A DNA stretch of 64,000 nt from Orbicella franksi. Taxonomy: Eukaryota. Positions within the stretch are counted from its first letter, which is position 1; each line of letters opens with the position of its first letter. Made by a program: the position numbers and the translations under genes. The notes below the pieces were generated by a model, which ran no database searches, had not been told where the DNA came from, and saw only the letters and a list, made by a program, of their open reading frames with translations. Below, piece after piece: positions 1-64,000 of this stretch. Location: the NCBI GenBank assembly GCA_964199315.1, contig OZ116699.1, positions 22,444,001 to 22,508,000 on the forward strand, given 5' to 3'.

Positions 1-176
1 CACCCAGGTGTATAAATGGGTACCGGCGAACTTAATGCTGGGGGAAACCCTGCGATGGACTAGCATCCCATCCAGGGGGGAGTAGAAATACTCCTAGTCG
101 CTTCATGCTACAGAAATCGGGATAAGCTCCGGCCTGATGGGCCACTTGGCTTGTACGCAGACTTTACCTTTTTTAC
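1..176 (+). mobile_element. 3' half of a SINE-like dispersed repeat (runs off the window start)
   Basis: The string ...aaccctgcgatggactagcatcccatccagggggggagtagaaatactcctagtcgcttcatgctac...gcagactttaccttttttacc is recognised as an abundant anthozoan short interspersed repeat. A degenerate piece of the same sequence (gtagaaatactcctagttgct...gtagactttacc) recurs at about 26600-26670. Confidence 0.6.
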
Positions 177-779
177 CATACAGCAGGTATTATTAAGCGG
201 GCAAGATAGTGCCATCTTGCCCACTTGGGAAGCCAATCACAGCACAGGATTCGGTTCATCTTGCCCACTCACGGAGCTAGCGATATAATAAATATTAGAC
301 TGTTGCTTAAGTATAATGTTATTGTCATCTGTATTGGTCTAAATTTGGGTATGGTTTGTGTATTTGGGCCAGAAAATAGGTATAATTCTTAGAATTTTTA
401 TCATGATTACAATAACACTATTCATCGAGTGAAAAGTGCATTTCATTATCAGCATGAATTGAAAGCTCTTCTTAAAGTTTATGCAGACCAAAGCACACTG
501 TAGTTCCCTGGAAGAGTCTGGCTGGCAGTAGGGTATCTATATTTGGGTCAGATATGAAAGAGAATGTGAAATGTTTTTGTCTGAAATAGAGAATAGTTTC
601 CTGATTGAGAAGTGTGCCACAGACCCACACCCACATTTTTGGGTGTCCCCTGGCCCCATTTTGTCAACCATCATATGGTAGGCTTGTTTGTTTGTTTTGT
701 TTTGTTTTGTTTTGTTTTTTTTGTTCATGTTTGTCATGTCCTGCGACATTGAAACCATTTGGTTGTTTACTTTGTTCAG

Positions 780-2006
780 GTGTCAACATCAGAAGGTCAA
801 GAATTGGCCAGCGAACTTAAGGTACAAAATCAGGGTACTTACTTACTGAGACATGTAAAAAATCTGAATTTGCCAGTACAACAAACATTAGGGGTGCAAG
901 ACAACACCTGTTCCATCCAGCCCAGCAATGCAGAGAACTCATATCGCTACAACTCCTTCTCTTCTTGGCATGCGTTACCACTGGAAATTACATGTTGTGA
1001 AATTAGGCCTGCTCTAAGACTCCATCTCTTTGAATAGTTGCACAATGGGCACCAAAAATTCTTAACTCAAGATTCATGCATGCTTTTATTAAAGGGGCAA
1101 ACAAAGATGCCAAGATATCCATGAAGGGTTTCAGCAGCACTAGATTCAAACAACGTTTCCAAGAAAATATACACTTGGACTTCTTCAACCTCCCCCAATA
1201 GGCCTGGTCAACCATATGTGTAATTAGTATCTCAAGGAAAGATCCTACACTTGCAACTGTTACTTGAATGTGTTTTGGGTGGTCCAACCCACTCACTGTC
1301 TTTTTGCATTTTTGCACTAAGACATTTTTTGACCATATTTCCAAACACCAAGAAGAAAGTTGAAAATATGATGTGCAGCAGATTATTTTTGAAGAACTTT
1401 GAGGTCCTTTGAACTTTCAAAATGTGGTCAAACACTGTTTTGGGTGTTTGATACATGTATATCTTCTCAATCGGAACTAAAACTAAGGAGCAAACAGAGA
1501 AATATAAGCATAAAAATCTATGTTAATTAAGATCAGATATCCCAACACTTGTCACGGTCATAATTTCCTTTGTTTAAACTTGATGAATCATTAATGAGTT
1601 CGAGAAAGAAATTGTATTAATTAACCCAAAGTGAAGGTATTACTTTTGAAGTAACTGACCAGCATTGCATTATCTGTTATACAGATTGAATACATTGAAA
1701 CCAGCGCTAAACAAAGAACCAATGTTGATGCTGCATTCCACGACCTTGTAAGAGCTATCAGGTACAGCATGGTTTTTTTGTGTCTGTACTGTAGTCTTTG
1801 CACAGCAGTACGCGTATCGACCTGGCCATTTGTCATAACTTGATTGTGACTATAGGAAAAACACAAAGACCTAGAGAACCTACATTTTGATAATAGGTTA
1901 AATTTATACAGCTTTGTGTGCTCTTTGCAGGAAATTTTACGCCCAGATGGATGAGCAAGAAAAGAAAAACAAAAACAGCAATAAAAGGAGATGCTTAATT
2001 TTGTGA
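780..2006 (+). CDS. RRAS2: Ras-family small GTPase, R-Ras/TC21-like, last three coding exons (5' exons lie upstream of the window)
   Basis: Exons 780-821, 1685-1761 and 1931-2006 have canonical GT-AG ends and matching phases (0, 2). Joined they read VSTSEGQELASELK-IEYIETSAKQRTNVDAAFHDLVRAIR-KFYAQMDEQEKKNKNSNKRRCLIL*. This contains the G5 ETSAK motif and a CaaX box (CLIL), and parallels the R-Ras2 C-terminus (…ASAK…NVDQAFHELVRVIRKF). The choice of RRAS2 over RRAS/MRAS is tentative. Confidence 0.85.
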
Positions 2007-3601
2007 CACAGTTTGCTAGTTTTGTTCGATTAGGACTTTCTATTTGTTAAAATGTTTATGTTACAGTATGAGATGATTGAATAGTTGTCAAATTTCAGAA
2101 CTTATCGCTGCTTGCATGCAAAGAAACAGATGAGCGCTAGTAACAAAAAAGTATCATTCCAAGTTATTTTTGTACAAAATATGCATGTGGTACTAGACTT
2201 AACTAAAGAATACAGGGCCGTGTCTATAGCCAGGGACTTTTTTCAAAAATTCATTGTGTGAGATCAAGAGAAATGTGTGAATTTTGTTGTCATACAGAGC
2301 GTCGCACTTACTTCAAACTTTGTTAAACATGGGCATGTGAATTTATTTTGTACCCTCTTTTTTGTCATGATCAACAAAACATTCCTAATGTAAACAGAGA
2401 AATTTATGAACATTACTGATCATGAACGAAACGAACCGTACTACCAGGACTTTAATCACATTTTGCTAATTAATACATGAGACATTGGGAGATCATTCGC
2501 AGTAGACCTCCCAGAAATATATCTTTTAACGTGGCCCTGAATTCTGCCAGTAGTTCAAACTATAACAAGTACAGTAGGAAGATAGAGTGTCGTTGTTTTA
2601 AGAAAAAAATTCCATCATAAAGAGCTTTTTACGTAACAGTTGCAAATATTTATCACAGGATTACTATATTTTTTCATATTTTTTTTCAGTCCTAAATACA
2701 TAATAATGTAGTGGTTTTCCTTTAAGCAGTGTATGTTGACGTAACGAAGCATTGGGAAATATTCGCTTCAAACTAATTAATAAATGGAAATGTAGATTTC
2801 CTCGATTAGTTGCAACAAAATATATTTTTTTAACTGCCAAACGAATGAGTCGGTTATTTTCAACTTTGTCCATATTACAAACTTCCCTGTCGATCATCAC
2901 ATTACCTCGCAAGCTGCCTTTATGTTTTTTAGCGCTGTCCTACTAAATCAGACCATAGGAGTGTCTTGAGACCTTGCTGAATAATTTAATCATGGTTGGC
3001 ACCTGTCCCTCTAAAGGGCCTTTATTTTGTAAGCTATTGTGTAGCATACGACTGAGCAGCTTGCACGTCATACCTTGGTTATGTAATGCAATGGCTTTGC
3101 AAATGTACAGTGGAACAAAAATTCTCATGGTTATTCTTTTCAGTTTTCTTCATTACTCTCCTAGCACTTGCCGATTTCGTCAAAAATGTCTAATTTTAAG
3201 TACTAGCCATGTTAGAAATAACTTAACAGGGTACGTTTTAGTTCATATGAGTTTTCAATTATTAAGTTTGCAAATTGCGAGTGTCTGAAATGGAGAAAAT
3301 TAAAGCAATCATGTAGTTATGACAGGGGAAGTTGCTTAAGTAGCTGTTAAAAATAGCGCATACGATCCTACTCTTTGGCAATAAATTAATTTCTCTGTAT
3401 CTTTTTGAGTTCTGTTCATAAAAGTAATATTTAAGTAATGTTTAAGAGCAGTGGGTGTTTTTTCCTCCAAGAAACGACAAACAAATCGTTGAAACTTCAG
3501 ACGATGTAAATTTAGGCGCAGCTCAGGGTTGGTTACGTCAGTTGAAGTGTCACTTGAGTGTCGTCCATGGCATTTACGCCTCCATTGTGCTATGTCACTT
3601 C

Positions 3602-3748
3602 CATTGGCGGATCTAGTTGGGGGGGAGATCGCGCCCCCTCCCCTTATTTTGGGTTAAAAAAGAGGGAATCGCAGAAGGAAGAAAAGACGACAGGGCAAGC
3701 AAAACAAAACCGGGGCCCCCCTTAGCTCAAGGTCTGGATCCGCCGCTG
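3602..3748. mobile_element. Short MITE-like element (ggcggatctag...ggatccgcc termini)
   Basis: Imperfect terminal inverted repeats tggcggatctag / ctggatccgccg. A second family member lies in the opposite orientation at 27360-27528 (ggtggcggatctagaccttgagttaaggg...aaatctgccactg). Confidence 0.6.
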
Positions 3749-4649
3749 ACTTCTACCTCATTTTTCGCAAATGCTGCTATTGACGTTCAGCCCACCTATT
3801 AACCAAGAAATGCTGAAAAGATTAGTCGTGAATAAATAGGTTTACTAGTTTCGTTATTTTTGGGAAACGTTATCATGATAACTATTCACCATGCATAGGG
3901 TAGACCCTCTCTAGTCTTTGTCAAATATACATGTATATACACAACAATTAAAGTGGAAGTCTTGAATCCTGCCAGGTATGTCGTAATGTAGTTGCCATGT
4001 GACATGAATGATTTGTTTAAGATAGTTTTGAGCTTGCTTGTTCCGGTAAACGTGCGTTGCAGCCATTTGACGTAAGGGTTCCTCTTTCAGGCTGGAGGTT
4101 TGATAAGAGGGTAGGGACTCTATGAGCTGAATTAGTAGGAGAAATTGGTAGGGGAAACTTAAAAAATATTTCGAACAGACGCACCTAACAGCTGAAGCTG
4201 ACTCAATTCAAATTTAAACGTATAGAAAAGGGATACAATTTGCCTACTGTGGATATGTCGAAAAGGGTACCTTTTTGTAAGGAAGGTATGACATAAAAAA
4301 GCTATAGGGCTTAGATCTCGGGTTATTGTTAGCCTGTTTATAGGCGTTTGATTCAGCTACCACTTGCCGCAATTCTCTGCGCTGTAGCTTCTCGAACTGG
4401 GAAAGGCTACTGGTTGTGCTTCTCAGCATCTTGAACACGTGCAGTTCTTTTTCTGTTTGAAACGACCAAACAGAAAAGAGAAGAGTATAGATATAGGTAA
4501 GCTTATTTCGAGTGGCTTATTCCCGACTATCTGCTTGTGTTGGAAGAACAGGAGATCAGATGGCCAGCGCAGTTTTGACAACAAGGTTACCTGTCATGTC
4601 GGTGATTCATCTTCAGTTATTTCTCCCGTCGGTTTCACTTGCGACGGAA

Positions 4650-5150
4650 GCATAAGCCTAAACGTAAGTGTAAGACACTTATGCGCTAGTGAGGACGGCC
4701 GCGACATAAGCATAAACTTTCTTCTTATGCTTATGCTTATGTTCAGTGAGGACATCGTTGACTTAAGCATAAAGTGCTCGGTGATTGGCTGATAGTCTTA
4801 CGCTTATGCACATGTTCATGCTTATACCAACCGCTTATGCCAGCATGTCCTCACTGGACACAATAACGACATAAGCATAAGCATAAGAAGAACGCAAGGT
4901 TTTGATATTCTTAGGCTTAGAGTTATGCTTATGTCGTGGCCGTCCTCACTGACATAAGCACATGCGTAAGCAGAACGGTAGTGAGCACGCCCAGAACACG
5001 AACATAACCACGAAGGCATGCGTAGAATGGATAATTGCCTTGTTCTGCTTGTTCTTGTGCTTATGCTTGTGTTGTGCGCGTCCTCAGTACCGTATGCTTG
5101 AGCTTAGCATATGCTATGGGCGTTCTCACTACCGTTATGCTTAAGCTTGT
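4650..5150. repeat. Two adjacent palindromic CATAAG/CTTATG-rich fold-back elements
   Basis: gtgaggacggccgcgacataagcataa (about 4689) is the inverted copy of ttatgcttatgtcgtggccgtcctcac (about 4922-4949). aacggtagtgagcacgccca (about 4975) is the inverted copy of tgggcgttctcactaccgtt (about 5117-5137). Internal (CATAAG)n and (CTTATG)n runs are present. Confidence 0.65.
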
Positions 5151-7273
5151 GCTTATTTTGAATGTCGTACAGCGGTATTCTCGTGATGCGTGATTAGCTG
5201 ATTTTATTTTCCGTGAAACGTGGATTCAGGAAATTATTCTTCATGATCCGTGACCAAAAGGTTTTGCGTGACCCGTGAAGAACTTGAATTATTCACCGAT
5301 ATTCGTGATTTCACCACTCAACTCTACGTGATTTTGAGACGCGGGTCCTCCGAATGTCTGTCGAGAGTGACTTAGACATGCGATTTACAATATGGAGCCT
5401 TGACTTAGCCTTTCATTATTTTTCCTTCTTCAAACACTTTTTCTAGTGTAAGAACAGGTTACTAAAAGGAGTAGCCTACTTTCTTATTTTTGCGATTCTG
5501 GAAAACGAAATTTTTACATCCATGATCCGTGATCCTCAATTTTTTCCGTTCGTAAACCGTGCCATAGACCCCCCCCTGTACGACTCTCTATGTTGTAGTG
5601 AAAACCAGGCCTTAGGTGTATGGGTATTGTCACCCTTCAGTGGACGAAATTAAATTTTATAAGCAATTTAGTCACGAGTACGCTCTTTTTTATAAGAACG
5701 CCAGGGGATGTGAGGCTGAAATTTCAGTAGTAAAAGAACTTATTTGTTTTCTCCACTTGTTTTGTTACAAGCTTTTAGTACGTGTCTAAATAATATTTCA
5801 TTAATTGGTCTGGATAAATTCAAGCTCGAAATGACTTTGACGTACGTTTCCCGGTCACGTTCACGGTTCAGGTTGATTTGCTGAAAGACTGAAATCGGTG
5901 TAACCATGCAGGTAAAACGTACAAGAACCTTTTTGTTTCATGGGCCCAACAACATTCTGTTCCAGCTGATCTTCAGCTCAAAAACTAAATGTTCACTCTG
6001 AAAGATAGTGGTAGTATATAATATATATCAACAGAAACTACACGTACGCTTATCTAGTCTTTACGCGTGAGGGTTGGTAGGAGGCCAGGTTTTTTAGTCT
6101 GGTTTCGCAAGCCCACGGACAAGGTCATCTGTCACGCAGTTGAGATCAGTCCACATCCAGAGGTCCACATCCTTGGAGGGGGGAGGCAAGGGACCCTATG
6201 GTGTTGAAATGTCCTGCCTAAGTACGATCCGGCCAACACAGGCTCTTCTAGAATTTAGCCTGCGTCTCAGACAGAGTAAACCGCCGGGCTATATTGCGGA
6301 TTTTGCGACACGTCCAGCTGTAACGCAGTATACTAGAGCGAAATTCCCGTACCGTCTCATCTACGTCACAAGCTGCGTCACACACAGTCTAAACCGCCGA
6401 ACTATATCGCGGATTTTGTGACCATCCGGTTCTACTATAAATTGGCAAATTATTTCCTCTCAAATGTCAGTTAAGTTCGAAACTCCCGTCACATCTACGT
6501 CACAAGCTCATACGGTTTGGTTTCCTCTATAGTTTGTGCGTCATTCATACCAGACCACATGCAACCTGGAGAGGAGGTGTTCTTGCCATCACACCCTAAA
6601 CTGATCCACAAGAAATAACGGGCCTCTTTCTCACCATGTTATATTGTTCGTTTGAATAAGTTTCTCCACCCCAGGATGGTCGGCTCCACCTTTTGTACCC
6701 TCATAACGACAGGATGTGCTTAACTTGTAGTTTCTGAGGCGTTGTAGTTTTAAATTTTCAGTGGAACATGATGGTCTCTCAACCCTTTGAAAATTCCTTA
6801 CCCATCATTTCTAATTCTAATTCTAACCCTAACCCTCAATGAAGAAGTCGAAGGGGTCTAAATGAACCGGCCCCTCTTCTCAAATGAGGTTAGCACTGCC
6901 ACCATTTGAGGGTCAGTCATTGCCCAGAATGCCACGACATAGGAGTAATCAGACTTGTACATGTAATCTCTGCTTGCTCAGCCTTACGAAATAGTTTTTC
7001 TCCAGCCAAGCTCCAGGCAATAACCACTTTGCTTTTGAAAGTGAATGCCATTGTTCTCATTCTCTATTCTTGAGTTACACCATGTGTTCCAGAAGGCGAC
7101 AACGTGCCGAAAGAAAGGGCCTTCTGAGCATGCTCTGTCTGTCAACCCCTGCACAAAAACCTATTCTTCTGTCGTTTCTTTCTACTCAGCTGTTGCACAA
7201 AGCAGGTACTTGCTTTGCGCACTACACCGCTGCTAAAAAGCTTTTCATTTACTGGACAGTATTTCTTCGCGTC

Positions 7274-10200
7274 ATGTTCGCGTCGCACAGACCTCGAGTT
7301 TTTCGCTCGCGTCTGGGCTGTTGCATTTGTGGCGCGAAGTCTTCGAGTTCACGATTCACCTCCTCGTCTAAATACGAGTTGCTGTTTAGCGGTTGTTTTC
7401 AATTGAATGAAAAGAGGCAAGGAGAGATCTGCAATGCTTGTGTACTTCTCGTTAAAAGATGGAAGAAACTACCGCCTGGCAGCTCGAAAAACTGGAAGCA
7501 TGTAAGTAGAGAAATGTCCATACATTTGGTATTCTACGTTTTGCGCAATTGCTGTCAGTTTATCGGATGTAACTTAAGTTTTGGCTCAATATATTTTCCC
7601 CGTTGCAGGTTGTAGACAGTAAAGCAACTGTGAAAAGAACTACCAAGCCAAGAAGAAGTTCTAGAACTTTGAACGTTGAAAACGAAAATGAACTGACTTC
7701 TAAGCTGAACGGAAGAGCAACAAGTGGTCGCAACGGCAGTTGCGGCGAACAAGAAACTCGAGGTTTGCTTTGTGGCCTTGTTGTTTTAATATCATCTCTT
7801 GGTGACACTTTTCACATCTAAAGAATTTTTTTATCGGGATATCTTTATGACAGTCATACTGTGTTTTGTGGGTTAGCCCAATGGTGTGCTCTTTAGAGAT
7901 CAGAGAAATAAAACAGGCCATTGCTATAGAATTTTGGGACCTTTTGACTGATAAAAGAAATCAATCCATGGGTGAATTAATTAAACAGGGCCGTTTGTGA
8001 CAAAGTAGTTCCAACTCGTGTGTAAATAATTTCTTCTTTCAAGAAACAGACGTGACAAAAGAAAAGAAAACTTAAACCCAATATAAGAATTCAGTGTTTG
8101 TCAGCTGGGTATACAGGAACCATAATGACCTGATGAAAAATAATTAACAATTATTCAGCGAAGTCGAGGTAAATATCCATCACTTTCACCGACACTGAGG
8201 TGAATAACTGTTTTAGTATATACCACACAAGCTGAATAATTAGCGGACCAAAACTTTATTTTATGAGTGACAAGCAGTGGGAAATTTTAAAATCTCTCGC
8301 GCTGGCTGCTCGGAGGTGAATAGTACTTGCTAATCACCTCGGAGTTAACCAATCAGAGTGTGCAAAAAGCACTATTTACTTGTGTGGTATATACTAATTA
8401 AAGTTACGTGTGGTTTGAAGGCCAGGTTTTCTTTCCTGAAGATGCACTTGTCAAATTATAATTGTTTTATTTAAATAAATGTACCTCTAGCTTCTTGCTT
8501 TTGTTACAAGTTAAATTTGGAAATTTAGCAAGTAAAAGCTTGGACATGGTGTTCATATTAATATTTTGAACTTTTTTTCTTAGTCCTTTTGTGTGAAAAA
8601 TATTGTTAAGATTTTCTTTTTGTGGTTTTAAATGCCTAGTAATACTGTAATATTTTTTTTTACTTGTCTGGCAACATTGTTACAATTTGCATGTTGAAAA
8701 ACCTTGTACACATTACCACCTGCATTGCAAGATACGGCAACTTGTTGCTCTAAAGGCTGGTTAATTCCAGCTCATAAGCATAAGCATAAGCAGAGTACTC
8801 AAACACAGTAAGGTGCTGTTAAATAGCACCTTTTGTTTAGACATTTTCTGAACAAAAGGTGCTTATTATTAAGGTCCATTAGCTGATTCATGTGCGGGCT
8901 CACGCGCGGTGCTTAGAAGGTGAAATTTCACTTCCAGTTACTTACATCAGCCTGTGCGCGGAAAATAAAAACAACTCAACAACTTGCAAATTTGCTTATT
9001 CACAAGATACAAAATAAAAAGAGCACAAGCTAAGACAAAATAAGAAAAAAACAGAAAAACAAGAGCAAAAGAAAGAGAAAAACTAACTCCACGTGGCTTT
9101 GTTTAATCTTACCAAAGTGCGCTGGTAGTGTAAATTGTGCACATGCTGATGGGGTAACTTCCAATATATATCCAGTGCACTTCTGCTTTGTTTAAATGCT
9201 AAAGGAAAGGCAGTTTTTCATTAAATTGAGCCTTTTTTGATGAGTTTCTATTGAAGCCAACGTTGGAAACATAGCTATGCATTCCTTTTTCAAAATCATG
9301 CTTTTTTCAGAAAATTATGAATTTCTCAATATTTTAAAATTCTCTTAAAATCTGACCTTTTAGAGATAAAACAAAATCTATGCATTGAATAATGAGGATT
9401 AAAATTGAAATATTAAATCAAAGGAGAAAATCCCAATAAAGTAAATTGCCTGGGAGCCTTTGCATTTTTTCAGTATTAGTCACGTGACCATTTGAGGGCA
9501 TGGCCTGATGATGTCATCACTGGTGTTACTGGTCATGAAAAAGTTAAAACACATGAAATAACTCTGAACTAACTAAAAAATGATGATCCTTGGCAACGGG
9601 TCTAAAAGATCAGTTAAAGGTCCCATAGTGTCTTGCTGATTCTGTGTATGCCGCTCATGTTTACTTGTGTGCTAGTTAAAACCAGCCTTGAGTGGACACA
9701 AGCTCTTTGTGAAACATGTTACCCCAACTTAAACCACAGGTTGTAAAATGCACAGCTGCACTTTTTAAGTTGCAGCAAAACAATGTTGTATGGCAAGTTA
9801 CAGGGAAATGTTGCCCATATTACTTCACTGTAGTGCTGCCTTATCTATTTTTGTATTTGCTACTGTGGAATTGTTTGTATTGTCAGTTTTTACTGACAGT
9901 GACACCATTAATCATCATTGCCAGTTTCTGTACCAAAACACCCATGTATTTATGTCATAAAAGTTCTTTTACCCACCACAACATTTACCTTTTTGCTACT
10001 ATTATCATTCCTGGGGAATGGGAGAAATAAAGCTTGTTGTTGTCATTGTTTCCTCCCTCTGCGATCACAACTCATAACTGACCAACATCCATAAGCCATC
10101 ACTTTTCCAAAATACCAAACTTTTGCTTGTGAAGCCTTTACCCATTGGAACCACTTTTTAGTGACCACCTCTTGTATACATCAGTGGCCATTTCAAGACT

Positions 10201-10928
10201 GTTTGCATGAAAGTTTCTATTTCTTTGTATTTCTGTTTTTCTATTTCACATGATCTGGCCTTCTAACCCCGCCATTTGGGTAACAAGAAACCTTACAGGC
10301 CTGTCTTAAATGTGGTCCGTCATACAGAGGTCCCCTTCCTCTCCCCAAGGGAACTCACAGGCTTCACACTTTAGGTGGTCACTTTCAGGAGTGCTTGCCT
10401 GTTTATGATTAGAATTTAACAGGGGTCCTGTGGGGAATGTGCAGACCAATCTTATAGTTGTTGTTATGTATTAGTTTACAAGTTTATTTGTTTGTTTTGT
10501 TGTTGTTCAAAAAAAATCAAGTTTAATATCTGTTTCCTGCTTTGAAATTTACAGATGATGATGAGATTGAAACTGATAGTGGTGACTTGTCGCCAACCTT
10601 GATGTGTGGCTCACCAAGTCCAAGCCCTAGTGATGTATCTGATGAGTTCTCATCAAGTTCATTAACGGCATGTACACAGCCTGTTCATCGTGTCTCTACA
10701 GCTTCACAGACTTCCTTCCTATTTCCATCCCTCACTTCCTCTACAAATAATAAGCTTCCATTTATTGACCTGTCTATGTGGCGGCGTGAAGAAATATGCT
10801 GTGGCACCATATTCAGGGGACCTCATGGAGAGGTCCTTGTGGACCCCAAGCTTCTGAACCCTATGTGTACATGCTCTTGTAGTGCGAGGCCCCCTGTAAA
10901 TATTGGTGAGGCAAAGAGTCTTCAGTAG
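7274..10928 (+). CDS. SINHCAF: SIN3-HDAC complex-associated factor (FAM60A), 3 coding exons, 251 aa
   Basis: Exons 7274-7501, 7609-7762 and 10555-10928 are GT-AG with phases 0 and 1. The N-terminus MFASHRPRVFRSRLGCCICGAKSSSSRFT...GEICNACVLLVKRWKKLPPGSSKNWKHVVD matches the FAM60A GATA-like zinc finger. The C-terminal PFIDLSMWRREEICCGTIFRGPHGEVLVD motif matches the conserved FAM60A C-terminal block. Confidence 0.95.
8135..8400. mobile_element. MITE-like repeat in SINHCAF intron 2
   Basis: Internal inverted segments ttagtatataccacacaag / cttgtgtggtatatactaa. Recognised as a common anthozoan repeat. Confidence 0.5.
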
Positions 10929-13213
10929 TAGTAGGCAGATCCTGTCCATTACAAAGTGCATTTTGTATACATTCACTCATAAATTAGCTAATGTAAGCTA
11001 TGTACGTGATTGACCATATGTCCCTCATCCAGCATTGTCTTGAATTACCATTTCATGTTCACCTGCAATACCCTGATTGTACCCAAACAGTTCAAATTAA
11101 TAATTTCAGTTACAGCTGATCACCACCATAAGAGTTAGACACCGTAAGAGTTAGACAAAATTCAGCATTCTTGAATGACCAATTTTTTAAATACATAGTA
11201 CATACATGTAGTACATACATGTAGAACATACAGGATTGACACGTCAAAAGACATTGATGACGCATTATTGTCAGAGAAACAATACTTTGAGTTTACTCTG
11301 CCAGTTTGTCAATAACAGTGGTCACAATTCATTACACATGGATTTAATGTATTGTAAGGTGACACAATGACATCACCAACTGGCTTTCTGTTTTATGTAG
11401 TGTAACAGCCTCTGCAACTGTAACACTTAACAGTGATGGCCCTCTTGGGTGCCTCAGGTTATTGGTTCAACTGATAGTATTGTTCCGTCACCTCGCATTC
11501 ATGTCTGTAGAGAATGACAGCGAAGGGTATCACCCATGAGAATGGGAATCTATAGCTAGTTTAGCTCAAAACATGAATTGTCCTTATTGATTATGGTTAG
11601 TTTTATTGGAAGGTAAACGTACTTCATATTGTAAGGAGAAATTGAGTGATGGTTACTGTTGGGAAATCAGAGGGTGGAGGCTTTATAAGCTGCCAATGTT
11701 ATGAGTGTTTGATACTTCAAATGACTCTTTTTAGAGTGTGTACATGAAACTTGGTAAACTAAGGTACCAAGACCTTTATACTGATTAGAAGGTAAACAGT
11801 ATTACAAACAAAGTTTGGATCTTGAAACTTGGCTCTTTACATTCCAAGATTTCATGTAAAATATGTCAAAATGAACAGGTGCAAACTGTTCTAAGTACCG
11901 CTATCCACTATTGTTTATTTTTATTGTCCAACCTTTACATTATAGATAGTGTCGGCAATTAGCTTTGCCGCACCAATGACAGCTTTCCTTGTTAATTTTT
12001 CAGAATGTTCTGTTTATTCCCTTTTTGTGTTTACAGGTATATCCTTTTTTAAGAAAAATGTACATTTGGTTTTTCAGTTACATTTTTATGAGAATCAAAA
12101 ATAGATTTCATTCCTTTTTTTTGGAATAACGAGAAGAATAAGATGAAGACATCACGTCTTCTATTCACATTCTTCATCTTATTCTTCTTGTTATTCTAAC
12201 ACATTCCCAGCCTCGTTGAGTCAAATTTCCCATTTCTTGGAAATAAGAACAGAAAAGCTTTGCTTTTTTCCCTGGCAAAACAGTTTCTGAGAGTTCTTAT
12301 TGAGAGAAACAAACAATACTTTAAAGGCATCGTTAGGGTTATTATTGAATTGATTTCCCACATTTAGCCAAGCACATATACCCAATGTGGTTACCACGGA
12401 AGCTGCATGTGCTATACTTTATTGATATCCCTGACAATATGCAGTAACACTGACATGGTTAGTCTTGTAGCCTTGTAACTGTGTTTGATACTAGACATGA
12501 CAACTCATGCCCTGGGACTGCATTTAATACTGTGTGTTAATTTCTTGTTGTTGTAATGTGATACGGTGATACTCAGTGTAGTGTGATAATTAGCTGTACT
12601 TACTCAGACATTTGGAATTGGGATAGTGACTACAATGTATGATTATTATAGGTGTGTTATTGTAACATGAGATTATTATTACATTTTCAACCTCAGATAA
12701 TGCACTTTGTAGCTTAAACTTCTTGAAGTATCAGCAATCACATGCACATACTTATTTGAAATGGATCTCCAACATGTTAGTTGTCACATACAATATAGTG
12801 TCTTAACATGCATAGTTACAGACCACACAGCAATACAAACATTACAACATAGCGTTCAATAACAAATCCCTGTGATAAACACGCACTTTCTTAATTTACT
12901 TTACTGTACAAAATACTTGAAAAACCCTTGTATAAATAATTTAATTATGTTCAATTGCTGTTCACAGTTTGTCTTTATCAATTTTTATTCCTTTTTTAAC
13001 TCCGTGAACACACTAACAATCTTACATGCATTGTAAATAGTTTGTCAGTCACTCATGACAAGTAGTGTACACACTTTCATAATAGATACATGTTCATAAA
13101 CATCTCTGTTATGTTTTTATGGAGTGAGTTTCTAGCAGAGTTTGAAAGTAATATGGCTTGCACTGAAATTTTGTAGCAATAAGTAATAGTTTAGTCCAAG
13201 TGTGTATAGGGTA

Positions 13214-13708
13214 TTGGGGGGGGGGGTACTCCCTCATATGGGCTATACAGGTATGTGCGGCCCCAAAGGGTATGGTTTTTCAGCCATTTTGGTCATAAAT
13301 AGGGTATCAATTTCAGCCATTTTGGTCCTAAATACAGTGCTTTCAGTAAGACCTGGCCCCCGCCGGAGCTCCAGCAGGTACTCTCTTGTGAATCGCCAGC
13401 TGTATTCATGCATTAATGTGCTCTTAGAAAACAGCCCTAAGAAAATACGTGTGCTGATTGGTTAAAAATCGTGTTTTTGTAACTTGATGGAAACAAAGAA
13501 CTAGCACAAGCTGTTGACGTAATGATGGCATGAGCGAAGAGAATTTTCATTTGATGATCAAAGTAAACAAGCTGTTTTTCTATTTTTCGTTGCATTGTTT
13601 TCTAAAAGAAATAGAAAACATGTTCTCCTTGTTTCTGTCGAGTTATAGAAACACTCAAGAAAGTTTGGGAGAACTCGAAAAAGCTGTGAAAACACTCACC
13701 TGCGGCTT

Positions 13709-13739
<31 letters not shown>

Positions 13740-14842
13740 CTTCCACTCGTGTTTCTATAACTCGATAGAAACACGGTACATGTTTTCTATTTCTTAAATG
13801 GAGTCAAATAAAAAGAAACCAGCAGTTCACCCTATTAAATGGTTAATTATTATTGGAAAGCTCATAAAAATGTTAAAACCAACCAAATAGTTAATTTATA
13901 CACTACCCTGTGATTTTACCGCTTTAAAAGCCACAAGTAGTAGATTTTCATTTGCGTATTAAACGTAACGTCGTAAACATCATCACTAAAGGTCACACTC
14001 CAATGCACATTACATGATGGACCTTGTGTTTTAAGAAGCCTCGTTTTCATGTATCGTCAGTTCCACGATGAAGCGGCAGCTGTCTATGCTCTCATTTCTG
14101 TCTGCTTAGTATATATTGAAAAAACTGAAGATGCTTAGTTCTTTTGCATGAACATGAAGGCAACCACATAAGGTTTTAATGTCGTATTTCTTGAATCTTC
14201 TAACAAACAGTGTGACATGTAACATTCTATTAGCTTTTAGCATAGTTAACACTATGCTTTTAGTAAGGCATACCTTTATCTCAGTAGTATATACACCATT
14301 GAAAATAGTGTATAATATACATGAGACTGCCTTGAACTATGCAATAAAACACTTTTTTCTGATAAAAAATAATGAATGCTTGGGTGTTAATGTTTTGCCT
14401 CAAATCACTGGAAATCATGTTTCTGAGCTTTCTGATTTCAAACATCTTCTGGGGGGTCATGCCCCCATACCCCCCGAGACGACAAGGGACCTTCGACCCC
14501 TCTTATCAGCTCCAGCGGGTTCTAACAAAAGAGAGACAACCACTTCAAATCTTACTGAAAGCACTGTAAATAGGGTATGGTTTTTGTACTCTAGTCTTGA
14601 ATTGGGTATGTTGTTTAGAAGAAGCTACTTTTTCATCATTTTCGATAAGACCATCAACAAAAGCCCTTCAAAAATTGTTTGGGGCAACTGTGTCAGCCAT
14701 AATGGTCATAAATAGGGTATCAAATTCTTGGTCTGGTTGTAAATAGGGTAGGGAAAGTCACAGATTTTGGTCTTAAATAGGGTAAGGGGTTTGGGAAGCA
14801 GGCCGCACACCCCCACTAAATATTTCTGGGAATACCCCCTCG
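13214..14842. mobile_element. Nested repeats: an outer element (ggggtactccc...gggaatacccc) split by about 1.2 kb of inserted DNA including a fold-back element
   Basis: The left part 13214-13345 (gggggtactccc...aaatagggtatcaat) and right part 14570-14842 (aaatagggtat...gggaataccccct) share the aaatagggta motif and inverted termini. The inner element contains the inverted repeat atagaaaacatgt...gagttatagaaacac / gtgtttctataactc...acatgttttctat (about 13612-13792). Confidence 0.5.
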
Positions 14843-16350
14843 CGACAGGGTATCCAGTTTCTTAAAAGATTTTTAAGAAACCCCATTCCTACTTGCACAT
14901 TTGGTGAAAAAGTGTGTACCCTTAGTTAATCTTAGTTAATCTCACACTTCCACTATTGACATCATGTTTGGCTTTGCATTCTGCTTGGACACTACCAGCA
15001 ATTTTGCTGCTTTGTTGGTCAAAACAGTGCTATACTTAAGTGCCTTTGCTGGTGGACAAAATTCCTTTTTAATAACCCATGATTGAGATATTATGTGAAT
15101 TGTTGGCAGGAGAACAAATTGCAATTTGTTCAGTGATTTTTCCAAGATATGACATCAAAATTTGATAAAGTCTGCCAGACTTTTTCAATATGACATCACA
15201 GCCTTGTGCATGTGCTACCATTATAGAGGCCATTTTTGAGGCTATAGTGCTCTTATTTAGTGACTTTTGATGAAACAACAGTCGAACCTCTCCACTACAG
15301 CCACCATGGGGAAAGAGGGGCCATTGTAAAGAGGTGGCGCTGATAGGGAGGTAGGAGTGTAATATGACACCAGGTTTTTTCAGTGGTGCAACATTTTTTT
15401 CCAAGAATGAAAGGCTTATATTTAGCATATAAATATGTAAACAGACAAAATATATCAATAAACAGAAACCAAAAAGAAACAGAGACCAATGATAGGCAGT
15501 GCAGATTAAATCTGGTGACCGTTTACAATAAAAAGTTGGTTTTTGTATGCAAAGTTTGTCTGTCGTTGATTAACTGGCCATTACAGAGGTTATTTTGGCA
15601 TTTTGGCATTTTGGATACAGTTTAGTTACTGTTGTGGAGAGGTGGCTGTTGTAGAGGGGTTAACATAAGATTGAATGTATGGACTGACTGCTAGGCCCAA
15701 AAGAGTGGCTGTTAGTGGAGGTTCAACTGTTGACCATTACATTTAGGTTTCCATCCATGAACATGTCATCTTGCTTGACTTTTCGACGTCATGCTCATGT
15801 ATAATATTTCCCGTTTAAGTGTTACTGATAGGTTCTATTGATTGGCAGGTCTGGTGGTGGATATTTTCTCTGCCTTTACTTTAGTTCTTATCAAGTATTG
15901 AAATTTCCACCTCAGACTGATTTGTTTGGTGCCATTATTCTTAAGATAATATACTTTTAGTGAAAACAATATGTATCTTTGGAATGATATTTATTTATTG
16001 TGCATTTATTAAACACAAATGGAGCATATTGTTCCATGTTGTGTAATTAGTAGTTCTTTCTAGTTTTGAAAAACACTTATTACAGAGAAGAATTTTTAAT
16101 ATAAATATTTTGTATTTGAAATATGGTGGAATTACCTTGATAGTTCTTTTTTATTCACATTATTAAAGATGTAGAATGTAGCTCCCTGTAGGTTTGCTAC
16201 TGTTTTGCTTTGCTCTCGAGATTCGTGTACATATATTCAAGAAATTAATATGTAGTCTTTGTACCCAATAAAATGTACTACAAGTTGTATTAGGTGGCGT
16301 TTTGGTGGCTTTTCAAATTCGTGTTTAAGGCCATAGCCGGGAAAAAATTT

Positions 16351-16717
16351 TGATTGAGGCAATGTTCAAGAAAAAATTATGATTGAAGCAATGTTCATGA
16401 AAAAATTCTGACTGAGGCAGTGTCCATAAGAAAATTATGACTGAGGCAATGTCCATGAAAAAATTCTGACTGAGGCAGTGTCCATGAAAAAATTCTGACT
16501 GAGGCAGTGTCCATAAGAAAATTATGACTGAGGCAATGTCCATGAAAAAATTCTGACTGAGGCAGTGTCCATGAAAAAATTCTGACTGAGGCAATCTCCA
16601 TGAAGAAATTATGATTGAGGAAATGTCCATGAAAAAAATTATGACTGAGGCAGTGTCCATGAAAAAATACTGACTGAGGCAATGTCCATGAAGAAATTAT
16701 GACTGAGGCAGTGTCCA
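16351..16717 (+). repeat. 29-bp minisatellite, about 12.5 copies (TGACTGAGGCAGTGTCCATGAAAAAATTC)
   Basis: Units start every 29-30 bp from 16351 to 16700. A three-unit (87-bp) higher-order duplication is visible (units 3-5 against 6-8). Confidence 0.95.
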
Positions 16718-17215
16718 CGGTTAAATTCTCTTCCTAGGTATTAGCGTGTTTTTGATGACTAAACAACAAAAACGAAAAAAATGACTGAGGCAAGTGCGTC
16801 GAGCTACGACCCTGCTCTTTCCGCAAAAAGGCTTGCGAGAAAATTCCTGCCAAACGGAGGACAAAAAGGTGCACAAGTAGTGATGGGAAGAGAAATTCCC
16901 TCTCCTTTATCAAGCGTGGACCTTTCCCTCTCCTCACTTCTTTGCGCACAATAGCTTGCATAGTAAAAAAGAACCAGCTCTAAGAAGGCGTGGCGTTGGC
17001 GAATTTTGTTAATTCGACCTACCATTGATTTAACTTTGCTTACTCCGCAGTCCTGCTGCCTGAACGAAAGGAGTAGCCACCCTATAGGAAGGCGCAAGCG
17101 GAGCAGTTGTACACTGCTGGTAGTTGTATTCAAGTAGCCCTTTGTTGAGTTTTAAGTTTGGATGTTTTGTTTTTCAAGCGAGGATCACGGCCTTTGTAAC
17201 AAGAGTCATTAGGTG

Positions 17216-18450
17216 CTAGAGAGGCGACGATGGGCGTTCACACGGGCAAAACAGCTTGATGAATTCTCATTTGTATTATTTATGATAATACCAATCTAGG
17301 GGATTTAGGCACGAATTAAGAAACGAACTTACGTTCAAGACTGTGTGGCGGACTTGTGAAGTCAGTGATCTCAAACGGGGACCAAGTGTAACTGACTTGA
17401 GCGAGAAGCCAACATAACAGAACCTCAGCTGTCAGGGCGCACAGGCGTGAGCCAGGCGTGATGTTGGGCTTTTGTTGGGTTTTCCTGAGCTAGTTCTGCT
17501 GTGTCTCACTAGGAGAGTCAGGTATACGAAATTTTGTATGAACAAAGGTAATCCACGTCACTAGACACGGAATCATACAGATTGTGAAGCTGTAAACATC
17601 TATGAAGGCCTGTGCGCCATGCTCCCCATAAGGAAGATCAACGTTTAGGCATTCATTTCCGACCAGTTCCTCTTCAAACACTTTGTAAACTTGAAGGGTA
17701 CAGCTTACGACCCAGTACACCGCTAAGTAAAGGATACGGCGCTTTCCAAACTGTGTTTTGTACTGGATGGGTCTCGTGATGCTATAGCAGCGTTCAATAG
17801 GAAGGAACTTGACAAGCAAAATAGATACTTTGGCAACTAAGGAGACGGTACGTGTTGTCCACTAGCACGCAGAACATGTGGCCGCCAAAGTCCGAGCCGA
17901 TTGGAATCAAGGTTGTTACGGTCAGAAGAATTGCTGTGGAATGAAAAAAAGCAGCTTCCATTACGAGCGCAGGCTGCTGATTGGTCAATCAGTCGATATT
18001 TTGCTAAACTATAATAGCTTAGAAGTCGCGAAATGCGCATGCCTGCAAAATCGTCGAGAATTCCTACAAGACATATTTAATACGGTCACCTACGGAGGAT
18101 CAAACCTCATGACTATTATCATGATAAAAGCCTCATGTGGCTATTCGGCCAATGACAGCCCACTTGAGGCTGATGTGCTAGGTGGTAATCTCACCCGTGA
18201 TTAAATCAGTCACGGCCAAGTTAAACAGCAAAGTATTATATGGCTTTTTCATCATTGACAGTTTCTTTAAAAGCACAGAACAGAACATGAGATTGAGTAC
18301 AAAAGCTGAGCCAGCGATTATGCTGAACGCAACCTGAAGAACAGTTTCTAATTGGTCAGCTTTCACTTCATCCGATTGGTGGCTTGGGCCGACCGCCTGA
18401 GTGATGCTGCTGTTAGTCAGCAAGGTCGGTGTCTTGTCAGCGCTGTCCAT
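17216..18450 (-). pseudogene. Class A (rhodopsin-like) GPCR pseudogene, paralogue of the gene at 32358-33985
   Basis: Exon 1 (18450-18195, MDSADK...FNLAVTDLITG) is open and followed by a phase-1 GT-AG intron. Exon 2 from 17933 aligns to the intact paralogue but carries a frameshift near 17835 (YRLLS/AKVSILLV...IERCY), an in-frame TAG at 17490-17492, a second frameshift before FLNSCLNPL, and further stops in helix 8 (HK*YK*EFIKL). Confidence 0.85.
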
Positions 18451-20051
18451 GTTCAGCAAGGCTGTACTGAAAGTAAGTGAGGAATATTATTTGACAAGGC
18501 ATATATTCCATTTTTTTTGTAGAGATATTCTTAAAATCGATTCTCATTTCCTGAAGTGGACAGTTTCACAAGCTCGTCCTCAATTCAAGCTAAAAGGTAA
18601 ACGACCTGTTTCCAAGGGTATTCAACATAAATCAACTTAAAGTCCTTAAGCTTATATTTCACGAAAAAAATGTAGTCTCTTCGTCCGATTTATAACATGT
18701 ACTTGAAATTACTTTTCCGTCATGTTTTCCAACACCTCTAGTGCCATAGGCATTTCATTTAAACGGAAAAGTGATCTGAAAAAAGTCATTTCACATATAT
18801 ATTGAGCCTATATAGGCAATGTTCTACTTTGCGACGTTCACACAGAAGGTTCCATGTTTCTTTCGGGTTATGTATGTTTTGGGATGATATCAAAATTGCT
18901 TAGTAGAGGTTTCCGGAAAGCAATCTCTGCAGTCAGTAGATCTCTGAGTCACTCCATTGCTGCCAAGTTCATTACGTCGGGATGCTACTGGTTGGGAGTT
19001 CGCACTGTGAGACGATTCACCGACGTTTGTAATACTGTTGGTCAAGTGAATTTCTGAGTCGATGTGACCGTGCTGAGCACGAAACAGCTATCGATCGGTA
19101 ATTGTGAACATAATAACACTTCAGATCACCAGTATAATTACCATAAACACGCTTTACATATAAAAACAGAAGGTGTATTGATGGTCCCCTGAAACGCAGA
19201 GTTACAGCTAACTTATGTAGTCTTTGATTTCTTCGTATACTATATCAAGCCCTGCTTTGAAGCATCGAGAACCGTTTTGGCTAGCAAGACTTAACTTATT
19301 TATATTTATAACATGAATATAGCGTTGCAGTAGATAGAGTTAATATGCTAGCTGTGCTTATTTGCCTTGCTTACAGGCAAACATATGTGACGATTATTAA
19401 ATGTAATCTAAAACATTAATTAACGACTTTAAGCCAATTATTAGCTTCGTTGCAGTTTTATAACAGAGTTCTTTTATTATTATTTTTTTTTCAATGCCGA
19501 CCCCTGCAGTCATACCAGGCACCGTTTTCCGCCTTTTCTACGTAACAAAGTGAACTTCCAAAGGTGTATATTTTTTGGGCATGATGCTGAACCAAACACT
19601 CTTAGAGGGAGGAGGTTTGGCGTTTTCTCTGCCTAATGATTTTTTTCTCAGCGTTAGGTCATATATATAAGATTCTTATCTTTTTGCTCCGCATATCTCT
19701 TTTTAGTGGTTTATATTGCTCGAAAATATTTTTCTCGGTTTTTCTTTTGATTCTATTTTTGTGTGTATTGTATTTTCCCACCATAATTAATGCGCGGTCC
19801 ATATATGTCGAACAGCTATTTGCCGAGTCTGCATATATTGCCTGTCAGTTTCCTGTACTGGTTGTAAGCATGTAAGTAATTTGGTGACACTTAAAGAAAC
19901 ATCCGGCTTAGCTAGTGAGTATGTGGTTTTTGCTTGACAGCGCGTTTTCAAGCATATAAAATTGGTGTTGTTCATTCTCTTAACTGTGACCTACTGAGTG
20001 TTAATTGATCTGCAGGATATTGACAATTAATGTTTATCACCTATCAGTTAT

Positions 20052-20530
20052 TACAGTTGGACCCCGCTAATTTCCCGTTATTTTGAACTCAAAACCATTT
20101 AATATTTCCCTTGGATTTGCCCTTCAGCCATTTACTATCGGCTATTCCGAATTCCTCGGGCTATGTCGAACCTTTTTTCATTTTCCCTGACATAGCGGGG
20201 TACACGTACAGTTGAACCCCGCTGATTCCCCGTTATTTTGAATTCAAAACCATTTACCTAGGATTTGCCCTTCAGTCATTGGCTATCAGCTATTCTGAAT
20301 CACTCCGGCTATTTTGGACCTTGTTTTTTTCGTTTCCCCCGAGAGTTCAACATAGCGGGGTCCACTCCGCTATGTCGCACGCTCAGGGGAAACGAAAAAT
20401 AGCTCGAAATAGGGGGAGTTCGAATAACTGAAAATAAATGACTGAAGGACAAATCCGAGGGATATGGTTTTGAGTTGGAAATGACGAGGAATTCGAAACA
20501 ACCGAGTTCGAATAAGCGGGGTTCAGCTGT
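20052..20530. mobile_element. Cluster of related MITE-like repeats (tacagttg(g/a)accccgct...)
   Basis: Two direct copies (20052 and 20207; ccgttattttgaa(c/t)tcaaaaccattt...ggatttgcccttcag) and an inverted copy (about 20375-20530; ctgaaggacaaatcc...atggttttgagtt...agcggggttcagctgt). Confidence 0.65.
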
Positions 20531-23500
20531 TTCAATTTCTGACTTGGCAAGTGTTTTTGCGGTTTTCTGAAAAAACAACGACCGTTTGATAAACCTTGTT
20601 GAATTTAATTTATGAAAGTATTCCTTGTCAGTTTTCGTCAGTATCATTAGATCTCATTGTATTCTTCAAACTTAGATCTGCCGGTAAAAATGCGATAAAA
20701 ACCGTTTTTATTAGGGGAAACGCTTGACACTAAAATGTTTGTTCTTTGAGTTTTTAAATTTCTGTAATTTCAGGTATACAATATTTACTCGAGAAATCTC
20801 CCGCTCAAAATTCTAACACTGTAATCCATACGAAATGTAACCCACACTCGTTCTCCTGAACAGCAGTCAAAGCGAATTAGAGAAGGAAAGGAGGCAATAT
20901 TTCTATTTTTTTGCTGACAACAATCCTTTTTATACATTGATGTTGCTATCAATCGAGCATATTTGTAAAACAAAGATCGTGAAAGTACATGAGTACATGC
21001 CGTGTGCTTACGTGAGGAGATATAGTTGATATACAACATATTGGCATATCCGGGCAGATATACGCTATAAATTACACATGTTGACACAATTGTAAAGAAG
21101 GAAAAAAGTATAGTGAATTTATTCTTTTGACTTTCAGTTTTTTTTTTTTCTGTGCTAATGAGGACTGATTGACGTGGTATAAATTAAACGCATGGAGCTG
21201 TCGGCAATAAATGCAGTTCCATTCTCACAAATGATCAATGAGCTTATTTATTGCTCACTCAAGTAGACCATTTTCCGCACCGTTAATTTGTTTTCAAGAT
21301 AAATAGTAAGTATAACTGTCTAATAAACGAAAACTTTCGAATTTATGACTGCAATTTAACCCTTGAGCCCCAATTACGCATATACGCGTAATTAATGGTC
21401 GCGCTCTTTGTATCATTTGTGACGTCATCAATTTAAATGTCATCAGATATTCTTGATAAGCAGACAGTAGGACTAGGCTAGGCCTTTCCGTACATTGGTC
21501 AGGTTTAGATATCGACTACATTCCGACGTCGCAAATCGAAAAACAACGTTATCAGTTTTGGTGCAAAAACGGTTGTAAAATGGTCCACTATGCCTATGAT
21601 AGACCAAGGTCCATTTCTAAGCTCGGCCGTAATTAACATCCAACTTTTCACGGCAGCTAGAAAAAACATGCAACGCAAAAGGTAGCCAGAGTAAAAGGGC
21701 CGAGAAAAAAAGAAAGGAAAGGGGCAGCAAACAAAATTGAGAACGGGTAATGGCAGAAAAACGGTTAAAGGGTATTTTTTGGCGAAAGTTTGGTATTCAA
21801 AGGGTTAATGGCAAAAAATATACCGAAGAGCAGATGAAATATGTTGAGTCAGGCTGATTAAATACCACGGGGAGGGGGTGGCTCCCATTTAAAAGGGACG
21901 GGGATGCTCGTCCTACCTTTTAGAGATTAGGGGTTAAAAAGCGGTTTTGGTACCTTTCGGGGTGTTTAGCCTCAAAATGTCCACAGCGGGAACTTTTGTG
22001 CTACCTTCTGGGGTATTGAGCTGAAAAAATATGACAGGAGATAAAGTGCTGTTCTGAAAACTGGTTCCTCTTAGAGGTAAAACGATTCAAGTCACGCCAA
22101 AAAAGCAGGATCTTTGTAACTCTTAGGGATTCTTTTCAAAATTTCCGATGAGCACCTCCGTCCTTTTTGTCTTGGAGTTCCCCCGGGACTAATTCCAATA
22201 GCAAGGCGCAAAAAGCCTCGATCTTTCACACATTAGGTGAAAATATGGAAAACTATTACCTTTTTCGTTATTGATATTTTATGCGGTTGAAAGTCATGAC
22301 CATCGATTCCAATATAAAAAATGTCTTGAGAATTTTTTTTATCCAATGATACCTCTGATCAAAGTATTTCACTGAATATTCAGCTGTGAGCGACTGGGCA
22401 TCGATCAAGTTTATATTAGCTAAGTTTCGAAAGCCAGACCCAGAGGTGATCAATTGCTCTCTCACAGACACACGCCTAACCTCAAAATATTGAGTTTTGA
22501 GTCCCTCCCTAAAGATTGTTTCTCCTCAGGTTCAAGAGGGTATAGCCGCTGGATACACGTTTTTTTACCATAGTAAAACTAGATTACTAGATATCTAAAT
22601 ATAAGCTAATATAGCACTCGAGAAGTTATTTGTGAGTCACTACCTACTGATTAACATTTCGTTTGGGCTAAGTTCACGGAATCATTGCTTTTATTTTTAA
22701 ATCTCGCTCCTTTGAGTTAACATTGTACTCAGTGATGCACCTGTAATTAATCTGTTCAGATCTTCCACATTCAATATTCGGCGTCTTAAGGTGGCTCAAA
22801 ACAGTTTCCAGCAGTTAGAATTTGATGGGTCATTGTAACCACTCTTTATCACTTGATGCTACAATCATGGTATCGAAAAACTGCCCAATCATTGGTGAAC
22901 ACGTTGTTATCATGTTCGCGACACGATAGGCTACCATAGCAACAATATGACCTGCTAAAAACACCATTAATTACAGCTTTTGGGGCTGTGCATGGAGTTC
23001 GTGAGCAACATCTTAAAATAACAGTTCACTCCGATTTCTTGGCCTAATCTAATAAAACTATGGGTAGATAATCCGAGTGAAACCGAGCCCTGACCGAACA
23101 AATAATAACAAAGCGAACAGAGTACGAAAATCCCCGACCTCTAAAATGGCCGCCATTTTGTGACGGAACATGGCTGTCAAATTCGATAATGGTCCTGGCC
23201 TGGACTGATACATTGTTTTAAAGACCTTAATACCCTCGTTAACTGGGCCGCGAATAAATTGCATGTGCAAATGAAAAATATAAAGAAAGAGAATTAAATA
23301 GTCAAAGCTTTTTCGTGGTACAATAATATAGAAGGGAACTAATTCTAGAAAAGTCTGTCTACTTCGCTTCTGGTCAGAAGGTATCAATTTCGAGATCAGA
23401 GTACGAGGTCTCATTTGCAACTTTAGTTGACTTCCTGCACGTCACAGCATTGACTTGTTAGGATGCCAACAAGGTAACTTTCTGCACTTGTGATTTACTT

Positions 23501-26500
23501 TACTTCCATTTCAGTTCACTGATCATGATATAAGCCAAAGATGTTCTAAATGAATGATATTTTCATCATCCCCAGATTGGACCAACTTTCGTATTCAGCC
23601 CAGGCAATTTTCTCGAAGGTCCCGAAGTGATTTCGCACCTGGTAAGTCATAGAAAACCTTCGTAGCTCACAAACCTTCGGATTACAGAGTTTTTTTAGTC
23701 ACATGTTCTTAATATGAACAGATTCTCTCCATACAAGAAATTTCAGGCATACACACCTCTCTGTTTTTAGATACAGATTAATTAAAATGGCTCAGTTGCG
23801 GGCCCGAAAAGTTTCCGGGACTTTCGAGAAACGAGTCCCTAGTCAATGAGATGGCCGGTGGCCTTACGTTTTGCAGGTGCATTTTTTGATAAGTAACACA
23901 CTTATCAAAAGTTGAAAGTGGATTAAATTTTTTTTTCTGTTCATGGACAAAAAGTGTTTTCGCTGCCATCTTGAAATGACCTGAGAAGAAAAAAATGCCC
24001 TCTTCGTTTCGAAAAGGTGCTTATTTTCTTTTGTCCACTATGATTATGAAAGCTTGGTATAATACAGTTTATGTCTTAAAAGAAACGGCATTTGTATTTA
24101 ATGATATATCGCGGATGTAAATTTCCAAGTTGTTCCTGACATAATTAATGAAGGCAGGATTATTGGCATCAAACCTCAAACATGACTTGGTCGCAGAAAA
24201 AAAAAATCTCTGAGAGACATTTTGTTTACAATTTCCTTAAAGTTTTTGAGAAGGGTGGCAGTTCAAGTTAAGTTCGCCTATTTGACTGAAAATTTTTTTC
24301 CAGAATTACATTCAGTTTAATAAAACAAAAGACACACTTTACCTTAATTTCGTGAAATGTTTTTTTGCTCAAGTTATTGGTTGGTCTTGCCAACAATTAT
24401 GATTGCAGTTTGTGAAATACGGGTGTTTTATTGATTATTGTTATATCATCTTTCGCTATCTCCATGATTTTAAACTAATGAAAAGCAATGGTATATTTTT
24501 CATGTTTTCGTCTATTCGTTTTAATAAACAGACATAACAACAATTAAAAACTTCAGTTTGCTAAAACGAACGCTTACAAAACTGTTGTTTTGAGCACAGA
24601 ATTTCAAACAGACTATGTCCTCCGTATGTAACTTTAACACAGGTAGGTAGTTTTCTGACTTCTCAAAAAGCCGTCCAAAAAAGGTTTTGCGGTTTTGACC
24701 TTCCTATCATCTGCACAGATAGCAGAATAAGATTCATTTTTGACTCGGAACTCCTCAATCTATTCCAGTTACCGGGTTATTGTTATATTAATTACAACAA
24801 GTTGTCAAAATGCAGGATATAAGTTGCCATTTGCGTTGGCGGTAGGCGAATGAAGTTTAGACGAAGATGTTAAGACATAAGAAGAACTTTTGCAAAACTG
24901 TGTGATTCTTTGTGTTTAAAGAATGATTAACCTTTTTCGTTTCATTCGCGTAAGTGTTTTCCTTGGTCCAACTTCGTCCGTGTACTTTACAAAGAATAGT
25001 AATTAGTATTATGTTTAACCAAGCCTCTACTTTGCGCAAATCCCTCGGGGTCCCTAAAGTCAGTTCAATTTGCATCACAAAATTAAGTGCAATTACTGAA
25101 AAAAAAAAAATTATGATCTTTTCTTTTTGCCGTAAAGTTTTCAGTCAAATCTCATTGTGATACCGCTGTGATATTCAGTGTTGTCATATGCAGTGTGACA
25201 TGGTCAACATTAATATTTTCATTTCACTAATTTGCCGCCTGTCAAACACATTTTCCGAGCCTACCCATAGTTTAGTTTGTCAGGGGAAAGAAAAATATCA
25301 TTTAGAAAATTGCTAAAGACAACATGTTTGCTTACACTGTGCGCAGGTGTTTGAATAAAATAAGTTCAGGTTTTAAATATTTTAAAACAGCACTCCAGCG
25401 GAGATCAATTAAAGCCGGCATACGCATGCAGCTATAGTTTAGTTCCCTCTGGTGCCTTTGAAACGCTTCGAAAATATCAAGATCTTGGGACGGCCTTCGT
25501 TATAGCTAACATAAGGTAAGCTACTGGCTACGAATTCTCTCACAATATGTATAGAAATATCAAAACATGGACACAAATAGGTTATATTTTGGGCTTTATT
25601 TTTCTGACTACACAGTACGATACACCTCCAAATTAGAGAAAATCCTTAACATTAAATGTTGATGTTTGACCTAAGAAAAAACTCGAAAGAAAATGAGGAA
25701 ACCCGTTCACCTGTCTTCTTGTCTGTATTAAATGCAAAGGTGTTTCGTCCACTGAGATTTTAGTTGCATATAGTCTTCATCACAACGAGCTGCGACCATT
25801 CTAATACGAACTATTATATAGTAGATTTGAAACGCTTTGAACCTTTCAATATTTTCACCTTTGTCTATCTGCCAGGTAGAGACGAGTTCTTATATACTGA
25901 AAAAAAAAACAGAAAAAAAAAACAATTAAAAAAACAAATGACAACGTCCGAGAAAAAAAAATTAAGTTTAATTCCTGTTGACTTGAACCGATGTCAACCG
26001 ACACGTTTTCACTGAGACGAATTTGATCAAACCCAGGCATTTAGTGGCGCACATAGAACAGAATCGACGAAAAAACGCCCAAGAGTTAACCGCTCGTAAT
26101 TGCAATACGACAATATAATGAGTTTCAGCTATATACTGTACATGGTAAGCTAATATATTTGTCGCCAACAAATCCCTTGAAACGCATGGCGAGTTTATTT
26201 AGCATAGCGGGTAAAACAGGTGTTTTTCGACGTTACTGAGCATTAACAAATGTACTTAGCATTTTGAAACTTAGTTTTCAAGGAATAAAAGGAAAACGCG
26301 CAAAAAGTTTTTTTTGTGATGACAGATATATGGTTGCCACGATTACGCTGGTTTTGAAGGTTAAAGAAGTATTTGCAGAAAACCCTTCAAAACATTGTTG
26401 AACTTTGTAAAATGTTTTATTGTTGGAAGTTTGTACTGTTACTCTGTATGTGAAACCCTGGCATGTAACTATTCAAAACAGAACTGCTGAACAATACTTG

Positions 26501-26934
26501 CTTTCATACCACGAGGTGCTGTTTATTTCTGTATAAAAGGCTGTAATAACTCTGGATTAGATTTAGATTTTTAAACTTAGCTACTCTTTCAAGTTCAGGG
26601 AGCAGTAGAAATACTCCTAGTTGCTTAGTGCTGCACGTGACACTTCGCTCGACGTAGACTTTACCTTCTCCTGAAAGTTAAACAGAAATTCCCTATCTTT
26701 TCATCTGTTCCTTTCTAATTTTCTATAATCATTGAGTTTTTCAGTTCTCTGCCGTGAAATTAGAACGTCTGACACTCAGCCTGGCCCTTCGTCAACACGG
26801 CTCTTTGGGGGAGTCTTTGCACCGGTTTCTGTCGCTCCATCAAGCAAATAATTATTACTAATCAGTCCTTACAAGATCTGTGTAAAGAAAGTCAAAGACA
26901 GGCTACTTCCGCGCAATTTACTCTAGAAACTGAG

Positions 26935-27110
26935 GCGCAGTGGCGTAACTCGATTGTTCGTTCGTGCGTGTTCTGGATTCAAGCACTAGATAGTTTTAGG
27001 GCGTTGTATCCTTGAACAGGAGATGCACTTTACCGTCACCGTGCCTCCTTCTGCCCTGGAATCAGATCAATGTGCAACGGTTAATTGCTCAAAAGGTAAC
27101 CTTACAAATG
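26935..27110 (+). mobile_element. Degenerate tRNA-derived SINE head
   Basis: ggcgcagtgg (A-box-like), ggattcaagc (B-box-like) and gcgttgtatccttgaacaggagatgcactttacc resemble the 5' part of the SINE family seen at 1-176. Confidence 0.35.
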
Positions 27111-29094
27111 TTGGGAGTAGCCTTCGATGGACAGGGGTGAATAGTTTACAATCCTGGACAAAACTAGTTGTGACAAATGAAAGAAAGTTATCTCCATTTT
27201 TCTGTTGTACTGACTAAATTCCAAAACTTCTCTTCCCCCTGGCAATATTGTTTGGGCTACTGAACACGTGACTCTCCGTAGGTTTTCAGACCAAAACAAC
27301 ATTGAATAGGTAGTAGGGTAAGGAACGACTTTGATGTGGTTTTATTACATCGTGACATCCGGTGGCGGATCTAGACCTTGAGTTAAGGGAAGGCGAGGGG
27401 AGGGGTGGGGGGGTGGGGGGGCAGTTTCGTTTTCCTGTTGGCTTTTCTTCCTCCTGTGATTTCTTCTTTTTTTACCCAAAATAAGTGAGGACCGGGCCCC
27501 CCTGGTCCCTTCCCTAAATCTGCCACTGGTATTGCGCGTAATTGAAACATTGACAAAACTATCTCATCCGTTTTTATTCAACGTTGTAGCTCCTCCATGC
27601 TAAAAAAGCCGAGATTATTTGAGCGCGACACCGATGAGCAGCTGCAACCGAACCCAGGCAACATATGTAAAAAAGAATCAAGATCAAAAACAACACGAGG
27701 TTAAACGTTCGACGTGCGTGTGAACAGATATTTAAAATATGGCTTCAGTCAGTGAGCAAACAAACATTTACTAGAAGTTTACTGAGCATTAGCAACACGC
27801 ACAAATTACTCTTTTGCGCTGACAATTTGCCTGTGGCTTGATATTTCAGTTGCACAAAGCAATCTTAAAGCAATTAGGTTAGAGGTGTTAAACATACGGG
27901 TTGATGTTTTTTAATTTCCTTGGAAGTCTAGTAATGTTCCTGTGTTAGATTGTTCTTTAACCGTAGATTGCAGCATTTAATTTCCTTGAGTTTATGTTCG
28001 TTTGAATGAATAGTGTTACTAATAGATTGCCTTTTAATTGTGAGGTCAGCTGTGAGAAGGCCTAGGGAAGTGGGAGGTGGCCACTTAACAGCCTTAATAG
28101 AGGTTCGCCAGGAATTAGTATGAAGCTTATAGAAACGTCAAGTTATTCAGATACAAACATGCTTGAAGGCTTGTGACTACTGTTACGCGTACGTAACAAA
28201 GCCAGTATGCGTCCTTGAAAAATCACTGTCACAAATTTAATTTACCATCGGGTTAACTGCTTTGTGAAAATGGAATAACGTAATGACAATCATAAACGTG
28301 TGTTTGAATGTTTTTGTATTACTAGTCTTCACCTTCTATTTCGGACTCAGACAAAACAAAGCCAAACTACGTGGATTTAATTTTGGGTGGCCGCTTAATA
28401 GGGGTAAAGACAACAGAAAACCCTCATTGGGACGACCGAAAGGTGCTAAATAGAGGTGGCCGGTTAATAGGAGCTTCATTTGCAGCTTTGTGCTGACAAT
28501 TCTTTCGGGACTTTGATTACCGGCCGCTGGATAAGGGGGTGGCCTCTTAGTAACAGGTGGCCGCATGATAGAGGTTGACTATATAATTGTTTTCATTTCC
28601 TTATATAATGGTGGCATTCTGAATTTGAGTTAAAGTAATTTCGTGTTTCGTTCAGGCGGACACTGATGAGACAACATCGAGCAGCACAAATAGATAGAAG
28701 AAAAAGGTGGGCTTAAAATCTGAAAAGTATCGTAACTCACTTCAGAGAAAACATTATGTATACCATTTTCATGTTCGGAGCTTGGTTTTCTCAATCTCAA
28801 AATTCGACTTCTTCTTTGGCTTAAGATTTATTGAAGTTCGAGTTTTTTTCTGCCTGCAAATCATAATCATCTAACTAACCTTTTCCATTTTCTTATTCTT
28901 CTTCAAGAATATAATCACCCTCAAGGTCTTCAGCTCTGACGATTTTTGCAGATAACTTCTAAGGACTTCGGCATCCTTGGCTTGTTCAGTAACGGTTGAC
29001 GTAAGTTAAATATCCCCGTCAATAGACAAGGGTAGATCAGACTCGAATCGCGAAGCAACAAATCGATGCTCTGAACTTTATTAGAAAATGGGCT

Positions 29095-29250
29095 TGTCTC
29101 AGTAATTTTTGTTGTTGTTGTTTTTGTTGTTAGAGTCATCATTAATACCCTAAATATCTAGGAAGAGAATTTAACCATCAAAATTACCTTAGTCATAATT
29201 TTTTCATAGACATTGCCTCAGTCATCGGTTTTTCTGACTACGGCCCTGAA
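29095..29250 (-). mobile_element. Unexpanded copy of the dispersed element that hosts the 16351-16717 minisatellite
   Basis: Its reverse complement ggccgtagtcagaaaaaccgatgactgaggcaatgtctatgaaaaaattatgact...ggttaaattctcttcctag...gatgact matches 16329-16380 and 16719-16790. Confidence 0.75.
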
Positions 29251-31514
29251 ATGCATTCAGCAAATCGTCTAAAATTTTGGACGAATTTTTTTTCTCAAAT
29301 TTCCAACATTTTATCCATACCCATTCAGTTTTCAGTGAGTGTCGAATTATAAGTTATTCATATGAGATACTACCAAAATCGATTCTTAACCTAGTGGCAT
29401 GTAGCTCCGACTCACTCAAGCTTTTAATTCACACGAATTTTTTATATACGATTTCAATTTTTACACATGCCTTCCATGCATGAGTCTAAAACTGTAAGCT
29501 TATAGACTTATTAAAGTATTTCGTTTTTTGAGTAAAATTGATATCTGCAATTTCTTGTACTGTAAAAAAGAGTAATGATAAAAGTAGGCTTGTTTCCTTC
29601 AAATGACGAATTGCCAAGTAGATTTTGCTGTTAAACATGCAAAAAGGATCACACGTTCGATAATGGTTCTGCAAATCGACATCTGAAGTGCGACGTGTCT
29701 GGCCAAGTGCTCGTGTAGCGTCATCAACCCCATTTTAAATTCTTGTTCGTATCTCGGTGTTGATTGACAGTTCAATGCTGTTCCCAATCAAGTGAAAGGA
29801 AAACACCATTTAACTCTTGCTCACGTTTTAATCAGATCCAGACACAGTTTTAGTGAAAAACCTTGAACTGATCAACAAATACCTCAGTGTAATAGCTCGA
29901 AATAGTCTCAGGCTGCACGGACACATGAACGTAGCGGTTACAAACAACATTTGGGGCTAGAGGTGATCGGGCTGATAAAATAGTTGCGTTTACAGGTAAG
30001 ACGTACTATCAGATTGCAACGGACAAACTAGGCTTCACATTCAAGTCCTTCTGTTTATTAGTGCCAGTACACGAGAGCGATCAACCCTCTTATCAGTTAT
30101 CTTAAGTCAAGGAAAGTTTCGTGTAAACATTACAAGTTCAGAATGGATCGAGGAAAAAATGTTATGCAAAGATACGAACGATCGTCACTACTATGTACAC
30201 AACTTAAGCAGCTGTGAAATTAAAGCTTGACTGAACAAATTTAGGCTTAAAAGAATGAAAGATTGAATCTCGCCCAATTTACTTTTGTACCTTCTACTTC
30301 AGTAGGGGTTTGGACTGAAACTGTGCGGCATGATTATTTCGTTTAGCTTCTTAAAAGGCATTTTTAAATGTCGAAAGGAAAACAAAAACAACATAGAGTT
30401 TAAGGGAAAGAATTAAAGAGACAAGCAGCTTGCTTCAACTAAAACGTGCACCTAAAAAACAAAAGCAACAGCCACTGAAGAAAAACGAGAAAAGAAAAAC
30501 AATGATATAAATTATTCGTTTAACTGGAACTTTCTTGCTTAATAACTCATCTATCAATACCTGTTGTTGTAACACCTTTAATTGCGCAATGTTAATAACT
30601 TCATTTGTTATATTATTTATGGAACCAAATTTGAGCTGTTGTTCGAAAATCTAGCCTTTTCTCTGAAATTTTTTCAAAAAAAACTTTGATGTCATTTTTT
30701 TTTTTTCATTTTTAATATCACCATTAATGGACTGTCAAAATATATCCCTATTCACCATAACTCAAACATCTTTTGTTAAATGAGTATGCAAAGTAAAAAC
30801 AGGGAACAGAATGATTTATAGCTTGAATAGCACAAGGGTTTAAATACTTTATGGCCTGAAAATGTCTGTTGGCGTCGATCCTTATTTAAAAAAAAAACTA
30901 AAAATGACGAGTGGTTTATGTGGGAACCGAGAAAAAAGAAGCAAATCAATCATTACAAGATCTGTCATTGATCTGAAGCGAATGTAAAGAAAGTCGAAAT
31001 GGCAGCAACAACATTAAACGAAAAAAAAATTATGTACGATAACAGTTACTACATTAACCTGCACAAAATTATTCTGAACTTGAGATAATTTGTTTTAAAC
31101 TAGGATTGCAAGACAAGTGAAATCATGGCCCTATATTACTTGTTTGGAAAGAAATCGTATTACTTTAGAATTAAACTTGCCATGAATTATTTAACAAATA
31201 AAGAAGCTTAAGTAAATATATTAACAAGACGGCCATCGTCGACAGCAATTTAAAAAACACAGCCAATCAGAGCGCGCAGGATTCAAGATGTTTTCCGAAG
31301 ATTAACAAATAAATATGTCTTTCTGCATTTACCAAACATCTAAGATTATCTGAACAGTGAGGAGAACATGCACCTATCAATTTGACTTCATCTCAAAGGA
31401 GTTTTGTTTAAAGTTCCTCCCGTGACTGTGGAAGCCAAGGGGCCCATTGATAGATCATGTATGTAAAGTAGAGAACACAGTTCGTGAACAAGGAGGTTTT
31501 TTTCTAAAGGTTGG

Positions 31515-31825
31515 TTTTCAATAGCGACGAAGACGTAGTCGGTGTCGTAAGAGTGCTTATATTTGACCTAGTGAACATCGAAAATTGGATTCGCAGGCGG
31601 AGTTACAAGCTCGATGGAATCGGAGTCGGAAGAATCAGAACGTTTCTATTTTTTCCGATTCCGTCTTCGAACCTGTCGCTTATGATCCAGTGAAAGGATC
31701 GAGCGTTATGATTGGTTCATTCTTCCGCTTCTGCTTCCGACTCCGACAATCTAGTTTTGACTATATCATAAGCGACGGAGTCATAAGCAGAATCGGTGTT
31801 CTGCTTCCGAACCCGTCGGTTTGAG
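31515..31825. repeat. Dispersed repeat with (gagtcg/cttccg) motifs
   Basis: Internal inverted motifs ggagtcggaag / cttccgactcc. Recognised as a common anthozoan repeat; the overlapping ORFs look non-coding. Confidence 0.45.
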
Positions 31826-32357
31826 CTAGTAGACGCACTTACCATTTGTTTTAGCTCAAATTTCAAATGAATGTAGGCCTTTTTATTCCTTCCTTTTATT
31901 CCGACGTTTCGGGACTATATAGGCATTTGGTGGGAGATTTAGGTCATTCTAGGTCTGTCAGTGTTCGTGTTCGTCCACATTTTTAATTTAGCTTTTGTTA
32001 TAACAACTTGTATGTATAATTTTAAAATTTTCTATCTTACTCATTTTGTACCCTTTCCACAAAAAACGTTTCCACATATTTTTTTTGGTCACATCCAAAA
32101 GGTGGTTTTTTAGCGGTTTTTCGTATCTAGCGTAGCGCAAGTTCAAACCGGTAGAACCGATAGTTGTAATTTCCACGGATACAGAGTATCTCATTAGCCT
32201 GAATACAGCTGCATCATATAACTACTGCACGACTGACGCAATAAACTATTCACAATGAATGTCTCGTGTTAGTGTAGTGAGAATGATGTTGTTATGTACT
32301 CTTGCTGTAGTTTACAAATCTCATTGTCTGTTGGTTTACTTTACAGCTGACTTCAGC

Positions 32358-33985
32358 ATGGAAGGTAACACCACTTCCTCTCCCTCGTCGACGGCCAGTT
32401 TGAATCCTCCGCCTCTGAGTAACCTCGACACTACTATTGTAGTGTTATTCCGTGTGATCGCTGCCGCTTCCTTTGTATTCAACTTGTTGTTCTGTATCGT
32501 GCTTCTTAGGAAACCGTCCATGTTAAGAAAACCCCATAATATTCTTCTGTTCAGTTTAGCCGTGGCGGATATGCTCACTGGTGAGGTTATATGCAAATGA
32601 GTTGAGGAACCTTTGCATCAACTACTTTTTATCTTGACTGGCTCTCTTAATTAACTATTGTCTTCTGTGAGACTGTCAATGCCCCTTAGTTGTTTTTTAA
32701 AAAGTTGCAAGGTGGCTTTGAACTCCGTCAGCAGAATGCTAACAAAATGTCTGCAAGTGCAGTTATTTTGATTAGGTGAAAAAGATTTCAAAAGGAGAAG
32801 CTTTTACTGTGTTGTTTTAAAGGACGGACCTTAATTTTTTTCTCTCAATTTTAGGTTGTGCATGATTATTTTTGTAGCCCAATAATTTGATGCCAATTTG
32901 ACATCAACAATAGGACCCGGATAGTAGAAAGCACTTGCTCGATTTTTTTTCCGTATGGGCTCCCTTGCACGATTAGTCTTTTCAGCCTTTTTTTTCGCGC
33001 AGAAATGTTTTTTTTTTTTTTTTTTTTTTTGCAAATTGCCCAACCCCTCCTCAAGAATAATGGTCCGTCCTCTGAAAGTTGAAACTTTTAGATCCTTGAC
33101 CTCTAAGACCTGTTAAGATATATACTCAACGATAGTCGTCAAAGTCATTGTAGTGACCACAGTTTTCATGTAACGTGCATTCATTGTTTTTTTCTTTCAG
33201 GAATCTTCCTCGTAGCTACTCCTGGATACGCCATTCCCACGTCTGCATACCCAGTCCCTCTCGGATTAGGCGGAGAGATTTTTTGCCGCCTGTTTGCAAA
33301 CAGATATCTTCTGTTTGCAATGGGAAAAGTTTCCATCCTTCTTGTGGCCTGCCTTGCTATCGAGCGATGGTACTGCGTGCTTCGGCCAATCAGATACAAG
33401 GATCAGTTTAGCAGAAAACGTATCATCCTTTACGGTTTCGTCATGTTTATCATCACGTGTATTCTTTCCATGAATAAGTTTTTTGAGACCAGTCTCGATG
33501 GCAAGAAGTGTATTTCTAAGAAAGCACCGTACGGCAAGTATGGTACAAGGGCTTTTATCATCTCCTTCAGTCTGGTCGCATTTTACATCCCTTGTCTGTT
33601 GACATGGATAACGTTTGCCCATATAGCAATAAATCTTCCGTCATCTCCCGGGGAAAGCACTGAGAGTGTAAACAAACGGAGGCGACAGAAACTAGTACTG
33701 CGCATGTGCGCTTTAACTGCAGCAGCCTTGACAGTTTGCGGTTTTCCTTCGCAGACCATCTACGTTCTCAGTCCTTTTGGTATCACACAAATTGGCAGCC
33801 CATTGCATAAGGGATTTAATGTACTGGTGTTTGTTAATTCTTGCATGAATCCGTTGATTTATTGTTTCACTAACAAGAAATACAGAAGGGAATTTAAAAA
33901 ACTTTTGGGATTCCACAGAGGCAATGGAATATCTCCAGAGACTGAGCTGGGCTCGACTCGGACTCAAACGCCAGCTGGTAAATAA
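32358..33985 (+). CDS. Class A (rhodopsin-like) 7TM GPCR, probably a peptide-receptor type, 335 aa
   Basis: Exons 32358-32580 and 33201-33985 are joined by a phase-1 GT-AG intron. The protein has an N-glycosylation sequon (NTT), TM2 LAVADM, TM3 IERW (DRY equivalent), TM6 CGFP, TM7 NSCMNPLIY (NPxxY) and a basic helix 8. An acceptor at 32346 implies a 5'-UTR intron. Confidence 0.92.
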
Positions 33986-36103
33986 ACACACGGTGCTTTT
34001 CATTAATCGCCAATCGGGTCTGCTGGCGCTTACGGGAAATGTTTCGTAGTTAATGGCCTTGATGCAAACGCACAGTACCAGTATCTTTTTTAGTCTACTG
34101 ATTTACAATGACGCCGGTCAGGCCTGGCAGTCCTGCAATTGACTAATTAACTCCATGATAGAAAATGAAGTGGCAGACAAAAAACTCTTTTGCTCTCAGC
34201 AGTTATTTTAAAGCCCTAGCCAGCCCATTTGAAGACCATCAGTAACCGAACAAGGTTTTGGTCTAATTCTATTCAGGAACGTCTCGCTGAAAAAACAAAT
34301 TCCCTTGCCACATTCAATAATTAATACAAGGATTAATATTATTTTAAATGAGAATTAATGTATGGATACTATATCGCCGGAACTTTGCTCATAGCCAGTT
34401 GTTTTACTTTGAGCTCTCGCTGAAGTAAGACTAGAGGGTGATATCACAAAAGAACATAACCCCAGAAGTGATTTGAATCCCCTTTTGAGACAAAAAGAAA
34501 TCGAGAAAGTTCACTTGTAAATATTCTTTAAAATTATCTGTCTTGACGAAATGCACCTGCCACCGACAAGGTAGAGGTGTGGCAAACTGCAAAAACTTTA
34601 AAACCATTGATGTACTTACTCTTTGACAACATAGTTATTGAAAATAAACATGATTATCACAACGTTGTAAATACAAGTATATAATCATTTCACAGTGGCA
34701 AGTAAATACATATCTATTCACTTGGTATTGAATGTTTGTTCTTGGCTTAACTAAACCATAATAACAACGTTATTCTAATAATATTTGCAACATCTGACTT
34801 AGTCTTGTCATGTTAGTTCTCTGTTTTATTGAAATTTTCGTTTCTATGGGGAGATAATTCCAAAATCTTTAAAGTATATGAATGCCTCTAGTTTTCTCGA
34901 TTTTAGAGATCAAATTTTGACATTTCCTAACAATATTTGAAAATTTTAAAATGCAAGAAGCGGATTCAAGATGGCAGACGTTTTGAAAATGTAGGACGGC
35001 ATTTTGGCGTAATATGACGACAAAATTGGCGCTAAATTCCACTAAAAATAAAAAGCCTGGCTCTGGGGCTGTGCCACCGAGAATTCCTCTTTCGTTAGTG
35101 TATCACAAAACGTGCAACCAAGCTCGGAAGGTCTTGCAAGAAACAAACCATTGTACACCTCTTCGAAATCATGTTCCTTTTCGACGTTACCTTCATTGTC
35201 CTACGATAGAAAATAGAAAGATAAAATCCAGACATGCTGGGGGAAGCTAACTGACACCTGCATATAGCCCGCGTTCCTAAAAGAGATATTTGATTCAAGT
35301 ATCTGCAAAATGAGGTGTTTAATGGAGTGGTACTTGCGTGGAGGTCACAGATTTGCTGAGATTTCTTTGCATCGTCCTTGATGGTCGACCCGTGAGGGCA
35401 CAAAGTAACGGTCACTTAATGTTTATCACAAAAATTATCTAACTTAAAGACTAAAACCTTTGCAGTAGCTGAAAGCAAGAAGGAAAGAGTTGCCTGAGAA
35501 AGTAATGGTATGGACCACCGGCGCTAAGATATTTAGCGACCACAAACATTAACATCCCTTGTTATGTTAGAATTTTTGACTGGCACAATAAAAATTAAAG
35601 GAGCACAGTAGAAATAGTAAAATACACGGTAAGTGTATGTCCAAATATTGAATTAAAGAAAACCTTCTCTAGTGCTGACGGCGCGAAATAAATCACCGAA
35701 GAAAGACAACTTGTGCATTGATGTAGTGACCGAGAGATTCGGACAGAGACGGAAACTGTGGAGACAAAAAAATTGCCTGACTTAGGAGAAAAGAGTCATT
35801 CTGTGAGGGAGGAGCCCGCGTCTTACACTAAGGAGCTCCTTTTAGATAACGCGGGGATAAGGGGTTCAGCGTTGGTGCCCGGTAGTCCTGCCTCTCAAAT
35901 TTGCCCGGGGTACGTGAAACCAGAAATGCAAATAAAGTACTTCTGTGTAAGATGCAACTTTTGTTTAAAGTATTCTTCAGCAGCGAGGAAAAGGATGCCC
36001 TACAAGCGCTGAAATATCCCTGTTATACGCAGACTTTCCCTCAGCCAATTGCTTCGGAGGTTGTAAAAAAAAGTAGATAGCCTGAGCTCAGACTGATGCC
36101 TTA

Positions 36104-36161
36104 GGGGCAAGGGGGCTAGGGAGGGCATGGGGAGGGGATGGGGGAGGGGATGGGGAAGGGG
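36104..36161 (+). other. G-rich tract with G-quadruplex potential
   Basis: More than eight runs of 3-5 G separated by 1-3 nt (ggggcaagggggctagggagggcatggggaggggatgggggaggggatggggaagggg). Confidence 0.5.
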
Positions 36162-37808
36162 TGCGGTTCTCCCCTAAACCCTCCAGTATTTTTGTTTTAC
36201 AAGACTCTTTTGTATAAGAATTCGCTCGAGGTTAAAATTAGCTTAACTTTAAGATGTGTTAAGAATATAACCAAGGCTGAGATTTTGTTAAGAACATGTT
36301 TTCGTGTTGATGGAAAATACTTATACAATAAGAAGTCATATATCGCATGGTTTTGAATAGTGGCTAACAAAACGATAAAATAATGCAATAATGCAATGCT
36401 GATTTGATGAAAATAATTGTGCCATTCCTGCTTACATGTACAAGAGATGTCTGCTAAGTATAAGGCATCGAAAATTACCTATTTTGGTTTGAAATACGGT
36501 TGAACCCGGCTTCTCGGACCAGCCTGCTCGACCTCATAAGGGAAACGAAAAATTAGCCTGCGTAGCAAGCGTTTACGTGGGTTTGGGGAGCAAAGAACGG
36601 GATTTTCGGTGTTTGGCAAATCACCGAAAATTCTCGTTCCGTCTTTCTTTGCTCCCCAACCACGCGGAAACGTTCTGCTACGAAGGCTACACCAGACATT
36701 TCATGTACTCAGCGCGGCTGTCATGTCTATATTCAACGAGGGAGTCCGGTATTTACTAAGTATTAGAGGGGCAGCTGGGAGAGGCAACAGATGCTGTCAA
36801 AACAAGGGTATTTCTTCTAAAAGAAAACTGAAAATAGAAAGGGACTTTTTTGACCGAGGTTTCAGTTGCGATTCGCCTCCCAAGAAAACAAAACTGACAA
36901 TCAAGCATGGATGGGTCCCAGGTTTGACAATTTGCAAGACTTGCAACGGAATATAAATTTCTTATTTCGAGCGGGGCTTTCATTGAACCTTTCACAATCT
37001 GTTTGTGATCTATTTTTGGTTGTAGTTTTCTTCTTTTCGATCCGTCTGGCGTGAATGCGGGAAATCAGGAGAATAATATTTACAGAGTGAGGAAGGGCAA
37101 TATGCAAATTTCAAAGTCAGACCACTTTTTTTCACTGTAACGTGTGACTTCCGGTACACGTGGGTGACATGCGAACTCACCATCCGAGCTTGCCAAATCA
37201 GGCGGTAAATTTTTGCGGAAGCCGCCTTTTTTCATAATTACCGTATGCAAAAGGAGAATATATTGATTTCTTTACGCTTGTGAAATTGTAATCGGGACCT
37301 ACAAACTTGCAAGAGCGTGTGTAAATCTGTCACTCTCCTGTTGTTTAGACCTCTTAATTGCAAATAGTATTTTTTTTTGTTTTTAAATCAAAAAAAGGAC
37401 TTGCCGACAAATGAAACATTTATTGACATATTCTTTTACGTGCAGTTTTCTGGTCTAGATTGATTTGGAGGATCCTGACTTTGTTTATTCCATTTACACT
37501 TTGTTGCCTGTTCGAGTGATTGTGTTACATAATGTTGGAAATTCATTTCCGGTTTGTGATAAGGTCACGTTCAGGGATATATCCGGTCTAGCAAGTTTTG
37601 CTGCTTGGTAACCCGTCTTTCAATTCTGCGCTCTCTGATTGGCTGAACCAGCCCAAACCGCTATGAACATGTTTTTGTTGTGTACAAGAAAAATTTTTTC
37701 CCCTCGCGAGCTGGAAAGACCGGCCTAACAGCATTTGAAAAATGTACTCGTTGTAGGTCAAGCAGTCTTTTCATTACTCTCGTATTTCGACCGTTTATAG
37801 CAGGAAAT

Positions 37809-40800
37809 ATGAAGTTTACAGTGTTGGAGGCCGATGGCAAGGCACACGAATTTGTTCTTACGGGGCACAAACTCGGGCAACAGGTTCTGGACAAGGTGAG
37901 AAGCATTAGAAACGCTGAAGTTGCAAATGTACTTAGTTGACAATTTTTTTCGTGAACGGCCATTTATTGTTCGCTAACAACGTGTACTGTTTTCGTTAGG
38001 TCTGTGAGAAGCTGGGAATCAAGGAAAAAAATTATTTTGGTCTTCGAAACTCTGTCAATGATATAAGCGTCTGGCTAAATCTGAGAAATCCGGTTTCAAC
38101 TCAGCTTCGCCCACATTTGCCTGGAAAACCTCATCGACTTCGCCTCGAAGTTAAATTTTTCGTTGCACCCCAAGAACTTCAACAGGAGGAAACGAGGTAG
38201 GCTGCTTTTGCTTTTATTTTGTGCGAGTTTGAAAGGCCAGAAGATTGCACTAATTCAAAACTTGTTGTGCTGGGTTTACTCGGAGAAAGCCAGTTGTACA
38301 TTACAATCAGGTGAAAAGTGAATCTATAAATAGCCGTTCGTTACTTTGAAATTTGTGGTCGAGCCTTGGACTCGAATTTTTGATCTCTTCAAATAATGTG
38401 TGGGTTTTCATCTTGCAGACACCAGTTTTATCTCTGTCTCAAAAAGCAAATCGCCGAAGGAAAGTTCAACTTGACGCAGGAGAAGGCTGTTCAACTGTGT
38501 GCTCTGATGGCTCAGGTGGAGTATGGAGATTTACACTCGAACGCGCCAAGAAGCTACCCCCAATTTCTTTCTCCCTGGAGCAGAGACGACATGGAAAGAA
38601 AAATAGCTGAGGCCCATAGGAAGCTAGAAGGGATGTCTTCATCAATTGCAAGAGATGCATTTCTCAATGTTATGTCCAAGGAGGAGCTCTATGATGCAGA
38701 AATTTTCAAGGCCAAGGCAGGAGGACAGAAAGTTTTAGTTGCAGTAGGAAGTAGTGGCTTGAAAGTTTACGAGAGAAGAACTCATGGGAAACTTAAGCAA
38801 ACGTAAGTTGGCTGTAATATATTTTTGCTCATTTGGTACTTGGATGGTTAAAGATCACAGATACCTTATTCGATTGTATGCATATGATATGGGCTAATTA
38901 GCTTTGGTTAAATATTTGCTCGTGACCTTTACCTCTGGAGAAAACAGTGGATGTGTAAAAGACTTAAGTCTGCTAAAAAACAGGATTTACAATTTTTTTC
39001 AGCAAATGTTTATATAGTAGGAGTGATTAGTGAGTTTGGGATCCATTGTTCTTTGACCTTGAATAAATTTCGTTATATTTAGCTCTTGTCTGATTGGTGC
39101 TTCTGGCCTTTTTCATGCTATTACACTTGGATGTGACTGTGTACTTCAATAGCAGTTGGATTGTTTGTTACCATTTGTATAAATTTTCTCTTTTCCGTGT
39201 AGCCTGAGGTCAGGAACGTGTTGGCGTAGTTATGAATAAGTAAAGGAATAAATACTATGCACAAAAATAATCCAAAATACATTTAAATTCATATATATGG
39301 GGAGCAGGGATGGCGCAGTGGTGAGAACGCTCGCTTCCCATCAGTGTGGCCCGGGTTTGATTCCGGCCTGGTGCCATAAGTGGGTTGAGTTTGTTGCTGG
39401 TTCTTGCCTTGTTCCGAGGGTTTTTCTCTGGGTTCTCCAGTTTTTCTCCCTCTACAAAAACCAACACTCCAAATTCCAACTTTACCAGGATATTAAGGAC
39501 CCTTATTAAAACCAGCTAAGGCTGATTTGGCTTCCTCTCTCTAAATAGTGCAATCACTCAATTCAGAAAAACAAAGTAGTAGAAAAAGATGAACTTTCTA
39601 GTTTTGACTTTTCTTCAGATAACGTATTTACAGCCATACTTAGCAATCATTATTGGAGGACTACTAATTGGGGTCTAATGGTCATGAAAATAATGGAAAA
39701 GTCAGTCAGATCTTCATCCTGTTGAATACAATCTTCTTGGAGTCATTTATCCAACAACCTCAGCTCTAAGCTGTTACTTCTGTTTCCCAAACTCTTAGTT
39801 CTGTGTAAACAGTTTATATGTACATACATGTACAATTAGGTGACTTAACACAAGTTTGGTAGTAGCATCCAGGGGGGGCAAGCAGCGAGGCCTGGAACCG
39901 AGTTTCTATGATCGCCCCAGTTAAGAAATTTGGCCGAGCAAGACTAAGTACTGGTTTGTGGAAAACAAACATGGCGGACTTCCGTGTGCGCGATGCGTTT
40001 GTAAAGTTTGGTAAACGTCGTGCATATTTCACGTTCAAACATCTACGAAAAAGCTCCAGTTGCCCTGCATCTAAATCTTGGACATTTGATCGAGGCATCG
40101 ATGATAAATATTCCAACGTAAACCTGTGAGCCCTCGCGAGCGGGAACTCCACAGTGTGAGCTAGATTGCAGGCATGAATATTTTATTCAAGCATTTTTGG
40201 GTGTCCTATCAACGGGATAAACTGAAGTATTTCTATATTTCCGGACTCCCTGATGGTAAGGGTTGCTTTTTCTTAACAGCTTCGTGACCCTTTTTTTGTT
40301 TGCACTTATTAAACTGACAGGGTTAAAGTAGGTTTCATAGTGAGTGCAGTGGGTACGGCGTTTTTCTGTTACGTTACTACAAGAGGTCTCTTTCAGTTTC
40401 AGGTAAAGCATCTGGCATTATTCATGAAAGCGAATACTGGATAGGTTCCTCGGCAGAATTGAGAATTAATCACCATCTCTTTGCCGTTACAACACAATAG
40501 TTGTACATGTGTCGTTGATTGTTTTTGTTTCTTCATAATCCTTAGGCTTTTGTTTTGATATTCTAGACTTAACGGCTTAAATAATGGGTCCAATCAAGTC
40601 GTTGAGATGGAGAGTGTGCAGGAAGTTTGACTTTACCACCTCATTTTGTTGCTCTTTCTGCACTATTTTTTTATGCCACCTCTCAATTAGTTTTCAAAGG
40701 GTTCATGCTCCTCTCTTGCACTAAGAATTGTCATTTGATACAAGTACTATTAAAGACTTCATTCATCTGACTTTATATTAGTCTGCCTTATTGTCTTATT

Positions 40801-43800
40801 TAGCTATCCTTCCACTACAGGAACAAGCCACTGATAATCAACACTTTGGGCCAAATCATGAGTTGATATATTAACATCCTTACTCATCTTTTTGCCTTAG
40901 AAGAATAAAACAAGTCCTTTGGTTACCGGTCATTTGATTAGCCCCTAGCCAGTTAGCCCCCAACCACAAGTCGATTAGCCCGTTACTCATGCTTAAAGAA
41001 AAAAATATATAGTTTTTTTTATTTCTGGTTGGGGGCTTATTGACTTCTGGTTGGAGTTTAAATGTTTAGGGGCTAATAGACTTGGAGGCTAAATGACTGT
41101 TACAGATCCCTGTGCTTGATGTCTTTTCTCGTTATTCTCGAAAGCCTTAAAGCCTCTCAAAATTGGCCTATTTCAAATGTTGTGGAGGTTCTTTTGACTC
41201 AGGTGTACCCAAGTTAAAGTTAGTAATCTGGATGAATGACCATTTTACCTGCTTACCTCATTACTAGCACTCAACTACGGGTAACATGGCCTCATTTTCC
41301 TTCCCTGGGTCTATTTCATAAATTATCTCCCTCAGCAGATGAGTATATGGCAACCCTATTTTGATATCCAGAAGTATTACAGAGCTTTCTCCCACGACAC
41401 AAATAAAACTGATGCTTATCACCAGTACAAATTATGCCAAAGCATGTGAGCAGAAGCTGCTTTCTTTATTTTCACGGGTAAATAACTTGTAAATGAAATA
41501 CCTCAACTTAATAAAGGTTCACATTGAGTCTGTGCCTAGCAAACCGTCCATTTTGGACATTCCCATATGCAGAAGCAGAAAAATGATTTCAAATTGGCGA
41601 GTTCACATTAGTACTGAACAGTAAGGGATGGAGGTTTCAAAACCTTTATAATTTTATCACTGCATTATCGAGACACGCAAACTGGTAGCTATTTTCAATG
41701 TTGTTGACTGATCTGCAACTGCCTTCAAGTTTCATGATTTAATTAAATTACTCGAAAGAAAGTCTTCAGACTCAACACATTACAGGAAAATCATAAAGTA
41801 AATGCAGTCTTTCATAAGAAAGTAAGTTAAGACGAAAAAAACTTTAGACAGAAAAGCTTGTTTACTGTAGTCAATGTAAGCTCAACTCTGAACAGTTGAG
41901 AAATATTTTAGACTTACTTTCGGAGTCTTCGCGATATATAACGGCAGACATGAAACAGTTCGACATCGGTATTTTCCATAGAAATTTGGGAAGAATAATT
42001 GGTCGGTGTGATGATGGGAAGTAATGAACCTTGAAATTTCCACAGCAAAATAAAAACTTCAGCTTCGTTTTCTTCCTGAGACGGAGAAACCTCTCCAGGC
42101 AACCAAGAATGCAACCACGCTCGCCAGGAAAATAGCACAAAGCTGGTCCTGGATTCCCCCTTAGTCCTGATTGTCTCAGAGCTGTCGTTAAAAATTGCTA
42201 ACAGCGAATAAAAAGTTATCGAATCGAAGGCAAACCCTGAACAAAAATGGCGGCGAAACATGTTTCGGTTTCCTCGTGTTATTTTCGCGTTATGCGCATG
42301 CTCGTTACAGTTCTCAAATGATTGACAGATTTCTTTACTGGGGCGATCATAGAAACCAGAAAAGCGGCGAGATCAAAGGTAGCTGCCAGCCCCCCCTGGT
42401 AGCATCAGTTAAACATCAATAGTCTCTTAATGCTGTTTGTGTTTGAAGCAAATCTTTTTATCTGTAGGCAGTGGATGTATGTTTGGGGAGGACAAGAGCT
42501 ATTTTTGAAGTTCCCTTCATGTAGATTCAAGGGTCTTCTTTAGAAGGAAGGGGACTTGTTTTTGTAGGGCCAATTTTTTTGCCATGGTGGTCTCGGCCCT
42601 TTTCTGTTACGATGGTTACAGAGATTTGTATGTACACCTTAACAGATGAAATACTTGAACCAGGGAGTTTCAAAATGTCCTGTCAGTGGGGAACAGGAGT
42701 GATTACCATTCAGTCAGTTGTTGGTTCTCATCCTTGGGCTGTCTGTGGGTTCTCTGGTTTTCCTCTCTCCAAACCAACACATCAAATTCTAATATTTCAG
42801 TCTCTCAACTGTTATGTGTCCACAATTAGTAGGCCTTGTAGGCCTGCTAGACGCTAAGGACACATTAGTAGCATTACTTATTTTGAAAGTTATTTAGTTA
42901 CAAATTCAGTTTTTAGTTACAATTTTGATCTTGGACATCTTCTTTCATTCACCAATGGCAAGTTAATTAGTGCCTTGGCTTCAGATGAGTGGTACAGCCT
43001 ATGATTGTTTATAACTTACAAGAATTTTTCTCTTGATCTGACAGCATTGGGTTTGAGAGCATCATGAAGATGAACCTGTCTGAAGAGCGGCTGATTGTTG
43101 TTTTGAAAAAAGCATCGGAGAACAGCAAGTTAAACTTTGTCCACTTCTTCCTTGCCAGTGGTGACGCTGCAAAGGCAATCCATAAGGCTGTCATGGAGCA
43201 CCAGCTGTTTTTCTACTCAAGTAAAGTGCGGCAATCAGTTCTCAATCACTACTTACTTTCCACTCCTTGTTGGGCCCTACCAGCCAAGTGGTTCACCAAG
43301 ACACCGTCGTGTGAACTGTACCACTTAGATGTCAAGCATACTAGGCGTCAGGCCTATGACCTTCACTATGAACATGTCCATGAGAATATTGACACTGTGT
43401 TCAGACAGGAGTGGGTGTCAAAATGTTCCAAGTGTAACTCTGCAGAAGCAAATACACTGTTCACACCTTGTGGCCACTTGGTTTTCTGTGGAGACTGCAC
43501 TGAGGATGGAACTGTGTGCCCAGTGTGTAACTGTGCTGTGACAAGCTGGCAAAGAGTTTATTTTTGTAATGATTCAGAATGTGATGACTGGACTTGCCAG
43601 ATTTGCATGGACTCTGAAATTAACACAGCATTTTCTCCTTGTGGACATGTGTGTTCCTGTGAGAGCTGTTCACGCCATCTTCCCTACTGTCCCATGTGCA
43701 AGACATTTATTACTTTTGTTCAGAGAATTCATGTCCAGTTCCCAGAACATCCTGGTGAAAGTGATAATGATGATGATGATGATGGAAACGATTCATCTTG

Positions 43801-43801
43801 A
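37809..43801 (+). CDS. MYLIP: FERM-RING E3 ubiquitin ligase MYLIP/IDOL-like, 4 coding exons, 474 aa, with two tandem RINGs
   Basis: Exons 37809-37895, 38000-38196, 38419-38802 and 43045-43801 are all GT-AG with consistent phases 0, 2, 2. FERM motifs VCEKLGI..YFGL, WLNLRN, RLEVKFFV, AVQLCALMAQVEYGD and AAKAIHKAVMEHQLFFY parallel human MYLIP. The C-terminal RING is CQICMDSEINTAFSPCGHVCSCESC...CPMC. Confidence 0.93.
39300..39545 (+). mobile_element. tRNA-derived SINE in MYLIP intron 3
   Basis: A-box-like tggcgcagtggtgag and B-box-like ggtttgattcc, followed by gttgagtttgttgctggttct...ctccaaattccaa...aaaaccagctaaggctgatttggcttcctctct, which is typical of an abundant anthozoan SINE. Confidence 0.75.
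39870..42398. mobile_element. Non-autonomous cut-and-paste DNA transposon (8-bp TSD, hAT- or P-type), 2529 bp
   Basis: Perfect TSD GTAGCATC at 39862-39869 and 42399-42406. Perfect 10-bp TIR cagggggggc / gccccccctg. A 28-bp subterminal inverted repeat gtttctatgatcgccccagttaagaaat / atttctttactggggcgatcatagaaac. No intact transposase ORF. Confidence 0.88.
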
Positions 43802-46454
43802 GGTTGACTTATACATGACTTTGTTAAATTGTTTTAGTGACGTGAACTTTTGTGGGAAATAAGGAAAATAGATATTAGTGATTGATTGATTGATTGATTG
43901 AGAGAATTACTGATTGATCATAATTTAACTTATTTTGTATGGGTGACATTACATTTTGAGCATTTGTTTGAGTCATTTGTCCAAGCCATCACTTTCTTTC
44001 AGTTCAAATATGATGATTGTGTTACTTTATTGTCACTTGCAAACTTATCTTTATTTTTGTACCCCTTAAAACTGGATACTCATTCATGCAATTAATTATT
44101 GTTGTTCAGAAACATTTATTTATTTTACTAAGAGAATATATTTAATATATCACAGTCAACCTAATCAACTTTTAAGATCTTTAATTTTGTAGGTTTCCAT
44201 TTCATTTTGATTACTTTTTAGACATGGCATTACTTAATTAAGTCACCGGTGTACAGGTTTAACTTAAAAAGTGGGGGAAAAAAACAAAAAAGTCATTTCT
44301 CATTATAGGCAGGATGTACCATACGGTTTTGATTTTTGCAACTATACCTAAATCCAGTTAATGTCTACATGGTTGTGTGATGGTTTCAAAATCCATATTA
44401 ATATATTTGTGATCAGTTAGTTTTTGGTTTCAACTATTTGTGGATCATTTCCATGCATTTAAGCTCCCTTATGTCCAAATATTATATCCCTAGCCAATTT
44501 ACAGGGATAAACTGAAACAAAAGTTAACTTACCCAAAGAAAATTGAAATCAAAAATTAACTACAACATAGACATATTTGTAGTGGAAACAGGTCTAAGTG
44601 GAGTCAAATCTGGTCTAATTGCAAGCTAAATAAGAGGACTGTGAATTGGGAATCCTAAATTTTACTTGATTGCAAGCAAGGATGCAGAATTGGACCTGCT
44701 AGCAACAAATCAAAACTATACCTCTATAGCTGTAAATTTAATTTGACAAAACTGTTGATTAAACCCCTTGATAAACGAAAATTATAACAGTTGAGTTCGT
44801 TTTTAACCAAGATACATAAGAAAAGTATTCATTCAAGTCGTAATGTCCAAATTACTCTGCCACTTTTCCACACTGCTTATTTTGGCTTAATATGGACCTA
44901 CTGATAATAATATTATTGAATTTGATTTTTATTTGATAGTAATAGTTTTGCTGAAGTTCTGAATGTAATTGCCCCTTTTGACATCGAGATCTATTGAGTA
45001 ATATATATAGTATCTATTTATTTTTAATCTAGTTTAAGGTTTAGGACACAACTTTGCGCTTTGAAAAAAAGTGATAACTATTTATAGATGAACAGATTCT
45101 TGAAACTGTGTAAGGGTTTGGTTGCAAGGGCTAGAACCTAGTGAACCTCGTTGTAAAGAATGTCAAGATTATAAAATTAATATAATTATCAAGATATTGT
45201 AAATGATGTGAGTCTGTATTGTACATTAATTTTGTTTCCTTTTAGCAGAGAAAACAGTTACTTCATCTTTTTTCCCATGGAAAAGTGCGATAAGTTAAAG
45301 AAAAATAAAGTTCTAAAACGTTGATAAAAAGAGTACTTATTCAAGGATATTTGTTTTAAAATGTAGTCTTTTTGTTGTTCTATTATTTTGTGGATTGTCA
45401 GTGACTTGGGTTTACTAGTATGTGCTGGACATAATATAACTCTAGCTCTATTGTCGAGCGTGAAAGTGGAAGAATCGAACAAAAGGAACAATTTATTTAA
45501 TCACCAAATTCGGAAGATAGAGAAATATGGTTTAAGAGCTAGATGAAGCTGGCAGGATTTTGTCTGAAAAAGTGCTCTTTTTCAGCGGCATATCGTTGAA
45601 CACCGGAAGGAACTACAACCAACTCAAACGAGGGTGGGCGAGGGGTTCAAAAAGAGCAGAAACAGTGCCACAAGTGACTAACAGAAACGATTGGGTAAGT
45701 AAAATGAGAGTTTGACAGACCCTCTCCCACAAATAACGGAAAGGGGCATTCATAGGCTGAATATAGAAAACGTCGGTCTTCGATTTTCTAGTCTGCGTAG
45801 CAAGGTTCCCGTATGAAGAGCATTCCCGCACTCTGGCAGCGCGTAAACTGGAGCGAGAGCAAAAAATGCGGAAAAGTAAAGCTCTTCGCACAGAAACGCT
45901 GGTTACGTAAGCTACCGATTTTCCTGCACGTAGAAGGATTTCAGAAGTGCTAATTTTCTCTTTCAAGGATAAAGAAACACTTGAAATTCAACGTGCACTT
46001 AGCTAGCCCTATTCTGGACGGTGCTCGGACAGTTTTAGATGATCCTCCGAATTGCGGTCACTTTCACCAACGAGTGTTTAGCCAACGACTCGTTCGCCAA
46101 CGTCTTAGGCCGATTCGTCAGCGTCCTATGTCGCTTCGCCAACGTCCTACTGGTCAATTCGCCAACGTCAGGTATCCTCTTAGTCGGATAAGTGCGGCTT
46201 GGCGCACTGGAGGCCAATGTCGAAGCCTAGATGCAAAAAATGTACCCAGGCGTTGAATAAATCTAAACGGTTTAGCTGTCTTCTGTCTTCAGTAGGAATA
46301 AAAACAGGTTCACTTGACCAGCACTACTCAAATTACTCATATTAGACAGGAAGTTCTGATATAAAATGGAAAGCATATCTTATATTTGTCACCTTTCACT
46401 GGCAAAATTCAAACTTGTACCCTTCCATTCTTGCCGGGGCATTCATGGTTGTTT

Positions 46455-46646
46455 TTATATCTCTCAGTTAGTACGCGCGCTGTGATCGGTCAATTTAGCG
46501 GGCCGTATTCTACTATACGGCCCGCTAAAATTTAAAGCCGTTATCGTTGCCAAAATGTTTCGTGATTTATCACGCTTGGGCCATAAATCGATGGGGGAAA
46601 AACTCGGTCCGTAACTTACAGTACGGCCCGCGAACTCGGTTAGTAA
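46455..46646 (+). mobile_element. Internally deleted copy of the repeat at 59707-60176
   Basis: Both ends match 59707-59823 and about 60103-60176, fused at atttatc|acgcttggg. Confidence 0.8.

Positions 46647-46706
<60 letters not shown>
46647..46706 (+). repeat. (AAT)20 microsatellite
   Basis: Perfect trinucleotide run. Confidence 0.98.
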
Positions 46707-47150
46707 TACAACTGTAAAAATTCTTAGGACAATATATATGTCAGGGAAATACTAACTTACAAACGAATTACAAATTACACTCATTCTTTACAACCCTTAT
46801 AAATTTGTCTATTATCATTTGTCGAAAAATTTAAATAAGAATAGTAAAAAATACTCTACACATTTAAATGGCAAAAAATCTACTTTAAAAATACACTGTA
46901 GCTATATGCAGGTCCACTTCTTGGCTCAGTGTTCGTGGCTTCGGCTAGAGTTCCCCAGAAATAGCATTCTCAATTGCCTTAACGAATATTTGCATGTCCT
47001 TTTTCGATATCTAAATCAATGTCCGATAGTTCTAAGTGGACTCTCCTAGGAGCTCGCGAGCCTCTTAAACAAAGTAATGCTGATCTCAGCAGCGCAAAAG
47101 ATACTCTTGCCCTGATCCATGACATGGTAGTCGCATAACTTTCGCCCTTC
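46707..47150 (-). mobile_element. 5'-truncated CRE-like non-LTR retrotransposon (C-terminus plus 3' UTR)
   Basis: The minus-strand frame 47149-46979 reads KGESYATTMSWIRARVSFALLRSALLCLRGSRAPRRVHLELSDIDLDIEKGHANIR*. The SY..TM.WIR..SFALLRSA..C.RGSR motif is the C-terminus typical of CRE-clade elements. It is flanked on both sides by the AAT microsatellite. Confidence 0.75.

Positions 47151-47151
<1 letters not shown>

Positions 47152-47214
<63 letters not shown>
47152..47214 (+). repeat. (AAT)21 microsatellite
   Basis: Perfect trinucleotide run between the two retroelement fragments. Confidence 0.98.
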
Positions 47215-47861
47215 TAGCCATATTGTAAGTTCGTGCTCGAAACTGGCACAAAAAAAATACAAAAGGAGACATGATAACGTGGCTAGAGCAATCCATTGGG
47301 ACCTGTCAGGAAAATGTGGGTTTGAACGAAAGGAGAGATGGTATGACCATGTTCCAGACAGCGTGCTTGAAAATGAGGATTACAAACTTCTATGGGACTT
47401 CAGTGTGCGAACAGACCATGAAATAGGGGCTAGGAGACCGGATTTGGTGATCATTGACAAGAGAGACAAGAGCTGTCAGATTATAGATGTGGCAATTCCA
47501 GAGGATAATGGGGTGAGAGAGAAGGAAGATGAAAAAGTTGAAAAGTATCAAGATCTAGCAAGAGAAGTTCGAAAAATGTGGGGTGTGAGGACAAAGGTTA
47601 TTCCAGTGGTAGTGGGAGCATTGGGATCAATACCACTGAGATTGAAGGACAATCTGAGAGCCATTGAGGTGGGCATTCCTGTTGGACTGATCCAGAGATG
47701 TGCATTGTTGGGGTCGGCAAGAATTCTTAGAAAGGTGCTGGAGATGTAGAAAGAAGAGAAAAAGTAAACAAGGGGTGTTTCTTGGCTTCCCTAGGCAACT
47801 TGTTGTTGCCCGGAGCCAATGACGAAACCAGCTTCAATATCATCAATAGCTGTGCGAATCT
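47213..47861 (+). mobile_element. 5'-truncated R4/Dong-clade non-LTR retrotransposon (zinc-knuckle end, restriction-like endonuclease, 3' UTR)
   Basis: Open frame 47213-47749: ISHIVSSCSKLAQKKYKRRHDNVARAIHW...LLWDFSVRTD...RRPDLVIID...IIDVAIP...KEDEKVEKYQDL...VIPVVVGALG. This gives the HxxxxC knuckle half, RHD and the PD-(D/E)xK endonuclease motifs. It begins exactly at the microsatellite edge, and the 3' UTR ends at the junction with TTAA/(TAA)n. Confidence 0.9.
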
Positions 47862-47865
47862 TTAA

Positions 47866-50044
47866 AGTGCACCTAACCCCAAAAATTTTTTTCCGCTAGA
47901 ACGAATCTACTTATTATTTGAAATAGTTCTGCGAAAAAATTTTTGGATTCCGTTAAATCCTCGATTTTCTGTGCCACGACGAAATCTCGAAAATAGCTCC
48001 AAAACACCGCCATTTTGTTTCACGACCGAGTTTGAGGAGAATGGGTCCAGCGGCTCTTGTGACGTCTACCCAGGAAGGTTGGATATCTCATTTCCTCTCA
48101 TCTCCTTCAGGATGGTGCAATACACATTCGAAAAGTGCGCAGAAGCGCCTTCCAGAGGTGCTATCGGCTGTTGCAGCAATATTCCAGATTTAAAGAAAGG
48201 TATACTGTACAATTTACTGGCGATGATCGGCTAATGGTGCAATAAAGACGTAAACGATGGTTGATTTTGTCGAACCGACAGGGGCACCCAACGGATCGGT
48301 TCGGTAAATTATCTGTTCGGAAGGCCTTTAATCCCCTCTGATTTTCTTGAGAGAATTGGCACCTCGAACTTTCGTGATATGAGAAATTTAATGTCTGTTG
48401 TTTTCGGACTGTTGAAAATGTCGTTTTGAGTACCGAAAAAAGGTCAGCTATCATTTTCGGAAAGGCGATAAGACCTAAGGTTTTCGGGAAATGGACAAAA
48501 AAGCCCTAATAAATTTGAGAATACTCAAGTTCCCTTAGAATATCCGAACAGATAAAATTTTTTTAGTGCAACCTAAAATTAACCTACAGAGCTTTAAAAG
48601 TACTCCAGATAGCCTAAAACAGCATCTAACAGCATTAGAGAGAAAACGGTCGTTGGGTGCCCCTGAACCGAAACAAGCGAACTGAATCTGTGAGAACCAT
48701 TGAAGAACTCTCACTGGAATTTGTTCCGCAGACTTTCGAACGCTGTTTTCATAAATTTTCTGCTTAAAGCTAACCAGCCATTTGTAGAAATACCACCGAC
48801 AACCTATATCTTCCAATCCCGCAGTATTTATAACATAACCGGCAAAGTTGTGTGATCCGGTCATGATCAAGAAGCGTTATACTGATACGTGAATAGATCG
48901 CAACTGTACGCCGCCAACCAACACTTATTTCTCTTTCGATTTAGATGAAAGTCGAAGATTAATCCTCTAGAATTACATGATAACAAAATTGTTAGACTCA
49001 CAGAGTTTTTCGAAGGTTTGGAAATCAGCAGTGTGACAAAGATTCTGTGCAATAGCGTCGAAAATATGACCGCGTAGCATTATCTGCGGACCGCTTAGGG
49101 AACACATCCTTTTCGCTTATCCGACGAATTTCACTGCAAACTTTGAGAACAATTTACATTGGTTATTTGGAGTTACGACTTAAAACGTGTGACAATGTGA
49201 AATCGGTAATTGTATGAAATGTTTCCTTCCGCCTTGCTTCCCGCAGCTTCAAAAATACAGGTCCAAACAACACGATTTTCAATCGATCGAAGCCAATGTT
49301 TTGGAGGTCATCAAGTCTCGAAAACTGCAACACGTACGTCGCTCTTATAAACATGAAGCATTCAACTGAAAGTAAAACACAAACTGGATTTAACAGAACC
49401 TTGACAAAATACATTCTCGGTAAGGACAAATGTAAACGGGCTATAAACACGCGTGGGAATCTTATATTTAGTTGACGAAATTACCATCCAAAGCAGTCCT
49501 TGAGTTTTCTTTCCTGCTGTTCGTTTGCCTGCTCCTCCACTTCGTATCTAGCTTTCCATTCCTAATATACAAGCAGCTCGTCCGTAAAGACGTCTTCCCC
49601 GTCGTCGCTTGAAATATTGCAAATTGTTCTCAAAGCTCTAAGCAGTGAGTTCACAGTTGTCGAACGTGCTCGATCGACGTTTATTTCGGAGCCTTCCGAA
49701 TCGAAACTTAACTCTGACTCCAGTGACGAAAAAGAAATGATTCTGAGACAAAACTTGGACGTTTTAGTCCCAAAATACATCGGAACGATTAGTTTTGCAT
49801 TCTATTTTCTCGAGCAAATACAGTGAGTTGACTGAGGCGCTATTGTGTGTGGTTCCTGGGTAGACGTCATCAGGTACCGCCGCCCCAGACTCCCTAAAAC
49901 GCGGTCGTGAAACACTTAATCGCGACTTTGAAAGGGCATAGAAAATCGAGGATTCAACCAAATTCAAAAATTTCTTCGCCCAAATGCTTCAAATAAAGTC
50001 TAGATTTGTTTTAGCGAAAAAAAATTTTTGGGGTTAGGTGCACT
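47866..50044. mobile_element. Kolobok-type DNA transposon relic (TTAA TSD), 2179 bp
   Basis: TTAA at 47862-47865 and 50045-50048. TIRs of about 45 bp (agtgcacctaaccccaaaaattttttt(c)cgcta...) with purine-purine termini. A frameshifted THAP relic on + (CCSN...RRKRW/VDFV...CS.DF/ERCF, about 48150-48750). An acidic relic on - (SSDDGEDVFTDELL..*EWKARYE..EQANEQQERKLK, about 49460-49780), in the convergent layout expected for a Kolobok second gene. Confidence 0.82.
48279..48665. mobile_element. MITE nested inside the Kolobok THAP relic
   Basis: TIR caggggcacccaacg / cgttgggtgcccctg with flanking direct repeat AACCGA (48273-48278 and 48666-48671). Removing it restores the THAP frame VDFVEPKQAN. Confidence 0.8.
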
Positions 50045-50841
50045 TTAATAATAATAACATTTCTAAAGCGCCCTTTCCCAAGGGTCCAAAGGCGTTATTT
50101 ACAAGGTTAAAAATTCATGTATGTATTGTTGTCAAACGTCTTTATAAGCACTCAAATGCTTAAATTAAGGGTGTTTCGTTTTTCGTGATAAAAAAACAAA
50201 CGCTATAAAATAACGACATTTCAACCGATCAACGGTCATTTTCAAGTTGGGTAGGTTTCTTTTCACAGGTTGTATTGTTGCTATGGTAACTTGTTACATG
50301 AAAAGGATGATACCTTTATTGTAGGACCATGTGATAATGAGTGGTAGTACTGATCAAAGGATAAGTGATTGAAAAGCTGGAGACGATTGTAAGCCTCTTT
50401 ATTGAATGTAATGTCAATTTAATAGGCAAGATCAAGAGGAAGAAGATAATAACTCTCAAGTGAGGAGCGTTTTAATATCTTTTCCCGTAAGTCCACAAAG
50501 TATGTATACTTTCGTGGAGTCGTGGTTGCTAATCTTATAATTGGCTCAAAGACTATGAAATCAACGTGAATTTTCAAAATCATATACTGTATATATTGTT
50601 CCTGCTTTTAATTTGATAAGTAGATTGAGAGTTTCTTTAATGAGGGACACATATTGACTTAGCTTCATTTGCTATTACATGCTATTATCATAAAGTAATA
50701 ATAATAATTTAATTTCAAAAATTGGCTTACCATTGCCAGGTTGGTTCCCTATAGATAAATCACAGCTCCCTTCACTCAAAAACGCCGGAGTGTGATGCGA
50801 AAACAAGCGCGAAACTAAAAAAAGACGCAACACCTGCCGTG

Positions 50842-50849
50842 TGACGTCA
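50842..50849. promoter_or_regulatory. Canonical palindromic cAMP-response element (TGACGTCA)
   Basis: Exact octamer in a CpG-containing stretch about 410 bp upstream of the ORF at 51262. Function is untested. Confidence 0.3.
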
Positions 50850-51261
50850 GACCCCTTCCGCCACAGGAAGACTTATTTTTGTATTTTCACTGCAACAAAG
50901 TCGTTTGGCTTTTATGTGAAAGCAGTTTTAAACGTAAACAAGCCAGCCTCCGGCCTGGTTCAATTGTTTGCCGAGGAGCATGTCCTGAACCGACGTCTAA
51001 GAAACTGAGTTAAGACCGGATACGAGATCGCCGTTAAAAATGGAAAAGCTGGATGTTCGGCAGCTTCCTGCAACTGTCTTCAACAGTTCAACTGCCGTGT
51101 GACGCATGTCTTTTAAATAAAAAGTATACTTCGGTTGGATCGCCGATGCTCGTTCTTTTTCAAGTTCGTACGATTCTTGGCTGTGTGCGATTTTTAAACA
51201 CAAAACATCGCTTTATCTGTAGTAAGCTTTTCGTGGCATCAAGGCAAACTACAGCGAAAAA

Positions 51262-51729
51262 ATGAGCTCAGAGCAAGCTGATAGCAGCGCCGCGGGAAAC
51301 GAAGTTATAGCTACGGCAAGAATTAAACCAAATAGATACGAAGACTATGGCAACAGTAAAACCGGCAAGCTGGTAAATGCTAATTTGGAAACATCGCCTT
51401 CGCAAGCTCTTGCTAAAAACGCTGTTGGAAAGGCGCTGGATCGAGAAAATCCCCGAGAAAAAGGAGTTAAACTACATATCAAAGAACTAGATGTCCCGGG
51501 CAAAGATAATGGCAATTTGAATTCGGTTTTAACAATGCAAAGACCGAAAAGCGCCGTGTGCGCGGAGCAAGGCAATTTGTGCAGTTTGTTCGGCGTTTCA
51601 CTCAACCATCCGTTAAAGTACAGTCGCAATGCTGTGGACATAAAAGACGTTATGGATAAACACAACGATAAAAGGCGAAGATCTTCTTGTTCCGATCTCA
51701 AGAAGACCTCGAGAGCTTCAGACAACTGA
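51262..51729 (+). CDS. Orphan single-exon ORF, 155 aa, no recognised domain
   Basis: ATG in an AAAAATG context with an in-frame stop upstream. Balanced polar/charged composition (MSSEQADSSAAGNE...KRRRSSCSDLKKTSRASDN). No homology recognised. Confidence 0.35.
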   Translation: MSSEQADSSAAGNEVIATARIKPNRYEDYGNSKTGKLVNANLETSPSQALAKNAVGKALDRENPREKGVKLHIKELDVPGKDNGNLNSVLTMQRPKSAVCAEQGNLCSLFGVSLNHPLKYSRNAVDIKDVMDKHNDKRRRSSCSDLKKTSRASDN

Positions 51730-52369
51730 GCACCCTTACATAGATAAGTCCAATAATTACTACTTCAACCGTCGCATCGGTGTTCTACATAAAGCGGAAA
51801 TCCAGAACTGAAGCGGATACTAAATGCAAAAAATGCGTAAATACAGTATTATTTATTCATCTGATTTATGTATAGTTTCCTTAGACAACCTCATATCCGT
51901 ATATATTCGAAGCTGTTAATATTCAGGGTAGATTCAATGGCAGCTAGTTTAAGTAACATTGTTTGTAAATATAAACGGTCGTTCAGGTGATAGCAGTAAA
52001 AAGGGCAAAACGTAAAACACAAGATAATGTTAATTTATTTGAGTGGATTCAATCTTAAAAACGGACGGACAGCTTTGTAGTGTGAAGAAGACCAAATGCA
52101 AAACCTTATAATCAACAGCGGCGTTCGAGCCATGCGTTTTTAGCTTGTTCTCTCAGATTTTACATTCAGCTATATACATGGGCATTAAGAGAGTGAAAGC
52201 CAATCTGCATGCGATATTAAAAGATTTAGCTGTTAATCCTATCTTTGCGACATAGGGACTTTTGTGGTAAAATAGATTCAATTTCTCATAAAATCATAAG
52301 CTATATCACAACCAATTGGAATATCACAGTTGCTTGCCAAATTTACATACAACAAGAAAAAGCTGGATT

Positions 52370-54110
52370 TAAAATGTCAAATGCTGTTAATGGGAAAAAA
52401 ATTAGGTGAAAATATCAATAATTTTGTAACCAGCCATGCGCTAACTCGTAAATTAGTTTCACCGGTTGAGAGTACTCCCCGGTGGATGCATATATGTTGA
52501 TAGAAAAAGTAATAATCAAACTATGGGACCACATAGAGGTCAGAAATTAAAAAAGGTTTCGTCGAACAGATGTACCGAAGTCAAAAGATTCAATTTTAGA
52601 AATGCCCACCGCCTTGGAAAACACGCGCTGTTTGCTATTAAAAGCAGGTGTTCTTTAACATGTTTAGCAAGTTTTCTATATTAACGACGTTCTACTTCAT
52701 TTTCTTATTTCACTTTTTCGAACAAGCCCTGTGAAGAATACCGCGCAAATCTTTGCCTAAATTGTCAGATTTGACTTCGTACGTGTATCTACATATTGAT
52801 TTAAGGAAACTGAGAAAAAAAGCACGCTCATTCTACACTTGTCACTACGCAAGTCGGTATTTTGATTTGTTGGTAGGTGACGGGGAATTGCGAAAATAGA
52901 CTGTAATGCTAGGTGTGTAGGGGTTGATAGAAGGGGAAGGGGTAAACTTTTAGAACAATGCGTTTCCTTGTTCTGTTTCTTCCCCCTTCCTGTCCACTCC
53001 GCCCGTCCCGCTTGTTATGTAAGAGCATGGACAGTACCAACATCACTAAGGTCCCATTACGAGACAGTCTCTGGCCAACCTGCACACAGAAATGTACAAA
53101 CGAATGCAGAGGAGCAGTGCGGGTGATAGCTCTTTTAAAGACCAAACATGGACGGATTTAGCACGGGTGTCACTAGGAAGGGAAAGGGACTTCAACTCTG
53201 TTTATCATGTATAGTGCAAACAGGACGAAACAAGCCAAAACCCGAAAAGGTTGAATCCATAAGATCGCTGCAAGCGTTACCTTCGCTGTCGTCGTTGCGA
53301 TCATGACAGAAAAAGTTGACCGATCTCACTATACGGTGACTTGGTTTTTCAGAATACATGTAAATAATAAGTAATTTGTCCCTCAATTGTATTCACACAT
53401 CGTAATTAATTTCAAAACTTCATTTACAGCAAGTTAAAAGGCTTAGCTTCACAATGTACATGGTAATTATTAGCATTTAAGCAACTTAATTAACAAAGAT
53501 GATAATAAATGACAAAGTTCACAGCGGTGATCCTACAATTTTTTTAACGACATGAGAGATCATCTTAGTTACGTATAAGCACTTTCAGGCAGTTGCAAAA
53601 ATAAAGCCTGGAAAAAATTCAGGTTTGAGTGAGTTTGCAACTCATAACCTCTGCGATACCGGTGCAGTGCTCTACCAACTGAGCTATCACGCCAACTACA
53701 GTGGGAGCTGATCTTGTTGAGACTCCACTCTAACTTACCAAGTTTGATAACTCATAAATCTTTCAGCCATATAAAAGTAAAAAGTCTGAACTATCATAAT
53801 CAGATCAGTTTCGCACTTCTGATCTATCGAAACGCTGTCAAAAATGTTCGTGCACACCAAACTATATACTACTATTTTCGGAAGATCTCTGAATGATAGA
53901 ACTTTAGGTGGCGTTGATAAACAATTTACCATAGAATTTAGAATTTTGTCTTTCGATACACAATTCACCATAGAATTTCGAATTTTGTCGTTTCGAAACA
54001 ATTAAATGGGTTTACTTTATGTGGAACCAATGAATTGATTTCCAAAGGAATATAGTTTTCTCAGATGCATGAGTAACACTCATCGGGAAATACTATGTTC
54101 ACCTCACAGT
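52370..54110. repeat. Segmental-duplication unit: downstream flank of TRIM-NHL copy 1
   Basis: Highly similar sequence recurs at about 61068-62105 (left part) and about 62440-63937 (from agaaatgccc to the TRIM stop), including the embedded tRNA-like SINE. Confidence 0.9.
53600..53712 (-). mobile_element. tRNA-like SINE (degenerate)
   Basis: The reverse complement has the A box gatagctcagttggtagagc and an anticodon-like arm ctgca-ccggtat-cgcag. The B box is degraded (ttatgagttgcaaactc), so it is not a functional tRNA. A paralogous copy lies at about 63450-63580. Confidence 0.7.
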
Positions 54111-54111
54111 G

Positions 54112-56295
54112 CTACTGAAAAACATGAACACGATTATTCAAGAGAACAGTGACCAAAACATGTCCATCATTTGACACGGCGACATAAGTGGGAGCCCCGC
54201 CTTCCTCAGAGAAATGTTCTTCTATCTTAGTGACAAACGTTCCGTCCGATCTGAAAATTTGCAGTCTGCTGTTTGCGACATCGCAGACAATTAGATTTTT
54301 AAACTTGTCGATTGCAAGTCCAACAGGACCATCTAACTGTCCCTCACCAGACCCCTGACTGCCAATATTGTAAAGGAACTTTCCTTCCTTGCTAAACACT
54401 TTAATGCAATTGGCCTTAGCATCAGAGACAAAGAATCTGTCCTGGTGATAAACAGCACAATACAGGGACATGGCACAGTCTGAGGCACAAAAGGATTGTA
54501 GTAACTGCATCCCGTCAGGGGAGATGACCTTGATTTCATTGCTCTTCCAGTCAGATGCGATAATGCTGCCATCAAATCCAACAGACACGTGAAACGGTAT
54601 CTCTAGGTGTTCATTGTTGATGTGTTTGATAAACTGACCACTTTCAGTGAACAGAGAAATCTTATTATCATCGTCAGGGACAAGGGCAATGATGTCACCA
54701 GACTTGGTAAATGCTACTGTGAAACACTCTCCCTTTAGTTTTATCTCTCTCAGATAATTTCCATTAGAGTTAAACAATTGAATTCTCTTATTCTCATTGT
54801 CTGCCACAGCAATGGTTCCAGTTTTTTCACTCACAGCAATATCAACAGGTTTATCAAACTGTCCTGGTCCATTGCCATGGGAACCAAATTTAAACACAAA
54901 TTGATATTGATGTGGGACAACTTGAGCACTCCAGGGACTACCAGTCAGCGGCTGACCATTAATCTCAATCCCCACTCTATATTGTCCAACACATTCTGGC
55001 CTGTACGTTACTGTGTACTTGCCATCTTTGCTGTCTGTGATTTCTGTGGTCGATTTACCTCCTGTTGGAGATTCAATGTCCACTTTGATGTGATCATCTT
55101 CGTTATAACACTGTATTCCATTTGAATCTCTAGTTATGATCGTAAAACTTGTTTCAGTCTTTTCTTCTGTCTCTTTGTCGCAATGTCCTTCAACTATCGA
55201 CAATGTAGAATTCGTGTTACTTACAACAACTCGATCGCAAATGGTCGTTATATTCTCTGCCATGTAATGTACATGTGGTGGTTTATAAATTTCAGGTTTT
55301 CTTGCGTTCAAAAGTTCCTCGCAGCGTCCAATGATGACTTGTTTCGTTTGTAAAATTTCAGCATTAATGTTTCTTTCTAAGATATTCTCGCCTTGTTCAA
55401 CAGAACTTTTCAACTGAGTAACAGCAAACCGAAAGTTTTCTAGTTGTGTTTCGTGAGCCTTTTGTTGTGCTTGATTTATCTCATCAAACTTGGCGTTCAT
55501 GGCTGATTTGTGCTCTGTTAAAATTCGAATACAATTGTCCACCGTTTCTGTCATCTTTCTTTGGGCGACAGCTATTTCCGGCTCGCTTTTGTCCATAAAC
55601 TCTTTTTCTTTCTTCATTTGGTTTTCATAAACAGCAACTTCTGTTTTGACCTTCTCCAGGGCATCCACAATTTGCATCTTGTGTTCTTCTGCGGCCTTCT
55701 GCATATCCACCATGGAGTGACGATTATGATTCACCACACTGCACTTGTGGCAAATACAGACGTTGCATTCTTCGCAATAATATTCAAGTGTTTGATCTTC
55801 GTGGTATTGCTGGGAACACATGACAGGTCTTCTGATCAATTCTTGAACATCTTGCGCTCGCAAATTCTCGACCAAGATATTTCGGTGACCTCTTGTGGCC
55901 TTCAGGCGTTGATGAGCTTCAAAACAAGCTGCACATAGAAAGTTCTGGCACACAAAACAGTAGCAAGTTGCAATGTTGTTTTCATCGCAACTGCTGCATC
56001 TCTGGGCCTCTGCGCTGCCATCTCTCAGAGCTAGGAGATCCACCAATCGATTGAGATGAAAAGATGTGGGAAGGCCGCCAAACGTGTCTCCTTCAGGAAT
56101 TTGGAAGCAAGTCAAGCAAACCGGACATTTGATTGTTGTTTGCCGCTGTTTTCTTGTATAGAGTGCGTGTCTGTCGAGACACAGCAGACAAAATGAGTGT
56201 AAGCATGGCAGCGTCTTGGGATCGTTGACTGTTTCTAAACACAGTGGACACTCAGCCTCTCTTCTGAGATTTGTAAACAGTTGTTCAATATCCAT
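54112..56295 (-). CDS. Intronless TRIM-NHL E3 ligase (RING, B-box1, B-box2, coiled coil, filamin, NHL repeats; TRIM2/3/71-like), 727 aa
   Basis: One uninterrupted ORF from the ATG at 56295. RING CPLC...PCLHSFC..C...CPVC; B-box1 CSSC...C..CQNFLC..C..AH...H; B-box2 CSQQYH...YC..C..CIC.KC...H..H; filamin DGKYTVTYRP...G.Y.V.I.ING..L.GSP; NHL repeats FGSHGNGPGQFDKPVDIAV and IGSQGSGEGQLDGPVGLAID. Confidence 0.95.
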   Translation of the reverse strand: MDIEQLFTNLRREAECPLCLETVNDPKTLPCLHSFCLLCLDRHALYTRKQRQTTIKCPVCLTCFQIPEGDTFGGLPTSFHLNRLVDLLALRDGSAEAQRCSSCDENNIATCYCFVCQNFLCAACFEAHQRLKATRGHRNILVENLRAQDVQELIRRPVMCSQQYHEDQTLEYYCEECNVCICHKCSVVNHNRHSMVDMQKAAEEHKMQIVDALEKVKTEVAVYENQMKKEKEFMDKSEPEIAVAQRKMTETVDNCIRILTEHKSAMNAKFDEINQAQQKAHETQLENFRFAVTQLKSSVEQGENILERNINAEILQTKQVIIGRCEELLNARKPEIYKPPHVHYMAENITTICDRVVVSNTNSTLSIVEGHCDKETEEKTETSFTIITRDSNGIQCYNEDDHIKVDIESPTGGKSTTEITDSKDGKYTVTYRPECVGQYRVGIEINGQPLTGSPWSAQVVPHQYQFVFKFGSHGNGPGQFDKPVDIAVSEKTGTIAVADNENKRIQLFNSNGNYLREIKLKGECFTVAFTKSGDIIALVPDDDNKISLFTESGQFIKHINNEHLEIPFHVSVGFDGSIIASDWKSNEIKVISPDGMQLLQSFCASDCAMSLYCAVYHQDRFFVSDAKANCIKVFSKEGKFLYNIGSQGSGEGQLDGPVGLAIDKFKNLIVCDVANSRLQIFRSDGTFVTKIEEHFSEEGGAPTYVAVSNDGHVLVTVLLNNRVHVFQ

Positions 56296-56306
56296 GTTGC
56301 TGATCA

Positions 56307-57249
56307 ATTCGCCTTAATCACAGTCCGCCATGTTGGATGCAACGTCACCATTTTTCGCATGAAAGCGAGGTCACGCGTGTTGAAACATCATGGCTGAGTC
56401 AGCGAGTACTTTGATTTCTTCAGAGTTTTGGCACTGGAATCTGGTGGACATACCGACAACAATATTTACCTGTGACAGTGACAGTATATATTGGCTCGGG
56501 GCAGTCTACAACAACAGGAGCGGATGACAGTTCCGGTTGGACCTCCATAGAACTTTCCTCACCAGAAGCTTGGCCGAAAGTTGATGCTGTGGATTAAAAT
56601 GAAAAACATAAAAATACCTCTGATTATTTTGCGGTTTTAACCAAGGAATGTTTAAAGAAATACTGACAACAGTATTTACCTGTCACAGTGACAGGGGACG
56701 ATGGCACGCTTACATCAACCAATCGCACTCGTGCACGCGGTGGTTCGCGCTTTTTCGGAGATTTTCTTTTCCTGGGTGATCTTGACCAGCAAAAAATACT
56801 CGGAACTGCATGCTTCTCCAGAACACGCTTCCCTGTAAAAGTTGTCTGAAAATTCGCTTCCTTAAAGTGTAGAGAACGTACTCTTGTGCTGTTTGTTATC
56901 TGTAGATGGACCAGATCATAATAATTAATGTAAATATATGTGCGCAACAATGACATCGATAACCTAACCAACTTACCTGGACACTTTGCCCACATCTCGC
57001 CGTATTTTGACAACCCAATGCTTTCGAATGGCTTCACCACTCGGAAATTGGTGAAAGGTATGATTTGGATATTTTTAGCGCGATTATTTTGACATTGCGG
57101 CACGCGTCAGTAATTTCCGTTGGGCACGATTGCAGATGATTGCCTCGTCCCCTCGATCGCCGGAAGTTGACTTTACACGCGTGGCCTCACATTGGTGTCA
57201 AAAGTACATGACGTCAATCCAAGATGGTTGCTGTGCGATAAAGGCGAAT
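56307..57249 (-). mobile_element. THAP-encoding DNA transposon relic (internally deleted, 943 bp)
   Basis: Imperfect inverted termini over about 85 bp (attcgcctt(a/t)atc...ccat(g/c)ttggat...acgtca...gagg(t/c)cacgcgtgt). The minus strand encodes a split THAP relic FHQFPSGEAIRKHWVVKIRRDVGK | ITNSTRVRSLHFKE...KRVLEKHAVPSIF with a GT-AG intron, a frameshift and loss of the third Cys, followed by a basic RKRKSPKKR segment. Confidence 0.8.
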
Positions 57250-58568
57250 AAACTACTTGGTGCGGTTGATTGTCTGTTCATGTGACGTCACTTCTGGATA
57301 TTAATAACATTACAAATTTGGATCAAAATTTGTCACGGCGCCGTGGTCCTGTCATGAGTTAGGGTTGTGTCAGACAGTTTTTATATACCCTTAGGTCAAA
57401 AACGTTTATTTAAACAATCTTATTCACAAACGTAAGATTTACGCAAATGACAAAGAGAATTTCTTTTCATACTGATAAAAGAGAGTATTTTGTGCTTTGT
57501 TGTGTTTCTGCTGTCGATGACGGTGACCCCGCCGTCACAGTGGCTGTGCCTACTACTGTAAGTTGATATAATTGACTTTTTGCCAATCATATCATGTTTA
57601 GTTTGCATTGTTTGGTGGAATGTGGTCTTGAAGGAATTTTCTTGGAAGAAAAAGATCTTTTAAATTAACTTATTGTGCATGCATTGTCACCGCGGGCTCA
57701 GTTCGATCGTCGATTGTTCAACGGAGGCATGGCTGAGGAGGCAAACAGGAGCGCCAGATTTGCAGGTGGTTTACATAAAAGTGGCAGTGAAGTGATCAGG
57801 GTATCTGCGTTTGTACAGATGAGCTGCGTGTGAGCTACGGTCAGCTGGGGTCACAATACAAACACAAGGTAATTCTTTCAAGTAAGTTACTAATTTTCCC
57901 AAACGACGCATTTGTCTACCAGCTAGGTCAAAACGGTGAAATCTACGTATATTAACGACAATTACCGTCATGCACTTCCAACTTTTTCAAACAACGCCAA
58001 TGTAAGATGAAATTAAGCATAGATTGGAGCGTTTTTGTGTGGCTTACACGAAGTGTATAGCCACACTATGCCATGAGGATGCCACGAGCTGATTTATTTA
58101 TTTATTTGTCTACGAGAGTCAGTCACGTGGTCTTGTGTCGTACGGCGCACTAGCCATCGTGGTCTCTAGTTTTAAAGGTAAGTCGTTTTTGATTTTGAGC
58201 TTGGTCTTGAGTTCTACATCTTATCATTTCTTTTACGTGTCGAAAATCTAGCTTCGTAATTAAGTACAAATAACGAAACCCGTTTGCAATTGTTGTTTCA
58301 CTTTCAGATGTTCATGCAAGTCGACAAATCAAGACTAGGCCAGACTTGGCATGTGTCCAGTGCAGGTTCTACAGAAGCCGTTGTACTTTTAAAAGCCAAT
58401 ATTCATTGCTTTGAACCGTCAGAAGTTTAAAGTGTTTTCATCGGTGACCACAAATTCAAAGACAGTACCGCTTGAGTTTGAAAACAACATAAATCACAGA
58501 CGCCTTCTCAAGACTTTACATTTGGATGGAATTAGTGGAATTACTTGTTTACAAATGTAAGTCACGGA

Positions 58569-58980
58569 GTTGAAGGGTGGTAAGGGGTCCTGGTGGAGTG
58601 CGTAGGGGCCACCAGGTGTACTTCACAAATGCCAGGAAATGCCCACCGTGTCATAGGCTCTGCCACCAAGTCGGCTGTCGCATGTCCTTGTCATAACGTT
58701 AACCCCGGTAATGCAGTTGTACTGCAGCTGAGCGACAACGGGAAAAGGCGGGTATCCAGCGCCTTCAAATAACGGGATATTGTGGCTAAGGGGAGGACAC
58801 TCTGACAGAAAACCCAGACCCTCCAGGTTGGGGGTTGGGCATGGGGCCAATCCCCCCGTCCCGTAAAAAATTATTGATAACGGAAACCGAAAACTCTAAC
58901 AAGCAATGTTACATGGGGAGCAGCACAACTACTTTCTACTTTCCAAACTCCTATACCCATATAGGGTTATGGTCAATTCT
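58569..58980 (+). mobile_element. Short RTE-clade-derived insertion (412 bp) with a long target-site duplication
   Basis: Flanked by aaatgtaagtcacgga (58553-58568) and aaatgcaagtcagga (58981-58995). The uninterrupted site is preserved in the local duplicate at 59223-59250. It contains ccctccaggttgggggttgggc...cccgtaaaaaa, recognised as an RTE 5'-region motif. Confidence 0.7.
58584..58737 (+). ncRNA. Candidate HDV-like self-cleaving ribozyme
   Basis: P2 TGTCGC (58676-81) / GCGACA (58732-37); P3 ATG/CAT; L3 TCCTTGT with CC able to pair GG at 58707-08 (P1.1); P4 TGCAGT/ACTGCA; J4/2 GCTGA with the putative catalytic C at 58728. P1 is only partial (GGGGT 58584-88 / ACCCC 58702-06). Confidence 0.55.
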
Positions 58981-59706
58981 AAATGCAAGTCAGGAAGAGG
59001 TCATTCAACGATCAGTTGACTGTAAAGCCATCGATTTGCGGAATATAGTTTTACCCTTTTGAGTAAGTACGCTTCTTCGCATGACCACAAATTCGAAGAC
59101 AGCACCACTTGAGTTTGAAAACAATATAAATCCCAGACGCCTTCTGAAGACTTTCGGAAACAAGAGGGTAATATATTTCATCGCTTTACATTTGGATGGA
59201 ATTAGTGAAATTACTTGTTTACAAATGTAAGTCATGGAAGAGGTCATTCAACGATCAGTTGACTGTAAAGCCGTCGATTTGCGGAATATATTTTTACCCT
59301 TTTGAGTAAGTACGCTTCTTCACCTCAGTTTGAATATGAACTGTGACCTTTTCTCTTTGTCCAAGTTGAATATTCAAAAGTGAAATAAATTACCATATTA
59401 GAGTTGATTTGCATTTGTTTACTGTACTTAGAAATCATAATCATATTGTTCGAAAAGTAAGCTTAGTATATTTGGAGATTTAGACAATGATTTCTTTGCT
59501 ATTTTTTTTTTAATTAACATTGTTGACCATACATTAATGTGATGTATGGATTTGTCGTATTTATATTTGTTAAGCCATATATACAATTAGTTTTGTTTAA
59601 AACTGGATCATTGCATAATACAATTTGAGTTTTCATTGGCTTGTCAGCCGTAATACTAGTATATCATTCAGGGATTATGCCATCCTCTACAAATATTGTA
59701 AGTTCA

Positions 59707-60176
59707 TTATATCTCTCAGTTAGTAAGCGCGCTGTGATTGGTCAATTCAGCGGGCCGTATTCTACTATACGGCGTGCTAAAATTTAAAGCCGTTATTGTT
59801 GTCAAAATGTTTCGTGATTTATCGCCAAGTTTTCTTAACTTTTTTAGCAAGTAAAAGTTTAAAGCTTTCTTTTACTTCTGAAATTTTATATTTGAACCTG
59901 TTAACGACGTAAGAGTCACTTAACAACGATTTCAAATTGACTCGTCAGAAATTTGAAGCCATTCCGCGTGAGTAGAAATCGTTCCCGAACCCGTCAGACA
60001 CAGTAGAGATATAATAAATATCTTACTAACCTCGTTTTCTTGGTCCGTATTGTAAGTAACGGAACCTCGTTTTTCCCCTTCGATTTATGGCCACGCGTTT
60101 CGCGCTTGGGCCATAAATCGATGGGGAAAAGACTCGGTCCGTAACTTACAGTACGGCCCGCGAACTCGGTTAGTAA
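59707..60176 (+). mobile_element. Full-length dispersed repeat (parent of 46455-46646)
   Basis: Shares both ends with the deleted copy at 46455-46646. Confidence 0.7.
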
Positions 60177-60850
60177 GATGTATTTATATGTATAATTTAA
60201 TTACAATAAACAATTATTGGATGAGAGTTTTGTGATATCCGGAATAATCGAGGCCGAGGTAAACGTTATCAGCCGAAGCCAAAGGCTGAGGTTGTAACGC
60301 TAACCGAGACCTTGATTATTTCGTATATCACAAAAACCGAATATCATAATTGGTTTATTATACATTGTTTTAAAGAAAATAACGACAAACGCATTATCGC
60401 ACCGAACACAGTTTATTTCGACAAGCCATGTTCTTTCGTGAACTTGACACTTGCTCTTGGAAATCACGCATTGCGTGCGCAACTTACGGATTATGCACTA
60501 ATCTGCTAGCAGATTAGTGAATAATCTGTAGGTTGCACTGTTTCCCAGAATTAACTGTAGGCTTTTAGTCAATGAGAAGACAGATAGATGTATAATAAAA
60601 ACGATTATTGCACTCACGCTTGTTGGATGTGAAATGATTATAGTCAACTCAATGCTACATGCCTCGTTAGCTCTGAGCTATCCATCGTCTCATATCCAAC
60701 TCGCACTCATGGAATAACCGTTAATTATTTGCGGGCTTCATAAAAAAGATTTAGGCTTTCTTGGGAATCCACTCAATTTAGAGCTACTGTGGTTATGTTT
60801 TGATATGGTGTGAGCTTGTACTTTGTGTTGTAAATGAAGCTAAAATATTA

Positions 60851-60894
60851 TTGATTGAATGATTGACTGTTTGATTGATTGATTGGTTGATTGG

Positions 60895-60938
<44 letters not shown>

Positions 60939-60950
60939 GTGAGTGATTGA
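60851..60950 (+). repeat. (GATT)n microsatellite, imperfect
   Basis: Direct reading of the sequence. Confidence 0.95.
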
Positions 60951-61067
60951 GAGATACCTACACTCCAGTAACAAATATCTCATCTAATCAGCTAGGACAA
61001 AAAATGGTAAATGCTCCCCAATTAACCGATCGCCTACATTTTAAAGGGCTTGCTTTGCAGTAGGAAT

Positions 61068-63937
61068 TAAATGTCAAATGCTGTTAATGGGAAAAGAAAA
61101 TTGGTGAAAATATCAACAACAATTTTACAACCGGCCATGCACTAACTCGTAAATTAGTTTCACAGGTTAAGAGTACTCCCTGACGGATGCATAAATGTTG
61201 ATAGAAGACATAATAATCAAACTATGGGACCACACAGAGATCAGAAATTAAAAAAGGTTTCGTCGAAAAGATGTACCGAAGTCAAAAGACTCATTTTAGC
61301 AATGCCCGCCGCCTTGGAAAACACACGCTGTTTGCTAGTAAAAGCAGGTGTTCTTTTTCATGTTTATCAAGTTTTCTATATTAATGAAGTTCTATTTCAT
61401 TTTCTTAGTATTTCATTTTTTCGAACAAGCCCTGTGAAGAATACCGCGCAAATCTTTGCCTAAATTGTCAGATTTGACTTCGTACGTACATCTACATATT
61501 GATTTAAGGAAACTGAGGGAAAAAAGCAAGCTCATTCTGCACTTGTTACTACGCAAGTCGGTATTTGGAATTGTTGGTAGGTGACGGGGGAAAAGTAGAC
61601 TGTAATGCTAGGCGTGTAGCGTTGATGGAAGGGTAACGGGAAGGGGTAAACTTTTAGAACAATGCGTTTCCTTGTTCTGTTTCTTCCCCCTTCCTGTCCA
61701 CTCCGCCCGTCCCGCTTGTTATGTAAGAGCATGGACAGTATCAACATCACTAAGGTCCCATTACGAGACAGTCTCTGGCCAACCTGCACACAGAAATGTA
61801 CAAACGAATGCAGAGGAGCAGTGCGGGTGATAGCTCTTCTAAAGACCAGGGATGGACGGATTTAGCGCGGGTGTCATTAGGAAAGGAAGGGGACTTCAAC
61901 TCTGTTTATCATGTATAGCGCAAACAGGAAGAAACAAGCCAAAAACCCGAAAAGGTTGATTTCCATATGATCGCTGCGAGCGTTACCGTCGCTGCCGTCG
62001 TTGCGATCATTACAGAAGAAGTTGACCGATCTCACTATACGGTGACTTGGTTTTTCAGAATACATGTAAACAATAAGTAATTTCTCCATCAATTGTATTC
62101 ACACATTTTCTCTTGGTTTAGCGAGACCAAGGAAAGCATTTGTTACGCATCAACCAACCTTTGCAAACTCAATGGTTTTGAGAAACAAAATTAAAACGAT
62201 AACAATAGCGTCCGCCGTTCATTGTTTATCTGTCCCGCCTACTCTAGCATAATGAGTTGTGTAATATTCCCTGCGACGCATAGCATGCGTTCTTAGCAAC
62301 CAATGAATTCAGTTCTGTTTGATCGTTCATGAATAATAACGCGAAATAAAACAGATCTAGAATCTCTTGAACTGCAAGTATAAATGTCGCGAGAACGATA
62401 GCCATTCTGCTCGATGTGTATGAAGTCAAAACTCTCATTGTAGAAATGCCCGCCGCCTTGGAAAACGCGGGCTGTTTGCCAGTAAAAGCAGGTGTTCTTT
62501 AACATGTTTATCAAGTTTTCTATATTAACGACGTTGTACTTCATTTTCTTATTTCGTTTTTTCGAACAAGCCCTGTGGAGAATACCGCGCAAATCTTTGC
62601 CTAAATTGTCAGATTTGACTTCGTGCGTATATCTACATATTGATTTAAGGAAACTGAGAGAAAAAACCGAGCTCATTCTACACTTGTCACTACGCAAGTC
62701 GGTATTTTGAATTGTTGGTGGGTGATGGGGAAAAAGTAGACTGTAATGCTAGGCGTGTAGAGGTTGATGGAAGGGGAAGGAGAAGGGGTAAACTTTTAGA
62801 ACAATGCGTTTCCTTGTTCTGTTTTACCCCCTTCCCGAGCACCCTGCCTGTCCCGCTTGTTATGTATCAGCATGGACAGTATGAACATTACTAAGGTCCC
62901 ATTACCAAATAGTCTCTGACCAACCTGCATACAGAAGTGTTAAAACGAATGTAGAGGAGCAGTACGGGTGATAGCTCTTTTAAAGATCGGGGGTGGACGG
63001 ATTTAGCGCGGGTGTCACTATGAAGGGAAGGGGACTTCAAATCTGTCTTTCTTGTATACCGAAAACAGGGCGAAAACAAGCCAAAACCCGAAAAGGTTGA
63101 TTTCCATGTAATCTCTTCGATCGTTACCGTCGCTGCCGTCGTTGCAATCATTACAGAAAAAATTGACCAATCTCACTATAGTGACTTGGTTTTTCAGAAT
63201 ACATGTAAATAATAAGTAATTTCTCCATCAATGGTATTCACACATCATAATTAATTTCAAAACTTCATTTACAGCAAGTTAAAAGGCTTAGCTTTACAAT
63301 GTACATGGTAATTATTAGCATTTAAGCAACTTAATTAACAAAGATGATAATAAATGACTCAGTTCACAGCGGTGATCCTACATTTTTTTTAACGACATAA
63401 GAGATCATCTTAGTTATTGTTCGCACTTCCAGGCAGTTGCAAAAATAAAGCCTGGAGAAAATTCAGGCCTGAGTGAGTTTGCAACTCATAACCTCAGGCT
63501 CGAGCTAGTTTCAACTCATAACCTCTGCGATACCGGTGCAGTGCTCTACCAACTGAGCTATCAAGCCAACTGGGAGCTGGTGTTGTTGAGACTCCACTCT
63601 AACTTACCAAGTTTGATAACTCATAAATCTTTCAACTATATGAAAGTAAAAAGTCCGAACTATCATAATCAGATCAGGTTCGCACTTCTGATCTATCGGA
63701 ACGCTGTCACAAATGTTCGTGCACAGCAAATTATATACTACTATTTTAGGACGATCTCTGAATGATAGAACTTTAGGTGGCGTTGATACACAATTCACTA
63801 TACAATTTCAAATTTTGTCTTTCGATACACAATTCACCATAGAATTTCGAATTTTGTCTTTCAATACAATAAAATGGGTTTACTTTATGTGGAACCAATG
63901 AATTGCTTTCCAAAGGAAAATAGTTTTCTCAGATGCA
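61068..63937. repeat. Downstream flank of TRIM-NHL copy 2, with an internal partial re-duplication
   Basis: 61068-62105 matches about 52370-53395. After a unique spacer of about 340 bp, 62440-63937 matches about 52600-54110. Confidence 0.9.
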
Positions 63938-64000
63938 CTACTGAAAAACATGAACACAGTTATTCCAGAAATCAGTGACCAAAACATGTCCGTCATTTGA
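63938..64000 (-). CDS. C-terminal 20 residues of a second TRIM-NHL paralogue (rest lies beyond the window)
   Basis: The minus strand reads SNDGHVLVTDFWNNCVHVFQ*, against SNDGHVLVTVLLNNRVHVFQ* in copy 1, and is followed by the same duplicated flank. Confidence 0.85.
   Translation of the reverse strand, partial: SNDGHVLVTDFWNNCVHVFQ

Follow-up and report, generated by a model that had tools for sequence, protein, structure and literature searches.

The window analysed here is a 64-kb stretch of the genome of the stony coral Orbicella franksi (GCA_964199315.1, contig OZ116699.1, 22,444,001-22,508,000), and all coordinates are positions within it unless a contig or locus is named. The locus at ~46647-50060 holds, from left to right, (AAT)20, a minus-strand fragment of retrotransposon family A, (AAT)21, a plus-strand fragment of retrotransposon family B, a 2.18-kb inverted-repeat transposon with a nested MITE between two copies of TTAA, and a short TAA remnant. 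An earlier note on this DNA had claimed this order of parts, which was confirmed by Tandem Repeats Finder and by comparison with genomic copies. The features are:

46452..46646, no strand: end of an older, unrelated transposon, internally deleted, at the left border of the microsatellite
46647..46706, no strand: perfect (AAT)20, which adjoins fragment A at its 3' end and is (ATT)n on the A sense strand
46707..47150, minus strand: fragment of retrotransposon family A, with copies of this repeat family in the genome
47151..47214, no strand: perfect (AAT)21 between the 5' ends of A and B, a target-derived repeat and not a tail
47215..47861, plus strand: fragment of the Dong-like retrotransposon family B, with copies of this repeat family in the genome
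47862..47865, no strand: left TTAA target-site duplication, composed of the terminal T's of B and the first TAA of the repeat
47866..50044, no strand: non-autonomous TTAA-specific DNA transposon, Kolobok-like, at least 38 copies at 98-99% identity
48279..48665, no strand: nested MITE of 387 bp with inverted ends CAGGGGCACCCAACG
50045..50058, no strand: right TTAA duplication, then the remaining (TAA)3-C of the microsatellite
~50059..50118, probably minus strand: 58-bp end piece of a third repeat family

Tandem Repeats Finder placed a perfect (AAT)20 at 46647-46706 and a perfect (AAT)21.3 at 47151-47214, and the 64-kb window has no other (AAT)n or (ATT)n run of five or more units. On the right side of the transposon just four TAA units are left, which corrects the (TAA)n run given in the earlier note. 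For the transposon at the left border, the genome gave at least 40 matches (91-96% identity, two pieces), and its second copy in the window (59707-60176) has no adjoining microsatellite. The third repeat family has at least 13 genomic matches, limited to the 58 nt, and TAATAATAA or a close variant of it stands before each of the 14 pattern matches; the piece is probably a heavily 5'-truncated retroelement whose 3' end lies on the repeat with the same polarity as A. Contigs from three DNA runs end at the repeats, and neither an empty nor a filled allele could be called at this locus. One RNA run gave 36 reads only, mainly from MITE copies elsewhere.

Fragment A comprises the last 57 ORF codons (stop codon 46979-46981) and 272 nt of 3' UTR, and the genome contains at least 43 matches to it that are 96-98% identical. 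Other A copies extend beyond position 444 of the fragment, so the window copy is 5'-truncated (at 47150) exactly at (AAT)21. Fragment B comprises the last 178 codons, which encode the endonuclease domain, a stop codon at 47747-47749 and a 112-nt 3' UTR. It has at least 41 genomic matches at 97-99% and is 5'-truncated at 47215, again exactly at the repeat edge. Thus genomic copies that continue further 5' bear out the claim that both retroelements are truncated precisely at the edges of the microsatellite. A second correction concerns the 3' end of A: the window copy is without the last 24 nt of the family 3' end, which has to be explained by priming at an internal 3-nt match or by a deletion after insertion.

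Copies of both families share a common 3' end, stop at variable points at the 5' end and have no terminal repeats, as is typical of RLE-bearing non-LTR retrotransposons. One B copy (C10:11309796-11311418:-) lies within a 1134-aa open frame without stops. RVT_1 was detected in B at 2.9e-28 and zf-RVT at 1e-4 (under the Pfam cut-off); the knuckle reads C-R-I-C-x8-H-x4-C and the endonuclease motifs RPD...IIDV...EKVEKY. The best PDB matches of B are R2 proteins (8e-20), and its catalytic residues are invariant in 20 relatives. By its sequence, B is an RLE-bearing (R2-group) non-LTR retrotransposon, whose single ORF carries a reverse transcriptase (RT) followed by a CCHC knuckle and then a PD-(D/E)XK endonuclease. 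Word-index protein searches (240 relatives) and an ESM Atlas search returned only proteins of cnidarians, sponges and metagenomes, unnamed or labelled 'uncharacterized', and a literature search for Repbase family names found none. A viral-contig scan gave no match with a single B-family protein as query and one distant relative with an alignment as query. Rfam found no HDV-like ribozyme in the distant B relative L141, the sole relative whose 5' end was covered.

For family A, the long copy L042:2276-4540:- encodes RT, CCHC knuckle and endonuclease, and its C-terminal peptide is the same as that of fragment A. A sister family, A2, is 64% identical. RVT_1 was detected in A/A2 at 5e-8 (5.4e-8), and C953, C955, H963 and C967 together with D1022, D1038 and K1065 are invariant in 22 relatives. 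A model of the A/A2 C-terminal domain (pLDDT 81) gave seven PDB matches with E <= 0.001, all of them R2 proteins (E 1.7e-5 to 4e-4, probability 1.00), and the weaker matches were PD-(D/E)XK nucleases and Prp8. By sequence and model, A/A2 thus have the same architecture as B, that of a single-ORF RLE-bearing (R2-group) element with RT, CCHC knuckle and PD-(D/E)XK endonuclease. A/A2 showed no N-terminal zinc finger, and a search of the 5' ends for HDV-like ribozymes, in A2 copies as well as in relatives, found none. The similarity between A and B is confined to the RT core, at 22% identity (hhalign E 0.046), so the two are not one family. Against R2, the profile E value was 3e-6 for the A/A2 RT and 8e-20 for B.

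Junctions were scored in the best-scoring 20-40 copies per family, and a 5' junction was taken as positive when at least three sense repeat units lay within 15 nt of the variable truncation point. At the 3' end, all B copies examined read ...GAATCT and then directly (TAA)n, mostly TTAATAATAA. Nearly all A copies end ...AATAAAC followed by ATTATT, the exceptions being copies cut short at the 3' end. At the 5' end, three or more sense TAA units adjoin 16 of the 19 truncated B copies, and three or more sense ATT units adjoin 12 of the 18 truncated A copies, leaving 3/19 B copies and one third of the truncated A copies with no repeat at this junction. In A2, one copy of which has a 1166-aa ORF, (ATT)n was found at both flanks. 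A B relative from another organism, 32% identical, lies between (ATA)17 and (TAA)97. Copies therefore sit at (AAT)n/(TAA)n rather than at random sites.

Could the AAT runs be nothing but the elements' own 3' tails, produced by RT slippage or read-through at unselected insertion sites, so that the repeat is a product of insertion? The repeat is indeed present at the 3' end of all B and nearly all A copies examined, and some upstream repeats are the tail of another element arranged head to tail (L018, L017, L019, L066). Two A copies (L011 and C6:15111567) carry a repeat of the wrong polarity at the 5' end, and these junctions suggest a (UAA)n tail on B-type RNAs. However, 28 of 37 5'-truncated copies adjoin the repeat at variable points, with mostly unrelated sequence past the repeat, and the repeat lies at both sides of full-length A2 and of the relatives L074 and L094. 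In the window, the 5' ends of A (minus strand) and B (plus strand) face each other across (AAT)21, which is thus the tail of neither. Tails as the sole origin of the runs were rejected, and the idea as a whole has very little probability in our judgement.

The earlier note had proposed that two different lineages share one repeat and use its opposite strands. That two different endonuclease-bearing lineages use this repeat in fixed and opposite polarity is shown by the junction census together with the head-to-head geometry in the window. Among the 41 listed B places, eight (seven loci) lie no more than ~5 kb from an A or A2 copy, in opposite orientation at six of the seven loci and in the same orientation at one. 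AT-rich microsatellites might instead gather mobile elements of every kind because they are fragile or tolerated, without sequence-specific recognition by the element proteins, and the locus does also hold a DNA transposon, a MITE, the older left-border transposon and the third repeat fragment. Passive gathering of this kind leaves unexplained why each lineage keeps a fixed polarity and a constant phase at the 3' junction, and why the 32%-identical B relative of another organism has its target and polarity unchanged. Moreover, the DNA transposon entered a TTAA made by B rather than the repeat, and the other window copy of the left-border transposon lies away from any repeat. We regard clustering without recognition as highly unlikely.

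It is also conceivable that a single event produced A, the middle repeat and B together as a chimera, through template switching or twin priming. R2-type reverse transcriptases jump between RNA templates, and B-(TAA)n-A junctions in the same orientation were found elsewhere. But a template jump would yield the same orientation, whereas the window elements face each other; twin priming produces inversions within one element and not between families with 22% RT identity; and A and B each have their own repeat-borne 3' junction. A single event is extremely improbable, and A plus B as one composite element was rejected. We therefore consider it very probable that A and B are unrelated RLE-bearing lineages, each specific for this microsatellite, which inserted independently.

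With its TTAAs, the transposon measures 2187 bp (47862-50048). Its inverted ends are 81% complementary over 129 nt (by BLAST, 84% over 114 nt), and a weaker similarity extends to ~215 nt; the termini are 5'-AG...CT-3' and the ends read AGTGCACC...GGTGCACT. TTAA bounds all copies, and paralogous B junctions serve as empty sites. The duplication of TTAA by Kolobok, as stated in the earlier note, is borne out in the literature (PMC9587614), and the TTAA duplication and 5'-RR...YY-3' termini make the element a candidate member by the Kolobok end rules. Assignment to piggyBac, which has 5'-CC...GG-3' next to TTAA, was rejected on the AG...CT termini. The ORFs of the transposon contained no Pfam domain and no transposase remnant.

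Excision in silico of the transposon with one TTAA restored a normal B junction, GAATCT-TTAATAATAA, so that the 3' end of B falls directly on the TAA run as the note had stated, and as in other B copies. Pure (TAA)n has no TTAA, and the B 3' junction (...CTT + TAA) makes one; the target of the transposon thus exists only through B. B inserted before the transposon. The nested MITE, whose inverted ends match perfectly over 15 nt, is flanked by a duplication of 6-7 bp (AACCGA, 48273-48278 and 48666-48671), and the genome has at least 40 copies of it at 98-99%. The host element occurs without the MITE in at least 38 copies that are otherwise identical, with an empty-site overlap of 7 nt. A second composite copy (C8:25448509-25450695) has this MITE in an identical position and resembles the window copy only as far as the TTAAs, which shows that the composite moved as a unit at least once. 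Thus, of the insertion order suggested earlier (microsatellite, retroelements, Kolobok, MITE), B before the transposon stands, whereas the arrival of the MITE after the transposon at this site is just one possibility, given the same MITE in the C8 copy; the transposon may already have held it on arrival.

Taken together, these observations suggest the following course. A pre-existing (TAA)n/(TTA)n microsatellite would have been struck independently by A and B. The protein of each element would recognise the repeat duplex and nick one strand, and the nicked 3' end would prime reverse transcription of the element RNA (target-primed reverse transcription); frequent early stops would leave 5'-truncated copies with both ends inside the repeat. 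Sense-strand (TAA)n in B implies priming from the (TTA)n strand, and sense-strand (ATT)n in A and A2 implies priming from the (TAA)n strand. Priming from opposite strands would thus place A and B in opposite orientation on a shared repeat, as in the window. We infer the first-nicked strand, the nick position and the reading of the repeat by the proteins themselves. The TTAA created at the B 3' junction would then admit the Kolobok-like non-autonomous transposon, which would duplicate it and bring in the MITE that it perhaps held already.

B behaves like Dong of the R4 clade (Bombyx mori, Anopheles and other animals), a label given by target and domains and not by RT phylogeny. Both have a single ORF with RT, a CCHC knuckle with a conserved R and a C-terminal RLE, and both have the (TAA)n target with sense-strand (TAA)n at both junctions (PMC3774820, PMC3636483) and frequent 5' truncation; the Bombyx Dong 5' junction is sense (TAA)7 (PMC3774820). 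Targeting of TAA repeats by the R4/Dong clade, also stated in the earlier note, agrees with the literature (PMC3774820, PMC3636483 and PMC9587614 for the Dong and Kolobok statements). The host of B, in contrast, is a stony coral.

The earlier note called A CRE-like, which is a putative label only. Like the CRE clade (CRE1/2, SLACS, CZAR, MoTeR), A/A2 are RLE-bearing, single-ORF, target-specific LINEs, and their RT is much further from R2 than that of B, as expected for an early-branching lineage. The known targets of CRE elements are spliced-leader genes or telomeres (PMC3636483), whereas the target of A is a microsatellite. A/A2 also differ in the N-terminal zinc finger, which was not found in them, and the CRE tendency towards a shortened RT-to-knuckle linker relative to R2 (PMC5678591) is absent in A2 (~290 residues from FADD to knuckle, against ~304 in B). 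The A knuckle spacing, CX1CX7HX3C, lies outside the CX2-3CX7-8HX4C reported for RLE LINEs. Related families on different simple repeats, as among the relatives of A, are known from Togen on (TG)n, some HERO and the R1-clade Waldo, Mino, Kibi and Koshi (PMC4640811); the R1-clade microsatellite LINEs have an AP-type endonuclease, unlike the RLE of A. R1 and R2 in 28S rDNA are likewise independent lineages on one multicopy target, a safe-haven strategy, but they use different nearby sites, whereas A and B use opposite strands of one non-coding trinucleotide repeat. The transposon resembles Kolobok elements such as Xenopus T2-MITE/XKol in its TTAA duplication and 5'-RR...YY-3' termini, with AG...CT as in XKol (PMC9587614, PMC6004289). 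Kolobok is known in cnidarians; the window element differs in being non-autonomous, and an autonomous partner was not found.

In marine metagenomes, distant A relatives have (AGT)n, (ACT)n, (AAG)n, (AGTT)n or (ATT)n on both sides or downstream, though of the relatives that could be evaluated just about half show a downstream repeat. When repeat type was mapped on a tree of 70 A-lineage proteins, it did not cluster (27 changes, with 27.6 as the mean after shuffling), a result of little weight since 41 rows have no known repeat type. Homopolymer runs in database proteins, interpreted as flanking repeats that had been read through, occurred too seldom to be informative. It is conceivable, though less likely than not, that A/A2 belong to a deep, undescribed RLE-LINE lineage of marine animals that radiated onto different microsatellites with strict polarity and a shared 3' design. 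Its hosts may be corals, anemones, sponges and metagenome hosts, its repeats (ATT)n, (AGT)n and the complement (ACT)n, (AAG)n and (AGTT)n, and its 3' design AATAAA, ~10 nt and then the repeat; in corals, it may share the (TAA)n duplex with Dong-like elements by way of the other strand. If true, this lineage would offer a natural set of close protein relatives, each reading another simple repeat. The relatives of A suggest many switches of repeat specificity and polarity inside a single protein family, and if this holds, comparing the N-terminal and endonuclease regions could reveal how sequence and strand are chosen.

How mobile elements can survive in a genome without disrupting its genes is illustrated by target-specific LINEs, and relatives of R2 are under development as site-specific DNA insertion tools. 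As an example of target-specific mobile DNA, the locus is clear and for the most part ordinary. Together with its genomic copies it offers a clean natural example of two unrelated RLE LINE lineages on opposite strands of one trinucleotide repeat. For annotation, gene predictions in public databases run into (AAT)n repeats, and the finding explains such repeats in Orbicella franksi as compound transposon nests.

The microsatellite and its insertions comprise the following features, given in window positions.

46452-46646: end of an older repeat, the left border of the microsatellite
46647-46706: (AAT)20, perfect
46707-47150, minus strand: fragment A, 444 bp
47151-47214: (AAT)21, perfect
47215-47861, plus strand: fragment B, 647 bp
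47866-50044: inverted-end element, 2179 bp, with long inverted ends and TTAA on each side
directly right of the right-hand TTAA, before the 58-bp repeat piece: TAATAATAAC
50059-50118: 58-bp terminal piece of another repeat family

Repeat calls and genomic copies confirmed the anatomy described in the earlier note, namely AAT runs, two retroelements, a TTAA-flanked element and a nested MITE. Apart from these two AAT runs, the 64-kb window, C2:22444001-22508000 of the assembly, has no (AAT)n or (ATT)n of at least five units. The left border is an internally deleted copy of the older repeat (~470 bp if complete, with perfect 15-nt hairpins at 46494-46529), whose second copy in the window, at 59707-60176, does not lie at a microsatellite. 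At 46063-46169, ~500 bp left of the microsatellite, units of 15 and 21 bp (TTCGCCAACG...) form a short tandem array.

Fragment A matches at least 43 places in the genome at 96-98% identity. Other copies run beyond position 444, showing that the minus-strand window copy is 5'-truncated exactly at (AAT)21. At their 3' ends, other copies carry 24 nt before the repeat that are absent here; ATT is common to the repeat and the 3' junction of the window copy, and the missing nucleotides may reflect either priming at an internal position or a subsequent deletion by slippage. A long copy at another genomic locus (L042:2276-4540, minus strand) has a 755-codon open frame encoding a reverse transcriptase (RT; RVT_1 at 5.4e-8), a Cys-x-Cys-x7-His-x3-Cys knuckle and the motifs RLDI...FFDVRV...EKKRxY; the peptide originally quoted for A proved to be the C-terminal end of this frame. 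A sister family, A2, shares 64% protein identity with A and has open frames of up to 1166 codons. Its C-terminal 267 residues were modelled with 25 relatives (pLDDT 81, pTM 0.79), and all seven significant PDB matches (E <= 0.001) were R2 retrotransposon proteins (E 1.7e-5 to 4e-4, probability 1.00), with PD-(D/E)XK nucleases and Prp8 among the weaker ones. In 22 relatives, down to 40% identity, the knuckle cysteines and histidine and the residues D1022, D1038 and K1065 do not vary. Together, the R2-type model matches and the invariant residues indicate that A is a genuine LINE that carries a restriction-like endonuclease.

Fragment B has at least 41 matches at 97-99% identity and corresponds to the last 178 residues of its ORF, with the motifs RPDLVI...IIDVAI...EKVEKY. 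Its 3' end, ...GAATCT, is followed directly by (TAA)n in 20/20 copies examined (mostly TTAATAATAA...). A longer copy encodes an RT (RVT_1 at 2.9e-28) and a C-R-I-C-x8-H-x4-C knuckle; this type of knuckle spacing, with a conserved arginine, is reported for R2, Dong, NeSL and Utopia (PMC5678591). The best solved relatives of B are R2 proteins (8e-20). One copy lies inside a stop-free 1134-codon open frame, which suggests possible present-day activity of the family.

A and B were earlier proposed to be two families, and the comparison of their proteins removes the possibility that both belong to one. By BLASTP they align over the RT core only (22% identity, E 0.022), and profile-profile comparison, with 22 and 20 relatives, gave E 0.046 at best. 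The nearest relatives at protein level belong to Acropora, Montipora, Porites, Oculina and Nematostella; in protein searches, all database relatives were without family names. The label 'Dong-like' for B is based on how the protein is built, the type of its knuckle, its nearness to R2, and its target with polarity. For A, the match of the lineage profile to R2 is confined to the RT (3e-6), a distance that would fit an early-branching lineage. Three features count against the CRE label previously given to A, a name that the analysis does not support: no N-terminal zinc finger was found, its linker is not shortened and its knuckle spacing is unusual.

To read both junctions, copies in the retrieved loci were delimited against long natural copies, with no consensus built; junction counts refer to the best-scoring copies of each family. 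Sense-strand (ATT)n lies directly 3' of nearly all A copies, the exceptions being copies cut short at the 3' end, and at least three ATT units lie within 15 nt of the 5' truncation point in 12 of the 18 copies in which that point is visible. A sense-strand TAA repeat follows all B copies examined, and at least three TAA units lie within 15 nt of the truncation point in 16/19. Truncation points vary from copy to copy in both families, and the DNA past the repeat is mostly unrelated, some of it being the 3' terminus of a different family. (ATT)n flanks A2 copies on both sides, among them the copy with the 1166-codon frame. Since the 5' ends of minus-strand A and plus-strand B face each other in the window, (AAT)21 is not the tail of either; it is the target repeat. 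The junction counts and this head-to-head geometry thus argue against random insertion with self-made tails and for the shared target that had been suggested. In three public protein predictions (P0122, P0129 and P0045), retroelement genes run on into the microsatellite as poly-Ile, poly-Asn or poly-Leu, an annotation artefact from which the adjoining repeat and its orientation can be read.

An A or A2 copy lies within ~5 kb of B at 8 of the 41 listed B places (7 loci); by our own estimate, from ~100 listed A/A2 places in the 497-Mb eukaryotic assembly, the chance expectation is well under one. Orientation is opposite at 6/7 of these loci. At the exception, C6:15111032-15113652, B and A have the same orientation ~45 nt apart, and a 5'-truncated A is preceded by wrong-polarity (TAA)n directly after the B 3' end. 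Another 5'-truncated A copy (L011, 1330-1385) has wrong-polarity (TAA)14 at its 5' end. As a speculation, both could be template-switch chimeras between two LINE RNAs. Overall, junctions and geometry support the main proposal of the earlier note, that two REL lineages use one repeat in opposite orientation.

In target-primed reverse transcription, the strand complementary to the 3' flank on the sense strand would serve as primer. B would prime from the (TTA)n strand and A from the (AAT)n strand, with junction phase suggesting nicks at TTA^TTA and AAT^AAT, respectively; orientation and junction phase are the grounds for these proposed strand and nick assignments. The polarity of B is identical to that of Bombyx Dong, whose 5' junction is sense (TAA)7 (PMC3774820), and DongAg and DongBg are given as elements that insert into microsatellites (PMC3636483). 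A B relative (L141, 32% identical) in an unrelated record lies between (ATA)17 and (TAA)97 (2008-2058, 5688-5978), and this indicates that the target and its polarity are old in the B lineage. The record comes from a collection of viral contigs; what it contains is a LINE inserted in a microsatellite rather than a virus.

On the right, at least 13 genomic places match the 58-nt piece over exactly those 58 nt, and TAATAATAA or a near variant precedes it in 14/14 pattern matches. This piece is probably a third, heavily truncated microsatellite-specific retroelement with the polarity of A.

The TTAA-flanked transposon (2187 bp including both TTAAs) has one full-length match, at C8:25448509-25450695 (99%), the sole other copy with the nested MITE. 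In at least 38 others, the match to positions 1-417 runs straight on into that to 804-2187, the two overlapping by 7 nt, so that the usual transposon is 1.8 kb. The additional 387 bp are a nested MITE, which has a 6-7 bp duplication and itself occurs in at least 40 copies at 98-99%. When the comparison was extended by 300 nt of flanking DNA to left and right, similarity to the C8 copy ended at the TTAAs, indicating a transposition product rather than a segmental duplicate, and therefore that the MITE-bearing composite has transposed as one piece on at least one occasion. There is no TTAA within pure (TAA)n, and the site used is found only at the 3' junction of B (...CTT+TAA), which places B first and the transposon second. 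The insertion order read previously thus stands for B and the transposon; its last step, entry of the MITE at this locus, is not supported, and the MITE may have entered either before or after the transposon arrived here. The termini, TTAA|AG...CT|TTAA, fit the Kolobok rule of TTAA with 5'-RR...YY-3' and do not fit piggyBac (PMC9587614, PMC6004289). The transposon ORFs had no Pfam match. At another locus (L034), the right flank of B holds an element starting TTAA-AGTGCCACTG, a few bases into (TAA)n beside the B 3' end, with ends similar to those of the Kolobok-like element of the window. TTAA at or beside B junctions may be a recurrent target.

The stretch is contained in 20 sequencing runs from 9 studies. 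In three organisms, contigs include the sequences of B, the transposon and the MITE (>=95% identity), but end at the repeats; unique right-flank contigs begin at 50077-50089, without an allele call at the locus. From one poly(A) RNA run there were 36 reads, most of them derived from MITE copies within other transcripts.

A scan of metagenome contigs with A yielded 80 loci (39-97% identity), 68 of them with a frame of at least 550 codons, and ~26 of these with enough downstream sequence to judge. Fourteen of the ~26 have a simple repeat 100-350 nt past the stop codon: (AGT)n in L066, L073 and L100, (ACT)n in L074 and L094, (ATT)n in L071, L080 and L110, (AAG)n in L087 and L132, (AGTT)24 in L133, and further types. 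The repeat is identical on both sides in L066, L074 and L094. Identity to A is 40-46% for L066, L073, L074, L087, L094, L100, L132 and L133. In most repeat-flanked relatives the 3' UTR ends in AATAAA or a near variant, ~10 nt and then the repeat; other relatives lack a repeat, or have instead a poly(A) run or telomere-like repeats, the last as in L112, where (CCCTAA)n lies ~390 nt past the ORF stop in place of a trinucleotide repeat. Repeat type was not clustered on the tree of A relatives, in which most rows have no assigned type. As a lead, this points to repeated switching of repeat specificity in the A lineage. Taken together, the locus offers a good example from nature of something already known, microsatellite-specific LINEs that bear an endonuclease, joined here by a second lineage, of opposite polarity to B, that may be undescribed.
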